Assembly: GCA_951406725.2 (NCBI GenBank)
Contig: OX597821.1
Coordinates: 99,324,001-99,388,000 of the forward strand
Origin: Octopus vulgaris
Taxonomy: Eukaryota
DNA: 64,000 nt
Reading direction: 5' to 3'
The notes under the pieces were generated by a model that saw nothing but the letters and a program-made list of their open reading frames with translations, was not told the DNA's origin and did not search any database. The position numbers were made by a program, and so were the translations under genes. Of this stretch, positions 1 to 64,000 are shown piece after piece. Within the stretch, counting starts at the first letter, position 1; each line of letters starts with the position of its first letter.

Positions 1-1298
1 GAGCACCGCCTTTTGTTGAGCAAATCGACCCCAGGACGTATTCTTTGTAAGCCTAGTACTTATTCTATCGGTCTCTTTTGCTGAACCGTTAAGTTACGGC
101 AACGTAAACACACCTATTTCTTTACTACCTACAAGGGGCTAAACACAGACGGGACAAACAAGGACAGACAAACAGATTAAGTCAATTATATCAACCCCAG
201 TGTGTAACTGGTACTTATTTAATCGATCCTGAAAGGATGAAAGGCAAAGTCAACCTAGCGGCAGGTGAAATACTGCTAAGCATTTTGCCCGACATGCTAA
301 TGTTCTGCCAGCTTGCCACTTTACATAACACACACCACCATTGGTTGTCAAGCGATGGTGGGTGGACAAACACAGACACACAAACATACATATATATATA
401 TACAGATATACAACGGGCTTCCTTCTGTTTCTCTCTACCAAATCCACTCACAAGGCTTTGGTCAGCCCGAGGCTATAGTAGAAGACACTTGCCCAAGGTA
501 CCATGCAGTGGGACTGAACCCAGAACCATGTGGTTGGTAAGCAAGCTACTTACCACACAGCCACTCCTGCGCCTATATTTCATTGTTAATGAAATGTATG
601 TAAGATGTATTGAATAAACTAAAATTTGTCTCCATTTGGTATTATTTGCTCTTATTTATCTTCTAGACAATATGACCATTATTCAAGATTTGCTACGTTT
701 GTGATTAAAACCTTATTGATAATTCTGCTTTATAGTCTTATCTCAGATTTATCTGTTTTGCAGCTGTAAAAATTTTGCTTGATATCAAAAGCATAAGCAG
801 AAATAGCTAGGACTGTTGTACTCAGCTCAATCACCTCTCTCAGTAATATACATGAGAAAGGTAAGGCAAGGTGGCTGAACCATTAGCACTCCAGGCAAAA
901 TGTTTAGCAGCATTTTGTGTCTTTATGTTCTGGGTTCAAAACCCACTGAGGTTGACTTTGCCTTGCTTCTTTTCAGGGTCGATAAAATAAGTAGCAGTTG
1001 AGCACAGGGGTTGATGAAATTGACCCGCCCCCACTTCCCCTGAAATTACTGGCCATGTGCCAAAATTTGAAACCAACATACTTAAGAAAGGTATGTATGT
1101 TGTGTCAAACATTTTCTTACATTCTAAACATGTTTGATTTTGAACATATGTGGTGGTATATAACCTACCTACCAACCACATGGTTCCAGGTTCAGTCCCA
1201 CAGCATGGCACCTTGGGCAAGTGTCTTCTACTATAGCCTCGGGGAGACTGAAGCCTTGTGAGTGGATTTGGTAGACGGAAACTGAAAGAAGCCTGTCG

Positions 1299-1355
<57 letters not shown>

Positions 1356-1612
1356 ATGCGTGTCGTATATATGAGTATGTGTGTGTGTGTCTGTGTTTGT
1401 TTCCCCAACATTGCTTGACAACCAATGCTGGTGTGTTCACGCCCTGCCCCTAACTTAGTGGTTCAGCAAAAGAGACTGATAGAATAAGTACTAGGCTTAC
1501 AAAGAATAAGTCCTGGGGTCGATTTGCTCGACTAAAGGCGGTGCTCCAGCATGGCCGCAGTCAGATGACTGAAACAAGTAAAAGAGAGTAAAGAGTAAAA
1601 ATCAAATGTATT

Positions 1613-2125
1613 GAAATGAGGCTAACATGCTCTGCTGGATGGGTAATGCCAGTGTGCATGTATGACAGAGTGTAATGATTTAAGAGGAAAACTGGGTATA
1701 AGAGGCATCAGATATTGTGTGCAGGAGATAAGACTGCACTGGTTTGGTCATGTGATGCATATGGATGATGACAGTTGCATAAAGAATTGCCAAGCTCAAA
1801 TTGTGGAGGGTAGCTGTGGAATGGGTGAACCCAGGAAGACATGGGACAAAGTGGTGAGAAAAGATCTTTGGATGCTGAGTTTCACTGAGGAAATGGCAAG
1901 GGAGCAGGAGATGTGGAAATTTGCTGTATTTGATAAAATGCGTCAAACTAAGTAAAATTGATCTTCCACACATGCAGGTTTGTCCTTTCAGATGCCAGTG
2001 CCACATTAAAACCACTCGTTTCAGTGATGTGTAAATGCACCTGTGCCAGTGGCACGTTACAAAAAACACCCAGCACACTCTGTTAAGTGATTAGCATTGG
2101 GAAAGGTATCCAGGCGTAGAAACCA
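1613..2125 (+). mobile_element. Diverged RTE LINE 3' fragment
   Basis: ORF 1662-1955 RLHWFGHVMHM...GEPRKTW aligns with the RTE ORF at 58747-59250. Confidence 0.85.
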
Positions 2126-2476
2126 TTCAATTGAACAAACAACGGAATCCTCACCACCAAACGACGGAGATTCCTCTCCAGTTTATAATCATAGCTTTTT
2201 TTTTTCTTTTTTTTTGATTAATCAGGAAGAATGGAATGCAAAGTGAGTGTAAATGAACGGGATACCACACAGTATATTTAGATCAGTTACAAATTTTGAA
2301 ATTATGGAAAACATATGGAAAATAAATATCTTGATTAATAAAAGGTGGAGAAAAATCTAATTTGATATTCACTGCAGACGATAATTTCAGAACTGGTTTA
2401 CATTAGCTACATTTGGTTCACAGTCCCTACAAGGTATTATTGAGGCAGGGAACCTTTGGTGTGGGTTGTTATTAAT

Positions 2477-2558
2477 ATGGCGGCATACACTGTAATTTTG
2501 TTTATTTTTTCGGTGCAGCTGACTCTTTGTTTATGTAATGAAAATGATTTACCAAACG
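2477..2558 (+). CDS. TXNDC12: TXNDC12 exon 1 (signal peptide)
   Basis: ATG GCG..., MAAYTVILFIFSVQLTLCLCNENDLPN+G, donor gtaatt; phase 1 matches exon 2. Confidence 0.85.
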
Positions 2559-2755
2559 GTAATTTTATAATTTACTAGCTTTTATTTTTAGCATTTTCTT
2601 GTCTAATTGTGATTGTAATTATCCATGTAATTTTTCTCTCCTTTTCTCTCAATATATATATATACACACACAAACACACATATATATATATATACATACA
2701 CACAAACACACACACACATATATATATATACATACACACACACATATATATATAT

Positions 2756-2800
<45 letters not shown>

Positions 2801-2813
2801 TATATATATATAT

Positions 2814-2848
<35 letters not shown>

Positions 2849-5800
2849 CATACACACACACACCTAATTATACACTCGCATCGCGCTTAATTTTTTACCT
2901 CGAACGAGAGAAAAGTACCAAATATATTCTTTGTTGTAGGTTATAATTATTTAACTCCGAGTAGCAATACAGAATTTACCCCTTGCACTGTAAGTTCTTG
3001 TAACAGGGAGTGCTTCCCTGCCGAATTTACTACTCCGGCATGAATATAAGCTACAGTTTATATTTAATACATAATGCAACTTCAATGTGAGAATTATTAA
3101 ATTTGAAAGCAAACTGTGTGATAAGATTAAAGGCATTCCTTGGAGGCGGAGGTAAAGAATACGCACACCACCCGTTTTCGGCGTGCGAATTCTTTACTTT
3201 CGCTTCTTCCGAAATAATGCTTAAATTGTGGTTATCGGTGCGGTGCTTACCCAGCACACCTTTAATATATGTCCCTATAGAATTTATTTTTTTCGTTATG
3301 TTTGACAAATTGAAGAATATCCAGGAATCTAATGGCTTGATTTGCGAGAAAGGAAATAGTCGGAGACATAATGAAAGTACCATTTATAGATTAAGAGAAA
3401 ATGTTGAGCAGATAGTCATGGCTGGGTCACATGCTTTGGTCCCAGCCCGAAGGCCGGCTAATACCGTTAAACAGTAAAATGGTTTATTCGAGGTACCTGA
3501 GTAAGTGGTGGAAGACGTAAGCTTTCTTGTTTGAGAAGAATACAAAAGAAAAGAGATCAAAAGTGAGCAGGGCTGAAATAGAGGCACAGAATAAGCAAGA
3601 TTAGTGAGATTACGTGGCGGTCTTTGAGTGCAGTGGAATTAGGGTTATTTGACAGTTAAAATCACACTGCTATTAATACCCACACAATGTGTAATATTTG
3701 TTGTTTTTGTAATTGTCGGAACTAATTAAGGTGCTTTGTTTTTGTGTTAATTTCGTTGTCAGATAGCGATCGCCGGTCGACCTGACCCACTAGATAAACA
3801 TAGTTGCCGGTTACACGATGTCGAAAGTTATTCCTTTTAGTCAATGTCGGATTTAGGCTTGTTAAACCCTTATATAGTTTATAAGGCTTGGGAGCTATTT
3901 GATAAAAAATTACACCAGAAGGTCTTGCGAAATTTTAAAAAATGCTTTTTATGTTATTTTAAAAATTATTTTGAAGTACCAGCAGATTGTGAGGCCTTAA
4001 GCTGTAAGCTTGTTTAGCTTATACCTAAATTAAACCTCAATTGCACATCTGAATATACACTTTTTATAACGGTTTCATAATAAATTTCCTCAAATCGGTC
4101 ACATTTTCCTGTGTTTCACCAAAAAAGCTATTTGAAATTTATTTTTATCGCACAGGAATCTTTTTATTTTTTTTTTAAAAAAAGCTCCTTAAATCTTAAA
4201 CGTATTTATGTAATTTTACACACACACACATACTTTTGGCTGTGTAATTTTTTTATCAAATAGTTCCCAAGCCTTATAAACTATATAAGGGTTTAACAAG
4301 CCTAAATATATTGCGCTGGTATGGTCATGTGGCGAGAATGGATGTGGATATCTGTGTGAAAAAGTGCCACACCCTAGCAGTTGAGGAAACCTGTGGAAGA
4401 GGTAGACCCAAGAAGACCTGAGATGAGATGGTGAAGCATGACCTTCTCACATTGGGCCTCACTGAGGCAATGACTAGTGACCGGGGCCTCTGGAAATATG
4501 CTGTGCTTCAGAAGACTCGGCAAGCACAAGTGTGACCATAACCTTGTGGACTATGCTAGGGGTGTAACCAGTCCACTCATGCGTGCCTTTTCTTCATTGA
4601 ACACTAAACTCTTCTTGCAAAGACCAGTTGAGGCAAGTGAAATCAAAGTCGAAGTCTGGCAACCGTTGCTAGTGGAGCGCTAAGTGTACCATCCAAGCGT
4701 GATCGTTGCCAGAGCAACAAGCTGGCCTTCGTGCCGATGACATGTTAAACACACCATTCGAGCGTGATCGTTACCGCGTCGCCTTACTAGCACTTGTGCT
4801 AGTGGCATGTGAAACATTCAAGCGAGATCATCGCCAGTGTCGCTGGACTGGCTCCTGTGCAGGTGGCACACAAAAAGCACCATTTGGGCGTGGCCGTTGC
4901 CAGTTCCACCAAACTGGCCCTCGTGCCGGTGGCATGTAAAAGCACCCACTACACCCTCGGAGTGGTTGGCGTTAGGAAGGGCTTCCAGCTGTAGAAACTC
5001 TGCCAGATCAGATTGGAGTTTGGTTCGCCAGACCTCAGTCAAATCGTCCAACCCATACTAGCATGGAAAGTGGACGTTAAATGATGATGAAGATGATATA
5101 GGTTTGGTAGAACAAACAGAAGTAGCACTCAACGCATGAGTACACATACTTCTTTTACACACTCCTAATCGGCACAAAGCTACAAAAGCAATTCAAATGG
5201 CTCTTCGCAAACTGTTTTATCAAACTATGTAGATATACAGTCCCATTCAGCATAAACCTTTTTAGATATTTGCATGCTCTACTGCTTCCTATGTTTAATT
5301 TGTATGGCTATTACTAAAGAAGGCGAGCTCTTAGGTAAATTTATTGGATTTGTGTCACAATCGTTAATTATGTACTTGCTTCCTGATTACACTATGTCTT
5401 ACACATTCATATACCAAAAAAATTTTTTTTGAAATTGTGTGGATAGTGCAGGCATGGCTGTTATAAGAACTTTGCTTCTCAACCACATTTTTCTGGGTTC
5501 AGTCCCACTGCATGACACCTTGGCCAAATGTCTTCTAATGCAGCCTCAGACCAAAGCTTTGTGAATGGATTTGGTAGGCAGAAACTGAAAGAAGCCCGTC
5601 TTTATATATATATATATAAATATATATATAGATAGATAGATAGTTGTTTGTCCCCCACCCCTGCTTGACAACTGGTGTGTTACCTCCCTATAAGATAGCG
5701 GTTTGACAAGAGGAGACTGATAGAATAAGTACCAGGCTTTAAAAAATATGTATTGAAGTTGATTCATTCAACTAAAAAAAAAACAGAAAACTGCAAGCAT

Positions 5801-8800
5801 GGTTGCAGTCCAGTGACTGAAACAAGGATAAAAACAAAAAAAAAACAACAAAAAAACAAGTATTATCTGATTTAAATATTTTATTTCTACTAGGCGCAGG
5901 AGTGGCTGTCTGGTAAGTAGCTTCCTTACCAACCACATGGTTCAGTCCCACTGTTTACCAACCACACTGGGTTCAGTCCCACTGTGTGGCACCTTGGGCA
6001 AGTGTCCTCTACTATAGCCTCGGGCTGAACAAAGCCTTTTGAGTGGATTTGGTAGACGGAAACTGAAAGAAGCCCATCGTATATATGTGTATGTGTGTAT
6101 ATATATATATATATATCTACACGGAGTGGTTGGCATTAGGAAGGGCATCCAGCTGTAGAAACACTGCCAGATCTGACTGGGCCTGATGAAGCCTTCTGGC
6201 TTCACAGACCCCAGTTGAACCGTCCAACATGGAAAACGGACGCTAAACGATGATGATGATGATATATATATATGTATGTGTGTGTACGTGTTTGTCCCGC
6301 CCAACATCACTTGACAACTGATGCTAGTGTGTTTATGTCCCCATAACTTAGTGGTTCGGCACTTTGGACTGTGTTGTAAAAATTCTGTTGCTCCAGCCTT
6401 ACAGATAAGAGACAAGTAGTACTTCAAAGACAATTAATGATGTAGTTTAGAGATGAAGAACCATTTGCTTCTTTCTTGTAAATTCTTTGGCAGAATAAGA
6501 CTAATTATAAAATTACTGTTTCTAGAGACAGACACTACTTTTGATTTTTAATTTTTTTTTTTGTTGTAGCTGAGCAATTTCTCACCTGCTGGTAATTATT
6601 TGGCCATTCAAGTGCAAAATAATTTGATAATAAATAGCTCCCATTAAGCTTGCCTTTCACTATTGAATTTAGAACTGTGTTATATAAAACAACATTATAT
6701 TGTTGTACCATTGTGCTGGTTAAGTGACACTAAAACTGACAGGTTAATGGGTATATTGTTACACATTCTCTTTCTCTCAAGGCCTTGAATATTTTGTCTT
6801 GGACTAGCCTCAAATTCTTGTTTATTTTATATATATATATATGTAATGTATATATTGCAATGAAATGATACCACCTTGGTAATTAGGTGTACTGATTTCA
6901 CCTTCAACTTGAACTTCTGGTCTTGAAACATTCATGATCAAATTAGGGGGAAAACAACATTTCTCTTTTTTGCAGTTTCAGGAGAAAAACATATTCTCTC
7001 GTTTATTTATTTATTCTTTTTCTTTCTGTTTTTGCAGTATTTAAATAAAAATTTTGTCTGCTCATGGGGAAATATTACAGCCCTATATATGTGTGTGTAT
7101 ACAGATATATACAATTATATACATACATGTGTGTGCATTTGTGTACACATACATGCACACACACACGTGTGTATGTATATATTTCTGTGTGGTTAAGCTT
7201 GGTTTGCAACTATGTGGTTCTGGTTTCAGACCCACTGTGTGTCTCACTGGACAAGTGTTTTCTATTTAGCTCTAGGCTGACCAATGCCTTGTGGGTGAAT
7301 TTGGTAGACAGAAACCTTGTGAAAGCACATCATGTATGTGTGTGTGTGTATATATATATATACACACACATATATCATCATCATTTAATGTAACATCTGT
7401 TGTCCATGCTTGTATGGGTTAGATGGTTTGACCAGGGCTGGCAAATTGAAAGGCTACACTAGACTCCAGTCTGTTTAGGTATGGTTTCTACAGCAGGATA
7501 CCCTTCCTAACACCAACCACTCCGAGAATGTAATGGGTGCTTTTACATGCCACCAGCATGGGTGCCATTTGTGTGACACACCGGTATCTGCCACGACTGT
7601 GGTTTCACTTGGCTTGATGGATCTTCTTGTCAAGCATGGCATAATACCAAATGGACTTGGTCATTGCTTCTGCGAGGCCCAATGCTTGAAGCCCAGCATA
7701 ATGCCAAATGGTCTTGGTCCTTGCCTTCTTGAGACCCAATTCTCAAAAGGTGCTTTTACATGCCACCAGTACAGGTACTATGTGTGACACTGGTAACTTA
7801 CACGGCTGCGATTTTACTTGGCTTGATGGGTTTTCTTCTTAAGCACAACATAATGCCAAAGGTCTCAGTCATTGCCTCTGTGAGGCCCAACACGTGAAAG
7901 GAGCTCAACCATCAAGCTCAATGCTTGAAAGGTGCTTTTTATGTGATACCAGCATTAGCCATGGCTGCGATATATATATATCGTAGAGTGGCTGTGTGGT
8001 AAGTAGCTTGCTTACAAACCACATGATTCTGGGTTCAGTCCCACTGCGTGGCACCTTGGGCAAGTGTCTTTGTGAGTAGATTTGGTAGACGGAAACCGAA
8101 AGAAGCCCATCGTATATATGTATGTGTGTGTGTATATACTTGTGTATCTGTGTTTGTCCCCCCAACATCGCTTGACAACCGATGGTGGTGTGTTTACGTC
8201 CTTAGCAGTTCAGCAAAAGAGACCGATAGAATAAGTCCTGGGGTCGATTTGCTTGACTAAAAGTGGTGCTCCAGCATGGCCACAGTCAAATGACTGAAAC
8301 AAGTAAAAGAGTACAGAGAGAGTAAAAGAGAGTGTGTGTGTGTGTATCTCAGACTGGAGCCTAGTGCAGCTCTCCAGCTCTGATCAGATAAAAAAAATAA
8401 ATACATCATATATAGTTTTGTATAAATTATATGTAAAATTGCTTTAAGACCGACTCTATTTGTAATTTTATAAGTTCTGTCTTTTCAATATCTAACCATA
8501 TCCAATCTTCAGATTGATATTTTATTATAAACAGATACTGTTGATATTTTATTATTATAAACAAAGAATGTAGAACCACAGTTTGAGTTGAGAGATAATT
8601 CATTGAAGGCTGACCTATTTTCTGATATATCAGTAATTTTAGTCTCATCATTAGGGTCAGGCCATTGTTTGATATAATTTCAATAAACTGCAGAGCTGTT
8701 CAAATAAAAATGATGGCTTCCACTGCGATTTCTGTGGCTCTCTTTCCCAGCTGTGTCAATATTAGTATTGAATTTTGAGTCTACATAGAATGATTTTTCT

Positions 8801-11800
8801 TCTCTACTTTGTTAAACATTATTGACATAGCTATATTCAAAAGGATGTCATCATATTTTCAGCTTAGACTAACATCATTGTCCTTTCATTGTCATTTGAC
8901 ATCCACTTTTCCATGCTGGCAGATTTTCTATGGTCGGATGCTCTTCCTGTCATCAACCCTCACCTGTTTCCAGGTAAGGTAATATTTCTCCATGGAAGAC
9001 TGGAAACAAGCAACAGTGTTTCTATGATGATGATGATACTCATTTTCAACTATTTCACGTTGTCAAGGCAAAGGTACACACCCACACATAGTGTACTGTT
9101 CTGTGATGATAAGATCAACAAATAAAGTACTCTATCTGGTGAGAGATCAGAACTAGAGAAGAAGTTTCAAGTGTGGAAGCAAGGTCTAGAATGGAAGGGC
9201 CTTTGGGTTAACCTAACAAAGACCAAAATCTTATTAGCAAAGCAGACAAATCACAAATCCCTTCACGTAGATCATCTTGCTCAATCACTAGAAAAGGTGT
9301 AGGTAGAAATTCCTTAAGATGTACTTGGTGTAAGCCATGGACACAAGAAGTGCAGCAATATCAGAGGAAGGTTAACAGGGAAGTTAGTTTTTGTGTGTGG
9401 AAGGTGTACACATGCAATTAACACTAAAAATTTTCAGAAAATAAATTTCATCACATGCTAGGGGGAAAAACTATAAGTAGTTGATAGCTTTCATTACCTA
9501 GGTAGCTAAGTCAGTAGCAGGGGTGGATGCTCTGAGAGCGTAGCCGCTAGAATAAGAATAGGCTGGGCAAAGTTCAATGTTTATGATTGTTCTTGTTCAA
9601 AAGTGTGTACTTGCACATGGCTCAGTGGTTAGAGTGTCAAGCTTACGATTGTGAGGTTGTGAGCTTGAATCCCGGACCAGACTGCGTGTTGTATTCTTGA
9701 GCAAGGCACTTTATTTCACGTTGCTCCAGTTCACTCAGCTGTAGAAATGAGTTGTGATGTCACAGATGCCAAGCTGTATTGGCCCTTGCCTTTCCCTTGG
9801 ATAACACTGCTGGCGTGGAAAGAGGAAGCCAGTATGCATGAGCGACTGCTGGTCTTCCATAAACAACCTTGCCCGGACTTGTGCCTGGGAGGGTAGCTTT
9901 CTGGGTGCAATCCCATGGTCAGTGTCGTGACCGAAGGGGGTCATATATGTTCAAAAGTGTGTACTTGCTCATATGTAGGCATGTCAGCAAGTTAGTGTTT
10001 GTCTGTACATGAATACACATGTATGCATATACACACTAGAAGTAAGTTTTAAGACTATCCTGAAGCTGCCATTAGCTAAAGAGACTAAAGAGAGGTAATC
10101 ATTTATCTGATAGTGTTCAGTTTAGATTGCATTTGGCTGATGAGACTGAAAAAGTTTGAAACCATCAACTGCTCGAAACCTTTACATTTTGGAGGTCTTT
10201 TCAACCTCTTTAATTATATTTTCTTTATTACTGTTAACCATATCAGTATATTTGTCATTTTTTTTTTATGTCTTTGGTAACCGACATTTTATATTAATTA
10301 GTATGAAGAAGATAATTAAAATATAACAAATTATCATTATTATTAATTCTTCCAGGATGGGGTGACAATATAGCTTGGCATAATCTTCAAGATGGATTAA
10401 AGAAATCTAAAAAGCAGTGAGTGTATTTCATTCTTAAAATTTATGATTATTTTTCATTTTCCCTATTATTTAATAAATTTTTATACACAGACGTCTAATA
10501 TGTGACCTCAATCTGTTAGACTCTATCACTTATCAAAATTTATAATTTGTATTTTACCCATTTATTTTAATACTTATTGGTGTGGATATAGCAGAGTAGT
10601 TACCAAACGAAGGTGGCGAGCTGGCAGAAACATTAGCATGCCGGGCGTAATGCGTAGCCGTATTTCATCTGCCGCTACATTCTGAGTTCAAATTCCGCCG
10701 AGGTCGACTTTGCCTTTCATCCTTTCAGGGTTGATTAAATAAGTACCAGTTATGCACTGGGGTCGATATAATCGACTTAATCCGTTTGTCTGTCCTTGTT
10801 TGTCCCCTCTGTGTTTAGCCCCTTGTGGGTAGTAAAGAAATAAGAGTAGTTACTAAATTTATGTTGCAACTATGTAGTTTCATGTTCAATCCCACTGCAT
10901 GGCACCTTAGTCAAGTGTCTTCTACTACAGTCCTGAGCCAACCAAAGCCTTGTGAGTAGATGGAAACTGTATAGAGCCTGTATAGATGTATATGTGTGTG
11001 AGTGGCATTAGGAAGGGTATCCAGCTGCAAAAACCCTGCCAAAGCAGTCACTGAAACTCAACACACTCTTTTGATGAGTCAAATCCTGTTGAGCTGTCCA
11101 ATGCTCACCAGCATGGAAGATGAGCACTGCATCCTTCAAAACTTCCTTCTTGAGATTCGCCAACACTACACCTGATTTTCTCCCCTCCATACACTGTTCG
11201 CTTTCCAGACATTTGCACATTTCTGCATATACTTTATACGCACTTTTTGACAAGTTGTGGTGCACCTGAGCACTGTTTACAATAATTTCATTATATATAT
11301 ATGAATGTTAAACAATATGATGTATGTGTGGGTGTTTGTATGTATGTTGACATTAAGCATCTTCACTTGTTACTGCTTGAGTGAAATAGGGATATGATGC
11401 TTACGTACCCTGTTAACCTCTTTGTTACCTTACTTCTGTAGATATACACTGCATTCGTTTCAATTAGTGTTGAAAGTAATGAAGAATTTAGTAAAATAAC
11501 TTTGTCATTATTATTAAGCTGGTGTTTGGAACAAAACATGAAATTTTGATGGACAGTTTTAATACAGATGACTTTAAAACAGAAAGTTTGAATCTTAGAA
11601 TTAGGGGTGGTCTGAGGTGGGTTGATATCAAAAGGGTTTACAGCATGACTAGTTACTCTATACATTTGAAGATTAGTGGAATCACAAGGGACGTTGTTTG
11701 AGGTAATGAGCAGGATGGCCTGGTCATTATGAGAACACCTTTGATCATAGGTTTGATAAGAGCTGATTTGGTGCTAAACACCAACAAAAAGCACACATTT

Positions 11801-14800
11801 GGAGTTAATTTCTCTTGCAGTTGAGAGATAAATTTCATATCCATAGATGCAGCATTGGTGACATGGTACCAACTGTCTTTTTTTCAGCTATTCAGTGTCC
11901 TGTCAACCAGTCACAACCTCATTCGTGTCCACACACACCCCTAAATATTGGATCACCAGTCTGTAGATCCTGAGTTCAAATTGAACTATATTATGTTGTT
12001 GTTTATATCCAGTCAGTCTTGATTGAAGAAACCTCTGATCATGATGTTTCATTTATGTCCTTCGTGTCGCTTATTCATGCATGGTATATATCATTATTTG
12101 ATGAAGGGCCATGAACCACAAGAAGACAGATGTTCTCTGTGTGTCTCAGACTGAAACTAAAAATTTTTCAATGTATTTGCAAGTCTTTGAACAGTTGATG
12201 GCTTTTGTGACGATTTGCTGTACTTGAAAAAATGCTTCAAGCTAAATAAAATCAGTCTTCCATACATACAGGCTTGTCCTTTCAGGTGCTGGTGCTGCAT
12301 GAATGCACCCATGCCAGTGTCACATAAAATGTACCCAGCACACTCTGTTAAGTGTTTTGCATTAGGAAGGAGATCCAGCTGTAGAAACAATGCTACAACA
12401 GACAATTGGAGTCTGGCTAGCTCTATTTAAACCATCCGACTCATGACAACATGGAAAAAAGACATTAAACGATGATGATGTATAAAAATTTGATTAATTT
12501 AATTTTCTCACCCTTTACCAGCTAATTATCCTTATTTCCTTTTTAAATTTCAGGAATAAACCTTTGATGTTTATCCTTCATAAAGCATGGTGTGGAGCTT
12601 GTAAAGGTAAAAATAAACATTATTAATTCTTAAAATAAATTTGAAATGTTAATGTTTATGTTTTTACTATTAGGAAGGGCATACAGCTGTAAAAACCATG
12701 GCAAAACAGTGAAGCCTGGTGCAGTCTCTGGCTTGCCAGCTCCTGTTAAACTGTCCAACCCATGCCAGCATGGAAAATGGACGTTAAATGATGAATGATG
12801 ATGGTTATGTTCTTTTGGTTGGCCTTTCATCATCTATGAGGAATTTTTGAAATTTGCTAGTTCCATTGAAAACTCTGCTTTCAAAATTTAATTCTTGTTA
12901 AAAATTATTTTCTTGTTTTGTTTTAGCTTTGAAACCAAAATTTGCTGACTCTGAAGAAATTGGTGAACTTAGTAAAGAATTTATAATGGTGAATTCTCCT
13001 GTACGTTGGTATTATTTTTCTTATATTTTGTATTGACCATTATTACTGGAAGGTGTTGCTGTATGATAGAACTTGTTTCGGTTTTCAGAAGATTCGGGTT
13101 GTTAAGAGACACATCTGTCTTTTCATTTGTTTAATGTCCTTTTTTCATGCTGGTATGGGTTGGATTTCTTTTATTCTTTTACTTGTTTCAGTCATTTGAC
13201 TGCAGTCATGCTGGAGCACTGCTTTAAGGAGTTTTAATCAAAGTATTAACTATGCTTGACATTGCTTAACTTCAATAATCAGAACTAAGCCAGTGTTTTC
13301 AGTGGGATATGTTTGAAAAAAAAAGGTTAAACTGTTAAACAAATTGGTAAGTTATATTATAAATACAATAAATAATCATAGCTAAGAGAGCTGGTTTATT
13401 CATAGGAACAGTGGTCAATTATCCTAACACCAACACCATGTTCCCAACAAAACATTACATCTCACTCAACTTAGATGGGTATGAACTGCTTGGGAAACTT
13501 AGGTGCCATAAGCTTCTTCAGATTTTCTGTGTTTCCTGGTTTTAGACTAGGTTCATTGTATCCTTGTGTGTTGCAAAGAGTGACAAAAAGAGTTGGCAAC
13601 AATAAGGACATCTGGCTGTAAAACACTACCTCAAAATTGAATTCAGCCTGGCTCATGCCAGCATAGAGGAATCAGATGTAAGATGATAATGATTACCTAG
13701 CTTTGCTCATATACAAAGAGTGGATGAAATTGATTATAATTTTGTATTTTAATCCTTTAATGACAAACATTGTACTATGATTCGTATATTGTACAAATGA
13801 GCTGACTTAATTCTCACCCTACTATTTGTCATATTACCCTTCAGTATAATCTTAATCTTAGATGTAACTGAAAACAAATCTTAAAATTTCAAGTTTCTGT
13901 CTACAAAAAAACTGTCTCTAAAGCCAATGGTTTTTAAACCAACAAATATCAGTATCCTTCCCCACCATAATGAAAATTTTTTGCACCTCTCCCTTTCTTT
14001 ATTAATGAGATGACATAATAAAATTTGTATCCGAACATTGCTGTGTGGTTAAGAAGCTTGCTTTCCAATCTCGTGGTCTTAGGTTCAGTCCCACTGTGCA
14101 GTACCTTGGGCAAGTGTCTTCTAAAACTGTCCCAGGCTGACCAAACCCTTGTAAGTGGATTTGGGATACAGAAACTGAAAGAAGCCTATCATATGTATGC
14201 ATGTATATATGTGTGTTCATGTGTACCCTTGTCTTGACATTATATGATGATTGTAAATGAGTATCACCATCATACAAGTGACATTATTCACATATCTTCT
14301 TCCATGAAGAACATATCTGGCCATGGGGAAATATTACCTTGCTTGGAAGCAGGTGAGGGTTGGTGACAGGAAGGGCATCCAACTGTGGAAAACATACCTC
14401 AACAAAGTCCACCTGACCTACACAAGTGTGGAAAAAGTGGACATTGAAATAATGATGATAATGATATTCTTTCTTCATTCAGGTGTTTGACAAGTTTGAA
14501 AAACAAGAAACCATCTTTTATGCTTTTACTCTTTTACTTGTTTCAGTCATTTGACTGTGGCCATGCTGGAGCACTGTCTTTAGTCAAGCAAATTGACCCA
14601 GGACTTACTCTTTGTAAGCCTAGTACTTATTCTATCGGTCTCTTTTGCCAAACCGCTAAGTTAGGAGGGAGGGGGCGTAAACACACCAGCATCGGTTGTC
14701 AAGCAATGTTGGGGAGACAAACACAGACACACAAACATATACACATATATACGATGGGCTTCTTTCAGTTTCCGTCTACCAAATCCATTAACAAGGCTTT

Positions 14801-17800
14801 GGTTGGCCTGAGGCTATAGTAGAAGACACTTGCCCAAGGTGCCACACAGTGGGACTGGACCTGGTACCTTGTGGTTGGTAAGCAAGCTTCTTACCACACA
14901 GCCACTCCTACGCCTGGTTTTAAAATTTTTTTAAACAATTTGTCTGCCTCCTTTATCACTCTTACTCCCCCTCTGAAACCTTGTAAGATGTCTTTTGTGT
15001 ATTATCCATATCCTTAATGCTGCAATACTTTCCTCTCTGAATTGTCATGTATATTTCACCTTCTGCGAGGAATTCTTATTTGGATTTGGATTCTTGCCTG
15101 CTATGTTTCAGTCTGTTTATCCGTGGGACAACTTCTACAATAATACTGAAACGTAACCATAATGTTTTAAAATTTAGATAGGATCTTACCTTTAACTCTT
15201 TAGCATTCAAACTGGCCGTATCTGGCCAAAACATTCTGCCTGTTTTGTGTTCAAACTGGCTCCTGCCATCTACCCTATAATTTCATTCTAAAAATTAACC
15301 ATCACATCATCAAAATCTCAAAGCTACAAGATAATGCATGATTAATTGAAAACGATATGAATTACATTACACTTGACAGAGTAATCTGAATGCTAAAGGG
15401 TCAACCCTTTTGTATTTAAACCTGCTGTATCCAGCTCAAATATTCTACCTGTCTTATGTTCAGACTGGCCGTATTCAGCCTCTCACACCTACCCCACAAT
15501 ATCATACTAAAAATAAACAAGCGCATCATTGAAATCTCAACACAAACAGCTAATGTATGTATAATTCAAAACACTGTGGGTAAATAAGCATTACATTAGA
15601 CAGAATTATCTGAATGCTAAAGGGTTAAAATGTTCCTTGCTTAAAACCCTGTCAAAACTAATTCATGTTTGTTAATCCATTATAGGATGATCAAGACTCG
15701 AAATACTCACCAGATGGAGGATATATACCAAGGATATTATTTCTTGGTAAGATCCCATCTTCAAGTTTTCTTATATTTCTAAATAATTATTGGTTCCACA
15801 AGGTATTTAGAGATAGATATTATTATTGATAAATGAAAACTATTTTGCCTTTGTATAAAATGTAATGTTGTGGTAAACCTTTTTAGTATTTCTTTACTTT
15901 AGTCATTGGACTGCAGCCATGTTGGGGCACCACTTTGAAGGATTCAGAACAAGCTGACTCCAATTCTTATTTCATGAGCCTTTTTTTATTAAGCTGCTTG
16001 TTATCAAAAAAAAAAAAAATCTCAAAATGTATTTGTCCAACCTTTGCTAGTATAGAAAAACTATTGCGTTTCCTACACTTAATATTCTCAGTAAATCATT
16101 TAAAGATTTCAATTTAATTATTTTCAGATAGTAGTGGTGACGTAATGCTTGATTTCTTTAACGAAGAAGGAAATCCTAACTATAAATATTATTACCCAGC
16201 AATATCACAAGGTGAGAGTAATTTCTTTTTGTTTGTTTCCTTTCTGAATATTTTTGATTTTTTTTTTACATCTGGTTTTCTTTTTTTAAATGTAGGTTGA
16301 AAGTTTTTAAATCTGAATCTCTTGTTAAAGTGAAAATTATTATTATTATTATTAAAAAGGTGGTGAGTTGGCAGAATCATTAGTACGCTGGGCAAAATGC
16401 ATTGTGGCATTTTGTCTGTCTTCATGTTCTGAGTTCAAATTCTGCCGAGGTTGATTTTGCCTTTCATCCTTTTGGGTTTGATAAAAATAAATACTGATAC
16501 CAGCAGAGCATTGGGGTTGAGGTAATTGACCGTCCCCCTCCCCCAAATTTCAGGCCTTGTGCCTATAGTGGAGAAGATTATTATTATTTTTAAAAGATCG
16601 TTTAAATGATAATAATAAGAAGAAATATGCTGAGCTAGTGGAGCTATGCCAAAGCACTGGTTGACAAGTAAAGTGTAATCCTATCCAGGTGGGATTCAAA
16701 GAGCTTGCAGGCAAATCCTTTTACACAGATTATAACATGCAGGGCATCAAAGGGGCCAGAAGGTGGAAAGCTATCAAGTTGACTGTTGAGGTAGTAGAGG
16801 TTGCTTCTAGGTCTACAAGGTATGAACCCTGAAAGGATCAATGCTACCAGAAGTGCTGACTGGGGCTGGCTTGCCTGGATTAGGGTGTCTGATGTTGAAA
16901 AACCTGAAGTACCTAATGATCCCAAGAAACGTCACTGATGATGTGTCTAAGTGCATCACATGATAATGTATGGGAAACCATTCCTCTATAGCAATAAGCA
17001 GATTTATATCTCCTCATAAATATAATGCCAGTCTATCACATACAATATTCCAAGAAAGATTTATCACTTATCTTCCAGCCATCATCATCATCATCGTTTA
17101 ACGTCCGTTTTCCGTGCTAGCACGGGTTGGACGGTTCGACCGGGGTCTGGGAAGCCAGGGGCTGCACCAGGCTCCAGTCTGATCTGGCAGTGTTTCTACA
17201 GCTGGATGCCCTTATAAATTGTATTCCAAATACTTCTGATTAACATGTTTCATGATCTCAGGCCTGAATGAAGCATGGAGGATTGAGATTGCTAGACTTT
17301 TGAGCTTGTAACAAATGTTTGATTAGATATTGGTATACTATAGACCTAGAGTAAAGGCTCAAAGGAAAATATAAGAGGCAAGAAGAGTTATCTTCCTTAC
17401 TCAAAGAGAACAAAACAACTGAGGTGGAGCAAGGCAGGAAGTAACTTTTATTTGCTTTGCCATTTCAGTTTTTGAAGAACCTGTAACAAGACTTTGAACT
17501 ATGTAGAGAATGATAAAATAGACTGAGTGAAAGAAATCCCTTATTTAGTGATGTTGTCTAGTTGTGTGCATTTAGCCCTTTTGGCACCAACTTGTCTGAG
17601 ACTGCACTTGGCTCTATAATACAAACTACTCGTTTTAAAGAGATATGAATGAATACCTTGCATAAAAATTTCCTATGTATTTATGGTCTAAACATCAACT
17701 TAACCCTTTTGAGACAGCGTTTTGCTATGTGTAGGCCAAAAAGACCAAAATGTTTTTCCTGTTGAGATTGAAATTGACAGGTGCATCATCATCATCATCA

Positions 17801-19116
17801 TCGTTTAACGTCCGTTCTCCATGCTAGCATGGGTTGGACGGTTCGACCGGGGATCTGGGAAGCCAGAAGGCTGCACCAGGCTCCGGTCTTATCTGGCAAT
17901 GTTTCTACAGCTGGATGCCCTTCTTAACGCATGTAGAAAACAAAGGATAAAGTGCTTAAAACTACTTTATTAGTATGTAAAACTTTAGGCATTATATAGT
18001 TTTATATTATATCTACTGAAAGACGATCTCTGATTGGCTATTACACTTCCAAACATGTTTTTCATCAGGCTGATAGATCTATAAGGAGATATAAATCTGC
18101 TTACTGCTATAGAGGAATGGTTTCCTATACATTATCATGCGATACACTTAGACACATCATCAGTGAGGTTTCTTGGGATCATTAGGCGCTTCAGATTTTT
18201 CAACATCAGACACCCTAATCCAGCCCCAGTCAGCACTTCTGGTAGCATTGATCCTTTCAGGGTTCATACCTTGTGGAACTTCAGACCTTGAAGCAACCTC
18301 TACTATCTCAAAGTCTTAGCAGCTTGTATCACTTGGGCTGATCAATTGGCCCTGGGTGTCCCAAGAGGGTTAATGATGACAAGGTTATTTTAATAAATTC
18401 TTTATTTGTCCTTGCTACCTTCTATTTCTGGGATGGTCATGGGGGTAGAGTCTCAAGGCACCTCCTCCATAAGGCCCTTACTATCAGAAGCAACCATCAT
18501 TAGGCTTTTTCTGGATTCCCAAGCACGACCATCTGAGACTATGGATATTATTCAACCATATTCATTTGTGGCCTACCTCTAGGTCTCCAGCTGGTTCGCT
18601 TGGCTTGAAGAATTTGTCTTTTAATCCTTTCCTGCAGCTAACTACATGCCTGTAATACTGGAGCTGTGACCTCTCAATGAGATGTAATGATTCGATCTGG
18701 AGAGATTGCCTGATCTCTGAGCTATTGTTAAGCATCATGTCAAGTGACATTACTCCAGATATCCAATTTTGTTACCTGTAATCCTTCATTGATACAGGTG
18801 ACGTGTATTTGTAACAGCTATTAGCCCCAGGTCAGTCTTTGGAAGTCAAAGGAATTCCAAATATGACTATTCCATTCTTTTCTTAAAAATCGTATCATCT
18901 GGTATGGGAGGTTTGGCTGTTATTTTTTGTTGGTTGATTTGTAAAAAATAATGAGTGTGTGTAGGTGAGTAATAAAAACTTCACCTAGTTATACCTTCAG
19001 TATATCTTGCATTAATAATTAATTGTAAAATGTGTTCATTTTTCGTTTTAGTACTAACAAGTATGAAAAATGTTCTGCAGGCCATCAAAAACAAAGCTCA
19101 AAATGAAGAACTTTAG
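2477..19116 (+). CDS. TXNDC12: Thioredoxin domain-containing protein 12 (ERp18), 7 coding exons, 159 aa
   Basis: Exons 2477-2558, 10356-10416, 12554-12606, 12927-13000, 15686-15746, 16128-16211 and 19052-19116 total 480 nt with GT-AG junctions in phase. The protein has a signal peptide (MAAYTVILFIFSVQLTLCLC), GWGDNIAW, the HKAWCGACKALKPKF active site, SPDGGYIPRILFLD, GNPNYKYYY and a C-terminal NEEL ER-retrieval-like signal. Confidence 0.95.
2651..2863. repeat. Compound (TA)n/(CA)n microsatellite
   Basis: Alternating TA and CA tracts in TXNDC12 intron 1; source of the spurious YIYI/THTH ORFs. Confidence 0.95.
3851..4307. mobile_element. MITE with ~65 bp TIRs
   Basis: atttaggcttgttaaacccttatatagtttataaggcttgggagctatttgataaaaaattacac, with its reverse complement at 4242-4307; non-coding interior. 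Confidence 0.88.
4311..5097 (+). mobile_element. RTE LINE 3' fragment
   Basis: [30 protein letters not shown], followed by the same 3' UTR and (GAT)n tail as 58791-59842. Confidence 0.88.
9140..9575 (+). mobile_element. Degenerate internal RTE fragment (RT thumb and Cys-rich region)
   Basis: KFQVWKQGLEWKGLWVNLTKTK...RKGVGRNSLRCTWCK..KKCSNIRGRL...FVCGRC...VDSFHYLG...RIRIGWAKF, with stops and frameshifts. Confidence 0.75.
9613..9947 (+). mobile_element. tRNA-headed SINE with a ~21 bp target-site duplication
   Basis: TGTTCAAAAGTGTGTACTTGC at 9594-9614 and 9948-9968; A box TGGCTCAGTGG and a B-box-like GAGCTTGAATCCC. Confidence 0.85.
10356..10416 (+). CDS. TXNDC12: TXNDC12 exon 2
   Basis: tccag|(G)WGDNIAWHNLQDGLKKSKK|gtgagt. 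Confidence 0.93.
12554..12606 (+). CDS. TXNDC12: TXNDC12 exon 3 (CGAC active site)
   Basis: ttcag|(Q)NKPLMFILHKAWCGACK|gtaaaa. Confidence 0.95.
12927..13000 (+). CDS. TXNDC12: TXNDC12 exon 4
   Basis: tttag|(A)LKPKFADSEEIGELSKEFIMVNSP|gtacgt. Confidence 0.95.
15192..15628. mobile_element. Tandem pair of piggyBac-type (TTAA/CCCT) MITEs
   Basis: TTAACTCTTTAGCATTC...GAATGCTAAAGGG-TCAA-CCCTTT...GAATGCTAAAGGGTTAA. The same family occurs at about 19702-19929, 48823-49273 and 50405-50590. Confidence 0.75.
15686..15746 (+). CDS. TXNDC12: TXNDC12 exon 5
   Basis: tatag|DDQDSKYSPDGGYIPRILFL|gtaaga. Confidence 0.95.
16128..16211 (+). CDS. TXNDC12: TXNDC12 exon 6
   Basis: ttcag|(D)SSGDVMLDFFNEEGNPNYKYYYPAISQ|gtgaga. 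Confidence 0.95.
17700..18373. mobile_element. piggyBac-type non-autonomous element nested in another TTAA element and carrying an RTE-tail insert
   Basis: TTAA-CCCTTTTGAGACA...TGTCCCAAGAGGG-TTAA, with a (CAT)n/RTE-tail copy at about 17785-17930. Confidence 0.75.
18490..18765 (-). mobile_element. Degenerate RTE-like LINE 3' fragment
   Basis: SSEIRQSLQIESLHLIERSQLQYYRHVV resembles the RTE C-terminal IERSQLRWxGHV motif. Confidence 0.55.
19052..19116 (+). CDS. TXNDC12: TXNDC12 exon 7 (terminal, NEEL*)
   Basis: tttag|(V)LTSMKNVLQAIKNKAQNEEL TAG. Confidence 0.92.
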
Positions 19117-20045
19117 GCATGAAAATTTTGAATAAGCAAGAATCTAGAAATTTTCTGCACAACTTGAGGAATCACTCTAGAAATTGTGCATTGTTTTTGT
19201 ATACACTCCCATTTTAAACATCACTGTAAATAAGAATTTGGCTTTTATTTACATTTTTTCATAATTCTTTAATTAATATCACCTTTACTTTTTTGTTTTA
19301 TCACTGGGAGTCATAATCAGTAACATTTAATATATTCTGGGTACAGTACTAACCAAACTGGGTTTTTTTTATTATATGTTTATGGATATATTTATTTGAA
19401 TTTTGTATCACAATGATCAGATACTTTTTTACACAAGCTAACTGGGTGGAAAGGAAAAGTACAAAGCATTTGTCAATTTAAACATCATATTTTGATGTGT
19501 GGTAAAATAAGGTTTTATATTTGTTAAACTAATCTCTTGATCAAGATGTCTTATGTATTTCATTTAACAAATAGAACTGCAAGAAGTTTGTAAATATTTC
19601 AAAAGACATATCACTGACAAAAAATTATTTATGTTGTAATTGGATCTCAATTAAGAAACATCGTTAGCTTCATTGTGATTAAGAGGATTAAATTAAATAT
19701 CCAACCCTTTTGCATTCAGATTACTCTGTCAAATATAAAGCTTATTTATTTGCATTCATTTTGAATTAATTATGGATTATCTCATAGCTTTGAGATTTCA
19801 GTGATGTGAATGTCTGTTTTAAGAAAGACATTGTAGGTTAGGTAAGAGAGGCTGGATCTAATTAGTCTGAACATAAAAGAAGTAGGATATTTGGACCAGA
19901 TACGGCCAGTTTGAATACTGAAGCATTAAAATTATTGAATGATTGCATGGGAAGAAAGACAAACATCATGTACTCCTTTTAGTTATTGCAGTTAAATCAA
20001 TTATTAAGACTTGATCACCAAATTAAAAAATGAAGCAAAACAACT

Positions 20046-20061
20046 TTTATTGATAAATAAA
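20046..20061. terminator. Back-to-back polyadenylation signals (SETD9 on minus, candidate TXNDC12 on plus)
   Basis: TTTATT at 20046-20051 (AATAAA on minus, about 90 nt after the SETD9 stop) and AATAAA at 20056-20061 on plus. Confidence 0.55.
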
Positions 20062-20143
20062 AACTTCTTTAAAGGTCTCTTTCACCATCTTAATTACTTA
20101 AATTAGTTTTCCTTTTGATAACAAACAGTTCAAAGGTACACAA

Positions 20144-20243
20144 TTACTGTTGGGGGGCTTCTATAACTGTAAAGTATGTTGAAAACAGTTCTTCTCCTGC
20201 ATGGATAGAGCGGAGGGAAACAAGTGCCACACCTCTTAATAAC
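20144..20243 (-). CDS. SETD9: SETD9 exon 6 (terminal)
   Basis: tgcag|(G)LLRGVALVSLRSIHAGEELFSTYFTVIEAPQQ TAA. Confidence 0.94.
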
Positions 20244-23200
20244 CTGCACAAAAAAAAATAAAAGACATCCTTAATAAGGAGACCAGTTTTTCTGAACAAA
20301 TTTTTTAAATAAATGAACAAACCTCCATGAGAGTCGAATTTTTAATTCTGTTTCAAAACCTAAAATAATAAAAAACGTTCTTCTATTTTGTTCTATTTAT
20401 TTATTTACATATTAATAATTTTCAAACTATTTGCATGTTTACTGAGACAACCAACTGGTGTAGATGTGTAATATATTGCTTTTACTGGTTTCAGTCAGTT
20501 GATTGTGGCCATGCTGGAGCACCGCCTTGAAGGATTTTAATCAAATGAATCGACTCCTGTACTTTTTTCCTTAAAGCCTGGTATTTATTCTGTTGGTCTC
20601 CCTTGCCTAACCACTAAGTTATGGGGATATAAACACACCAGCACTGATTTTCAGACAGTGGCGGGGGAGAAATACACATGAGCGCGCATGTGTGTGTGTG
20701 TAATGGGCTTCTTTTTAGTTTGCATCTACCAAATCCACTTTGGTCAGCTCAAGCCTATAGTAGAAGACACTCTGCCAAGGTACCACAGAGTGGGATTGAA
20801 CTTAGAACTATGTGGTTGAGAATCAAACTTATGCAGCCATGCCTATCAGATCCAGTCAAATATCCAGCATTTTATTTTTTATTTATGTGTCCTTTTCAAG
20901 CCTAGCCAGGCTCATGGGCCCGGTTTCCCAGTTTCTATGGCGTATGTGTTCACCCCCCTCCCCCAGCTGGACAAGAAATAGGAAGAAAGAGTGAGAGAAA
21001 GTTGGGGTGAAAGAGTACAACAGGGGTCGCCACCACCCCCTGCTGGAGCCTCGTGGAGCTTTTTAGGTGTTTTTGCTCAAACCCACACAACGCCTGGTCT
21101 GGGAATTGAAACTGCGGTCCTCTGATCGCAAGTCCGCTGCCCTAACCACCGGGCCATTGCACCTCCACAAATATCCAGTATAGAACATAGATATTGAGGA
21201 TGATGATGATGACAAATATTGAATGAACAAATCCAAAATTGTGTTAACAAAAAGTAATAAAATTTGAAGTATATTAAATAATTTAGAGAGCCTTCATGCA
21301 ATTTTTGTTTGTTCATCTCTAGTCACAAAGTAGGAAAGTATTACCAAACCAAATATTTGGAGTAGAATGAACTTTGCTAAAGGCACTTGAAGGCCATATA
21401 ATTACATTAACCTGGTTGATGGATCAAGTCCTCTTCCTAAATAGACCTTGCAGGATTTTAACTCGGAACACAAAGAGCTAGAATAAATGCTGCAAGTCAT
21501 TCCATCCTACACACTAAAAATTCTGCCAGTTCACCACTACTTCACTATATTGAGCCCCAGAAGGGTGAAAGGCAAAATTAACCTTGGTGGGATTTGAACA
21601 CAGAGTAAGAAATTGGAATAAGTAGTGCAAAGCATTTCATCTACAATTCCTACTGTTTCTTCTGTACACAGGAAGGAACTGTAGAAAAGAGAGACATGGG
21701 TGGAAGAGGTGAAAGCTAATATTAAGGTGTTGAAGTTCACAAAGATGAAATAAACTAACATATTTAAATAGACTGAGGTCTGGCTTTGTTGCATTATATG
21801 TTAAAGATAAAATAGAATTTGAAATAATCTTCAGGTCAATATGTTGACTTTGTGAACTTTTAACATATTTCTAACATAACGGAAAAACAATGTATTCACC
21901 TCTTCACCAAGACCCTGTTCCTTTCACAATATCATACATTCCTCAATACTATAGCCCACTCAGTTGGGGTATTGCATCTTATGAGTACTTGGCAATCTCA
22001 CTAGTGCTGGTGCACTCTGTAAAGTGGCTGGCATTAGGAAGGGCATCTAACCAGAAATCATGTCAAAGCAGATACTAGTTTGGTGTAGTCCTCTGACTTG
22101 GTTCCCACTGAATTGTCCAACCAATGCCAGCATAGCAAAATAAGGACAGTAACCAGATTTTGAATCCTAGCTTCAAAAACAGATTCTCAAATACTGGTAA
22201 TTTAAACATCTTGATCTGTTTCCATTGTTTTTACTTGGCTGACAGTAAATCAAAATTCCATAAATGCTATCTATAATTCTGTATTGACTCAAATGGAAAA
22301 ATGTGTTGCTCAAGAAGGACTTCAGTTTGAACAGTTTTCATGATGCTTCATATTTAGATGCTTTTATTAAATTCATTCAGTTGTTAAACATAAATAAATC
22401 TTGGAATTAAATGGTTTTGATTTACTGTCAGGTGACGTTGGGCCAACCCTGTATATACAAGTTGATGTTTCTCAGAAACTGAATAGAAAAATAAAACTAT
22501 ACCTACCCGTTGACTGAATTATATAAATTAAGGCCTCCACTGTATTCTACATAAGGAAGATATCTACTGAGATGTATTGGAAAATTTGATGAGATGTCAA
22601 ATTCTTGATAAGCTACATTGGCTGGAAATTCTGGAATAAAAAGAAAAGAACTATTTTTGTACACAAAGACACCGTATATATGAGGGAGTGCTGAAAAGTT
22701 CCTGGTTTAAGGTAAAAGAAAATACAGGAGGATCAGTCAATTATGATTTTATCTAACATATTCCCCTTCTCAGATTCACATAATTATTGCAGAGGTCCTT
22801 CAGTTTTTCTAAGCCCTGTAAAAGAACTCGGAAGGTTGGGTCTCCAACTAGACCTTTTTGTGACACTCTTAACCACTAGGAGCTTTTCAGCACCCCCATC
22901 CTTGTATGTAAAACGTTAGTATTATTGAAGAATTTAGCAATGCAGATTGAACATTAACTATCAACAATGATTTCAAATTTTGACCGAACACCAGTAATTT
23001 TTTTGGTGGAGGGGTAAGTTGATTATATCAGTTGCAGTGCTTCATCTGGTACTTTATTTTATCAACTCCCAGAAGGATGAAACACAAAACCAATCTGAGC
23101 ACAATTTGCATTCAGAACTTAAAAAGTCGAAAGAAATGCTGCTAGACATTTTGTCTGGTGTGCTAACAATTCTGCCAGCTTGCTGCCTTTCTATCAATAT

Positions 23201-24460
23201 TCTTTAATTCTTTTAGTTGGTTCAGTCATTTGACTGTAGCCATGCTGGAGCACTGCCTTTAGTCAAACAAATCTACCCTAGGACTTATTCTATGTAAGTC
23301 TAGTACTTATTCTGTTGGTCACTTTTGCTGAACTGCTAAGTTATGGTGATGTAAACACACCAACATCTGGTTGGGGGACAAGCACAGACACAAACAAAAT
23401 ATATACATACGACGGACTTTAAGTTTCGATCTACCAAATCCACTCACAAGGCTTTGGTTGGCCCTGAGGCTATACTAGAAGACACTTGCCCAAGGTGCCA
23501 TGCAGTGGGACTGAACTGAGAACCATGTGGTTGGGAAGCAAGCTCCTTATTTCTTTACTCCCCACAAGGGGCTACATACAGGGGAGAAGAACAAGGACAG
23601 ACAAATGGATTAGGTACTTATTTAATCAACCCCGAAAGGATGAAAGGCAAAGTTGACCTCGGCAGAATTTGAACTCAGAACGTAGCGGCAGATGAAATAC
23701 CATTAAGCATTTCACCTGGCGTGCAAACATTTCTGCCAGCTTGCCATAGTTGTGTGGTAAGCTTCTTACCACACAACCACACATGCCAGCCTCGTCTGGC
23801 ACCTGTGTCGGTGGCACATAAAAACACCATCCGAGCATGGCCGTCTGCCAGCCTCGTCTGGCACCTGTGTCGGTGGCACATAAAAACATCATCCGAGCGT
23901 GGCCGTCTGCCAGCCTCGCCTGGCACCTGTGTCGGTGGCACATAAAATCACCCACTACACTCTTGGAGTGGTTGGCGTTAGGAAGTGCATCCAGCTGTAG
24001 AAACATTGCCAGATCTGACTGGCCTGGTGCAGCCTTCGAGCTTGCCAGACCCCAGTTGAACCGTCCAACCCATGCTAGCATGGAAAGCAGACGTTAAACG
24101 ATGATGATGATGATGATGATATATACATATATATAAGATGAGGGATGCTGAAAGGTTCCTGGCTTAGAGTGGGATAAGAAGCTTGCTTCCCAACCACATG
24201 GTTCTGGGTTCAGTCCCACTGCATAGTACGTTGGGCATGTGTCTTCTACTATAGCCTCAGACTGACCAAAGTCTTGTGAGTGGATATGGTAGATGGAAAC
24301 TGAAATAAGCTGGTGTGGATGTGTGTGTACATTACATCAGAACAGACATGGGAATCCAACAGTCCTCAAGTTTGTGAGATCCTCTGAAGTGCCTTCTAAC
24401 TCATGCCAGGATAAAATATGAATGCTAAATGGATATGTATGTGTGTGTGTGTGTGTGTGT

Positions 24461-24495
<35 letters not shown>

Positions 24496-27400
24496 TGGTG
24501 TTAGGAAGGGCATCCAGCTGTAGAAACATTGCCAGATCAGACTGGTCCTGGTGCAGCCTTCTGGCTTCCCAGACCCCAGTTGAACTGTCCAACCCATGCT
24601 AGCATGGAAAGCGGATGCTAAACGATGATGATGATACACATACACATATATACATATGTTTATGTGTAAGTCTCCATGTTTTTCTTTACATTGACACCTC
24701 TTGAAAAACAGTGTTCTATTTCAATTATACATAACTTAAAATGGGGGTGGGGGGTGGATGATATTATTAACAAAAACACCTTAACGCTCTACTCCAGCAT
24801 GGCTGCACTTCAATGATTGAAACAATAAATGAATAAATAAAAGCATAAAAAGGCTAGCTAAACAGTATTTACCTGGAGTTTGGTTATTCACATACTGACC
24901 AACGGCTAGTGGATTTACTGGCCATGTTGACATCCAGGTTGCATCTGCTGTCCAGTAAGGAAACCGACGATCACGGTGAGTGCAAGACCTACAACAAACC
25001 AATGAAATTAGTTTATTAGCAATTTTAATTATTAACTAATGAGACAATCTCCATCTCTATACACATCAGTTAATGATCTTTTTTCCCATGCTCCTATAGG
25101 CTAATTTGTTCTTCAACTCTAAATTCAAATTGTAGTTGTTTTAACATTCATTTTGTTTTCCAAGCTGATATGAGTCAGACATTTGTTGAAGCAGATTTTT
25201 TACTGCTGGATGCTATTCCTGTCACCAACTCTTATCTGTTTCCTGACTAAGGTAATATTTCCCTAAGTCCTTTAAACAATGACCAGCTCAATGGCCAGAC
25301 ATATTTTTGTGGGAGACTGTAAACAACTGGCACTGATTGTGTGAACAGTGACCTAGTTTTCAATCAGCATTCAAATCTCAAGACAAAGAGGAGACACACA
25401 CACGAGCTTCTTACACTTCTCATCACAAGGTTTTGATTAGAAAGTAGTCATAGTAGATGACATCAGCTGGAAGTAAACTCTAAACCACTGGGCTTCAAAA
25501 CAAACTTCTTAACCACACAGTCACACTTCTGTCATATTCAGTATGTTTTTACTTTATACAACTATTTGAGCTCTGAGCTTGAAAAGGCAAATCTTCTAAA
25601 GTAGTATTTGACTCTTGCAGATCACGTTGGCTACATAGATCACTTACTTCTATGTCACGCTGGTGAGACCCATATTGGAGTATGGGATTCAAGCCTCTTC
25701 TCCTTATCTCCTCAAAGACATACAGCATCTCGAAAGAGTCCAGAAGCTGGCTACCCGCATGGTTCATGGTCTCAAAATTTGTCCTACGAAGAAAGGCTGA
25801 GGACGCTCGACCTTTATTCTCTTGAAAAACGCTGCCGCCGTGGTGATCTCATTCTCGCCCACAACATCATAAGCGGAAAGTGTAACCTCTCGAAAGAGCT
25901 GTTCTTCACTCCTGCTCCAGAGCGTCGGCTGCGGGGTCATTCCGAAAAGCTCAACCTGCAACAATTTCATCTCAATCGAAGGAGAGGAGCTTTCTCCGTC
26001 CGGGTTGCGGATCCGTGGAACAAGCTGCCAGACGAGATGGTAAAGATGCCGACGACCGCTTTGTTCAAAGCCTCCCTGGACCTCAAGTGGCCTGAACTCT
26101 TTACATGAACACCACCCTGTACTTAACTCCATGTCCCCCTACATGGCCTTGCTGTTTGCTTTTGAGCCAAATTAACTAACTAACTTAAGCAGCATCAAAA
26201 TAACAATTTACATGTGTTGTGCTTATCATGATTCCTACAGTGCAATATATATAAATATTTCCCACCTGAATTACTTAAACTCATAGCTCAAGATGCTAAC
26301 CACATCAATCTAAATTTGAAACAGTATTTTTATTATTATTTTTCTTAATCTTTCAGCAAGCTAGATTGATTGGAACTAATAATGTAATAAATAGAATTCA
26401 ATGTTACAACAGAATTCTATTTCGTTTCTGGTGTGTGATCACTTTAACCGTTTTGTTACCACATTTCTGTTCAAATACACTGCCTTTGCTTCAATTAATT
26501 TCGAAAATAATGGAGAATTTAGTTAAATAACTTTGTCATAAAGCTGGTGTTTGGAACATAAATTAACATGAAATTTTCTTTCTACTATAGGCACATTACC
26601 TAAAATTTTGTGGGAGTCAATTACATTGGCCCCAGTGCTTGACTTGTACATATTTTATTGAATCCCATAAGGATGAAAGGCAAAGCTTGGCACCTGTGAT
26701 GTCGCAACTCATTTCATTTCTACAGCTGAGTGAACTGGAGCAACATGAAATAAAGCGTCTTGCTCAAGAACACAACATGCAGCCCGGTCTGGGATTCGAA
26801 CTCACAACCTCATGATTGTAACTGCCTTCATAAGATAATGCATAATTAAGTCAAAACAATGTGAATTAATAAGCATTACTTTTGAAGGCACATGGCTTAG
26901 TAGTTAGAGTATTGGACTCACAATCATAAGATTGTGGTTTCAATTCCTGGACCAGGTGATGCATTGTGTTCTTGAGAGAAACACTTCACATTGCTCCAGT
27001 CCACTCAGCTGTAGAAATGAGTACCACTAGTGGAGGTGCACCATTTAGTGGGTAGTGTATTGGATTCAAGACTGTAGGATTGTGGTTTCGATCTCTGAAC
27101 TGGGTAATCTGTTGTGTTCTTGAGCAAAACACTTCATTTCACAATGCTCCAGTCCACTCAGCTGTAGAAACGAGTTTAGCCTGGAGAGGGATGGGCTCTG
27201 CCAGGCTTCCTCACTCTAGATACGCTGCATAGCTGCAGTGCCCCAATGGCTCTTAAGAGGTTAAGGGACTTGTCAACATTTGACAGGGTAATCAGAAAGC
27301 TAAAGTGTTCAAATAGGAAGTTTGTATTGTAGGATTAAGGGTGGTTTCAGAAAAGTTGGTAATGAAAGGGTTAAAGCATACAATGATATAAAATTATAAG

Positions 27401-29347
27401 AAAAATAATGATGCACATGTATAGCTTAACTGTTTTTATAACATAACAATCCTTGTTGACTGCCATGACACTGCATCCTTTAAGGCCCTCATGCTTTCCG
27501 AAATCCGTCGAAACTACACCTGATTATATATGCACTTTAGATGAGTTGTAGTGCACCTGAGCACTGTACACAATGTTTATTATTATTATTATTATTATTA
27601 TTATAAGATATGAAATTTCCAGTAAGCAAGTAAGGGCTGTAGACAATACTTACTTGAATATTAGTTTTGATAATCCTCTGTCATTACCATCAATGTGTAT
27701 TTGGTCAGCGCAGCGGAAAATGAATTGGTTTTTAAGACTTTGAAAGAAAAGTGGATCATGAACTCTATAAATTGTGCCTGCGTTTAAAATAAATTAAGAT
27801 TCAGTAAAAATTTGGTAAACATAACAATATTGGAGTTAAACAGCCATCTATTTATGCTACTTGATATTTGTACACTGTTGATAGGTTAGTTACTGTGGTA
27901 TTTATCCTGAGATAACATCTCTTATGGAAAATAGGTGCAGGCGTGGTTGTGTGGTAAGAAGCTTGCTTCCCAACCACATGGTTCTGGGTTCAGTCCCATT
28001 GCGTGGCATCTTGTCTTCTACTATAGACTTGGGATAACCAAAGTCTTGTGAGTTGATTTGATAGATGGAAACTGAAAGAAGTCCATCACACACATATATA
28101 TATATATTCATGTGTTTATGCCTCTTTGTGTTTGTCCCACCATCATTGCTTGACAACTGGTGTCAGTGTGCTTATGCCTGTAACTTTGGCAAAGTGACTG
28201 ATAGAATAAGTACTAGGCTTAAAAATAATAAGTCCTGGGGTCAAATTGTTTGACAAAAGAACTCTTCAAGGTGGAGTTCCAGCATGGTCGCAGTCAAATG
28301 GCTAAAACTAAAAGAATACTGTACTTAAAACACACATCTCCCTCTGATATTTATTGGTTTTAACACAGTATGTCCATAAGAGATGCTATTTCAGGACAGC
28401 TACCACTGTAACTGGCCTATCAGCTGTGTATATACATTAGGTATGATACATAGGTAGCTCTTTTAAACATTCAGTAATAACAATAATACATAAAGAGTGA
28501 ATCCTGGAAACCTCTAGAAGTATTCATTCATGCTTGGGCTGGCAGCATTGTTGTGGTGAGCTAATTTAGATCTAGCTGCAAATTATTTAGGATTGCTGAT
28601 TAGTTCCAGGTGAATACTGATTGAGCAGGTCTATGAACAAAATCATTCCAGCTGTGACCATCATGTTTTTTTTCTTTGGTGGTGGTGGGGGATGTCTCTA
28701 GGATAAATGAGCATCACCATCATGTAAGCTTGATTGTGCATTTCCAGTCATCCATGAAAAGGAGGTTTAGCTATGAGAAAATGTTACCTTATTTGGAAAC
28801 AGGTGAGGGCTGGTGACAGCAAGAACTTCTAGCTGTAGAAAATCTGTCACAACAAATTCTCTTTGATCCATGCAAGCATGGAAAAGAAGGTGGGGAGCTG
28901 GCAGAAATGTTAGCACGCTGGGAGAAATGCTTAGTGGTATTTCGTCTGCCGCTACGTTCTGAGTTCAAATTCCGCCAAGGTCGACTTTGCCTTTCATCCT
29001 TTCGAGGTCAATAAATTAAGTACCAGTTACGCACTGGGGTCGATGTAATCGATCTAATCCCTTTGTCTGTCCTTGTTTGTCCTCTCTGTGTTTAGCCCCT
29101 TATGGGTAGTAAAGAAATGGGTATTTCGTCTGCCATTACGTTCTGAGTTCAAATTCCGCCGAGGTCAACTTTGCCGTTCATCCTTTTGAGGTCGATAAAT
29201 TAAGTACCAGTTACGAACTGGGGTCGATATAATCGACTTAATCCGTTTGTCTGTCCTTGTTTGTCCTCTCTGTGTTTAGCCCCTTGTGGGCAATAAAGAA
29301 ATAAGAGGACATTAAGACGACGATGATGATGATGGTGGTGGTGGTGG

Positions 29348-29378
<31 letters not shown>

Positions 29379-32300
29379 TCTAAAATGTTTTAATTAAACT
29401 TACCAGGATAAAGACAAACAAACGTGTTGGCTGGTATTGAACCTTTTGTGACAAATATGCCACCACCAGCTTCAGATAAACTACTGGATTTTCTCTCAAG
29501 GGTAAAGCCTAGAATTTCATGGCTGAGTGCTAAGCTATCCAAATGAATATCTGCATTTGTTGAGAATGGATTTCTGCTTAGAAAGCTTGTGCTTTTACAA
29601 AAATCTTCACAATTTCTAAATGTCTCTTTAGCTGTTTCATATCTGTATAAAGATTCGCAAAAACGCAGCAGATCTTCACGTATAAAGGAATCTGGAATGA
29701 GTTTATCTGATTGAGGACTTTCTACATGTCGCTTAGTTCTGAAAAAAAAAAAAATTAAAAAGCAAATTAACAAATTGTGTCTATGAGTGAGTGATTTAAT
29801 CCACAATGAAAATAATAAAATAGTGAAGATGAACTGCCCTTACTAAAGAGGAGCTACCCACCACAAAAGAATTGATATCCTAAAACCAAAGTACTACATA
29901 AAAAGTACACAATATCCTCTGTGAAGTGGTTGGCATAAGGAAGGGGATCTATCTAGAAGCCAAACCAAAGCAGACTATGGAACCTGGTGTGTCCCTTGAC
30001 CTTGCCAGTTCCTGTCAAGCCAGCCAACCTGTGACAGCATAGAAAACAGGCATTAAGTGATGATGATGATGATGATGAAGAGGATGATGATGATGATGAT
30101 AAAGAGCTTCTTACAATGCAAAAAGAAAAGAGTTTAATAGCCTTTATATTTTTTAGGCAAAAAGTTTCATTCTCAGAAATAAGCATCATCATCATCGTTT
30201 AACGTCCATTTTCTGCGCTAGCATGGGTTGGACGGTTCGACCGGGGTCTGGGAAGCCAGGGGCTGCACCAGGCTCCAGTCTGATCTGGCAGTGTTTCTAC
30301 AGCTGGATGCCCTTCCTAACACCAACCACTCCGCGAGTGTAGTGGGTGCTTTTTACCTGCCAGGGGAGTCTGGCATTGGCCACGATCGGTTGGTGCTTTT
30401 AACGTGTCACCGGCACAGAAGCCAGTCGAGGCGGCGCCGGCATCGGCCACGTTCGGATGGTGCTTTTTATGTGCCACTGGCACAGGTATCACAACTACTA
30501 TTTCCATTGATATTTATTTCGATGTTCATGTACTTGACTCAATAGGTCTCCTCAAGCACAGCGGGATGTTCTGGTATCCAAGGTACTTTGAATGGGCAGG
30601 GGCTATGCGGGACTAAAAAAATCAGTTATTTAAGAAAGGGATTAGGACATGGCTAGCCTTGACAAGAATGTTCACGGGAAAGTTTAATAACATCTAGAGC
30701 AGCAAAAGTGTCCCAAATAAGTTAAAAACAAAGCTAGTGCAAGTGCTCTATAAACTGTGCCTGTGTTTAAAATAAATTAAGATTCAGTAAAACTTTGGTA
30801 AACATAACTGAGGTAGCATTGAAGTTAAGCAGCCATCCAATGGTCTTTGTAAGAGACCCGTAACATTCTCCTATTCACCCACATTTCAAACACATTATGT
30901 TCTCTTCAAATTTGTCAGAGTCCATGCTTTGTGACCATAAATATCCTATTGGCCAAATCTCTGAGGAATCTAATCTGCTAAGACCTGTTCTTAATACTTA
31001 GTCTTTCAGAATGTAAACTTAACTCGCAAAATTTTTAGAGAACAAGGAACTGTTATGTGGTTGCTTGATCTGCTAGAAAAATAGCTAAATCTCCCTCTAA
31101 TCACACCCTACAGTCTGAAAACAAAACAAAAAAAAACATTAGATATAATCTGGGGAACACTACACCTAGAAAAAGCAAAAGGACAATAGTCATAGCTAGA
31201 ACGTCTGTAATTATATATCTGCCAAATCAAGGGGTTCGAAGCCAAACAACTCAGTAATTTTTCTCATATAACCAATCAAAGAGACCTCTATTTGGTTGTT
31301 CAAGGTGCCAGAAATAGCAGCCAAATTGCTCTCAAATCATAATCTGCTGTTTTGGAATGGGAAACAGAAGGAAACATTGAACAATGTATCTTTAATGTAA
31401 AAAAAAGGATGGCCTGATAAAGGTTAACTGGAAACTAAACAAAATTTTTGAAGTCTCTCTCTACACACACATTTTTGTGTATAACAGACACATCCTCTGA
31501 TTTTAATATCCATTTTACCAAACTTGCATGTATCAGACAAAATTTTTGAAGATACCTGTACATATTTACATAATGCCTAGTGAATCTCTCTCTTTCTCTA
31601 AATACACAGATGTATAATAGACACATTTATACTATGCCTAATTAGTTTCTCTCTCTCTCTCTCTCTGGACACAAACACACAGGTATAATAGACACAGTTA
31701 TATAAAGTCTAGTTAGTTAAGCATTTATAAGCTTGTATTAACAATGTGTATGAAACAACATTATTCTTGAGAAAAAATACAAATTATATAGATTTTATTG
31801 TTGTTGGCAACTTAACCTGTTTTTGCATCTAGACGAAGCCAACTCCATGTATGATAATAAAAACATCACTAATGCTATAAAATCTCATTTATAGACAGTA
31901 GTCTATAAATTTGTGCCCAAGTAAGAAATTATTATGCATCATAACTAATGTATTTTTGTTTGCAGCCAAACTGGTTGAGAAAGACAGACATGACAGGGGA
32001 AAGGGAATGAGTGGCAGTCCAAAATATTTAATGGAGGTGAGGGAAAATTAAAGAATAACATTGAGCTGTAGTGAGAGGTTTTTCAATGGCTGGCATAGCA
32101 GTGAAACTACAAGTTTTTGTATATATTTTTACAGTTCTTTTCGCTTTGACCGACAGATTTTTAAAATAATTTCTTTGTAACTAAACACTTTTAAACTTCG
32201 TATACGGGTAGAATGTGTTTATAAAACATCATTTTCTCTTGGCTTTCTTGAGAAAATTCTGTAGTTTGTAAGCTATTTCTTGTTTATTTTCTTGCATTTC

Positions 32301-35300
32301 AGCAATTTCAACCAATCAATGACGCCTATTGAGGTGAATTCAAAAGCGAAAAGATCCAAAAATTAAAATTGGCTTAAGATCAACAAGTGTGCGCTCAAGT
32401 CACTTGCAAAAATTTTCACAACCCACGCTAACACATGCCCCACTCCAATTTTCCCATGCCCCATCGGTGGGGTATATACTGTTCTAAAGTAATGCACTCT
32501 GTTAAGTGGTTGGCATTAAGAAGGGCATCCAGTCATAGAAACCATGCCATAACAGACAATTGGAGTCTGAACAGCTCTGTTTCAAACGATCCAACCCATG
32601 CAAGTGTGGAAAGCAAATGTTAATGTGTGTGTGTGCAAATTTCCATAATCTAAAATCAACATGTGATATGTTTGGTCTACAGTTCATTTTCTTATTTTCT
32701 CTTTTTTTCTCTTTACTTTTGAATATAAACTATAAAATTAAGTAAAAATGGATCTTTTCGGTTTGAACGGCAGTTTTTTAAAATAATTTCCACATAACTA
32801 AACACTTTTAAACTTCGTATACTGGTAGAATGTGTTCATAAAACATCTTTTTCTCTTGGGATATTTTTGGTTTGAACGGCAGTTTTTTCTAGTGGTGTCA
32901 TATGAAATTGTCACCCATAATTATGACCCTAGTATCGATCTATTGCATTTCAATCTGTTTTAGGGTTAAAGGTGGGGGAAGGGTATCTTTTTTTTTCACA
33001 AATGTAAATAAACCCAATCTGTTTCTTAAACGAGGGACATATTCATACGGCACAGAATGTCTTTTACTTCAATAGACGTCATTGATTGGTTGAAATTGCA
33101 GAAATTGAAGAAAAAAACAACAAATATTTTACAAACTATAGAATTTTCTCAATAAAGCCAAGAGAAGGATCTTTTCGCTTTGATCGACAGATTTTTAAAA
33201 TAATTTCTTTGTTTAGTTACGTGGAAATTATTTTAAAAAACTGCCGTTCAAACCGAAAAGATACAAAATTTCGAAAAAAAGTTTAAAACGAAGGGGGTAA
33301 ATTTCAAAATGCCGAATTTTGCCAATGTTTTTGCAGATTCGTATCCCGAAAACGGGGTTTTGTGTAGAAAAAAAATATTTTAAAAAGGTGTGTGGGGGGG
33401 TAGTACAAAATGAAGTCTTGCCAAAAAAATGTCTAAAAAAGTGAAAAACTGGGGGTGGGGGTTGAATTAAAATTTTGAAATGCCGATTTTTTTGCAGATT
33501 CAGAACCTCCATAGTCGAAAAGGTGGCTTTCTGTTGAGAAAAAAAAAAACCTAAAGGCGGGCGCGGTCAATGTTCTTTACCTCCGCCAGGAAAGTGGGTT
33601 AAACTAAAGCGTTAAACCCGGTAAAAAAAAAACAAAAAAAATTTGTGTAATAGGTGTAAAACAACTTCCTCTAAACGAATGGGAAAAAAAAAATGCGCGC
33701 ACGCGAAAGGGGAGAGGCCTCGGAAAATTCACATTGGGAATTTCCGAAAGCGTCTGAAGGGCTGACCCGGGCACCAAAACAAAAAAAAAATAGTGTGATA
33801 TGTGTAAAACAACTTGCTCTAAACGAATATGACAAAAAAAATGCGCACTCGCGAAAGGGGTGTGGGGGAGAGGCCTCGGAAAATTTACATCGGGAATGTA
33901 AGTTTTACACCTATCACACAAATTTTTTTGTTTTTTTTGACCGGGTTTAACGCTTTAGTTTATCCAGAAAGTGTTACTTATGTACATATTCAACAATTTT
34001 ATTGACTTTGTTTATCCTCAGCCGTCGAACATATGTAAAAACACACACAAAAGTCAGCAGGAGACCACGTGGTGTCATGATAGCGTAATTCAAAAGTCAT
34101 TCATAAATATTCCACACGTTATTATCTAAATCGTAGGTTAACATGTAAACAGAACCGTCACGTGGCTGAAGTCATCGCTGTCATCTATGCTGCACGCACC
34201 AGCCCGCCAGAGCAAGTGCATAACTATACCTTGTTCAATACCACAGATGCATGTAGGTGCAATCGATCGTTCATTTTGTCACAATAGGGTTCAAAGGTCA
34301 GACGATGTGAATTTTCCGAGTCTTCTCCCTGACACCTCCGTTCGCGAGCGCGGTTTCTTTAACATATTCGTTTAGAACAAGTTGTTTTACATCTATTACA
34401 CTATTTTTGTTTTTGTTTCTGGCTGTGTTGTGGACGACTCGGAACATTCACGATGTGAACTTTCCGAGTTCTCTCTCCCACCCACCCACCGTTCGCGAAC
34501 GCGCATTTTTTTTTTTTTTTTTCATATTCGTTTAGTCAATAACTTTCTCACTGTTGATTTAATCCTTAATGAATCTTCGTAATATGTTCTCGAAGGAGAT
34601 ATTCAGATTCTGTGGTTAAGAACGGTTTTAGAAAAAGTTGATAATTAGTTATAATATTGAAAAAGACAAAAAATTTTAAAAAGGGTATGTTCGGAGCATG
34701 CGCACATACAGCTCTAATTTTTCGCTCATTTCAGTTATTATACTGCGGCAATGCTGGGGCACCACATTGAAGGGTTTAGTCGAGTAGATCAACCCAGTGT
34801 TTATTTTTTAAGTCGATACTTATTCTATCGGCCTTTTTCGCCGAACCGCCAGGTTATAAGGACGTAAACAAACCAACACCGGCTGCGAAGCGGTTGTTGG
34901 GTACAAACACATACACATATATAGGTATACGACAGGCTTCTTTCAGGTTTCATCTACCAAATTCATTCATGACGACTTTGGTCAGCCCAAGGCTATAGTC
35001 GAAGAAAATTGCCCAAGGTACCATGCAGTGGAACTGAACCTGAAACCATGCGGTTGGGAAGCAAGCTTCTTACTGCATAGCCACGCCTGCACATATTCAT
35101 TTTTATTTTTAAAGAAATTTTATTTCTCCAGATTTACATGTTTTAAAAGTCGCAAATGAAAATTCATTAACAGAAAACATCTTTCATAATTTTAATATTC
35201 TCTTTTAAGTTTCGTTTCCCTGGAAAACACTTTCAAAGGAATCGAAAAAGCGCTTATGACTTTTATGTTTATAAGAGGAACTATAGAAGACAGGACTGAG

Positions 35301-35461
35301 AATTTTGGAAAAAAAGTAGTAGCTTAGAGATTTATTATTGCTAGTATAAGAAAAGTTTTCAATAAAAAAAGTTACCTATTAGTCCAGTTGAAAGCTAACC
35401 ATGGAGTAAATCGGTGCCTGTACTGTCGCCATCTCTTTATCCAAGAACTCATGAGGGCCAT
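20144..35461 (-). CDS. SETD9: SET domain-containing protein 9, 6 coding exons, 294 aa
   Basis: Exons 35461-35376, 29738-29404, 27777-27654, 24988-24873, 22630-22507 and 20243-20144 total 885 nt with GT-AG junctions in phase. Motifs WRQYRHRFTPWLAFN, AGGGIFVTKG...YPGTIY, FIFRCAD..IDGNDRGLSK, NPLAVGQYVNN, ANVAYQEFD and GEELFSTY match SETD9. Confidence 0.95.
20868..21167 (-). mobile_element. tRNA-headed SINE with an 11 bp target-site duplication
   Basis: CAAATATCCAG at 20857-20867 and 21168-21178; minus-strand head TGGCCCGGTGGTTAGG...GTTTCAATTCCC and an A-rich tail. Confidence 0.8.
22507..22630 (-). CDS. SETD9: SETD9 exon 5
   Basis: (E)FPANVAYQEFDISSNFPIHLSRYLPYVEYSGGLNLYNSVN|gtaggt. Confidence 0.93.
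22681..22897. mobile_element. Mariner-derived MITE
   Basis: TIRs GAGGGAGTGCTGAAAAGTTCCTGG and CTAGGAGCTTTTCAGCACCCC, with TA on the left flank. Confidence 0.7.
23786..23948 (+). repeat. ~60 bp x3 tandem repeat within an RTE 3' UTR copy
   Basis: gccagcctcgtctggcacctgtgtcggtggcacataaaa... repeated three times. Confidence 0.85.
24873..24988 (-). CDS. SETD9: SETD9 exon 4
   Basis: (K)SCTHRDRRFPYWTADATWMSTWPVNPLAVGQYVNNQTP|gtaaat. Confidence 0.95.
25620..26185 (+). mobile_element. CR1-clade LINE 3' end
   Basis: YVTLVRPILEYG...LERVQKLATRMV then a frameshift to LSYEERLRTLDLYSLEKRCRRGDLI...RGHSEKL...FSVRVADPWNKLP; (TAAC)n tail. Confidence 0.9.
27654..27777 (-). CDS. SETD9: SETD9 exon 3
   Basis: (G)TIYRVHDPLFFQSLKNQFIFRCADQIHIDGNDRGLSKLIF|gtaagt. 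Confidence 0.95.
29404..29738 (-). CDS. SETD9: SETD9 exon 2
   Basis: Poly-T acceptor; (R)TKRHVESPQSDKLIPD...LGFTLERKSSSLSEAGGGIFVTKGSIPANTFVCLYP|gtaag-like donor. Confidence 0.94.
32750..33264. mobile_element. Non-autonomous DNA element with ~55 bp TIRs (GGATCTTTTCGGTTTGAACGGCAG...)
   Basis: TIRs at 32750-32804 and 33210-33264 with AAAAT on both flanks. Internal partial TIR copies are present, and a related relic lies at about 32134-32357. Confidence 0.75.
33597..33965. mobile_element. TIR element carrying ~150 bp tandem units; 8-bp TSD-like flanks
   Basis: ~65 bp TIRs (GGTTAAACTAAAGCGTTAAACCCGG.../...CCGGGTTTAACGCTTTAGTTTATCC), flanked by GGAAAGTG and AGAAAGTG. It holds two internal units, and more units occur in reverse orientation at about 34300-34535. 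Confidence 0.75.
35376..35461 (-). CDS. SETD9: SETD9 exon 1
   Basis: MALMSSWIKRWRQYRHRFTPWLAFNWTN+AG|gtaac; the start could be the second ATG (Met4). Confidence 0.88.
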
Positions 35462-36367
35462 TTTATAAAAATGTATACCAAAGGCAACTGCATTTACTCA
35501 TAATGAGGCCCAAAATATTTTATTCATATTTGTTTTTCTTTCCCAACGACTTTTGTGAAATATTTTTTTATGAATTACAAATATTCTAAATATATTTCCG
35601 CTGCATTTTCGATTCCCTTGGTCCACTTGCAGTTTTCATTGTTACCTGCCCTTGAGAGAAATGTCATTCGCTTGTAAAGGGTATTGTCATTTATTGTGTA
35701 CTGTCTGAAAGCAAATGGGATGGAGTTCTGATCGAAGCACACCATATAACCCCTCATAACTGTTACAGGAAGAGGTTATCTGAGGAGGCTCTTACATTAG
35801 CAGTTCAGAAAAGACAGAGGGGTAAAGTCGCTCTGCGGGTGCAGCACATTTTAAAGCCCACGAAGAAAGAGAGAGAGAGCTGTAACTAGTCGCTGGATCT
35901 GCTAGAAATAGCAGTATAAATCTCGCTCAGATCACACCCCACACCGTCTTAGAAAAAAGGACAGGCGTTGGAAAATGTCCTAGTTTCATTGTATCTAAAA
36001 AGAAAGAAAAACAACAACAAAAGCCGGGATGGTTACGAAGGGATCATCTTGGTCATAGGACTTTTGAATAGGACCTGACCTATGGCTAAACAGCAACAAG
36101 TTTCTATAAGGAACTGTCCTGCTCTTTCCTTAGGCTCCTAAATCTTAGGGTTTGTTGGATGAGACTTTTAAGATAAACCTTTTGAAACTTATTACTTCAA
36201 ATAAAAACTGAATGTGATTTTTAAAAAATAGTTGTTTTCTGATATTTGTTTATTTTCTCCTCAAGTCTATTTACACCGGTGAATGAGAAAACTGTCGCAC
36301 ATGCGCAGTAACTGTTACCATTTAAGTCGGAGGAGATTGTGACACACTGTCACACCAATTTCTCACC
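35462..36367. promoter_or_regulatory. Putative bidirectional promoter and 5' UTRs of SETD9 and EIF2B2
   Basis: 906 bp between divergent ATGs, with an NRF1-like CGCACATGCGCA at about 36296-36307. Confidence 0.6.
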
Positions 36368-36441
36368 ATGCCGTCTGGAAATGTTGATAAAAGGGATGTG
36401 AATGAACGGATCGAAAGTTTTCTGTCGGAATTAAAAGCGCA
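36368..36441 (+). CDS. EIF2B2: EIF2B2 exon 1
   Basis: caccATG Kozak context; [24 protein letters not shown]|gttagt. Confidence 0.9.
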
Positions 36442-38969
36442 GTTAGTAACCACGTTTATATTCAACTAGAATGCCTACATATATATATATATATGTTTTT
36501 TTTTACACTTGATATTTGAAAGCTTGATGTACATATACATATTGTAATATTTTGTTTTCAAAGACATTAATCACTTTCTCCGAAACTGTTTAAAATCATT
36601 TTGTTCTTTGCGCAAATAAATAATTGAATCGAATGTGGATGATGAAATTATGCTTTAACATACTCGCACACAGATATATTACTGGTGTGTGTGTGTTTGC
36701 TTGTGACTAAATCGGGCTAATTACCATCTGAAACAATTAGTGAAATCGTGGTATACACGAGCCAATCGTCCTGGTTTCCTAGTGACAGCTGTGCTTTAAA
36801 TATAATGGTTTGTGATTTAGATACAAGACCAGCACTTGAGGCAAGGGGTTAATTCGATATAATCTACCCCAGTACTTGTGTTATATTTTATTTTATCGAG
36901 CTCAGAGGTATGGAAGGCGAAGTTGGACCACGGCAGAATTAGAACTCTGCATTTTGTCCGACGCTCAAACGATTCTATATAATGAAAACAAAACGTAACC
37001 ATAGTAAAGAAATATAAAATTTCTGCGGAAATCCTGCCCACTACTAAATTTTATTTGTATGTTATTTTGGTAAATTCTTAGTTTTATACCTGTCTCACTT
37101 TGAAGGAAAGATTTACCAAAGAACACATGTTTCCCGACGGTTTTAATAGTCGAATTAGTTTAAAACGTATCAATGCTTCATTGACGTAAATGATGGTAGT
37201 AACGAAATAATAACAAAAAGTGTATTGGCGATCTTTCGTTACAAGAGCAATCGCATGTGGTCCAGTTGACGTAAACGGTACTCATACCGTAAGATCGCCA
37301 GTGTATTTATCCTGAACAAAATACTTTAATAGTTGGAACACTTGAATACACAACACTCATCGTTGGAACCGACGGAGATCCATTGAACGTATTTACTCGA
37401 TAAAATGCGATCTCATTCGACGCCACATTCTCTACCAAAATATCTATAATATACTCTCTTATTTTTATTTAAACTCGAATATAATGTCCTGTACCTTCAC
37501 CGAATTTCTCTCATACAGGAGTTTTTACTATAAGGTATAGGACTTCGAAGGACAGCTGTTCCAGACCTCCGCCGGTATTATCGTTACAAAGATAAGAGCA
37601 TCTATCTTTTATCTTGTCATGTATAAGATAGAAATATGTTTGTGATCCTTATGTTCCTCCGTTATTCTTTTCTTACCACTTCAAATTTTTTTAACGCCCA
37701 TTAAAATATTCCATTCCTAAACCTTAACTGTAAATCCTAACCACTATCTGAACCCCTGCCTATTAAATTAAATATTACAGTATACACTGGTAAGCCAGAG
37801 GACTGTGCCGAATCCACTGTCTGCTTTGGCATGGTATTTAGGGCTGGAATTCCCTCTCTAACGCCAACCACTCTACAGAGAATTGAATGCATTTTATGAA
37901 GCACCAGCAAGGTCACCAAATAAGTTGCAAGACAAAGATCTTTCAAGTGTATGAGAGAAAAACGAAGCATGGCATGAATTTGGTATTCCTTTTATTTCAC
38001 ATGTTATGCATTTTTGTGTGATCAATCGGCGTAGGAGTAGCTGTGTGGTAAGTAGCTTGCTTACCAACCACATGGTTCCGGGTTCAGTCCCACTGCGTGG
38101 CACCTTGGGCAAGTGTCTTCTACTATAGCCTCGGGCCAACCAAAGCCTTGTGAGTGGATTTGGTAGAAGGAAACTGAAAGAAGCCCTTCGTATATATGTG
38201 TGTGTGTATATATGTATATGTTTGTGTGTCTGTGTTTGTCCCCCAACATCGTTTGACAACCGATTCTGGCGTGTTTACGTCCCCGTAACTTAGCAGTTCG
38301 GCAAAAGAGACCGATAGAATAAGTACTAGGCTTACAAAGGATAAGTCCTGGGGTCTGTTTGCTTGACTAAAGGCAGTGCTCCAGCATGGCCACAGTCAAA
38401 TGGCTGAAATGAGTAAAAGAGTAATAATCCATGATGCCAAATCATAAATGTGATTTTACAAAGAGTATTCGATCGTAGCAAATGCATCATCAAATAGGGT
38501 TGAAATACAAATAATGAACATCCAAGCATCTTGAGAGATACTCAGCAACCAATGGAAATAAGGAAAGTGGGCTAGGATAGTAGTTTGGCTATAGTGAAAA
38601 CTGTATTTCATGAGAAATAATGATATGATGGAAAACAGCTGTGTTAGTACAGGAATTGTAGGCAACAGTTAGAATGGAGAGAAAGGTCAGAGTGTTATAT
38701 ATAGATAGAGAAATGAAATTATCAAAATCTTATAGGAAAGGTGTGGGACTTCCTCCAACAGTAAATTCTATGTTTTTTCAACTATTACTTAATAAACAAA
38801 TTTGATGATAATGATAAAATTTTTTATATGATTTGTTTCATTTCAGAGTCTTCTTTAGTTCTCACTATCTTGCTCATCATGTACTTGATCTGCTTGTACA
38901 AATCATCTCTGAATATGAATGGAATAATGCCAAGTAAGTAATTCTCTGCTGATTGTGTGTGTGTGTATA

Positions 38970-39019
<50 letters not shown>

Positions 39020-42000
39020 TCTATTTTCTTTCCTCCACCTCACTCTCTATTTTGTATTCTATCTAAACTAACTATTACTTAACCATCCTCCCATGTCTTC
39101 GATGAAGGAATATAATTAATAAATATCCTGGAAACAGCGGTAAGACTTCTATCCATAAATGTCCTAATAGCTACGCAGCCTTGGTTTTTTTATCTCATTA
39201 CGCAAAAAATTCTTATATATATATAGGAAAAAATAGAGGTTGGAAATGCACTGAGACTAGTTAAATTATTTTTTATTATTATATTTAAAGATTTAACTGG
39301 TTTCATAGTTTACACTGATCTTCAAAGGTTTGAAATAGAAGATGTGGCTTATGTCACAGCCATTTTGCTTCTGACTAGTGTTTGAAGCTTGCTTTATTTT
39401 TATGGGAGGTTCATGGCTCAAATTAGTTTATGTTTTGAATAGGGTTTGATTGGTAGAGGATAGTCACATGGCTGGTCTTAGAAATGTTTGTATGTCACTG
39501 GAGTCTGCACCAGGCTCCATTGTCTCTTCTGGCATGGTTTCTACAGCTGGATGCCCTTCCTAACACCAAACAATTAACAGTGTATTGTTGTTTTTTATGT
39601 GAAACCAACACTGGTGTTAAGTCTACTGTAGTGTTACCAGTCTTGAGAATAGCAAGGCAGAAGACATCTTGGTCCTTTATTATCTTCTTTGTAAGGCTTA
39701 GTGTCTTGGACAACTGGAACAAGCAACATCACTTGTTACAACTATTATATGATGTCAAGACAAAGGTTCATACATGCAATGAGATTCTTTCAGTTTCTCT
39801 TTACCAAATCCATTTATAAAGTTTTGGTTGGACCATGGCTGTAGTATGGGGCATGAAGAATTTTAATGACTTGCAGAAAATTACACTAATGTTGATGGGA
39901 TATGAACTTAGAACTGAATAAATATATTGCTTATTGTTTTTGCTTGTCCTTTGTATAATGTGTGACACACAGAATATTTCCCTAGCATCCACGCATCAAA
40001 TGTGTGTGTATGTGTGGTGCACATACTCAATTTTTTTCAACCAACAGAGTAACTTGAGACTTACGAAAGGAAATCTTTATATTGCTTGAAACATGAATCA
40101 AGGGATAAGTAAAAGTCTGAAAAGAAGTATGGACATTTTGGACTGACAATAGGGTAATGTGATTTAGCAGATGGTGTTGAATGTTGCCATTCAAATGAAT
40201 GGTTTCCATTCAATTCACTTTCATCATTAACCACTTCTGGTGTTGGTTGACTTGATTGATTTTAATTTGAATTTTAGACATTATTTTTTACTTCAGCCAT
40301 TTAGTTTATTGTTATAACAAATGAAAATGGAGAAAACTATCTTAGATTGAAGAACTCACTGTTTGTGATTTGTCTGGTTAATTATAAATCTATTAAAATT
40401 TTCAGGGAGCTGATGGATGTGATTCGCCGAGAAGGCAAGCGTATGATGTCTGTTCAGCCTTCAGAATCAGTTATTGGTAATATGGTACGAAGAGTATTAA
40501 AAGTAATCAGAGAAGAATATGCCAGGTGAACTGAAGTTTCTTATACAGTCTTTTAGTTATTAATGTTATGAACAATTTGAGAATATTTTCTTGTGGTAAA
40601 GAAAGCAGAGCTTGGAAGATTTGGACCATCTATTCCAGCTGCTTCTAGATGTCTGCTTTCTAAGGTCTGGTTCATGATGATGATTGCATTAACAACAATT
40701 CTTTGTGTCATCTTTTCAGAGGCAGAATCCATTTTTAGGCAAGAATTACTGTAAATCCTCGAGTATAATCCGCATTTTTCCCCCAAAATTTAAAGGTCAA
40801 AATCCCTAGTGTGTACTATATACGAGGTTATAAATGAAAATTATTTTCTAAGCAATGTCCGAGTCTCTATTTACTGTCCAGCAATGTTTATTCAGACGCA
40901 TTTTGTGATGTCGGGCACGAAAATACCTTAAGCTAAACCTGAAAGCAATGAAGTCATAAAAGGATCATCCATAACTTGCAGTAAGCAACATTTATTAAAC
41001 GTTATTACTGTTATTTCTTTATTTTCTGCAAACAAAATGCACAAAAAGGCTACACGTTTACATTATGTTATATATATACAATAATAATAAAGGACGTTAT
41101 ATAGACCTCCTTGACTCAAGTTAGAGAAGGGGTGCGTATTATACACAAGGTTTAGGTTTTTCTGAGGTACAGACCCCTAAAAATCCCCTGCGTATTATAC
41201 TCGAGGATTTATGGTATCTAGTAATGCAAATATTAACTCATGACTATTTAATCAAATATTATCCTGAATTTGTAAGCAAGGAACTTCTCTTTAATATCTT
41301 TATATCATTCTTAATAATTTGAATAGTCATATTTCCTAAAAAGTATTAGTCCACTGAGTATGAATTGTAGTTGTCTAAATTCCATAGTTTCTTTCAGATA
41401 AAGTGCCATATGTGTTATAGTTGATGTACAAATAAATTTGCTTAGTTTTGTATTACAAGAAGATACAGAAAAATTTCAACACTAAACTTTAAAATTTGCT
41501 TTTCTTAAAAATGACTTCTGTTTTGCTTATGACTATTTAGTTTATTAGCAATGATATCAGATCCTACAAAACATATTTCATCACCCCCATCATTTGTAAG
41601 TCAAATAATTTTGACTTATTTTTGTCATATATAATACTAACAGACTTTGCTCTTTTCTTATACTGGATTTAACATATCACCGACAATATTTATCAGAACT
41701 GTGATGCATAATTTCCAGTTAAAATTATTGTTAATGTTCATCCTTCATTTTATATTTTCACTTTCTCCCTTATGAAAGTTTTCCAATAAAGGTATTAATG
41801 TTCTTTCAATCGTTTTTGTTTTGTTATTAGTGCCGAAGGCAAGACATTGGGTGATGATCCACAAGAAGCTTTACAGGTTTGTACATCTGACAGTTGATAA
41901 CATTATTAAATAGAAATGCATTTGCTAGATGGATAATAAAGCAAGATTCCTTATATGAAGGTGTTTGAAAAATATCCAAATACGAAATAAGAATGAACAC

Positions 42001-45000
42001 CTCTTCCAAAATATGATTGGGACCATTAATAGGGAGATCTGCAAGTTGATGAGTTGACGTGTTCATAAAGAGACTTGATGTATGCTATATTGAATGTTCA
42101 GTTACATATAGGCACTGGCATAGTTGTGTGGTAAGAAGCTTGTTTCCCAACCACATGGTTCTGGGTTCAGTCCCACTGCCTGGCACCTTGGGTAAGTGCC
42201 TTCTACTACAGCGTTGGGCTGGCCAAAGCCTTGTGAGTTGATTTGGTAGATGGAAACTGAAAGAAGCCCATCTTGTATGTTACATATATATATATATATA
42301 TATATAACTGTGTGTGTGTTTTTATGTTTGTTGCCTACTACCATGTAATAATAGGTGTTGGTATCTCTGTGTCCTGGTAATTTAGCAGTCTCTAAAGAAA
42401 CCGACAGAATAAATATCAGTCTTTAAAAAAAAGTACTGGAATCAATTCGTTCAACTAAAATTCTTCAAGGCACTGCCCCGGCACGACTGCAGTCTGATGA
42501 CTGAAACAAGTACAAGGTAACAGTTATTGTTATTAGCTTGTTCTATATATATGTTCCCTTTTAAACTATTACATATATTTTGGGAATTATTTACTTCTTA
42601 ACATCTAGCTCCTAAATTCATGGTGTAATTGAATGTAATAATTAGTGATGCTTCCTAATGTGTGTTTGTAAAAGTATTTAACCAGTTGACTGTACTCCAG
42701 TAGTCATGGTCATCTGATGTTGTTGCTCAATCCTTGGTCTACTTTGATTAGTCAGACCTTATGACCAGAAGTGTTCCAGCACTAAACATCTCTCACTCTC
42801 TCTCTCTCTTGCTGTAGTGTATCTAGAACTATATTGCACAATCTGTCATTTTCCTTTTGTTTTTTGAGATGGCATTGTGTGATATGAAGGAAATTTTGGC
42901 TGCTATTTATAATTTCCTGATTGACTTGGGTAACTAATGTATATTTCCAAACTGTTTTGAGAAATTGATGAATCAGAGTTATAATATGTATGAACAACTA
43001 TACTATTTAATGGGAGTGGCTGACAAAAAATAGATTTTAGTGAATAACCAATCATAAAATTTTCAACAATTTATTTATTGACTGTTTTGTGTTATTTCTC
43101 CTAGAAACGTTTTGTCAGTGAAGGAGTGTCTGATGACTACACACTACAAGTGGCTGACTTCCAAGTAAGTTGTAAAATGTCATTTTGTTAACTATTTGCT
43201 ATCAATTTTTATGCTTTTTTCTTAGCATTTATTTCATCATCAACATGAGCACCATCATATTATACCGGCTTTTCCTGCTGACATGCATGAGCTAGCTGAG
43301 TCATCACGGTCTGAGTCAGTTCTTATTCAGAGTTACTACCCTTGTAGATGAACTCTTGAGAACCATCTCATTTGTATTGGGATGTCAAATAAATTTGTTT
43401 TCTTTTTGTATTTATTTTAATCTATTTTTTTCTTCAACAATTTAAAAAATATCAGTGATGGCATTGACAAACAATTGGAATGTTGGTTAGAAGTTGGGAA
43501 CAATAAAGGAGAATATATTATTGACTAATTTCTTAAAATAATTGAAAAAAAACAAAAAACGACAAATGAAGAATTTTTCTGACAACCTAATACATTCCAT
43601 TTTTGTCATGGTTTCTACTGCTGATACCATCTTATCACTAACCATCTTACAGAGTGTACTAGGTTGATTTTATTGTAGCACCAGCTCTAAAGAGGTTGTG
43701 TGTTTGGCAAGACAAAAGAACACTCAGCCATATTTTGTCTCCACTCATTTGCCAACAACTATACAGAATGTACTGAATGCATTTTTATGGTGGTAGAAGC
43801 CACTTTAATAGTGCTCCACTATTAGTACACTTCAAGAGTGGGGTCCCTGTTATTTGTATCATCTGAAATATTAGTTTCATCTTTAAGCACATAACCAGTT
43901 TCTTATTGGATAGGAATGTTGTTTACTGATTAGATCCGTCATGATCATTGTTTAATATTTTAGTGAGAAACAAAGCATAGATAACAAAGAAGAAAGGAGG
44001 AGGTGGGGTTAAGAGGATTGAAGTGGAAAAGTGAAATAATTTCAAAATTTACCTTAAGAAATGCTTTGACAGATTTGTACCAGCCTGTCATTTTCCTTTT
44101 GTTTTTTTTGAGATGGCATTGTGTGATATGAAGGAAATTTTGGCTGCTATTTATAATTTCCTGGTTGACTTGAGTAACTAATGTATATTATCCTTTCAAG
44201 ATCATTAAATTAAATACCAGGTTGGTGTAATCAAAGCTAGTGCCCCAATAAGGCTGCAGTCCAAAGACTGAAACCAGCAAAAGAATAAAAGCATATATAC
44301 ATTAGCAATTAAGCAACAAGCTGGATGGACTGCCACAGCTGGACTCAGCACATATTTAAAAGTACTGCTCACCAAGATGAATTGGAGGAGTGCATTTTGT
44401 TTGTTTTATTTCATTGTCATTTATTTCTCAGCTTCCTCTCATCAGAGAAGGAGAGCTGATCAATAAAATCAGTCAATCTCAAAAGCAAAACCAATCTTAA
44501 CAACAGAATTAGAACTCTATGTTGTCTCTACTGGTATTGATATTTGTAACAGTACTATTGTTATCCAGTGTGCTGGAGCCATCAAGGGCTGGTGATATCT
44601 TGCATTTACAAGTCTATGAAGTGCTGCTCTGTAGTTGATGCAACTCATTTTTATTTGAGTGAACTGAAGCACTGTGAAATAATGTAACGTACCCAGAGAT
44701 GCAACAGTCCAGGAATTGAACCTATGATCTTATCATGAGTCCAACAGCCTAACCACAAGGCCATGCTCCTTGGTCTTAGAAGCTGATTATATTAAAATCT
44801 ATATCTTTAATAGATAGGGAAACTTATGCTGGTGGTTTGTATAAAGGACCATTCGAGCGTGATTGTTACCTGCGTTGCCTTACTTAAACTTGTGCTGGTG
44901 GCACGTGAAAAAAATTCTAGCAAGGTGATTGCCAGTGCCACTGGACTGGCTCCTGTGCATGTGGCACATAAAAAGCACCATTTGAGTGTGGCCGTTGCCA

Positions 45001-45912
45001 GTTCTGCCTGACTGGCCCTCATGCCGGTGGCACGTAAAAGCACCCACTACATTCTCGGAGTGGTTGGCATTAGGAAGGGCATCCAGCTGTAGAAACTCTG
45101 CCAGAGCAGATTGGAGCCTTGTGCAGCCATCTGGTTCGCCAGACCTCAGTCAAATTGTCCAACCCATGCTAGCATGGAAAGCGGATGTTGAATGATGATG
45201 ATGATGAATAGTTTTTCTCTACCTTCTATTACATGTGAAACTTCAAATGTTAGTCTATTGTACCCTTGAGATAATTCATTTTCCACCTTTTTTGCTTAAT
45301 ATTTGACATTTCAATGAAGGCTTATAATAGCTGTACTTTGCTTCCTTTTCTTTTCTTTTCACAATCTATATATTCTTATTATTTGAAATATTTATATAAT
45401 ACAGGCAATCGTCATTGAAGCCATTTCTGAAATAAAATCTGAATTGGAGACATGGTAAGTCAGTTTGCTTTCAGATAATATTCTTTTGTGATTTTTCTGA
45501 CATTTCCATCTATTAAGTGATGAGATATTTAGGCACAGCTATTTTGGCGCCACCTATTTAGTTGATTCACTGCTGACTTTGATGTTTTTCTTATTCTCGT
45601 CAGCATCTAGTTATGTTTGTATGTGTTATGTCTCTCTTACCCTCTCTTTCTTTCATTCCCTCTGTATATGTATATTTCCGAGTGGACCTGTGTGTATGTT
45701 TGTGTTTACTTCCAGCACCACAATGCATTGTTACCTAAACAAGCTGAATGCTCACTCAACTGTGCCAAAATATCAGCATCCAATCAGCCAAATCATCTCA
45801 TTCTCTGTATTGTGTGTGTGTGTCATCATCATCGTTTAACGTCTGCTTTCCATGCTAGTATGGGTTAGACGATTTGACTGAGGACTGGCGAACCAGATGA
45901 CTGCACCAGGCT

Positions 45913-45962
<50 letters not shown>

Positions 45963-46595
45963 TACAAAATTAGAGAATGGAGAAACATACTTAAATCAAT
46001 AAAACATCAACTATCAGATGATACCCAATCAATACTTTAATACACCATTACATATCAGTAAAGGCATTATACAAAATATACAGTAAGAGTAAATAGACAA
46101 AGAGATATAAGTATAAAATTTCAAATATAATATGTAATTAAATCAAATCTGACAGCTGTTTTGGCAGTGAGGGCAGTCATACCTCATTTAACCAATAAGC
46201 CATAAAGGCAGGTATAAATGAGGCATTAACAAGGATGCCCCACGGCCTCTTCAGAGAATTAAATTAAATTTGTTATAATTGTGAAAAAGATTATTTAACC
46301 ATATACATATAAATATAAAAATATAAAAATGTAAAATATAAAAACTTATACATCATAATGCTACACTTATATAATATAATACTCATTGGTACAATAATGG
46401 AAGGTAAACAGAACAAAATAAAACAAAATATATATCAGTGTATATATTAATATTAATACACCGATATTATACATATTTGGCTAATAGTTTTTTTAAAAAA
46501 ACTAACACATAGGGAGATGAAAAATAATAATTTAAAACCATGGTTCAGTTCATAAAATTATAAAGCTATAAAAGTTAATAAAAATTGCTATTAAT

Positions 46596-46626
<31 letters not shown>

Positions 46627-47526
46627 GATACAGTTATGTTTGCACCAAGTCCATCCTTGAAAGGATGGACTTGGTGCAAACATAACTGTATGTATTATTA
46701 TTATTATTATTATTAATATTAATAGTAATTTTTATTAACTTTTATAGCTTTATAATTTTATGAACTGAACCATGGTTTTAAATTATTATTTTTCATCTCC
46801 CTATGTGTTAGTTTTTTTAAAAAAACTATTAGCCAAATATGTATAATATCGGTGCTTATTAATATTAATATATACACTGATATATATTTTGTTTTATTTT
46901 GTTCTGTTTACCTTCCATTATTGTACCAATGAGTATTATATTATATAAGTGTAGCATTATGATGTATAAGTTTTTATATTTTACATTTTTATATTTTTAT
47001 ATTTATATGTATATGGTTAAATAATCTTTTTCACAATTATAACAAATTTAATTTAATTCTCTGAAGAGGCCGTGGGGCATCCTTGTTAATGCCTCATTTA
47101 TACCTGCCTTTATGGCTTATTGGTTAAATGAGGTATGACTGCCCTCACTGCCAAAACAGCTGTCAGATTTGATTTAATTACATATTATATTTGAAATTTT
47201 ATACTTATATCTCTTTGTCTATTTACTCTTACTGTATATTTTGTATAATGCCTTTACTGATATGTAATGGTGTATTAAAGTATTGATTGGGTATCATCTG
47301 ATAGTTGATGTTTTATTGATTTAAGTATGTTTCTCCATTCTCTAATTTTGTAGTATTAATTTACGGTAATATTATTACCTTTACCCATATAATACAATAG
47401 ATGAACTGATTGTTTGGCAATTTTTAACATCTATGTATTAGTCTTGTTGGGTACCTATCTAGCAGTATATTGGATATATATTATCCCATGGTGGGTTGAA
47501 TTTTCAACCCCTATCTCATTTTATAA

Positions 47527-47577
<51 letters not shown>

Positions 47578-50500
47578 ATATGTCTGTGTGTCTGTGTTTG
47601 CCATCGCTTGACAACCGATGCTGGTGTGTTTACGTCCCCGTAACTTAGCATTTTGGCAAAAGAAACCAATAGAATAAATGCTAGGCTTACAAAGAATAAG
47701 TCCTGGGGTCCATTTCTTCAACTAAAGGCGGTGCTCCAGCATGGCCGCAGTCTAAATGACTGAAACAAGTGAAAGAGTGCATTCATGCATGCTTGGCAAG
47801 CTTCTCTATAGGCATAGTTGTTTTGTTCAAGAACTTTGCTTCCTGGTCACATGGTTTCAGTTCCTCTGTGTGGAACTGTAGGCAAGAGATTTTTGGTAAA
47901 TGGAAACTGAAAGGAGCTCAGGATGTGTGTGTGTGTGTGTTACTGTCTCCTTATTTTGATACTGCCCGATAGATGTAAATGAGCAACACTGTCAGACAAC
48001 TGGCATCCTTTGTTTCCAATCTTCCATGAAGCATGTCTGGCCGTGGGGAATATATCTTTGCTTGGAAACAGACGAAGGTTGGTGACAGGAAGAGCATCTG
48101 GTTGTAGAAAATCTGCCTTAACAAATTCCATCTGATCCCATGCAAGCATAAAAATGCAGACAATGAAAATAATAGTGATGCTAAATGATTTTGTATAATT
48201 TCAGTATACCAAACATAGAATCACAAGCACTGGAGCATATTCATGCCAAAGAAATAATCATGACATCAGGCTGGTCCAAATCTGTTGAAGCATTTCTTAA
48301 GGTGAGTTTTGAAATTACTTCACTTATATTCTTTCATCACCATTCTCCTCATCGTTGTTGTCATCGTCATCATCACCATCACCCTTGTTCTTTGTTATTT
48401 ATCTTTGTTTTCTTTCTCCCTAAAACTTGTAAAGAAAGCTTCAATGGTTAAGCGGTTAATGTGTTCCCACCTCTCTTATAAATGTTATACCATATTTAAT
48501 GAATAGGCGGCGAGCTGGCAGAAACGTTAGCACGCCGAGCGAAATGCTTAGCAGTATTTCGTCTGTCGCTACGTTCTGAGTTCAAATTCCGCCGAGGTCG
48601 ACTTTGCCTTTCATCCTTTCGGGGTCGATAAATTAAGTACCAGTTACGCACTGGGGTCGATATAATCTACTTAATCCCTTTTTCTGTCCTTGTTTGTCCC
48701 CTCTATGTTTAGCCCCTTGTGGGCAATAAAGAAATATACATATTTAATGAAAGATTCAGGGGCATATTTGATGCACCCCAATTCCAGCAGTGCTTATTCA
48801 GAGAATAAAAGTTTTTTATACATTAACCCTTTGGCATTCATGTTACTCTGTCAAATGTAATGTATATTTATTCATATTGTTTTGAATTACGTGATACTTT
48901 GTAGCTTTGAAATTTTGATGATGCGATTGTCTGTTTTCAAAATGACAATGTAGAGGAGGTGTGTGGAGCCAGGTCTGGCTGCTTTAACCCTTTCGTTACT
49001 GTATTTATTTATTTTACGATGCTCTGTTTTTCTTTCAGTTACTTTAAATGTAACAAAGAATTTAGTAAAATAGCTTTGTTATCATTAAGCTAGTGTTAGG
49101 AACATAAATTGTGACTAAGATTCGGTGGAAGATTTTAATTCAAACTTATGAAAACAAGGCATTTGTACTAATAGCCAGAGCCGGTTTCAGCCAGGTTGGT
49201 AATGAAAGGGTTAAGCATAAAATGTTTAGAATATTTGGGTTAGATATGGCTGGTTTAAATGCTAAAGAGTTAACATAAGTAATATTTAAAGCAATCAAGG
49301 CAATGATCCAGAATTGTTAGTGCACCGGGCAAGATGCTTAGCAGCGTTTTGTCAATCTTTACATTCTGAGTTCAAATGCAGCTGGGATTGACTTTGCCTT
49401 CACCCTTTCAAGGTCGATCAAATAAGTACCAGTTGAGTACTGCGGTTGATGTAATTGACTAGGCCTCTCTCATTAACTTACTGGCCTTGTGCCAAAATTT
49501 GAAACCAATATTTAAAGCAATCTGGTAGTACATTAAAAAACATTACAGAATTTTCTTAGATGTAACAGAAAACATTGCTGTTCATGGCCTGGCTCTCTGT
49601 TGGTTATGAAGATGATTGTTCCAGTTGATTCAGTCAACAGAACAGCCTGCTCATGGAATTTACATGCAAATGACTGAGCACTCTACAGACACGTATTCCC
49701 TTAATGTAGTTTTCAAGGAGATTCAGCGTGACACAGAATGTGATAAAACTGGCCCTTTGAAATATGGGTACAACTCGTTTTTGCCAGCTGAGTGAATTGG
49801 AGCAATGTGAAATAAAGTGTCTTGCTTAAGGACACAATGCACTGCTGGGAATTGAATTCATGACCTTATGATCATTAACTAAATACCCTAGCCACTAAGC
49901 CACTATTATTATGGAGTCAGGTGGGGTAGAAGAGTCCTGGAATAAAATAAGATTATCGTAGTGAGTGTGAGGGAGAAAATTAGCTTATGAGAGGACAAAC
50001 TTCACATATAGGGCTTGGGATGATTTAAAGCACCATTTGAGTGTATTCGTGGCCAGTGCTGCCTGACTGGCTCCCATGCTGGTGGCACATAAAAAGCACT
50101 CGCTACACTCTAGAAATGGTTGGTGTTAGGAAGGGCATCCAGCTGTAGAAACCTTGCCAGGTCAGACTGGAGCCTGGCACATCCTCCTGGCTTGCCAGTC
50201 CTCAGTTGAACTGTTCAATCCATGCCAGCATGCATAAAATTAACTTATGTTTGATTAAAATTAATTTGCTGTTTTTTTTTCTGTGTTTTACATTCCTTGC
50301 AAAACATGGGGCAGATTGTTTGTAAAAGTTTACCTTTCAGTAAAAGTTGGTGCTAAGCTACAAAAGGTTGTGAACCCTTGTACGTGATGTTATTATAGAC
50401 TTATCCCTTTAGCATTCAGATTACTGTTATTGTTCAAATTACTAATGCATTATATTGTAGCTTTAAGATTTTGATGATGTGATCGCTTATTTTTAGAATG

Positions 50501-53500
50501 ACATTGTAGGGTAGGTGTGAGAGGCCAGATCTGGCTGGACTTGAACATAAGACAAGTAAACTATTTGAACAATTTAAACTATTTGGCCAGTTAGGAAGGG
50601 CATCCAGCTGTAGAAACACTGCCAGATCAGACTGGGCCTGGCGCAGCCTTCTTGCTTCCCAGACCCCAGTTGAACCGTCCAACCCATGCTAGCATGGAAA
50701 ACGGACGTTAAACGATGATGATGATGATGATGATGAGGTTAAGCAAATTTCTATTTTATCTCAGTTTGTTTTGTTAAATATTAATAAAACTAGCTGTTGC
50801 CCCTATGTCACTTAATTGATTGATATTATAAAACTATCTATAAATAATGTCTACTTCAACATTTTCTTATGTCTGGACTAAATGAAATATTTCACTGATT
50901 CTAGCATTGAGTGTAGATGTGACAATCATTAAAAAAACATTTATCGGGTGCAGGCATGATGTGTTGGTAAGAAGCTTCTTTTGAAATAGCATGGTTTTGG
51001 TTTCAGTCCCATTACATGGCACCTTGGGCAAATATCTACTCCATCCCTGGACTGTCCAATGCCTTGTGAGTGAATCTGGTAGAGAGAAACTGTGGAAGCT
51101 TATATATAAGTACTGGGGTCGATTTGTTCTAAACTCTTCCAGGTGGTGCCCCAGCATGGCTGCATGTCATTGACTGGAACAAGTAAAACACAAAGAAGAC
51201 TATGATTCTTCATGTCTATTTCTCCATGTTAACATCAGTTTGAATGGATTTGTCTAACATATCCTTTAGGATTTCCTGTAATAAATTTTTCACTTTCCCT
51301 TGTCTGTCCATGGCATGGATACTTTCCTCTCTCAGCATACAACACTTTTACAACTATTTGTATTAGAATCTCTACTTTACATTGATTGGCATTTTTAAAG
51401 ATGTTGCTGCTCTCTAAGCTCACTTGTGCCTTGTCTTTTACAAAAATTAATATGGTACATTCAATGAATCCTCTTCAGCACATTTCTGTTTAGTGTGGCT
51501 GTGAGGTACAGTCATGGCTGTGGTTAAGAAGCTTGCCTCCCAACCATGTCATTTTGGGCTCGGTCCCACCATGTCGCACCTTGAGTAAGTGTTTTCTACT
51601 ATGACCCTGGACCAACCAAAGCCTTTGAGTTGAGTTGGTAGACAGAAACTAAAAGAAGCCCATTATATACATGTCTTTGTACATGTAATATATTTATTCT
51701 TTTGTCTTTTGACTGAGGCCATGCTGGAGCACTGCCTTTAGTCAAACAAATCAACTCTAGCACTTGTTCTTTGTAAGCCTAGTACTTATTCTATCATTCC
51801 CTTTTGCTGAACTGCTAAGTTATGGGGGACGTAAACACACCAACATCAGTTGTCAAGCGATGGTGGGGAGACAAACACAGACACACGCACAAATATATAC
51901 ATACATACATATATATAAATATATATATATGTATATATACGATGGGCTTCTTTCAGTTTCCATCTACCAAATTCACTCACTCTGGTCGGCCCAAGGCTAT
52001 AGTAGAAGACGCTTGCCCAAGGTTCCATGCAGTGAGATATATATGCCATAAAATATGGTATCTACTATATCTAGCAAATCATCTCAGTGGTGTATGGGCT
52101 ATGTTTCATGAGTTTGTGTGCTACTAATTAATTTAGTACATCTGTCAAATTTAAATCTTGTTAATCTGCTAGAAGTTACTCTGCATCTTTCATGTACAAT
52201 GATTATACTAAGTGCATAGTATTTTGCAGTTATTTCTAGTATTTTTGTGCAAATTCACTTTGCAGATGGTATTAGTAATTGAGCTCTTTTACTGATTAGA
52301 ACTATAATCTTTGTCTTGTGACTTTCAGACTTTTGGAGCTATCAGTCTTAATCTTCTTCGTGCCTCCTTCATACATAGTTGAATGATTCTTGCAAACAAT
52401 TTAACTACATATAGTGCCTATGGTATTCATTATATTACAGACTGTGAGATCAGGTGAACAGCCTTCTCTAGGTTGACAAGTACAAATATAGAGTTGTTTG
52501 ATCTTTTGCTAAGAATTCTTCTTATAACTTTCTTATCAGAAGTATGGCATTTGTAGTTCCATGGTCTGATGCAAACCCTAACTCTGTCTTGTACCAAGTT
52601 TACTAAAACTTAATTACTTTGAAGATTAAATCTACAAGTGGATATGTGGCTGTGTGGTAAGAAGATTGCTCCCCAACCACATGGTTCTGGGTTCAGACCC
52701 ACTGTATGGCACCTTGGGTGAGCATTTTTCTACTATAGCCCCAGGCCAACAAAGGCCTTGTGAGTGAATTTGGTAGAGAGAAACTGAAAGAAGCCTGTTG
52801 TATGTGTTTGTGTGTGTGCGTCTGTGTGTTTGTGTGTGTGCGTCTGTGTGTTTGTGCCCGACCACTAACAATTGGTGTTGGTTTGTTTACGTCCCCGTAA
52901 CTTGGCAGGTTGACAAAAGGACATGGTAGAATAAGTACTACACTTAACAAAAAGTACTTGGGGTTGATTTAGTCAACTAAACCCTCCAATATGGTACTTA
53001 CTTGTACTTGTGGCGACATTCACCCTGGGTGGGTTGAGTCGGCTTCTTCTACCACCCTCGAGGCATCTCGAACCATGGCAGCCCACACACGATGGTCCTG
53101 CGCCAGTTCACTGGAGATAGCGAGCCAGTCACGGTTCCATCGGTGCAGGCCGACCACCTGCGGACCCGTGAGGACGGAGAAGTCCTCCTTGATCGTCATA
53201 GCCCAGGTCTTCAGCTACCCGCCCGTGCGTTTCCGCCAGTTGGGAAGTGGAGTTGGGAGAAGGAAATCACGACTCAGTTCACCCACCAGACGCCTACATG
53301 CATGGCCAAGCCACCGCAAGCGCCGTTGCAGAAGGATAGATGGAAGGGGCCACAGGGATAGGCGAATGTGATGCCCCAGCATGGCCGCACTCTAATGACC
53401 GACACAAGTAAAAGATAAAAATAAATGATATTATTTTAAGGGCTTCTGTGATTCCTTTTCCCATTGAACCTTTTTCTCTTTGCAGAGCAGTTCACAATGA

Positions 53501-55699
53501 TACTGTTACTGTAGGTAATCTACATTGTTTTCAATAAGTGTCTGCATAGCCTGGTGTTTTTTATAAATTTCTTTTAGTTAATCCCATTGAAACTGATCTC
53601 AGTATTTGACCCAAAATATTTTCTGAATCATTATTACTGAGTGCTGTATACTTAAAAGTGAGCTCTTGTTGAGTGAAGTTTATGACCTAGTTTATATATC
53701 AAGTGTCTCATTTCATTTGTATTGTCAATGCACTTCTAAAAACAAGTAGAAACTACAATTCTTGATGCTTTCATTTGTGTCTAGATACTTTAAGCTTCGT
53801 TGTTTAACTGTAGTGAGAAAGTTCAGTCATATATTTTACCAGAGATGCTATGATAGAAACTTAATAATCTGTATATTGGAACAGATATGATTATTTTTAA
53901 AAATAAAATCCTCATATGCAGACAAAAAGCAAGTCTTCAGCCAGGTTGTAGATGAAAAAGACTTCAAAGTTGTAAAAAAGAAATAAGTGAGTTGATAATA
54001 GAATGTGTTTGTGTGTGTGTGTGATCATCATCATCATCATCATCGTTTAACATCTGCTTTCCATGCTATCATGGGTTGGACGGTTTGACTGGGGTCTAGG
54101 AAACCAGGAGGCTGCACCAGGCTCCAGTCTGATCTGGCAGTGTTTCTATAGCTAGACGCCCTTCCTAACGCCAACCACTCTGTGAGTGTAGTGGGTGCTT
54201 TTATGTGCCACCAGCACAGGGGCCAGAGGAGGCTGGCAATGGCCACGATCGGATGGAGCTTTTTACGTGCCACCGGCACGGCATTAAAATCATTTCCACA
54301 ATGACACATCAGTCTTAGACAAAAAAATAACGATTTTTATCATTGCAAGTGTGGCTGTGTAGTAAGAAGTTTGCTTCCCAACCACGTGGTTCTAGGTTCA
54401 GTCCCACTGTGTGGTGTCTTGGGCAAGTATTTTCTGCTGGAGCCTTGGGCTGACCAAAACCCTGTGAGTGGATTTGGTAGACAGAAACTGAAAGAAGTCC
54501 ATCCTATATCATCATCATATGTATATATCTCTATCTATGAGTGTGTCTTTGTCTGTCCCCCACCATCACTTGGCAACCAGTGTTGGTGTGTTTGCATTCC
54601 CGTAACTTAGTGGTTCAGCAAAAGTGACCAATAGAATAATTACCAGGGTGGAATTACAAAAAAAAATAAGTACATGGGTTGATTCATTCAGCTAATATTC
54701 TTCAGATTGGTGTCCCAGCATGGCCGCTGAGGCTATAATTAGAAGACACCCAAGGTGCCATATAGTGGGACTGAACCCAGAACCATGTGGTTGGGAAGCA
54801 AGCATTTTACTACACAGGCACACCTGTGCCTATGATAATGGTATTCATATAATTACCTTCCGGAATGTTTTGTTTACTTACTTACTTTCACCATAAAAGT
54901 CATTATCGTATTCTTCATTTATATTCATCCTTACATACTGACAGGGAATAGATGTATCTCTTCTAGTATAGTATCTTACTATTTTTACAGTCCTTCATCA
55001 TCTGATATACTTGTATTTGTTTGGTTTTTTTCACTAGAGTGCAGCTCGGAAACGAAAATTCCAGGTCATGGTAACTGAAGGAGCACCATTTTTCCACGTA
55101 AGTTGTTTATGATTTCTAGCATTAGTGTTTAATTATTCAGTCATACACTGTATCATAACTAATTTACACTCTGACATTTTAAATCATTATCAGTATAACA
55201 GTATAGTGTTTAGTGAACTTTTTATAAAATATTTCTTGTAGGATTGTCATTTTTATTTTCTGAAGATTTCCTAATGAAATTTTTAATTTTTTTAATTTTT
55301 TATTTTAAATTTTCAACAGGGTCAGAAAATGGCCAAGAGTTTGGCTGCCAGCAACATAGAAACTACATTGATCACTGATTCTGCTGTGTTTGCTATGATG
55401 TCTCGGGTGAACAAAGTAATTATTGGAACTCATACAGTATTAGCAAATGGAGGGTTAGTATACACTGTTCTTTCTCTCTCTCTTACTTTTTCCTTCATAA
55501 TGTTTACAGTGGAGTCATGAGTAAAAGGCAGACTGTATGACACATGTGTACAAACAGCCATGCTCCATGGCAGTGAAACATGGGCTGTGACTGCTGAGGA
55601 CATGCATAAACTTGCAAGGATTGAAGCTAGTATGTTCCGACGCATGTGTAATGTCAACGTGCATACTTGACAGAGTGTAAGTACCTTGAGAGAAAAGTA

Positions 55700-55735
<36 letters not shown>

Positions 55736-57425
55736 TTTGGTGGCATGTAGCACCATCCGTTCGTGGCCGTTGCCAGCCTCGCCTGACCCCCGTGCCGGTG
55801 ACACGTAAAAGCACCATCCGTTCGTGGCCGTTTGCCAGCTCTGTCTGGCACCTGTGCAGGTGGCACGTAAAAAACACCCACTACACTAGCGGAGTGGTTG
55901 GCGTTAGGAAGGGCATCCAGCCGTAGAAACACTGCCAGATCTGACTGGGCCTGACGAATCCTTCCAGCTTCACAGACCCCAGTTGACCCGTCCAACCCAT
56001 GCTAGCATGGAAAGCGGACGCTAAATGATGATGATGATGATATATATATATATATAAATAATGTGTATGTCTGTGTTTGTCTCCACAAAATCGCTTGACA
56101 ACTGATGCTGGTGTGTCTATGTCCCTGTAACTTAGTGGTTCGGCAAAAGAATAAGTACTGGGGTTGATTTGCTCGACTAAAGGCGGTGCTCCAGCATGGC
56201 CACAATCAAGTAACTGAAATAAATAAAAGAATGTACATATCATTGTTCATTTAATGTCTGATTTTTGCATGCTATCATGGGTTTGGATGGGGAGTTATTT
56301 GAGGCAGGATTATATGGCTGGATGCTATTCCTGTTGCCAATACTGACCAGTTTTCAGGTAAGTTCAGAGCAACCAAGTTGTTCTATAAAACAGGGAATTC
56401 TTTTACATTTTACTTGTTTCGGTCATTGGACTGTGGCCATGCTGGGGCACCGCTTTGAAGAATTTTAGTTGAATGAATTTGACCCCAGCACTTATGTATA
56501 TATTTTTAAGCCTGGTACTTCTTCTGTTGGTCCTTTTTGTCAACCTGCTAAGTTATGGGCATGTAAACATATCAACATTGGTTCTCAAGTGATAGTGGAA
56601 GACAAACACAAGCATCAAGACACCCATTAATTTATACATACATACATGCATGCAAGCACACACACACACAGTGGGTTTCTGTTGGTTACCGTCTACATTG
56701 TTCATTTAATGCATTTTTGCAGCTATCATGGATTTGGATGGGGAGTTATTTGAGGCAGGATTTTATGGCCGAATGCTATTCTTGTTGTCAATACTGACCA
56801 GCAACCAGTTATACTGTCAGCAAGAAATGTTAACATCAACACATGCACACACACACACACATACATGCACTCATATCAACATAAACACACATACACATAC
56901 ACACACACATGCACTCACACACCTGATGGACTTCTTTCAATTTCCATTGACTAAATCCACTCACAAGGCTTTGGTCTGCTTGAAGCTATAGTCGAAGGCA
57001 CTTGCCCAGAGTGTCATGCAGTGGAATTGAACCCAAAACCCTGTGGTTGGGAAGCAAGTTTTTTTAACCATATAGTCATACTTGCACTATAATACTGAAA
57101 TGAAAGTAAATGTAAAAGTTATTTTATTAAATGCAGCCGTTTCTTGATTGTTTATCCAGAATTAATGGAGCCGAGCATATAGCTTGTTTAATTAGAAATG
57201 TAACAAAAGAGTTATCGTCATCACTTTGCCAAGCTTACATGGATTATAAAGAATTCATTGAGGCAGATTTTTTCCTATGGCCAAGTACGTGTATATATAT
57301 AAAAACTTACTTGGAGAAGAGAAATAACGCGTGCGTTCGGTCATATAATAATATAATAAATAAATAAAATATATGCATATATACATACATGTATGTACAT
57401 ACTTACATCTACATGTATATATATA

Positions 57426-57465
<40 letters not shown>

Positions 57466-57886
57466 TACAGTTGAAGCTTCGTGCTTCAACAAGTATAGAT
57501 CGACTTCTGTCCTTCGTAAGCCGATTTTTCACATGCGTTCTCACTAATTTTTCCACCGTCTAGGCAAAAAAAGCCCTTATTGTTGGTTCCCTGTCCTGTT
57601 TCTTTATTTGTACTGTTTTTTCTTCATTTGTCTTGTCACTTGTTTTACCCCTCTGCAAAAGAATTTTATTTAATTCCTTTTGCAGGAAGGACTGTTTCGG
57701 CCGTGTTCTGTTCTTACCTTCGAAACACACTTTGAGTCGAACCAGGGGCAGCTGATAAAGGGGAATTTTCCTTGTATTGTTTGTCCTGTACTCTGCTTTT
57801 TCGTTGTTAAAAAAAAGTCTGTTTCCTTGTTTGATTTTGTGTTTTCGTCTCTCGTTGTGTTCAACGTTTATTTGTGGTGTCCTGTA

Positions 57887-57934
<48 letters not shown>

Positions 57935-60900
57935 TGTAGATGTATATATGTATGTATATATGCATATATTTTATTTATTTATTTTATATATATATATATA
58001 TATGTATGTAGCAGGCTTCTACCAAAGCCCTGGTTGATCTAGGGGTTTAGTAGTAGAAGACTCTTGGTGAAGGTACCAAGTAGTGGAACTGAACCTAAAA
58101 TCACATGTTTAGGGAGCAAACTTCTTTACCACACAGCCATGCCAGCACCTATTAACAATCCTGAAATTTTGAACTTTAATAGCAATAATTTATCTCAGGC
58201 TGTGAGTCATAACATTGTGCTATTTCTATTGTAGGCTGAAAGCAGTTCAAGGAAGTCACAGTATTGCTCTAGCTGCCAAGTATCATTCTGTACCGGTGAG
58301 TGATATATTTATTCTTACCTTAAATTTAGACTGAAACATGAAGATGACACTCTACAAGTTTGTTGAGATACTGAGTAACAAAACTATGTTAATGCCGTAT
58401 GGTATATAAATTAGCTGTTTTAATACCAATCTGTATGAGACTGTCCCTGGTTCTTTGGTAAATACTTCCAGTTTCAAAGTGACCTAAATTAACACTTTTG
58501 ATACCAACCTGCCTGTGACAAAGTTGTTTTACTAAATTTTGTGTTATTTCCAAACTTAGTTGAAACAAAGACAGTGTATTTCAACAGAAATATGGAACAA
58601 AATGGTTTACCAATTTTATTGATGAGCTAGGTATATTAAATTTCTTCCCATCTGTCTATACCTATTCATTTGTATATATGCATGTATGTTTGTATATGTA
58701 TATATGCTTGTATGGCAGTAAGGGTTGTTTATAATTATCTCATGATGTGACGATAAGGAGTCCACACACACCCCGTATATATATATATATAAAAGGCCTC
58801 TCGCACAGAGTGAAAGGCAGACTGTATGATGCGTGTGTACGAACAGCCATGCTACATGGCAGTGAAACATGGGCCGTGACTGCTGAGGATATGCGTAAGC
58901 TCGCAAGAAATGAAGCCAGTATGCTCCGATGGATGTGTAATGTCAGTACTCATACTCGGCAGAGTGTAAGTACCTTGAGAGAAAAGCTGGACCTAAGAAG
59001 CATCAGTTGTGGTGTGCAAGAGAGACGTTTGCGCTGGTATGGTCATGTGGCGAGAATGGATGAAGATAGTTGTGTGAAAAAGTGCCACACCCTAGCGGTT
59101 GAGGGAACCTGTGGAAGAGGCAGACCCAGGAAAACCTGGGACGAGGTGGTGAAGCACGACCTTCGAACTTTAGGTCTCACTGAGGAAATGACTAGAGACC
59201 GAGACCTCTGGAAGTGTGCTGTGCGCGAGAAGACCCGGCAGGACAAGTGAGTCCATAACCCGTGGCCTTCTACATGGGATGGAGCCAGCCTACGTATGCA
59301 TACCTTCCCTTCTTGGGACACAAAACTCTACTTGTGAAGACCTGTTGAGGCAAGTGAGGATCAGAATCGAAATCGATCAATGGAAATTGCGGATGTGTTA
59401 CCTGTGCCGGTGGCATGTCGTGCCGGTGGCATGTCGAAACTCTACTTGTGAAGACCCGTTGAGGCAAGTGAGGATCAGAATCGAAATCGATCAATGGAAA
59501 TTGCAGATGTGTTACCAGTGCCGGTGGCATGTAAGAGAACCTTCCGTTTTGCGACCGTTGCCAGCACCGCCCCGTTTCGTGTCCGTTGCCAGCCTCGCCT
59601 GGCACATAAAAAGCACCATCCGTTCGTGGCCGTTTGCCAGCTCTGTCTGGCACCTGTGCGGGTGGCACGTGAAAAGCACCCACTACACTCACGGAGTGGT
59701 TGGCGTTAGGAAGGGCATCCAGCCGTAGAAACACTGCCAGATTTGACTGGGCCTGATGAAGCCTTCTGGCTTCACAGACCCCAGTTGACCCGTCCAACCC
59801 ATGCTAGCATGGAAAGCGGACGCTAAACGATGATGATGATGATATATATGGGAGTTAGTGTGTGTGGTCTCCTTTTCTTCACATCATGAGATAGTTATAA
59901 ATGGTTTCACAACCATACAAGCATATATATCATCATCATCATCATCGTTTAGCATCCGTTTTCCATGCTAGCATGGGTTGGACGGTTCAGTTGGGGTCTG
60001 TGAAGCCAGAAGGCTGCATCAGGCCCAGTCTGATCTGGCAGTGTTTCTACAGCTGGATGCCCTTCCTAACGCCAACCACTCCATGAGTGTAGAGGGTGCT
60101 ACGTGCCACCCGCACAGGTGCCAGATGGAGCTGGCAAACGGCCACGGACGGATGGTGCTTTTTACGTGCCACCAGCACGAGGCCAGTCGGGGCGGCGCTG
60201 GCAACGGTCACAAACGGATGGTTCTCTTACGTATAGGAGAAATATGTTACGAAAAGAAAATATAAAATACACGTGGAAATGTAAGGGTAAAATATGAAAA
60301 ATCAACGAAAATGCTTATTGCAAATAGAAAAAGGCTATTTATGACAGGTAGCGACAAATATACACGTTTAGATTGACTGGGGTAGTAATATGAGTCATAA
60401 AGATCATTATTATGAGATGATTGTAAGATGGTAATAAAGTAAGAGAACAAAACGAACCAATGTATATATATATATAAAATATGCATGTACTCATTTACTC
60501 ATTTGACTGTGGCCATGCTGGAGCACTGCCTTTAGTCGAGCAAATCGACCCCAGGACTTATTCTTTGTAAGCCTAGTACTTATTCTATCAGTCTCTTTTG
60601 CCAAACCGCTATGTTACAGGGACGTAAACACACCAGCATCAGTTGTCAAGCGATGTTGGTGGGGGACAAACACAGGCACGCAAACATACACACACATGCA
60701 CACATACATATATATGACGGGCTTCTTTTAGTTTCTGTCTACCAAATCCACTCACAAGGCTTTGGTCGGCCTGAGGCTATAGTAGAAGACACTTGCCCAA
60801 GGTACCACGCAGTGGGACTGAACCCAAAGCCATGTGGTTGGTAAGCAAGCTACTTACCACACAGCCACTCGATCAGCTTCTTTCAGTTTCTCTTAGCCAA

Positions 60901-63091
60901 ATCCACTCACAAGGATTTGGTCGGCCTGGGGCTATGGTAGAAGATACTTACTTGCACAAACTACCTTACAATGGGACTGAACTCCAAACCATTCGGTTGA
61001 GAAGTAAACTTCTAAACCATGCAGCCATAAATATGATAAAAAAGCTTAAATATACAAAACAAAAAGTTGGTGATAAGCTGATGCCAAAAGACTGCACAAC
61101 CTGTACAATTTTTGATTCTAAATGATGATATTAAAGTTGAATTCCATTTAACTCTATTATTATATATTTCTTTATTGCCCATAAGGGGCTAAACATAGAG
61201 GGGACAAGCAAAGACAGACAAAGAGATTAAGTCGATTACTTCGACCCCAGTGCGTTACTGGTACTTAATTTATCGACCCCGAAAGGATGAAAGGCAAAGT
61301 TGACCTCGGCGGAATTTGAACTCAGAACGTAATGGCAGACGAAATATGACTACGCATTTCGCCCGGTGTGCTAATGATTCTGCCAGCTCGCCACCTTTTA
61401 TTATTAGCAAACAGCCACAAGCTGTGGATTATTTGAGTGATAACTTATAAGTAATGAGTTAAGACTTGAACCAGAAGATGTTGGTTCAGTTGTCATTTGA
61501 CATTTGATGGTGAATTTCTTATTTTTCTGTACACAACCAAGTTTAATATCTAGAAAAATATATAGTTACAGGTGTGGCTGATTGGTTTAGAAGCTTGCTT
61601 CCTAACCATGTGGTCTTGGTTTCAGACCCACTGTAGCTCTGAACTGACCAAAACTTGCGAGTACATTTACTAGGTAGAAACTGAAAAAAGCCTGTTGTGT
61701 AATATATATGTGTGTGTATGTATGCATATATGCATGCATGTGTGTATGTGTGTGTGGTTGTAAATGATCATCATATAAGTGAGGTTGTTTGTTTCTAGTC
61801 TTCTGTGGAATAGTATTCCACATAGAGGGGACAAGCAAATATTCATGGGATAGTATTTATTACCTTGCTTGGAAATGGGTGAGGGTTGGCAACAGGAAGG
61901 GTATCCATCCATAAAAAATCTATTCAATAAAATCCATTTGGCCCATACAAGCATGAAAAAGTAGATGAAAATAAAATGATGATAAAACATTTAGAGTCCA
62001 GCAATTAACGCCATACCATCCAAACATGGTCGATGTCAGTGCACCCTGACTAGCTCTCATGCCAGTGGCACGTAAACAGCATCTACTACACTCTCGGAGT
62101 GGTTGGCATTAGGAAAGGCATCCAGCTGTAGAAACCTTGCCAGATCAGATTGGAGCCCGGTGCAGCCTACTGGCTCACCAGTCCTCAGTCAAACCATCCA
62201 ACCCATGCCAGCATGGAAAGCGGACATTAAATGGTGATGATGAAAGTAGCTGCTTTCACATCACAATCATCCGTAAATCATCACCATCATTCAATGTCCA
62301 CCCTCCATGGGTTGGATGGTTTGAAAGGAGCTCACTTGGCAGAAGACTGCACTATGCTTTGCTGTTTGTTTTGGCATGGTTTTTACGGCTGGACGCCCTT
62401 CCTAGCACCAACCACTCCACTCCACTCCACAGTGGACTGAGTGCTTTTTACATGACATCAGCACAGGTGAGGTCAGTTTTGGTATGGCTTTTCTTTTTTT
62501 TACAAGTGGATGCCCTTCCAAACTCCAACCACTTTACAGTGTGGACTGGATGGTTTTTATGTGGAACTAGCGCTGGCAAGGTCACTAAGTAATTTACGGG
62601 CATTTGGTGTAGTGGTTAAGAGCACGGGCTACTAACCTCAAGATTCTGAGTTCGATTCCAAGCAGTGACCTGAAGAAGAAGAACAACAACAACATTGAAA
62701 AATACCTAAGGAATGAGAACCCAGGTTCGAAATGTCCCCAAGACACCTGATGAAGGCTGGAGAGTATATCAGGTGAAATGTTGTGTTAACAACAAACAAG
62801 ATGAGGACAAATATCTGTCGAATGTAAATAAGGTGTCTTGCTGTAGAAGAGTTAACCTATTTTTGTCTTTGTAATGCTTCATATTTTCTTTGATATAGAA
62901 ACTTTAAACAGTATGGTGTTTACTGATATCTTGTTGTGAATTATATCTTTTCTTAGTGTCAGATTTTTAAAAATACTTTCACTCAATACCTAAATTATTT
63001 ATTAAATTTTTCTTCTTTTTTTTTGTTTTAGCTGATTGTAGTTGCTGCAATGTTTAAACTATCTCCTCAGTATTTGTGTTCATACGATCAG
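36368..63091 (+). CDS. EIF2B2: Translation initiation factor eIF2B subunit beta, first 11 coding exons (283 codons; 3' part lies beyond the window)
   Basis: Exons 36368-36441, 38847-38933, 40406-40525, 41831-41876, 43105-43164, 45405-45454, 48205-48301, 55038-55097, 55320-55453, 58235-58295 and 63032-63091 are all GT-AG and in phase. Motifs [61 protein letters not shown] and MFKLSP match eIF2B beta. Confidence 0.96.
38028..38424 (+). mobile_element. Abundant tRNA-headed SINE family A (representative full copy)
   Basis: Head TGTGTGGTAAG...GGTTCAGTCCC, internal (TA)(TG) microsatellite, tail ...CAGCATGGCCACAGTCAAATG. Other copies lie at about 1-573(-), 1158-1595, 5410-5830, 7985-8330, 14529-14913(-), 23210-23545(-), 27935-28315, 34730-35090(-), 42110-42520, 51700-52030(-), 52640-53420, 54345-54830 and 60488-60868(-). 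Confidence 0.9.
38847..38933 (+). CDS. EIF2B2: EIF2B2 exon 2
   Basis: ttcag|(Q)[28 protein letters not shown]|gtaagt. Confidence 0.88.
39020..39224 (+). mobile_element. Short (TA)n-flanked PLE-like relic with a degenerate hammerhead at 39095-39146
   Basis: GTCT-TCGATGA-AGGAATAT...ATATCCT-G-GAAAC-AGCG-GTA-AGAC, lying between TA microsatellites. Confidence 0.5.
40406..40525 (+). CDS. EIF2B2: EIF2B2 exon 3
   Basis: (K)[39 protein letters not shown]|gtgaac. Confidence 0.96.
40749..41214. mobile_element. MITE (Tc1/mariner-pogo type)
   Basis: TA-CTGTAAATCCTCGAGTATAAT...ATTATACTCGAGGATTTATGG-TA, about 26 bp TIRs. Confidence 0.85.
41831..41876 (+). CDS. EIF2B2: EIF2B2 exon 4
   Basis: attag|(S)[15 protein letters not shown]|gtttgt. 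Confidence 0.85.
43105..43164 (+). CDS. EIF2B2: EIF2B2 exon 5
   Basis: cctag|[20 protein letters not shown]|gtaagt. Confidence 0.85.
43375..43592. mobile_element. Degenerate mariner-type MITE
   Basis: tattgggatgtcaaataaattt ... gaatttttctgacaacctaata, imperfect TIRs with TA ends. Confidence 0.55.
45405..45454 (+). CDS. EIF2B2: EIF2B2 exon 6
   Basis: tacag|[16 protein letters not shown]|gtaagt. Confidence 0.9.
46145..46260 (-). ncRNA. Mirror copy of the hammerhead-like motif, left arm
   Basis: Reverse complement of 47055-47170 (tctgacagctgttttggc...gcctcttcagaga), with the same G12->A change. Confidence 0.65.
47055..47170 (+). ncRNA. Minimal type I hammerhead ribozyme-like motif (G12->A), right arm
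   Basis: TCT-CTGAAGA(47061-67), long stem II (GGC.GTG.GGGCA...TGCCC.CAC.GCC), AAAA in place of GAAA, then C-AGCT-GTC^AGA. Stem III is the palindrome ACAGCTGT. Confidence 0.65.
48205..48301 (+). CDS. EIF2B2: EIF2B2 exon 7
   Basis: (C)[32 protein letters not shown]|gtgagt. Confidence 0.95.
48505..48735 (+). mobile_element. SINE family B (representative copy)
   Basis: GGCGGCGAGCTGGCAGAAACGTTAGC...GAGTTCAAATTCC (B box)...GCCCCTTGTGGGCAATAAAGAAATA. Other copies lie at about 113-320(-), 10612-10842, 16360-16580, 23548-23745(-), 28888-29304 (internally duplicated) and 61165-61396(-). Confidence 0.88.
48823..49273. mobile_element. Nested piggyBac-type MITEs (inner element 48984-49214)
   Basis: Outer TTAACCCTTTGGCATTC...AATGCTAAAGAGTTAA is interrupted at a TTAA by TTAACCCTTTCGTTAC...GTAATGAAAGGGTTAA. 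Confidence 0.8.
52995..53370 (-). mobile_element. 3' end of a second RTE family (SR2-like) with a (CAAGTA)n tail, inserted in a SINE
   Basis: Minus-strand [10 protein letters not shown]...[18 protein letters not shown]...[14 protein letters not shown], with tail CCACAAGTACAAGTAAGTA. Confidence 0.8.
55038..55097 (+). CDS. EIF2B2: EIF2B2 exon 8
   Basis: actag|[20 protein letters not shown]|gtaagt. Confidence 0.95.
55320..55453 (+). CDS. EIF2B2: EIF2B2 exon 9
   Basis: aacag|[44 protein letters not shown]|gttagt. Confidence 0.96.
55517..56041 (+). mobile_element. RTE fragment plus RTE 3' tail separated by (TA)n
   Basis: [28 protein letters not shown]... matches 58791 onward; the tail at 55740-56041 ends in (GAT)n. 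Confidence 0.8.
57355..57987. mobile_element. (TA)n-embedded element with inverted ends that include flanking microsatellite-like DNA
   Basis: The left end (ataaataaataaaatatatgcatatatacatacat...(TA)n gagtacag) is the reverse complement of the right end (ctgtactc(AT)n...atgtatgtatatatgcatatattttatttattt). Confidence 0.65.
58235..58295 (+). CDS. EIF2B2: EIF2B2 exon 10
   Basis: (G)[20 protein letters not shown]|gtgagt. Confidence 0.95.
58791..59842 (+). mobile_element. 5'-truncated RTE-clade LINE (RT C-terminus plus 3' UTR, (GAT)n tail)
   Basis: Intact frame [20 protein letters not shown]...[11 protein letters not shown]...GRGRPRKTW ending at 59250. The 3' UTR has an internal ~113 bp tandem duplication and ends in ggacgctaaacgatgatgat. 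Confidence 0.92.
62598..62831 (+). mobile_element. tRNA-derived SINE with a hammerhead-like 3' part (62742-62787)
   Basis: A box TGGTGTAGTGG, B box GAGTTCGATTCC, a (GAA/CAA)n linker, then GACAC-CTGATGA-AGGCTGG...TCAGGT-GAAA-TG-TT-GTGTT. Confidence 0.7.
63032..63091 (+). CDS. EIF2B2: EIF2B2 exon 11
   Basis: tttag|[20 protein letters not shown]|gtgtgt. Confidence 0.93.
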
Positions 63092-63131
63092 GTGTGTATT
63101 ATATGCTTCTTTGAATACTTTATTCATAGTA

Positions 63132-63697
63132 TTGGGTTGTCCGGAAAGTTCGTGCCAATTTTTAAAGGAAAGAAAAAGGTCAATAAATACTTGCCGTTAC
63201 ATTTTTAATCAACCAAATATGAACCATTTTGTATCACAATGCATCTCCATCTTTCCTTTTACTTGAAAATACCCACTTCCCAGAATTGAGGGGGTTTCAT
63301 TGCAAAGAATTCATCAAGGTATCTTTTTACGTCGTCCAAGGAATTGAAATTTTTACCGTTAAGACTATTCTGCGGAGACCTGAATAAGTGGGAATCCGAA
63401 GGAGCAATATCTGGTGAATATGGAGGGTGGGATAACACATCCCAGCCGAGCTGCAGCAATTTTTGTCTGGTTCCCAAAGCATCAAGTGCCGAAAATGAAC
63501 TTTCTTATTTTTCAATTTAAAGGGTTACAGAATTAACACCGGTTATAGGAACATAAATCGTCTTCCAGGAAAAGATAGCTTAAACTGTACTCTAAATGGA
63601 GGTGTAGTCAAATCATATTTTCTGGATTCAACCATGTTCTAAAATAAGTTGAAAGGTAAGCTACTATAAATTGGCATGAACTTTCCGGACAACCCAA
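63132..63697 (-). mobile_element. Internally deleted mariner (Tc1/mariner) DNA transposon
   Basis: ~30 bp TIRs (TTGGGTTGTCCGGAAAGTTCRTGCCAATTT) with TA on both sides. The transposase N-terminus MKNKKVHFRHLML is joined out of frame to the C-terminus LGWDVLSHPPYSPDIAPSDSHLFRS (YSPDLAPSD motif). Confidence 0.93.
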
Positions 63698-64000
63698 TAC
63701 ATACTTTTCCATATACAGTGTCATTTGAATAAGTGTTTGAAAATAATTGCTATGTAATCTCTGTCTGTCTGTCTTTCTGTATCTCATCTTTAAACAGTTG
63801 TCATTATCATCATTTAACGCCTGTTTTCCGTGCTGGCATGGATTGGACAGTTTGACAGGAGCTGATAAGCTGAAAGGTTGTTCAGGCGCTGTGTCTGTTT
63901 TGGCATGGTTTCTACAGCTGGATGCCTTTGCTACTGCCAGCTATGTTACAGAGTGTATTGGATGCTTTTACACAGCACCGTCATGGGTGCTTTTTATATG

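Follow-up and report, generated by a model that had tools for sequence, protein, structure and literature searches.

The window, that is, the whole stretch of 64,000 nucleotides of Octopus vulgaris DNA analysed here, carries the gene for eIF2B beta (EIF2B2) on the + strand. Its coding exons lie on both sides of a long palindrome: one ends at 45454 and the next starts at 48205. The best named relative of the exon used as query is an Octopus sinensis protein, at 98% over that exon. A preliminary description, made from the letters of this DNA alone, had placed the palindrome within an intron of EIF2B2. This placement holds: the flanking + strand exons are in order and RNA-like contig pieces bound the downstream exon, one piece exactly matching 48204-48301, within a longer contig, in three RNA-like runs. 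The mapped features are collected in Table 1.

Table 1. Features of the palindromic insertion and of its host intron, in positions of the window
Feature	Positions	Strand	Basis or detail
EIF2B2 host intron, GT..AG, 2750 nt, between the sixth and seventh coding exons found	45455..48204	+	
(TA)n target microsatellite, left half	45915..45961	.	tract mapped in the window
Left arm, an inverted copy of the 3' UTR/pLTR that is truncated at its 5' side and reaches to family end site A	45960..46658	-	family comparison
Type I hammerhead motif, left arm, antisense to EIF2B2	46137..46268	-	G12A at 46162
Head-to-head junction, 3-nt microhomology CTT (46656-46658) and 2-nt spacer	46656..46660	.	compared by eye with the parent element
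Right arm, 5'-truncated copy of the 3' UTR/pLTR, sense to EIF2B2	46656..47355	+	family comparison
Type I hammerhead motif, right arm	47047..47178	+	predicted cleavage after 47164; G12A at 47153
Tail of ~172 nt, from end site A to end site B	47356..47528	+	family comparison
(TA)n target microsatellite, right half	47529..47569	.	tract mapped in the window

The two arms (45960-46658 and 46661-47355) are separated by a 2-nt spacer and are 98.4% complementary in a self-alignment of 45959-47356, in agreement with the coordinates, the spacer and the few differences first described. Their mismatches fall in four places, each no more than 200 nt from the palindrome centre: the length of a (TAT)n run (6 nt), C/G at 46621/46692, C/T at 46587/46726, and 2 nt at 46855-46856. 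Over the outer 499 nt complementarity is perfect. The extension of the right arm by about 170 nt to a (TA)n tract and the (TA)n beside the left arm, both noticed at the outset, are also present.

A genome-wide search with the right arm, in which 40 of 2939 candidates were scored, gave at least 40 near-full matches at 94-100% identity, many of them beside an inverted partial neighbour; the dispersed, (TA)n-flanked copies expected from the preliminary description thus exist. Upstream of such copies lies an ORF composed of a reverse transcriptase (RT), an Asn-rich linker and a C-terminal nuclease. A full unit, for example at locus L044, consists of a pseudo-LTR (pLTR), a 947-aa ORF, a 2.6-kb 3' UTR and a second pLTR, 5578 nt per unit, and the insertion in the window is collinear with only the last ~930 nt of it. 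Partial tandems forming hammerhead-bearing pLTRs are found at four loci (L044, L045, L048 and L049), and the genome contains 39 exact pLTR-to-5' UTR tandem junctions. In these tandem copies the tail continues into the 5' UTR, 138 nt upstream of the ATG. Many RT copies are 97-99% identical, which indicates that the family is young.

The predicted structure of the parent ORF has a mean pLDDT of 76.6 and a folded C-terminal nuclease domain. Its six top Foldseek matches are all telomerase RTs (E 1e-9 to 3e-8); a Pfam search with three pieces of the ORF and a PDB sequence search with the ORF gave no match. The nuclease is assigned as a GIY-YIG endonuclease by motif and position (VY-x12-YIG at aa 829-845, with E and N downstream). 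The frame (L044:3974-6853, - strand) also contains two long low-confidence Asn-rich stretches, at aa 520-642 and 730-818, which resemble the Asn-rich inserts of rotifer Penelope. A Penelope-like origin of the palindrome had been proposed in the preliminary description, together with a partner Penelope-like element (PLE) carrying both RT and GIY-YIG. Both proposals are supported: the arms trace to ORF-bearing copies, the RT model is telomerase-like, the motifs are those of the Hydra clade of PLEs, and RT and a C-terminus of GIY-YIG type, as judged by motif and position, are found in one ORF.

In the available parts of Craig et al. (2021, PMC8557442), the Hydra clade is defined by an RWK motif, DKT in place of DKG, a CxCX5C linker, the absence of CCHH, and CxxC and CxH around E and N. 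The parent ORF has RWR at aa 37, DKT at aa 138, CxCX5C at aa 809 and CxxC..E..N..CxH at aa 907, with one C between the GIY and YIG positions and without a CCHH motif. The same set (an RWK-type motif, DKT, CxCX5C, CxxC..E..N..CxH, no CCHH) is found in the clade, including Hydra-1_Obim of Octopus bimaculoides, and the two RTs are collinear as judged by eye from the alignment printed in that paper. Further likenesses to the clade as described there are the (TA)n targets, the hammerhead near the 3' end, the inverted 5'-truncated partner and the one-sided tail. By a strict test, 112 of 117 sampled 3' ends of the octopus element adjoin (TA)n; of the other five, four begin with a shorter TA run and one is a tandem junction. 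Membership in Neptune or Nematis (CX2-5CxxC linker and CCHH) and in Naiad (CX2-5CxxC linker, CCHH and an N-terminal endonuclease) was considered and rejected, as the parent ORF does not show these combinations.

Hydra elements are generally short, less than 3 kb, which is a typical rather than a defining trait (PMC8557442, as far as its available parts go). The octopus unit exceeds this length, at 5.6 kb versus 1.1-3.0 kb for the Hydra elements listed in the supplement, some of which are incomplete. Its 947-aa protein with a long Asn-rich linker and its 2.6-kb 3' UTR are likewise unlike those of the listed families, and its tail of ~172 nt contrasts with the 30-40 nt described for PLEs in the same paper. 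The one octopus Hydra family in the consulted part of that supplement measures 2507 nt and has a different protein, which suggests that the present element is an unlisted family of the clade. On the basis of motifs and the by-eye alignment, the element is placed as a young, protein-coding, 5.6-kb PLE of the Hydra clade. The palindrome is very probably the truncated 3' end of such an element, left as a dead insertion in an intronic (TA)n.

The preliminary description had taken the insertion for a non-autonomous PLE or retrozyme. This part does not stand: the arm is the truncated 3' UTR/pLTR end of a coding element and not a separate family. A self-propagating non-autonomous unit, either a retrozyme or a palindromic MITE-like element, would be in keeping with the absence of an ORF from the insertion and with the hammerhead motif in each arm. 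However, the junction 22-mer occurs only once in the assembly (2.8 Gb), the truncation points vary between loci, ORF-bearing copies have 3' ends collinear with the arm, and the locus has no tandem hammerhead monomers, so that such a unit appears extremely improbable. Non-LTR retrozymes, according to the available part of a recent preprint (bioRxiv 10.64898/2026.07.22.740005), carry a type I hammerhead related to that of PLE pLTRs and consist of head-to-tail tandem units with a hammerhead in each. The octopus locus, in contrast, derives from a coding element by truncation and has a head-to-head arrangement, unlike a retrozyme.

Each arm does contain a hammerhead motif, as the preliminary description had it, but not one of the minimal kind that was supposed. 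The CTGAAGA core starts at 47061 (+) and 46254 (-). The 85 nt between CTGAAGA and GAAAC constitute stem II, and stem III is palindromic and without a loop. Minimal PLE hammerheads have a helix II of 7-8 bp and no helix III (PMC4209133, in its available part), and in the listed Hydra hammerheads stem II takes up roughly 10-25 nt (PMC8557442, likewise), in contrast to 85 nt in octopus. The family hammerhead has the intact type I core, CUGANGA...GAAA...NUH, with stems I-III. Among 10 close sequences, one pair of stem II has changed on both sides and five on one side, a weak indication of covariation. Rfam at E<=1 reported no hammerhead, only 7 low-score matches on (TA)n tracts. A hammerhead with a loopless stem III is expected to fold and work only as a dimer (PMC4209133, available part), and the same is therefore expected of the family hammerhead.

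Both arms at the locus have AAAA in place of GAAA (G12A), and both share a second private change, at 47121. Among exact 23-mers in the genome, 394 have the intact core and 4 have G12A, two of these 4 being the arms of the locus itself. G12A slows hammerhead cleavage by a factor between >500 and about 10^6 (PMC2553840, as far as seen in its available part). By analogy with the ribozymes studied there, G12A would be a catalytically crippling change in both arms. No other copy in the assembly combines both private changes (47121 and G12A) and could thereby be named as the source copy. L148, the sole other locus with the 47121 change, was rejected as the source: it belongs to another subfamily (91.7%) and has an intact core. 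Nor is there support for the idea that selection favours an inactive ribozyme within an essential gene, given that G12 lies within a CpG and that n=1. Hammerhead-like motifs with 49-60 nt between the core halves and a palindromic stem III also occur at L130, L058, L065, L036, L128, L144 and other loci, and several of them sit beside related PLE ORFs. A long stem II seems to be common in these octopus PLE families. Rfam overlooks octopus Hydra-type hammerheads whose stem II measures 49-85 nt, and such motifs are therefore likely to be undercounted.

The layout seen in EIF2B2 is not singular but routine for the family. A survey took the first 100 of the 394 intact-core matches, which fall into 75 loci on contigs C1-C4. 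It required the intact hammerhead 23-mer, and very short insertions therefore escape it. Head-to-head pairs were found at 41 of the 75 loci, 12 of them being near-perfect palindromes. Of the 41 pairs, 40 combine an arm ending at site A with an arm ending at site B, none has two A ends, and one is unresolved. The script had found 40 pairs: 37 are A+B, two (L093 and L109) have an interrupted A arm whose outer piece ends at A, and one (L096) exceeds the fetched DNA. L080, initially removed by an identity filter, is a further near-symmetric A+B pair. Sites A and B are 172 nt apart, and the tail between them is present at one end only in the 40 pairs. The 34 solo loci end at A (27), at B (6) or elsewhere (1), and the genome holds 425 exact junctions of end A with TA. 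Extrapolation from the intact-23-mer sample leads us to expect, genome-wide, ~295 loci with ~160 inverted pairs and ~40 near-perfect palindromes.

Three further properties of the pairs bear on how they arise. First, either arm may be the longer one: of 39 curated pairs, 16 have a longer A arm and 12 a longer B arm, and in the other 11 the starts fall within 20 nt of each other. Second, these 11 symmetric cases are in excess over the numbers seen in 20,000 shuffles (mean 1.5, never more than 7). Third, at family-polymorphic sites the two arms of a pair mismatch at only 7 of 643 (32 pairs, the EIF2B2 locus included), compared to 250.7 expected for independent templates, and the two arms of a pair therefore derive from a single source copy. 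That tight palindromes in particular are homogenised after insertion is not supported, the arms differing at 16/4447 nt in symmetric pairs and 35/12614 nt in asymmetric pairs; shared private changes number 6 and 18, respectively. The junction shows 0-4 nt of microhomology in 23 of the 41 pairs. The 16 of 41 junctions called insertions are an upper bound, because the automated scoring mis-called the EIF2B2 locus and probably others. The literature searched, with most subscription papers and Repbase/Dfam outside its scope, contained no paper in which the A+B partition or the use of one template by both arms is stated, nor an octopus family of this kind.

Some loci met in the survey deserve separate mention. 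Related but diverged PLE families, at L134:1067-5549 and L140:5506-9738, also have inverted ends and a one-sided tail, of ~110 and ~150 nt, respectively; these were the 2 informative loci of 20. L122 holds two near-identical inverted insertions that face in opposite directions ~1 kb apart. L026 and L027 represent one insertion, duplicated ~95 kb apart.

The family data also help to judge whether the palindrome could be a fold-back artefact of reads or assembly, the true allele having only one arm. A run search listed 24 runs, all of them contigs and none recorded as RNA. A comparison of the left flank, left arm and centre with 4 DNA-like runs gave no independent read across the junction, the stretches 45907-45970 and 46577-46700 being skipped. 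Rare variants tend to be lost from contigs, and the absence of the private letter at 46194 from those of the 4 runs therefore says nothing against the copy. Against an artefact, the right arm has a derived change of its own at 46692 (0 vs 58 family copies) and the left arm is derived at 46587 (62 vs 0) and at the 2-nt site (8 vs 0). Moreover, the ends of the left and right arms coincide exactly with sites A and B, respectively, as in 40 other pairs, and the EIF2B2 exons keep their order and strand on both sides. With arm-specific derived changes, ends on family sites and a continuous gene, an artefact is highly improbable.

How, then, could one source copy give rise to two opposed copies with different ends? 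In L1 elements, twin priming is known to produce inversions: both target ends prime on one RNA, and the two resulting pieces do not overlap. In the octopus family, by contrast, the two pieces are copies of one sequence, each made from its own fixed site. A twin-priming step could nevertheless operate as follows. The element endonuclease would cut both strands of (TA)n; of the two target 3' ends, one would prime at site A of the element RNA and the second at site B of the same molecule. Both reverse transcriptases would stop early. In EIF2B2 their stops would almost coincide, perhaps because the RNA was broken there; across the family the two cDNAs would stop independently, or together at a broken RNA end. 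The two cDNA 3' ends would then join head to head, here through the 3-nt microhomology, and host repair would fill in the rest. It has to be assumed that the B-primed cDNA displaces the A-primed one; strand displacement by RTs without RNase H is known. Twin priming, in which each cut end copies one RNA from one of two fixed start sites, is favoured because it would account for the A+B rule, for either arm being longer, for the shared alleles and for the excess of symmetric junctions. We lean slightly towards it.

Biochemical data on another PLE are consistent with parts of this scheme. In vitro, both strands of the target are cut and extended by PAc, the Poseidon element of the lizard Anolis carolinensis (Frangieh et al. 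2024, PMC11167929), whose RT starts at two internal sites that bound the tail. The protein is predicted to form a dimer, and the hammerhead is not needed in vitro. The two strands are alike in their use of the start sites, and the study therefore does not itself show an A/B partition. The main text is silent on how inverted pairs form and on the use of different sites at the two ends. PAc resembles the octopus family in its two tail-bounding RT start sites and its AT-rich target. It differs in belonging to another clade and in having adjacent start sites inside the ORF, whereas the putative octopus start sites lie 172 nt apart, upstream of the ATG.

The preliminary description had suggested fold-back or template switching as the origin of the palindrome. 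The EIF2B2 junction alone, where the arms start within 5 nt of each other, the B arm is slightly longer and 3 nt of microhomology are present, fits fold-back of one cDNA equally well. A stalled cDNA would prime itself into a hairpin, and the endonuclease or the host would trim one strand to A and leave the other at B, in either polarity. Such a process would account for the shared alleles, for the symmetric-junction excess and for the microhomology in EIF2B2, and the available text of PMC8557442 does ascribe the tail to endonuclease resolution of an intermediate. Without trimming, however, fold-back predicts that the long arm always ends at B, while the A arm is longer in 16 of 39 pairs. Zero-spacer palindromes, such as that at L084, leave no loop, and in PMC11167929 the tail ends map to RT start sites and not to cuts. 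The earlier suggestion thus describes a possible event at the EIF2B2 junction, but fold-back alone cannot yield the 16 of 39 pairs in which the short-ended arm is the longer; combined with end processing it is unlikely, though not negligible.

Self-priming on an antisense transcript of the element, which would make a head-to-head hairpin before integration, has been proposed for the palindromic junctions of Penelope in the rotifer Adineta vaga (Arkhipova et al. 2013, PMC3846280, available part). By that account, the rotifer element shares with the octopus family head-to-head palindromic junctions, an optional tail on one pLTR and an Asn-rich linker between RT and endonuclease. It differs in its few copies, short pLTRs, 31-nt tail and the antisense self-priming explanation itself. 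Antisense self-priming alone would account neither for a fixed end on each side, with 172 nt between the two end sites, nor for pairs in which either arm may be longer, and is considered quite improbable for octopus.

Overall, the best explanation of the locus, and one we regard as probable, is a single dead insertion of a Hydra-clade PLE in an intronic (TA)n, with its arms made by twin priming. A broader idea, that PLEs integrate by an obligatory asymmetric twin priming, in which a putative dimer holds one RNA that is copied twice from start sites 172 nt apart, is offered tentatively; it may well be correct, but it is slightly more likely to be too broad. If the idea is true, a single step would account for the inverted partner, for the presence of a tail on one side only and for the surplus of perfect palindromes. 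The available text of PMC8557442 has already given the qualitative picture, in which a truncated copy lies inverted and only one end carries a tail, and names the origin of the inverted repeats and one-sided tails of PLEs as an open question. In the young octopus family, hundreds of clean insertions are available whose two start sites are distant enough to be scored separately, and the A+B rule, the freedom of either arm to be longer and the single template can be put to the in vitro system of PMC11167929 as sharp predictions. The significance rests on the family-wide A+B rule, the EIF2B2 locus being a routine by-product of a known class of elements.

Consequences for RNA may also be considered. 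The EIF2B2 pre-mRNA would form a stem of ~700 bp that would be spliced out with the intron; ~500 nt would separate it from the donor and ~850 nt from the acceptor. The hairpin anticipated in the preliminary description is predicted to be very stable, with a duplex energy of -1086 kcal/mol in addition to the perfect outer 499 nt. A accounts for 530 of the 1394 arm bases. Octopus belongs to an animal group known for heavy A-to-I editing, and the intronic stem is a plausible candidate ADAR substrate; the Dicer substrate and the DNA cruciform envisaged in the preliminary description are likewise hypothetical. The sense hammerhead would not cut the EIF2B2 transcript, because of G12A and of its pairing to the antisense arm. 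Contigs of 4 RNA-like runs contain family sequence with family alleles, not the EIF2B2-intron copy. In these family contigs A>G places number 9, 10, 11 and 14 and G>A places 11, 12, 11 and 8 in the four runs, so A>G changes are not clearly in excess. A single RNA-like family contig, from run X20, has G at the positions corresponding to 47158 and 47176, where 106 of 106 sampled genomic arms have A. These letters possibly reflect A-to-I editing of family transcripts, from a copy other than the EIF2B2 locus, and were read without matched DNA. The extrapolated inverted pairs and near-perfect palindromes of the family are candidate sources of long double-stranded RNA in octopus, and with asymmetric twin priming, if true, octopus Hydra elements would keep supplying introns with long hairpins open to RNA editing.

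The palindrome is not the only source of double-stranded RNA in EIF2B2, because the introns already hold other inverted repeats. A 93-nt inverted pair of a high-copy element (45112-45204 and 45823-45915, 89%) brackets the exon at ~45402-45454; such pairs can promote exon skipping or circles. A second, imperfect palindrome of ~700 nt (83%) lies at 59531-60230 in a later intron, and the window contains many longer-range inverted pairs of dispersed repeats besides the palindromes. Other transposon remnants in EIF2B2 introns include an open frame at 58735-59250 (+), which we take to be related to the C-terminus of an RTE-type LINE, and one at 63259-63504 (-), presumably a fragment of a mariner transposase.
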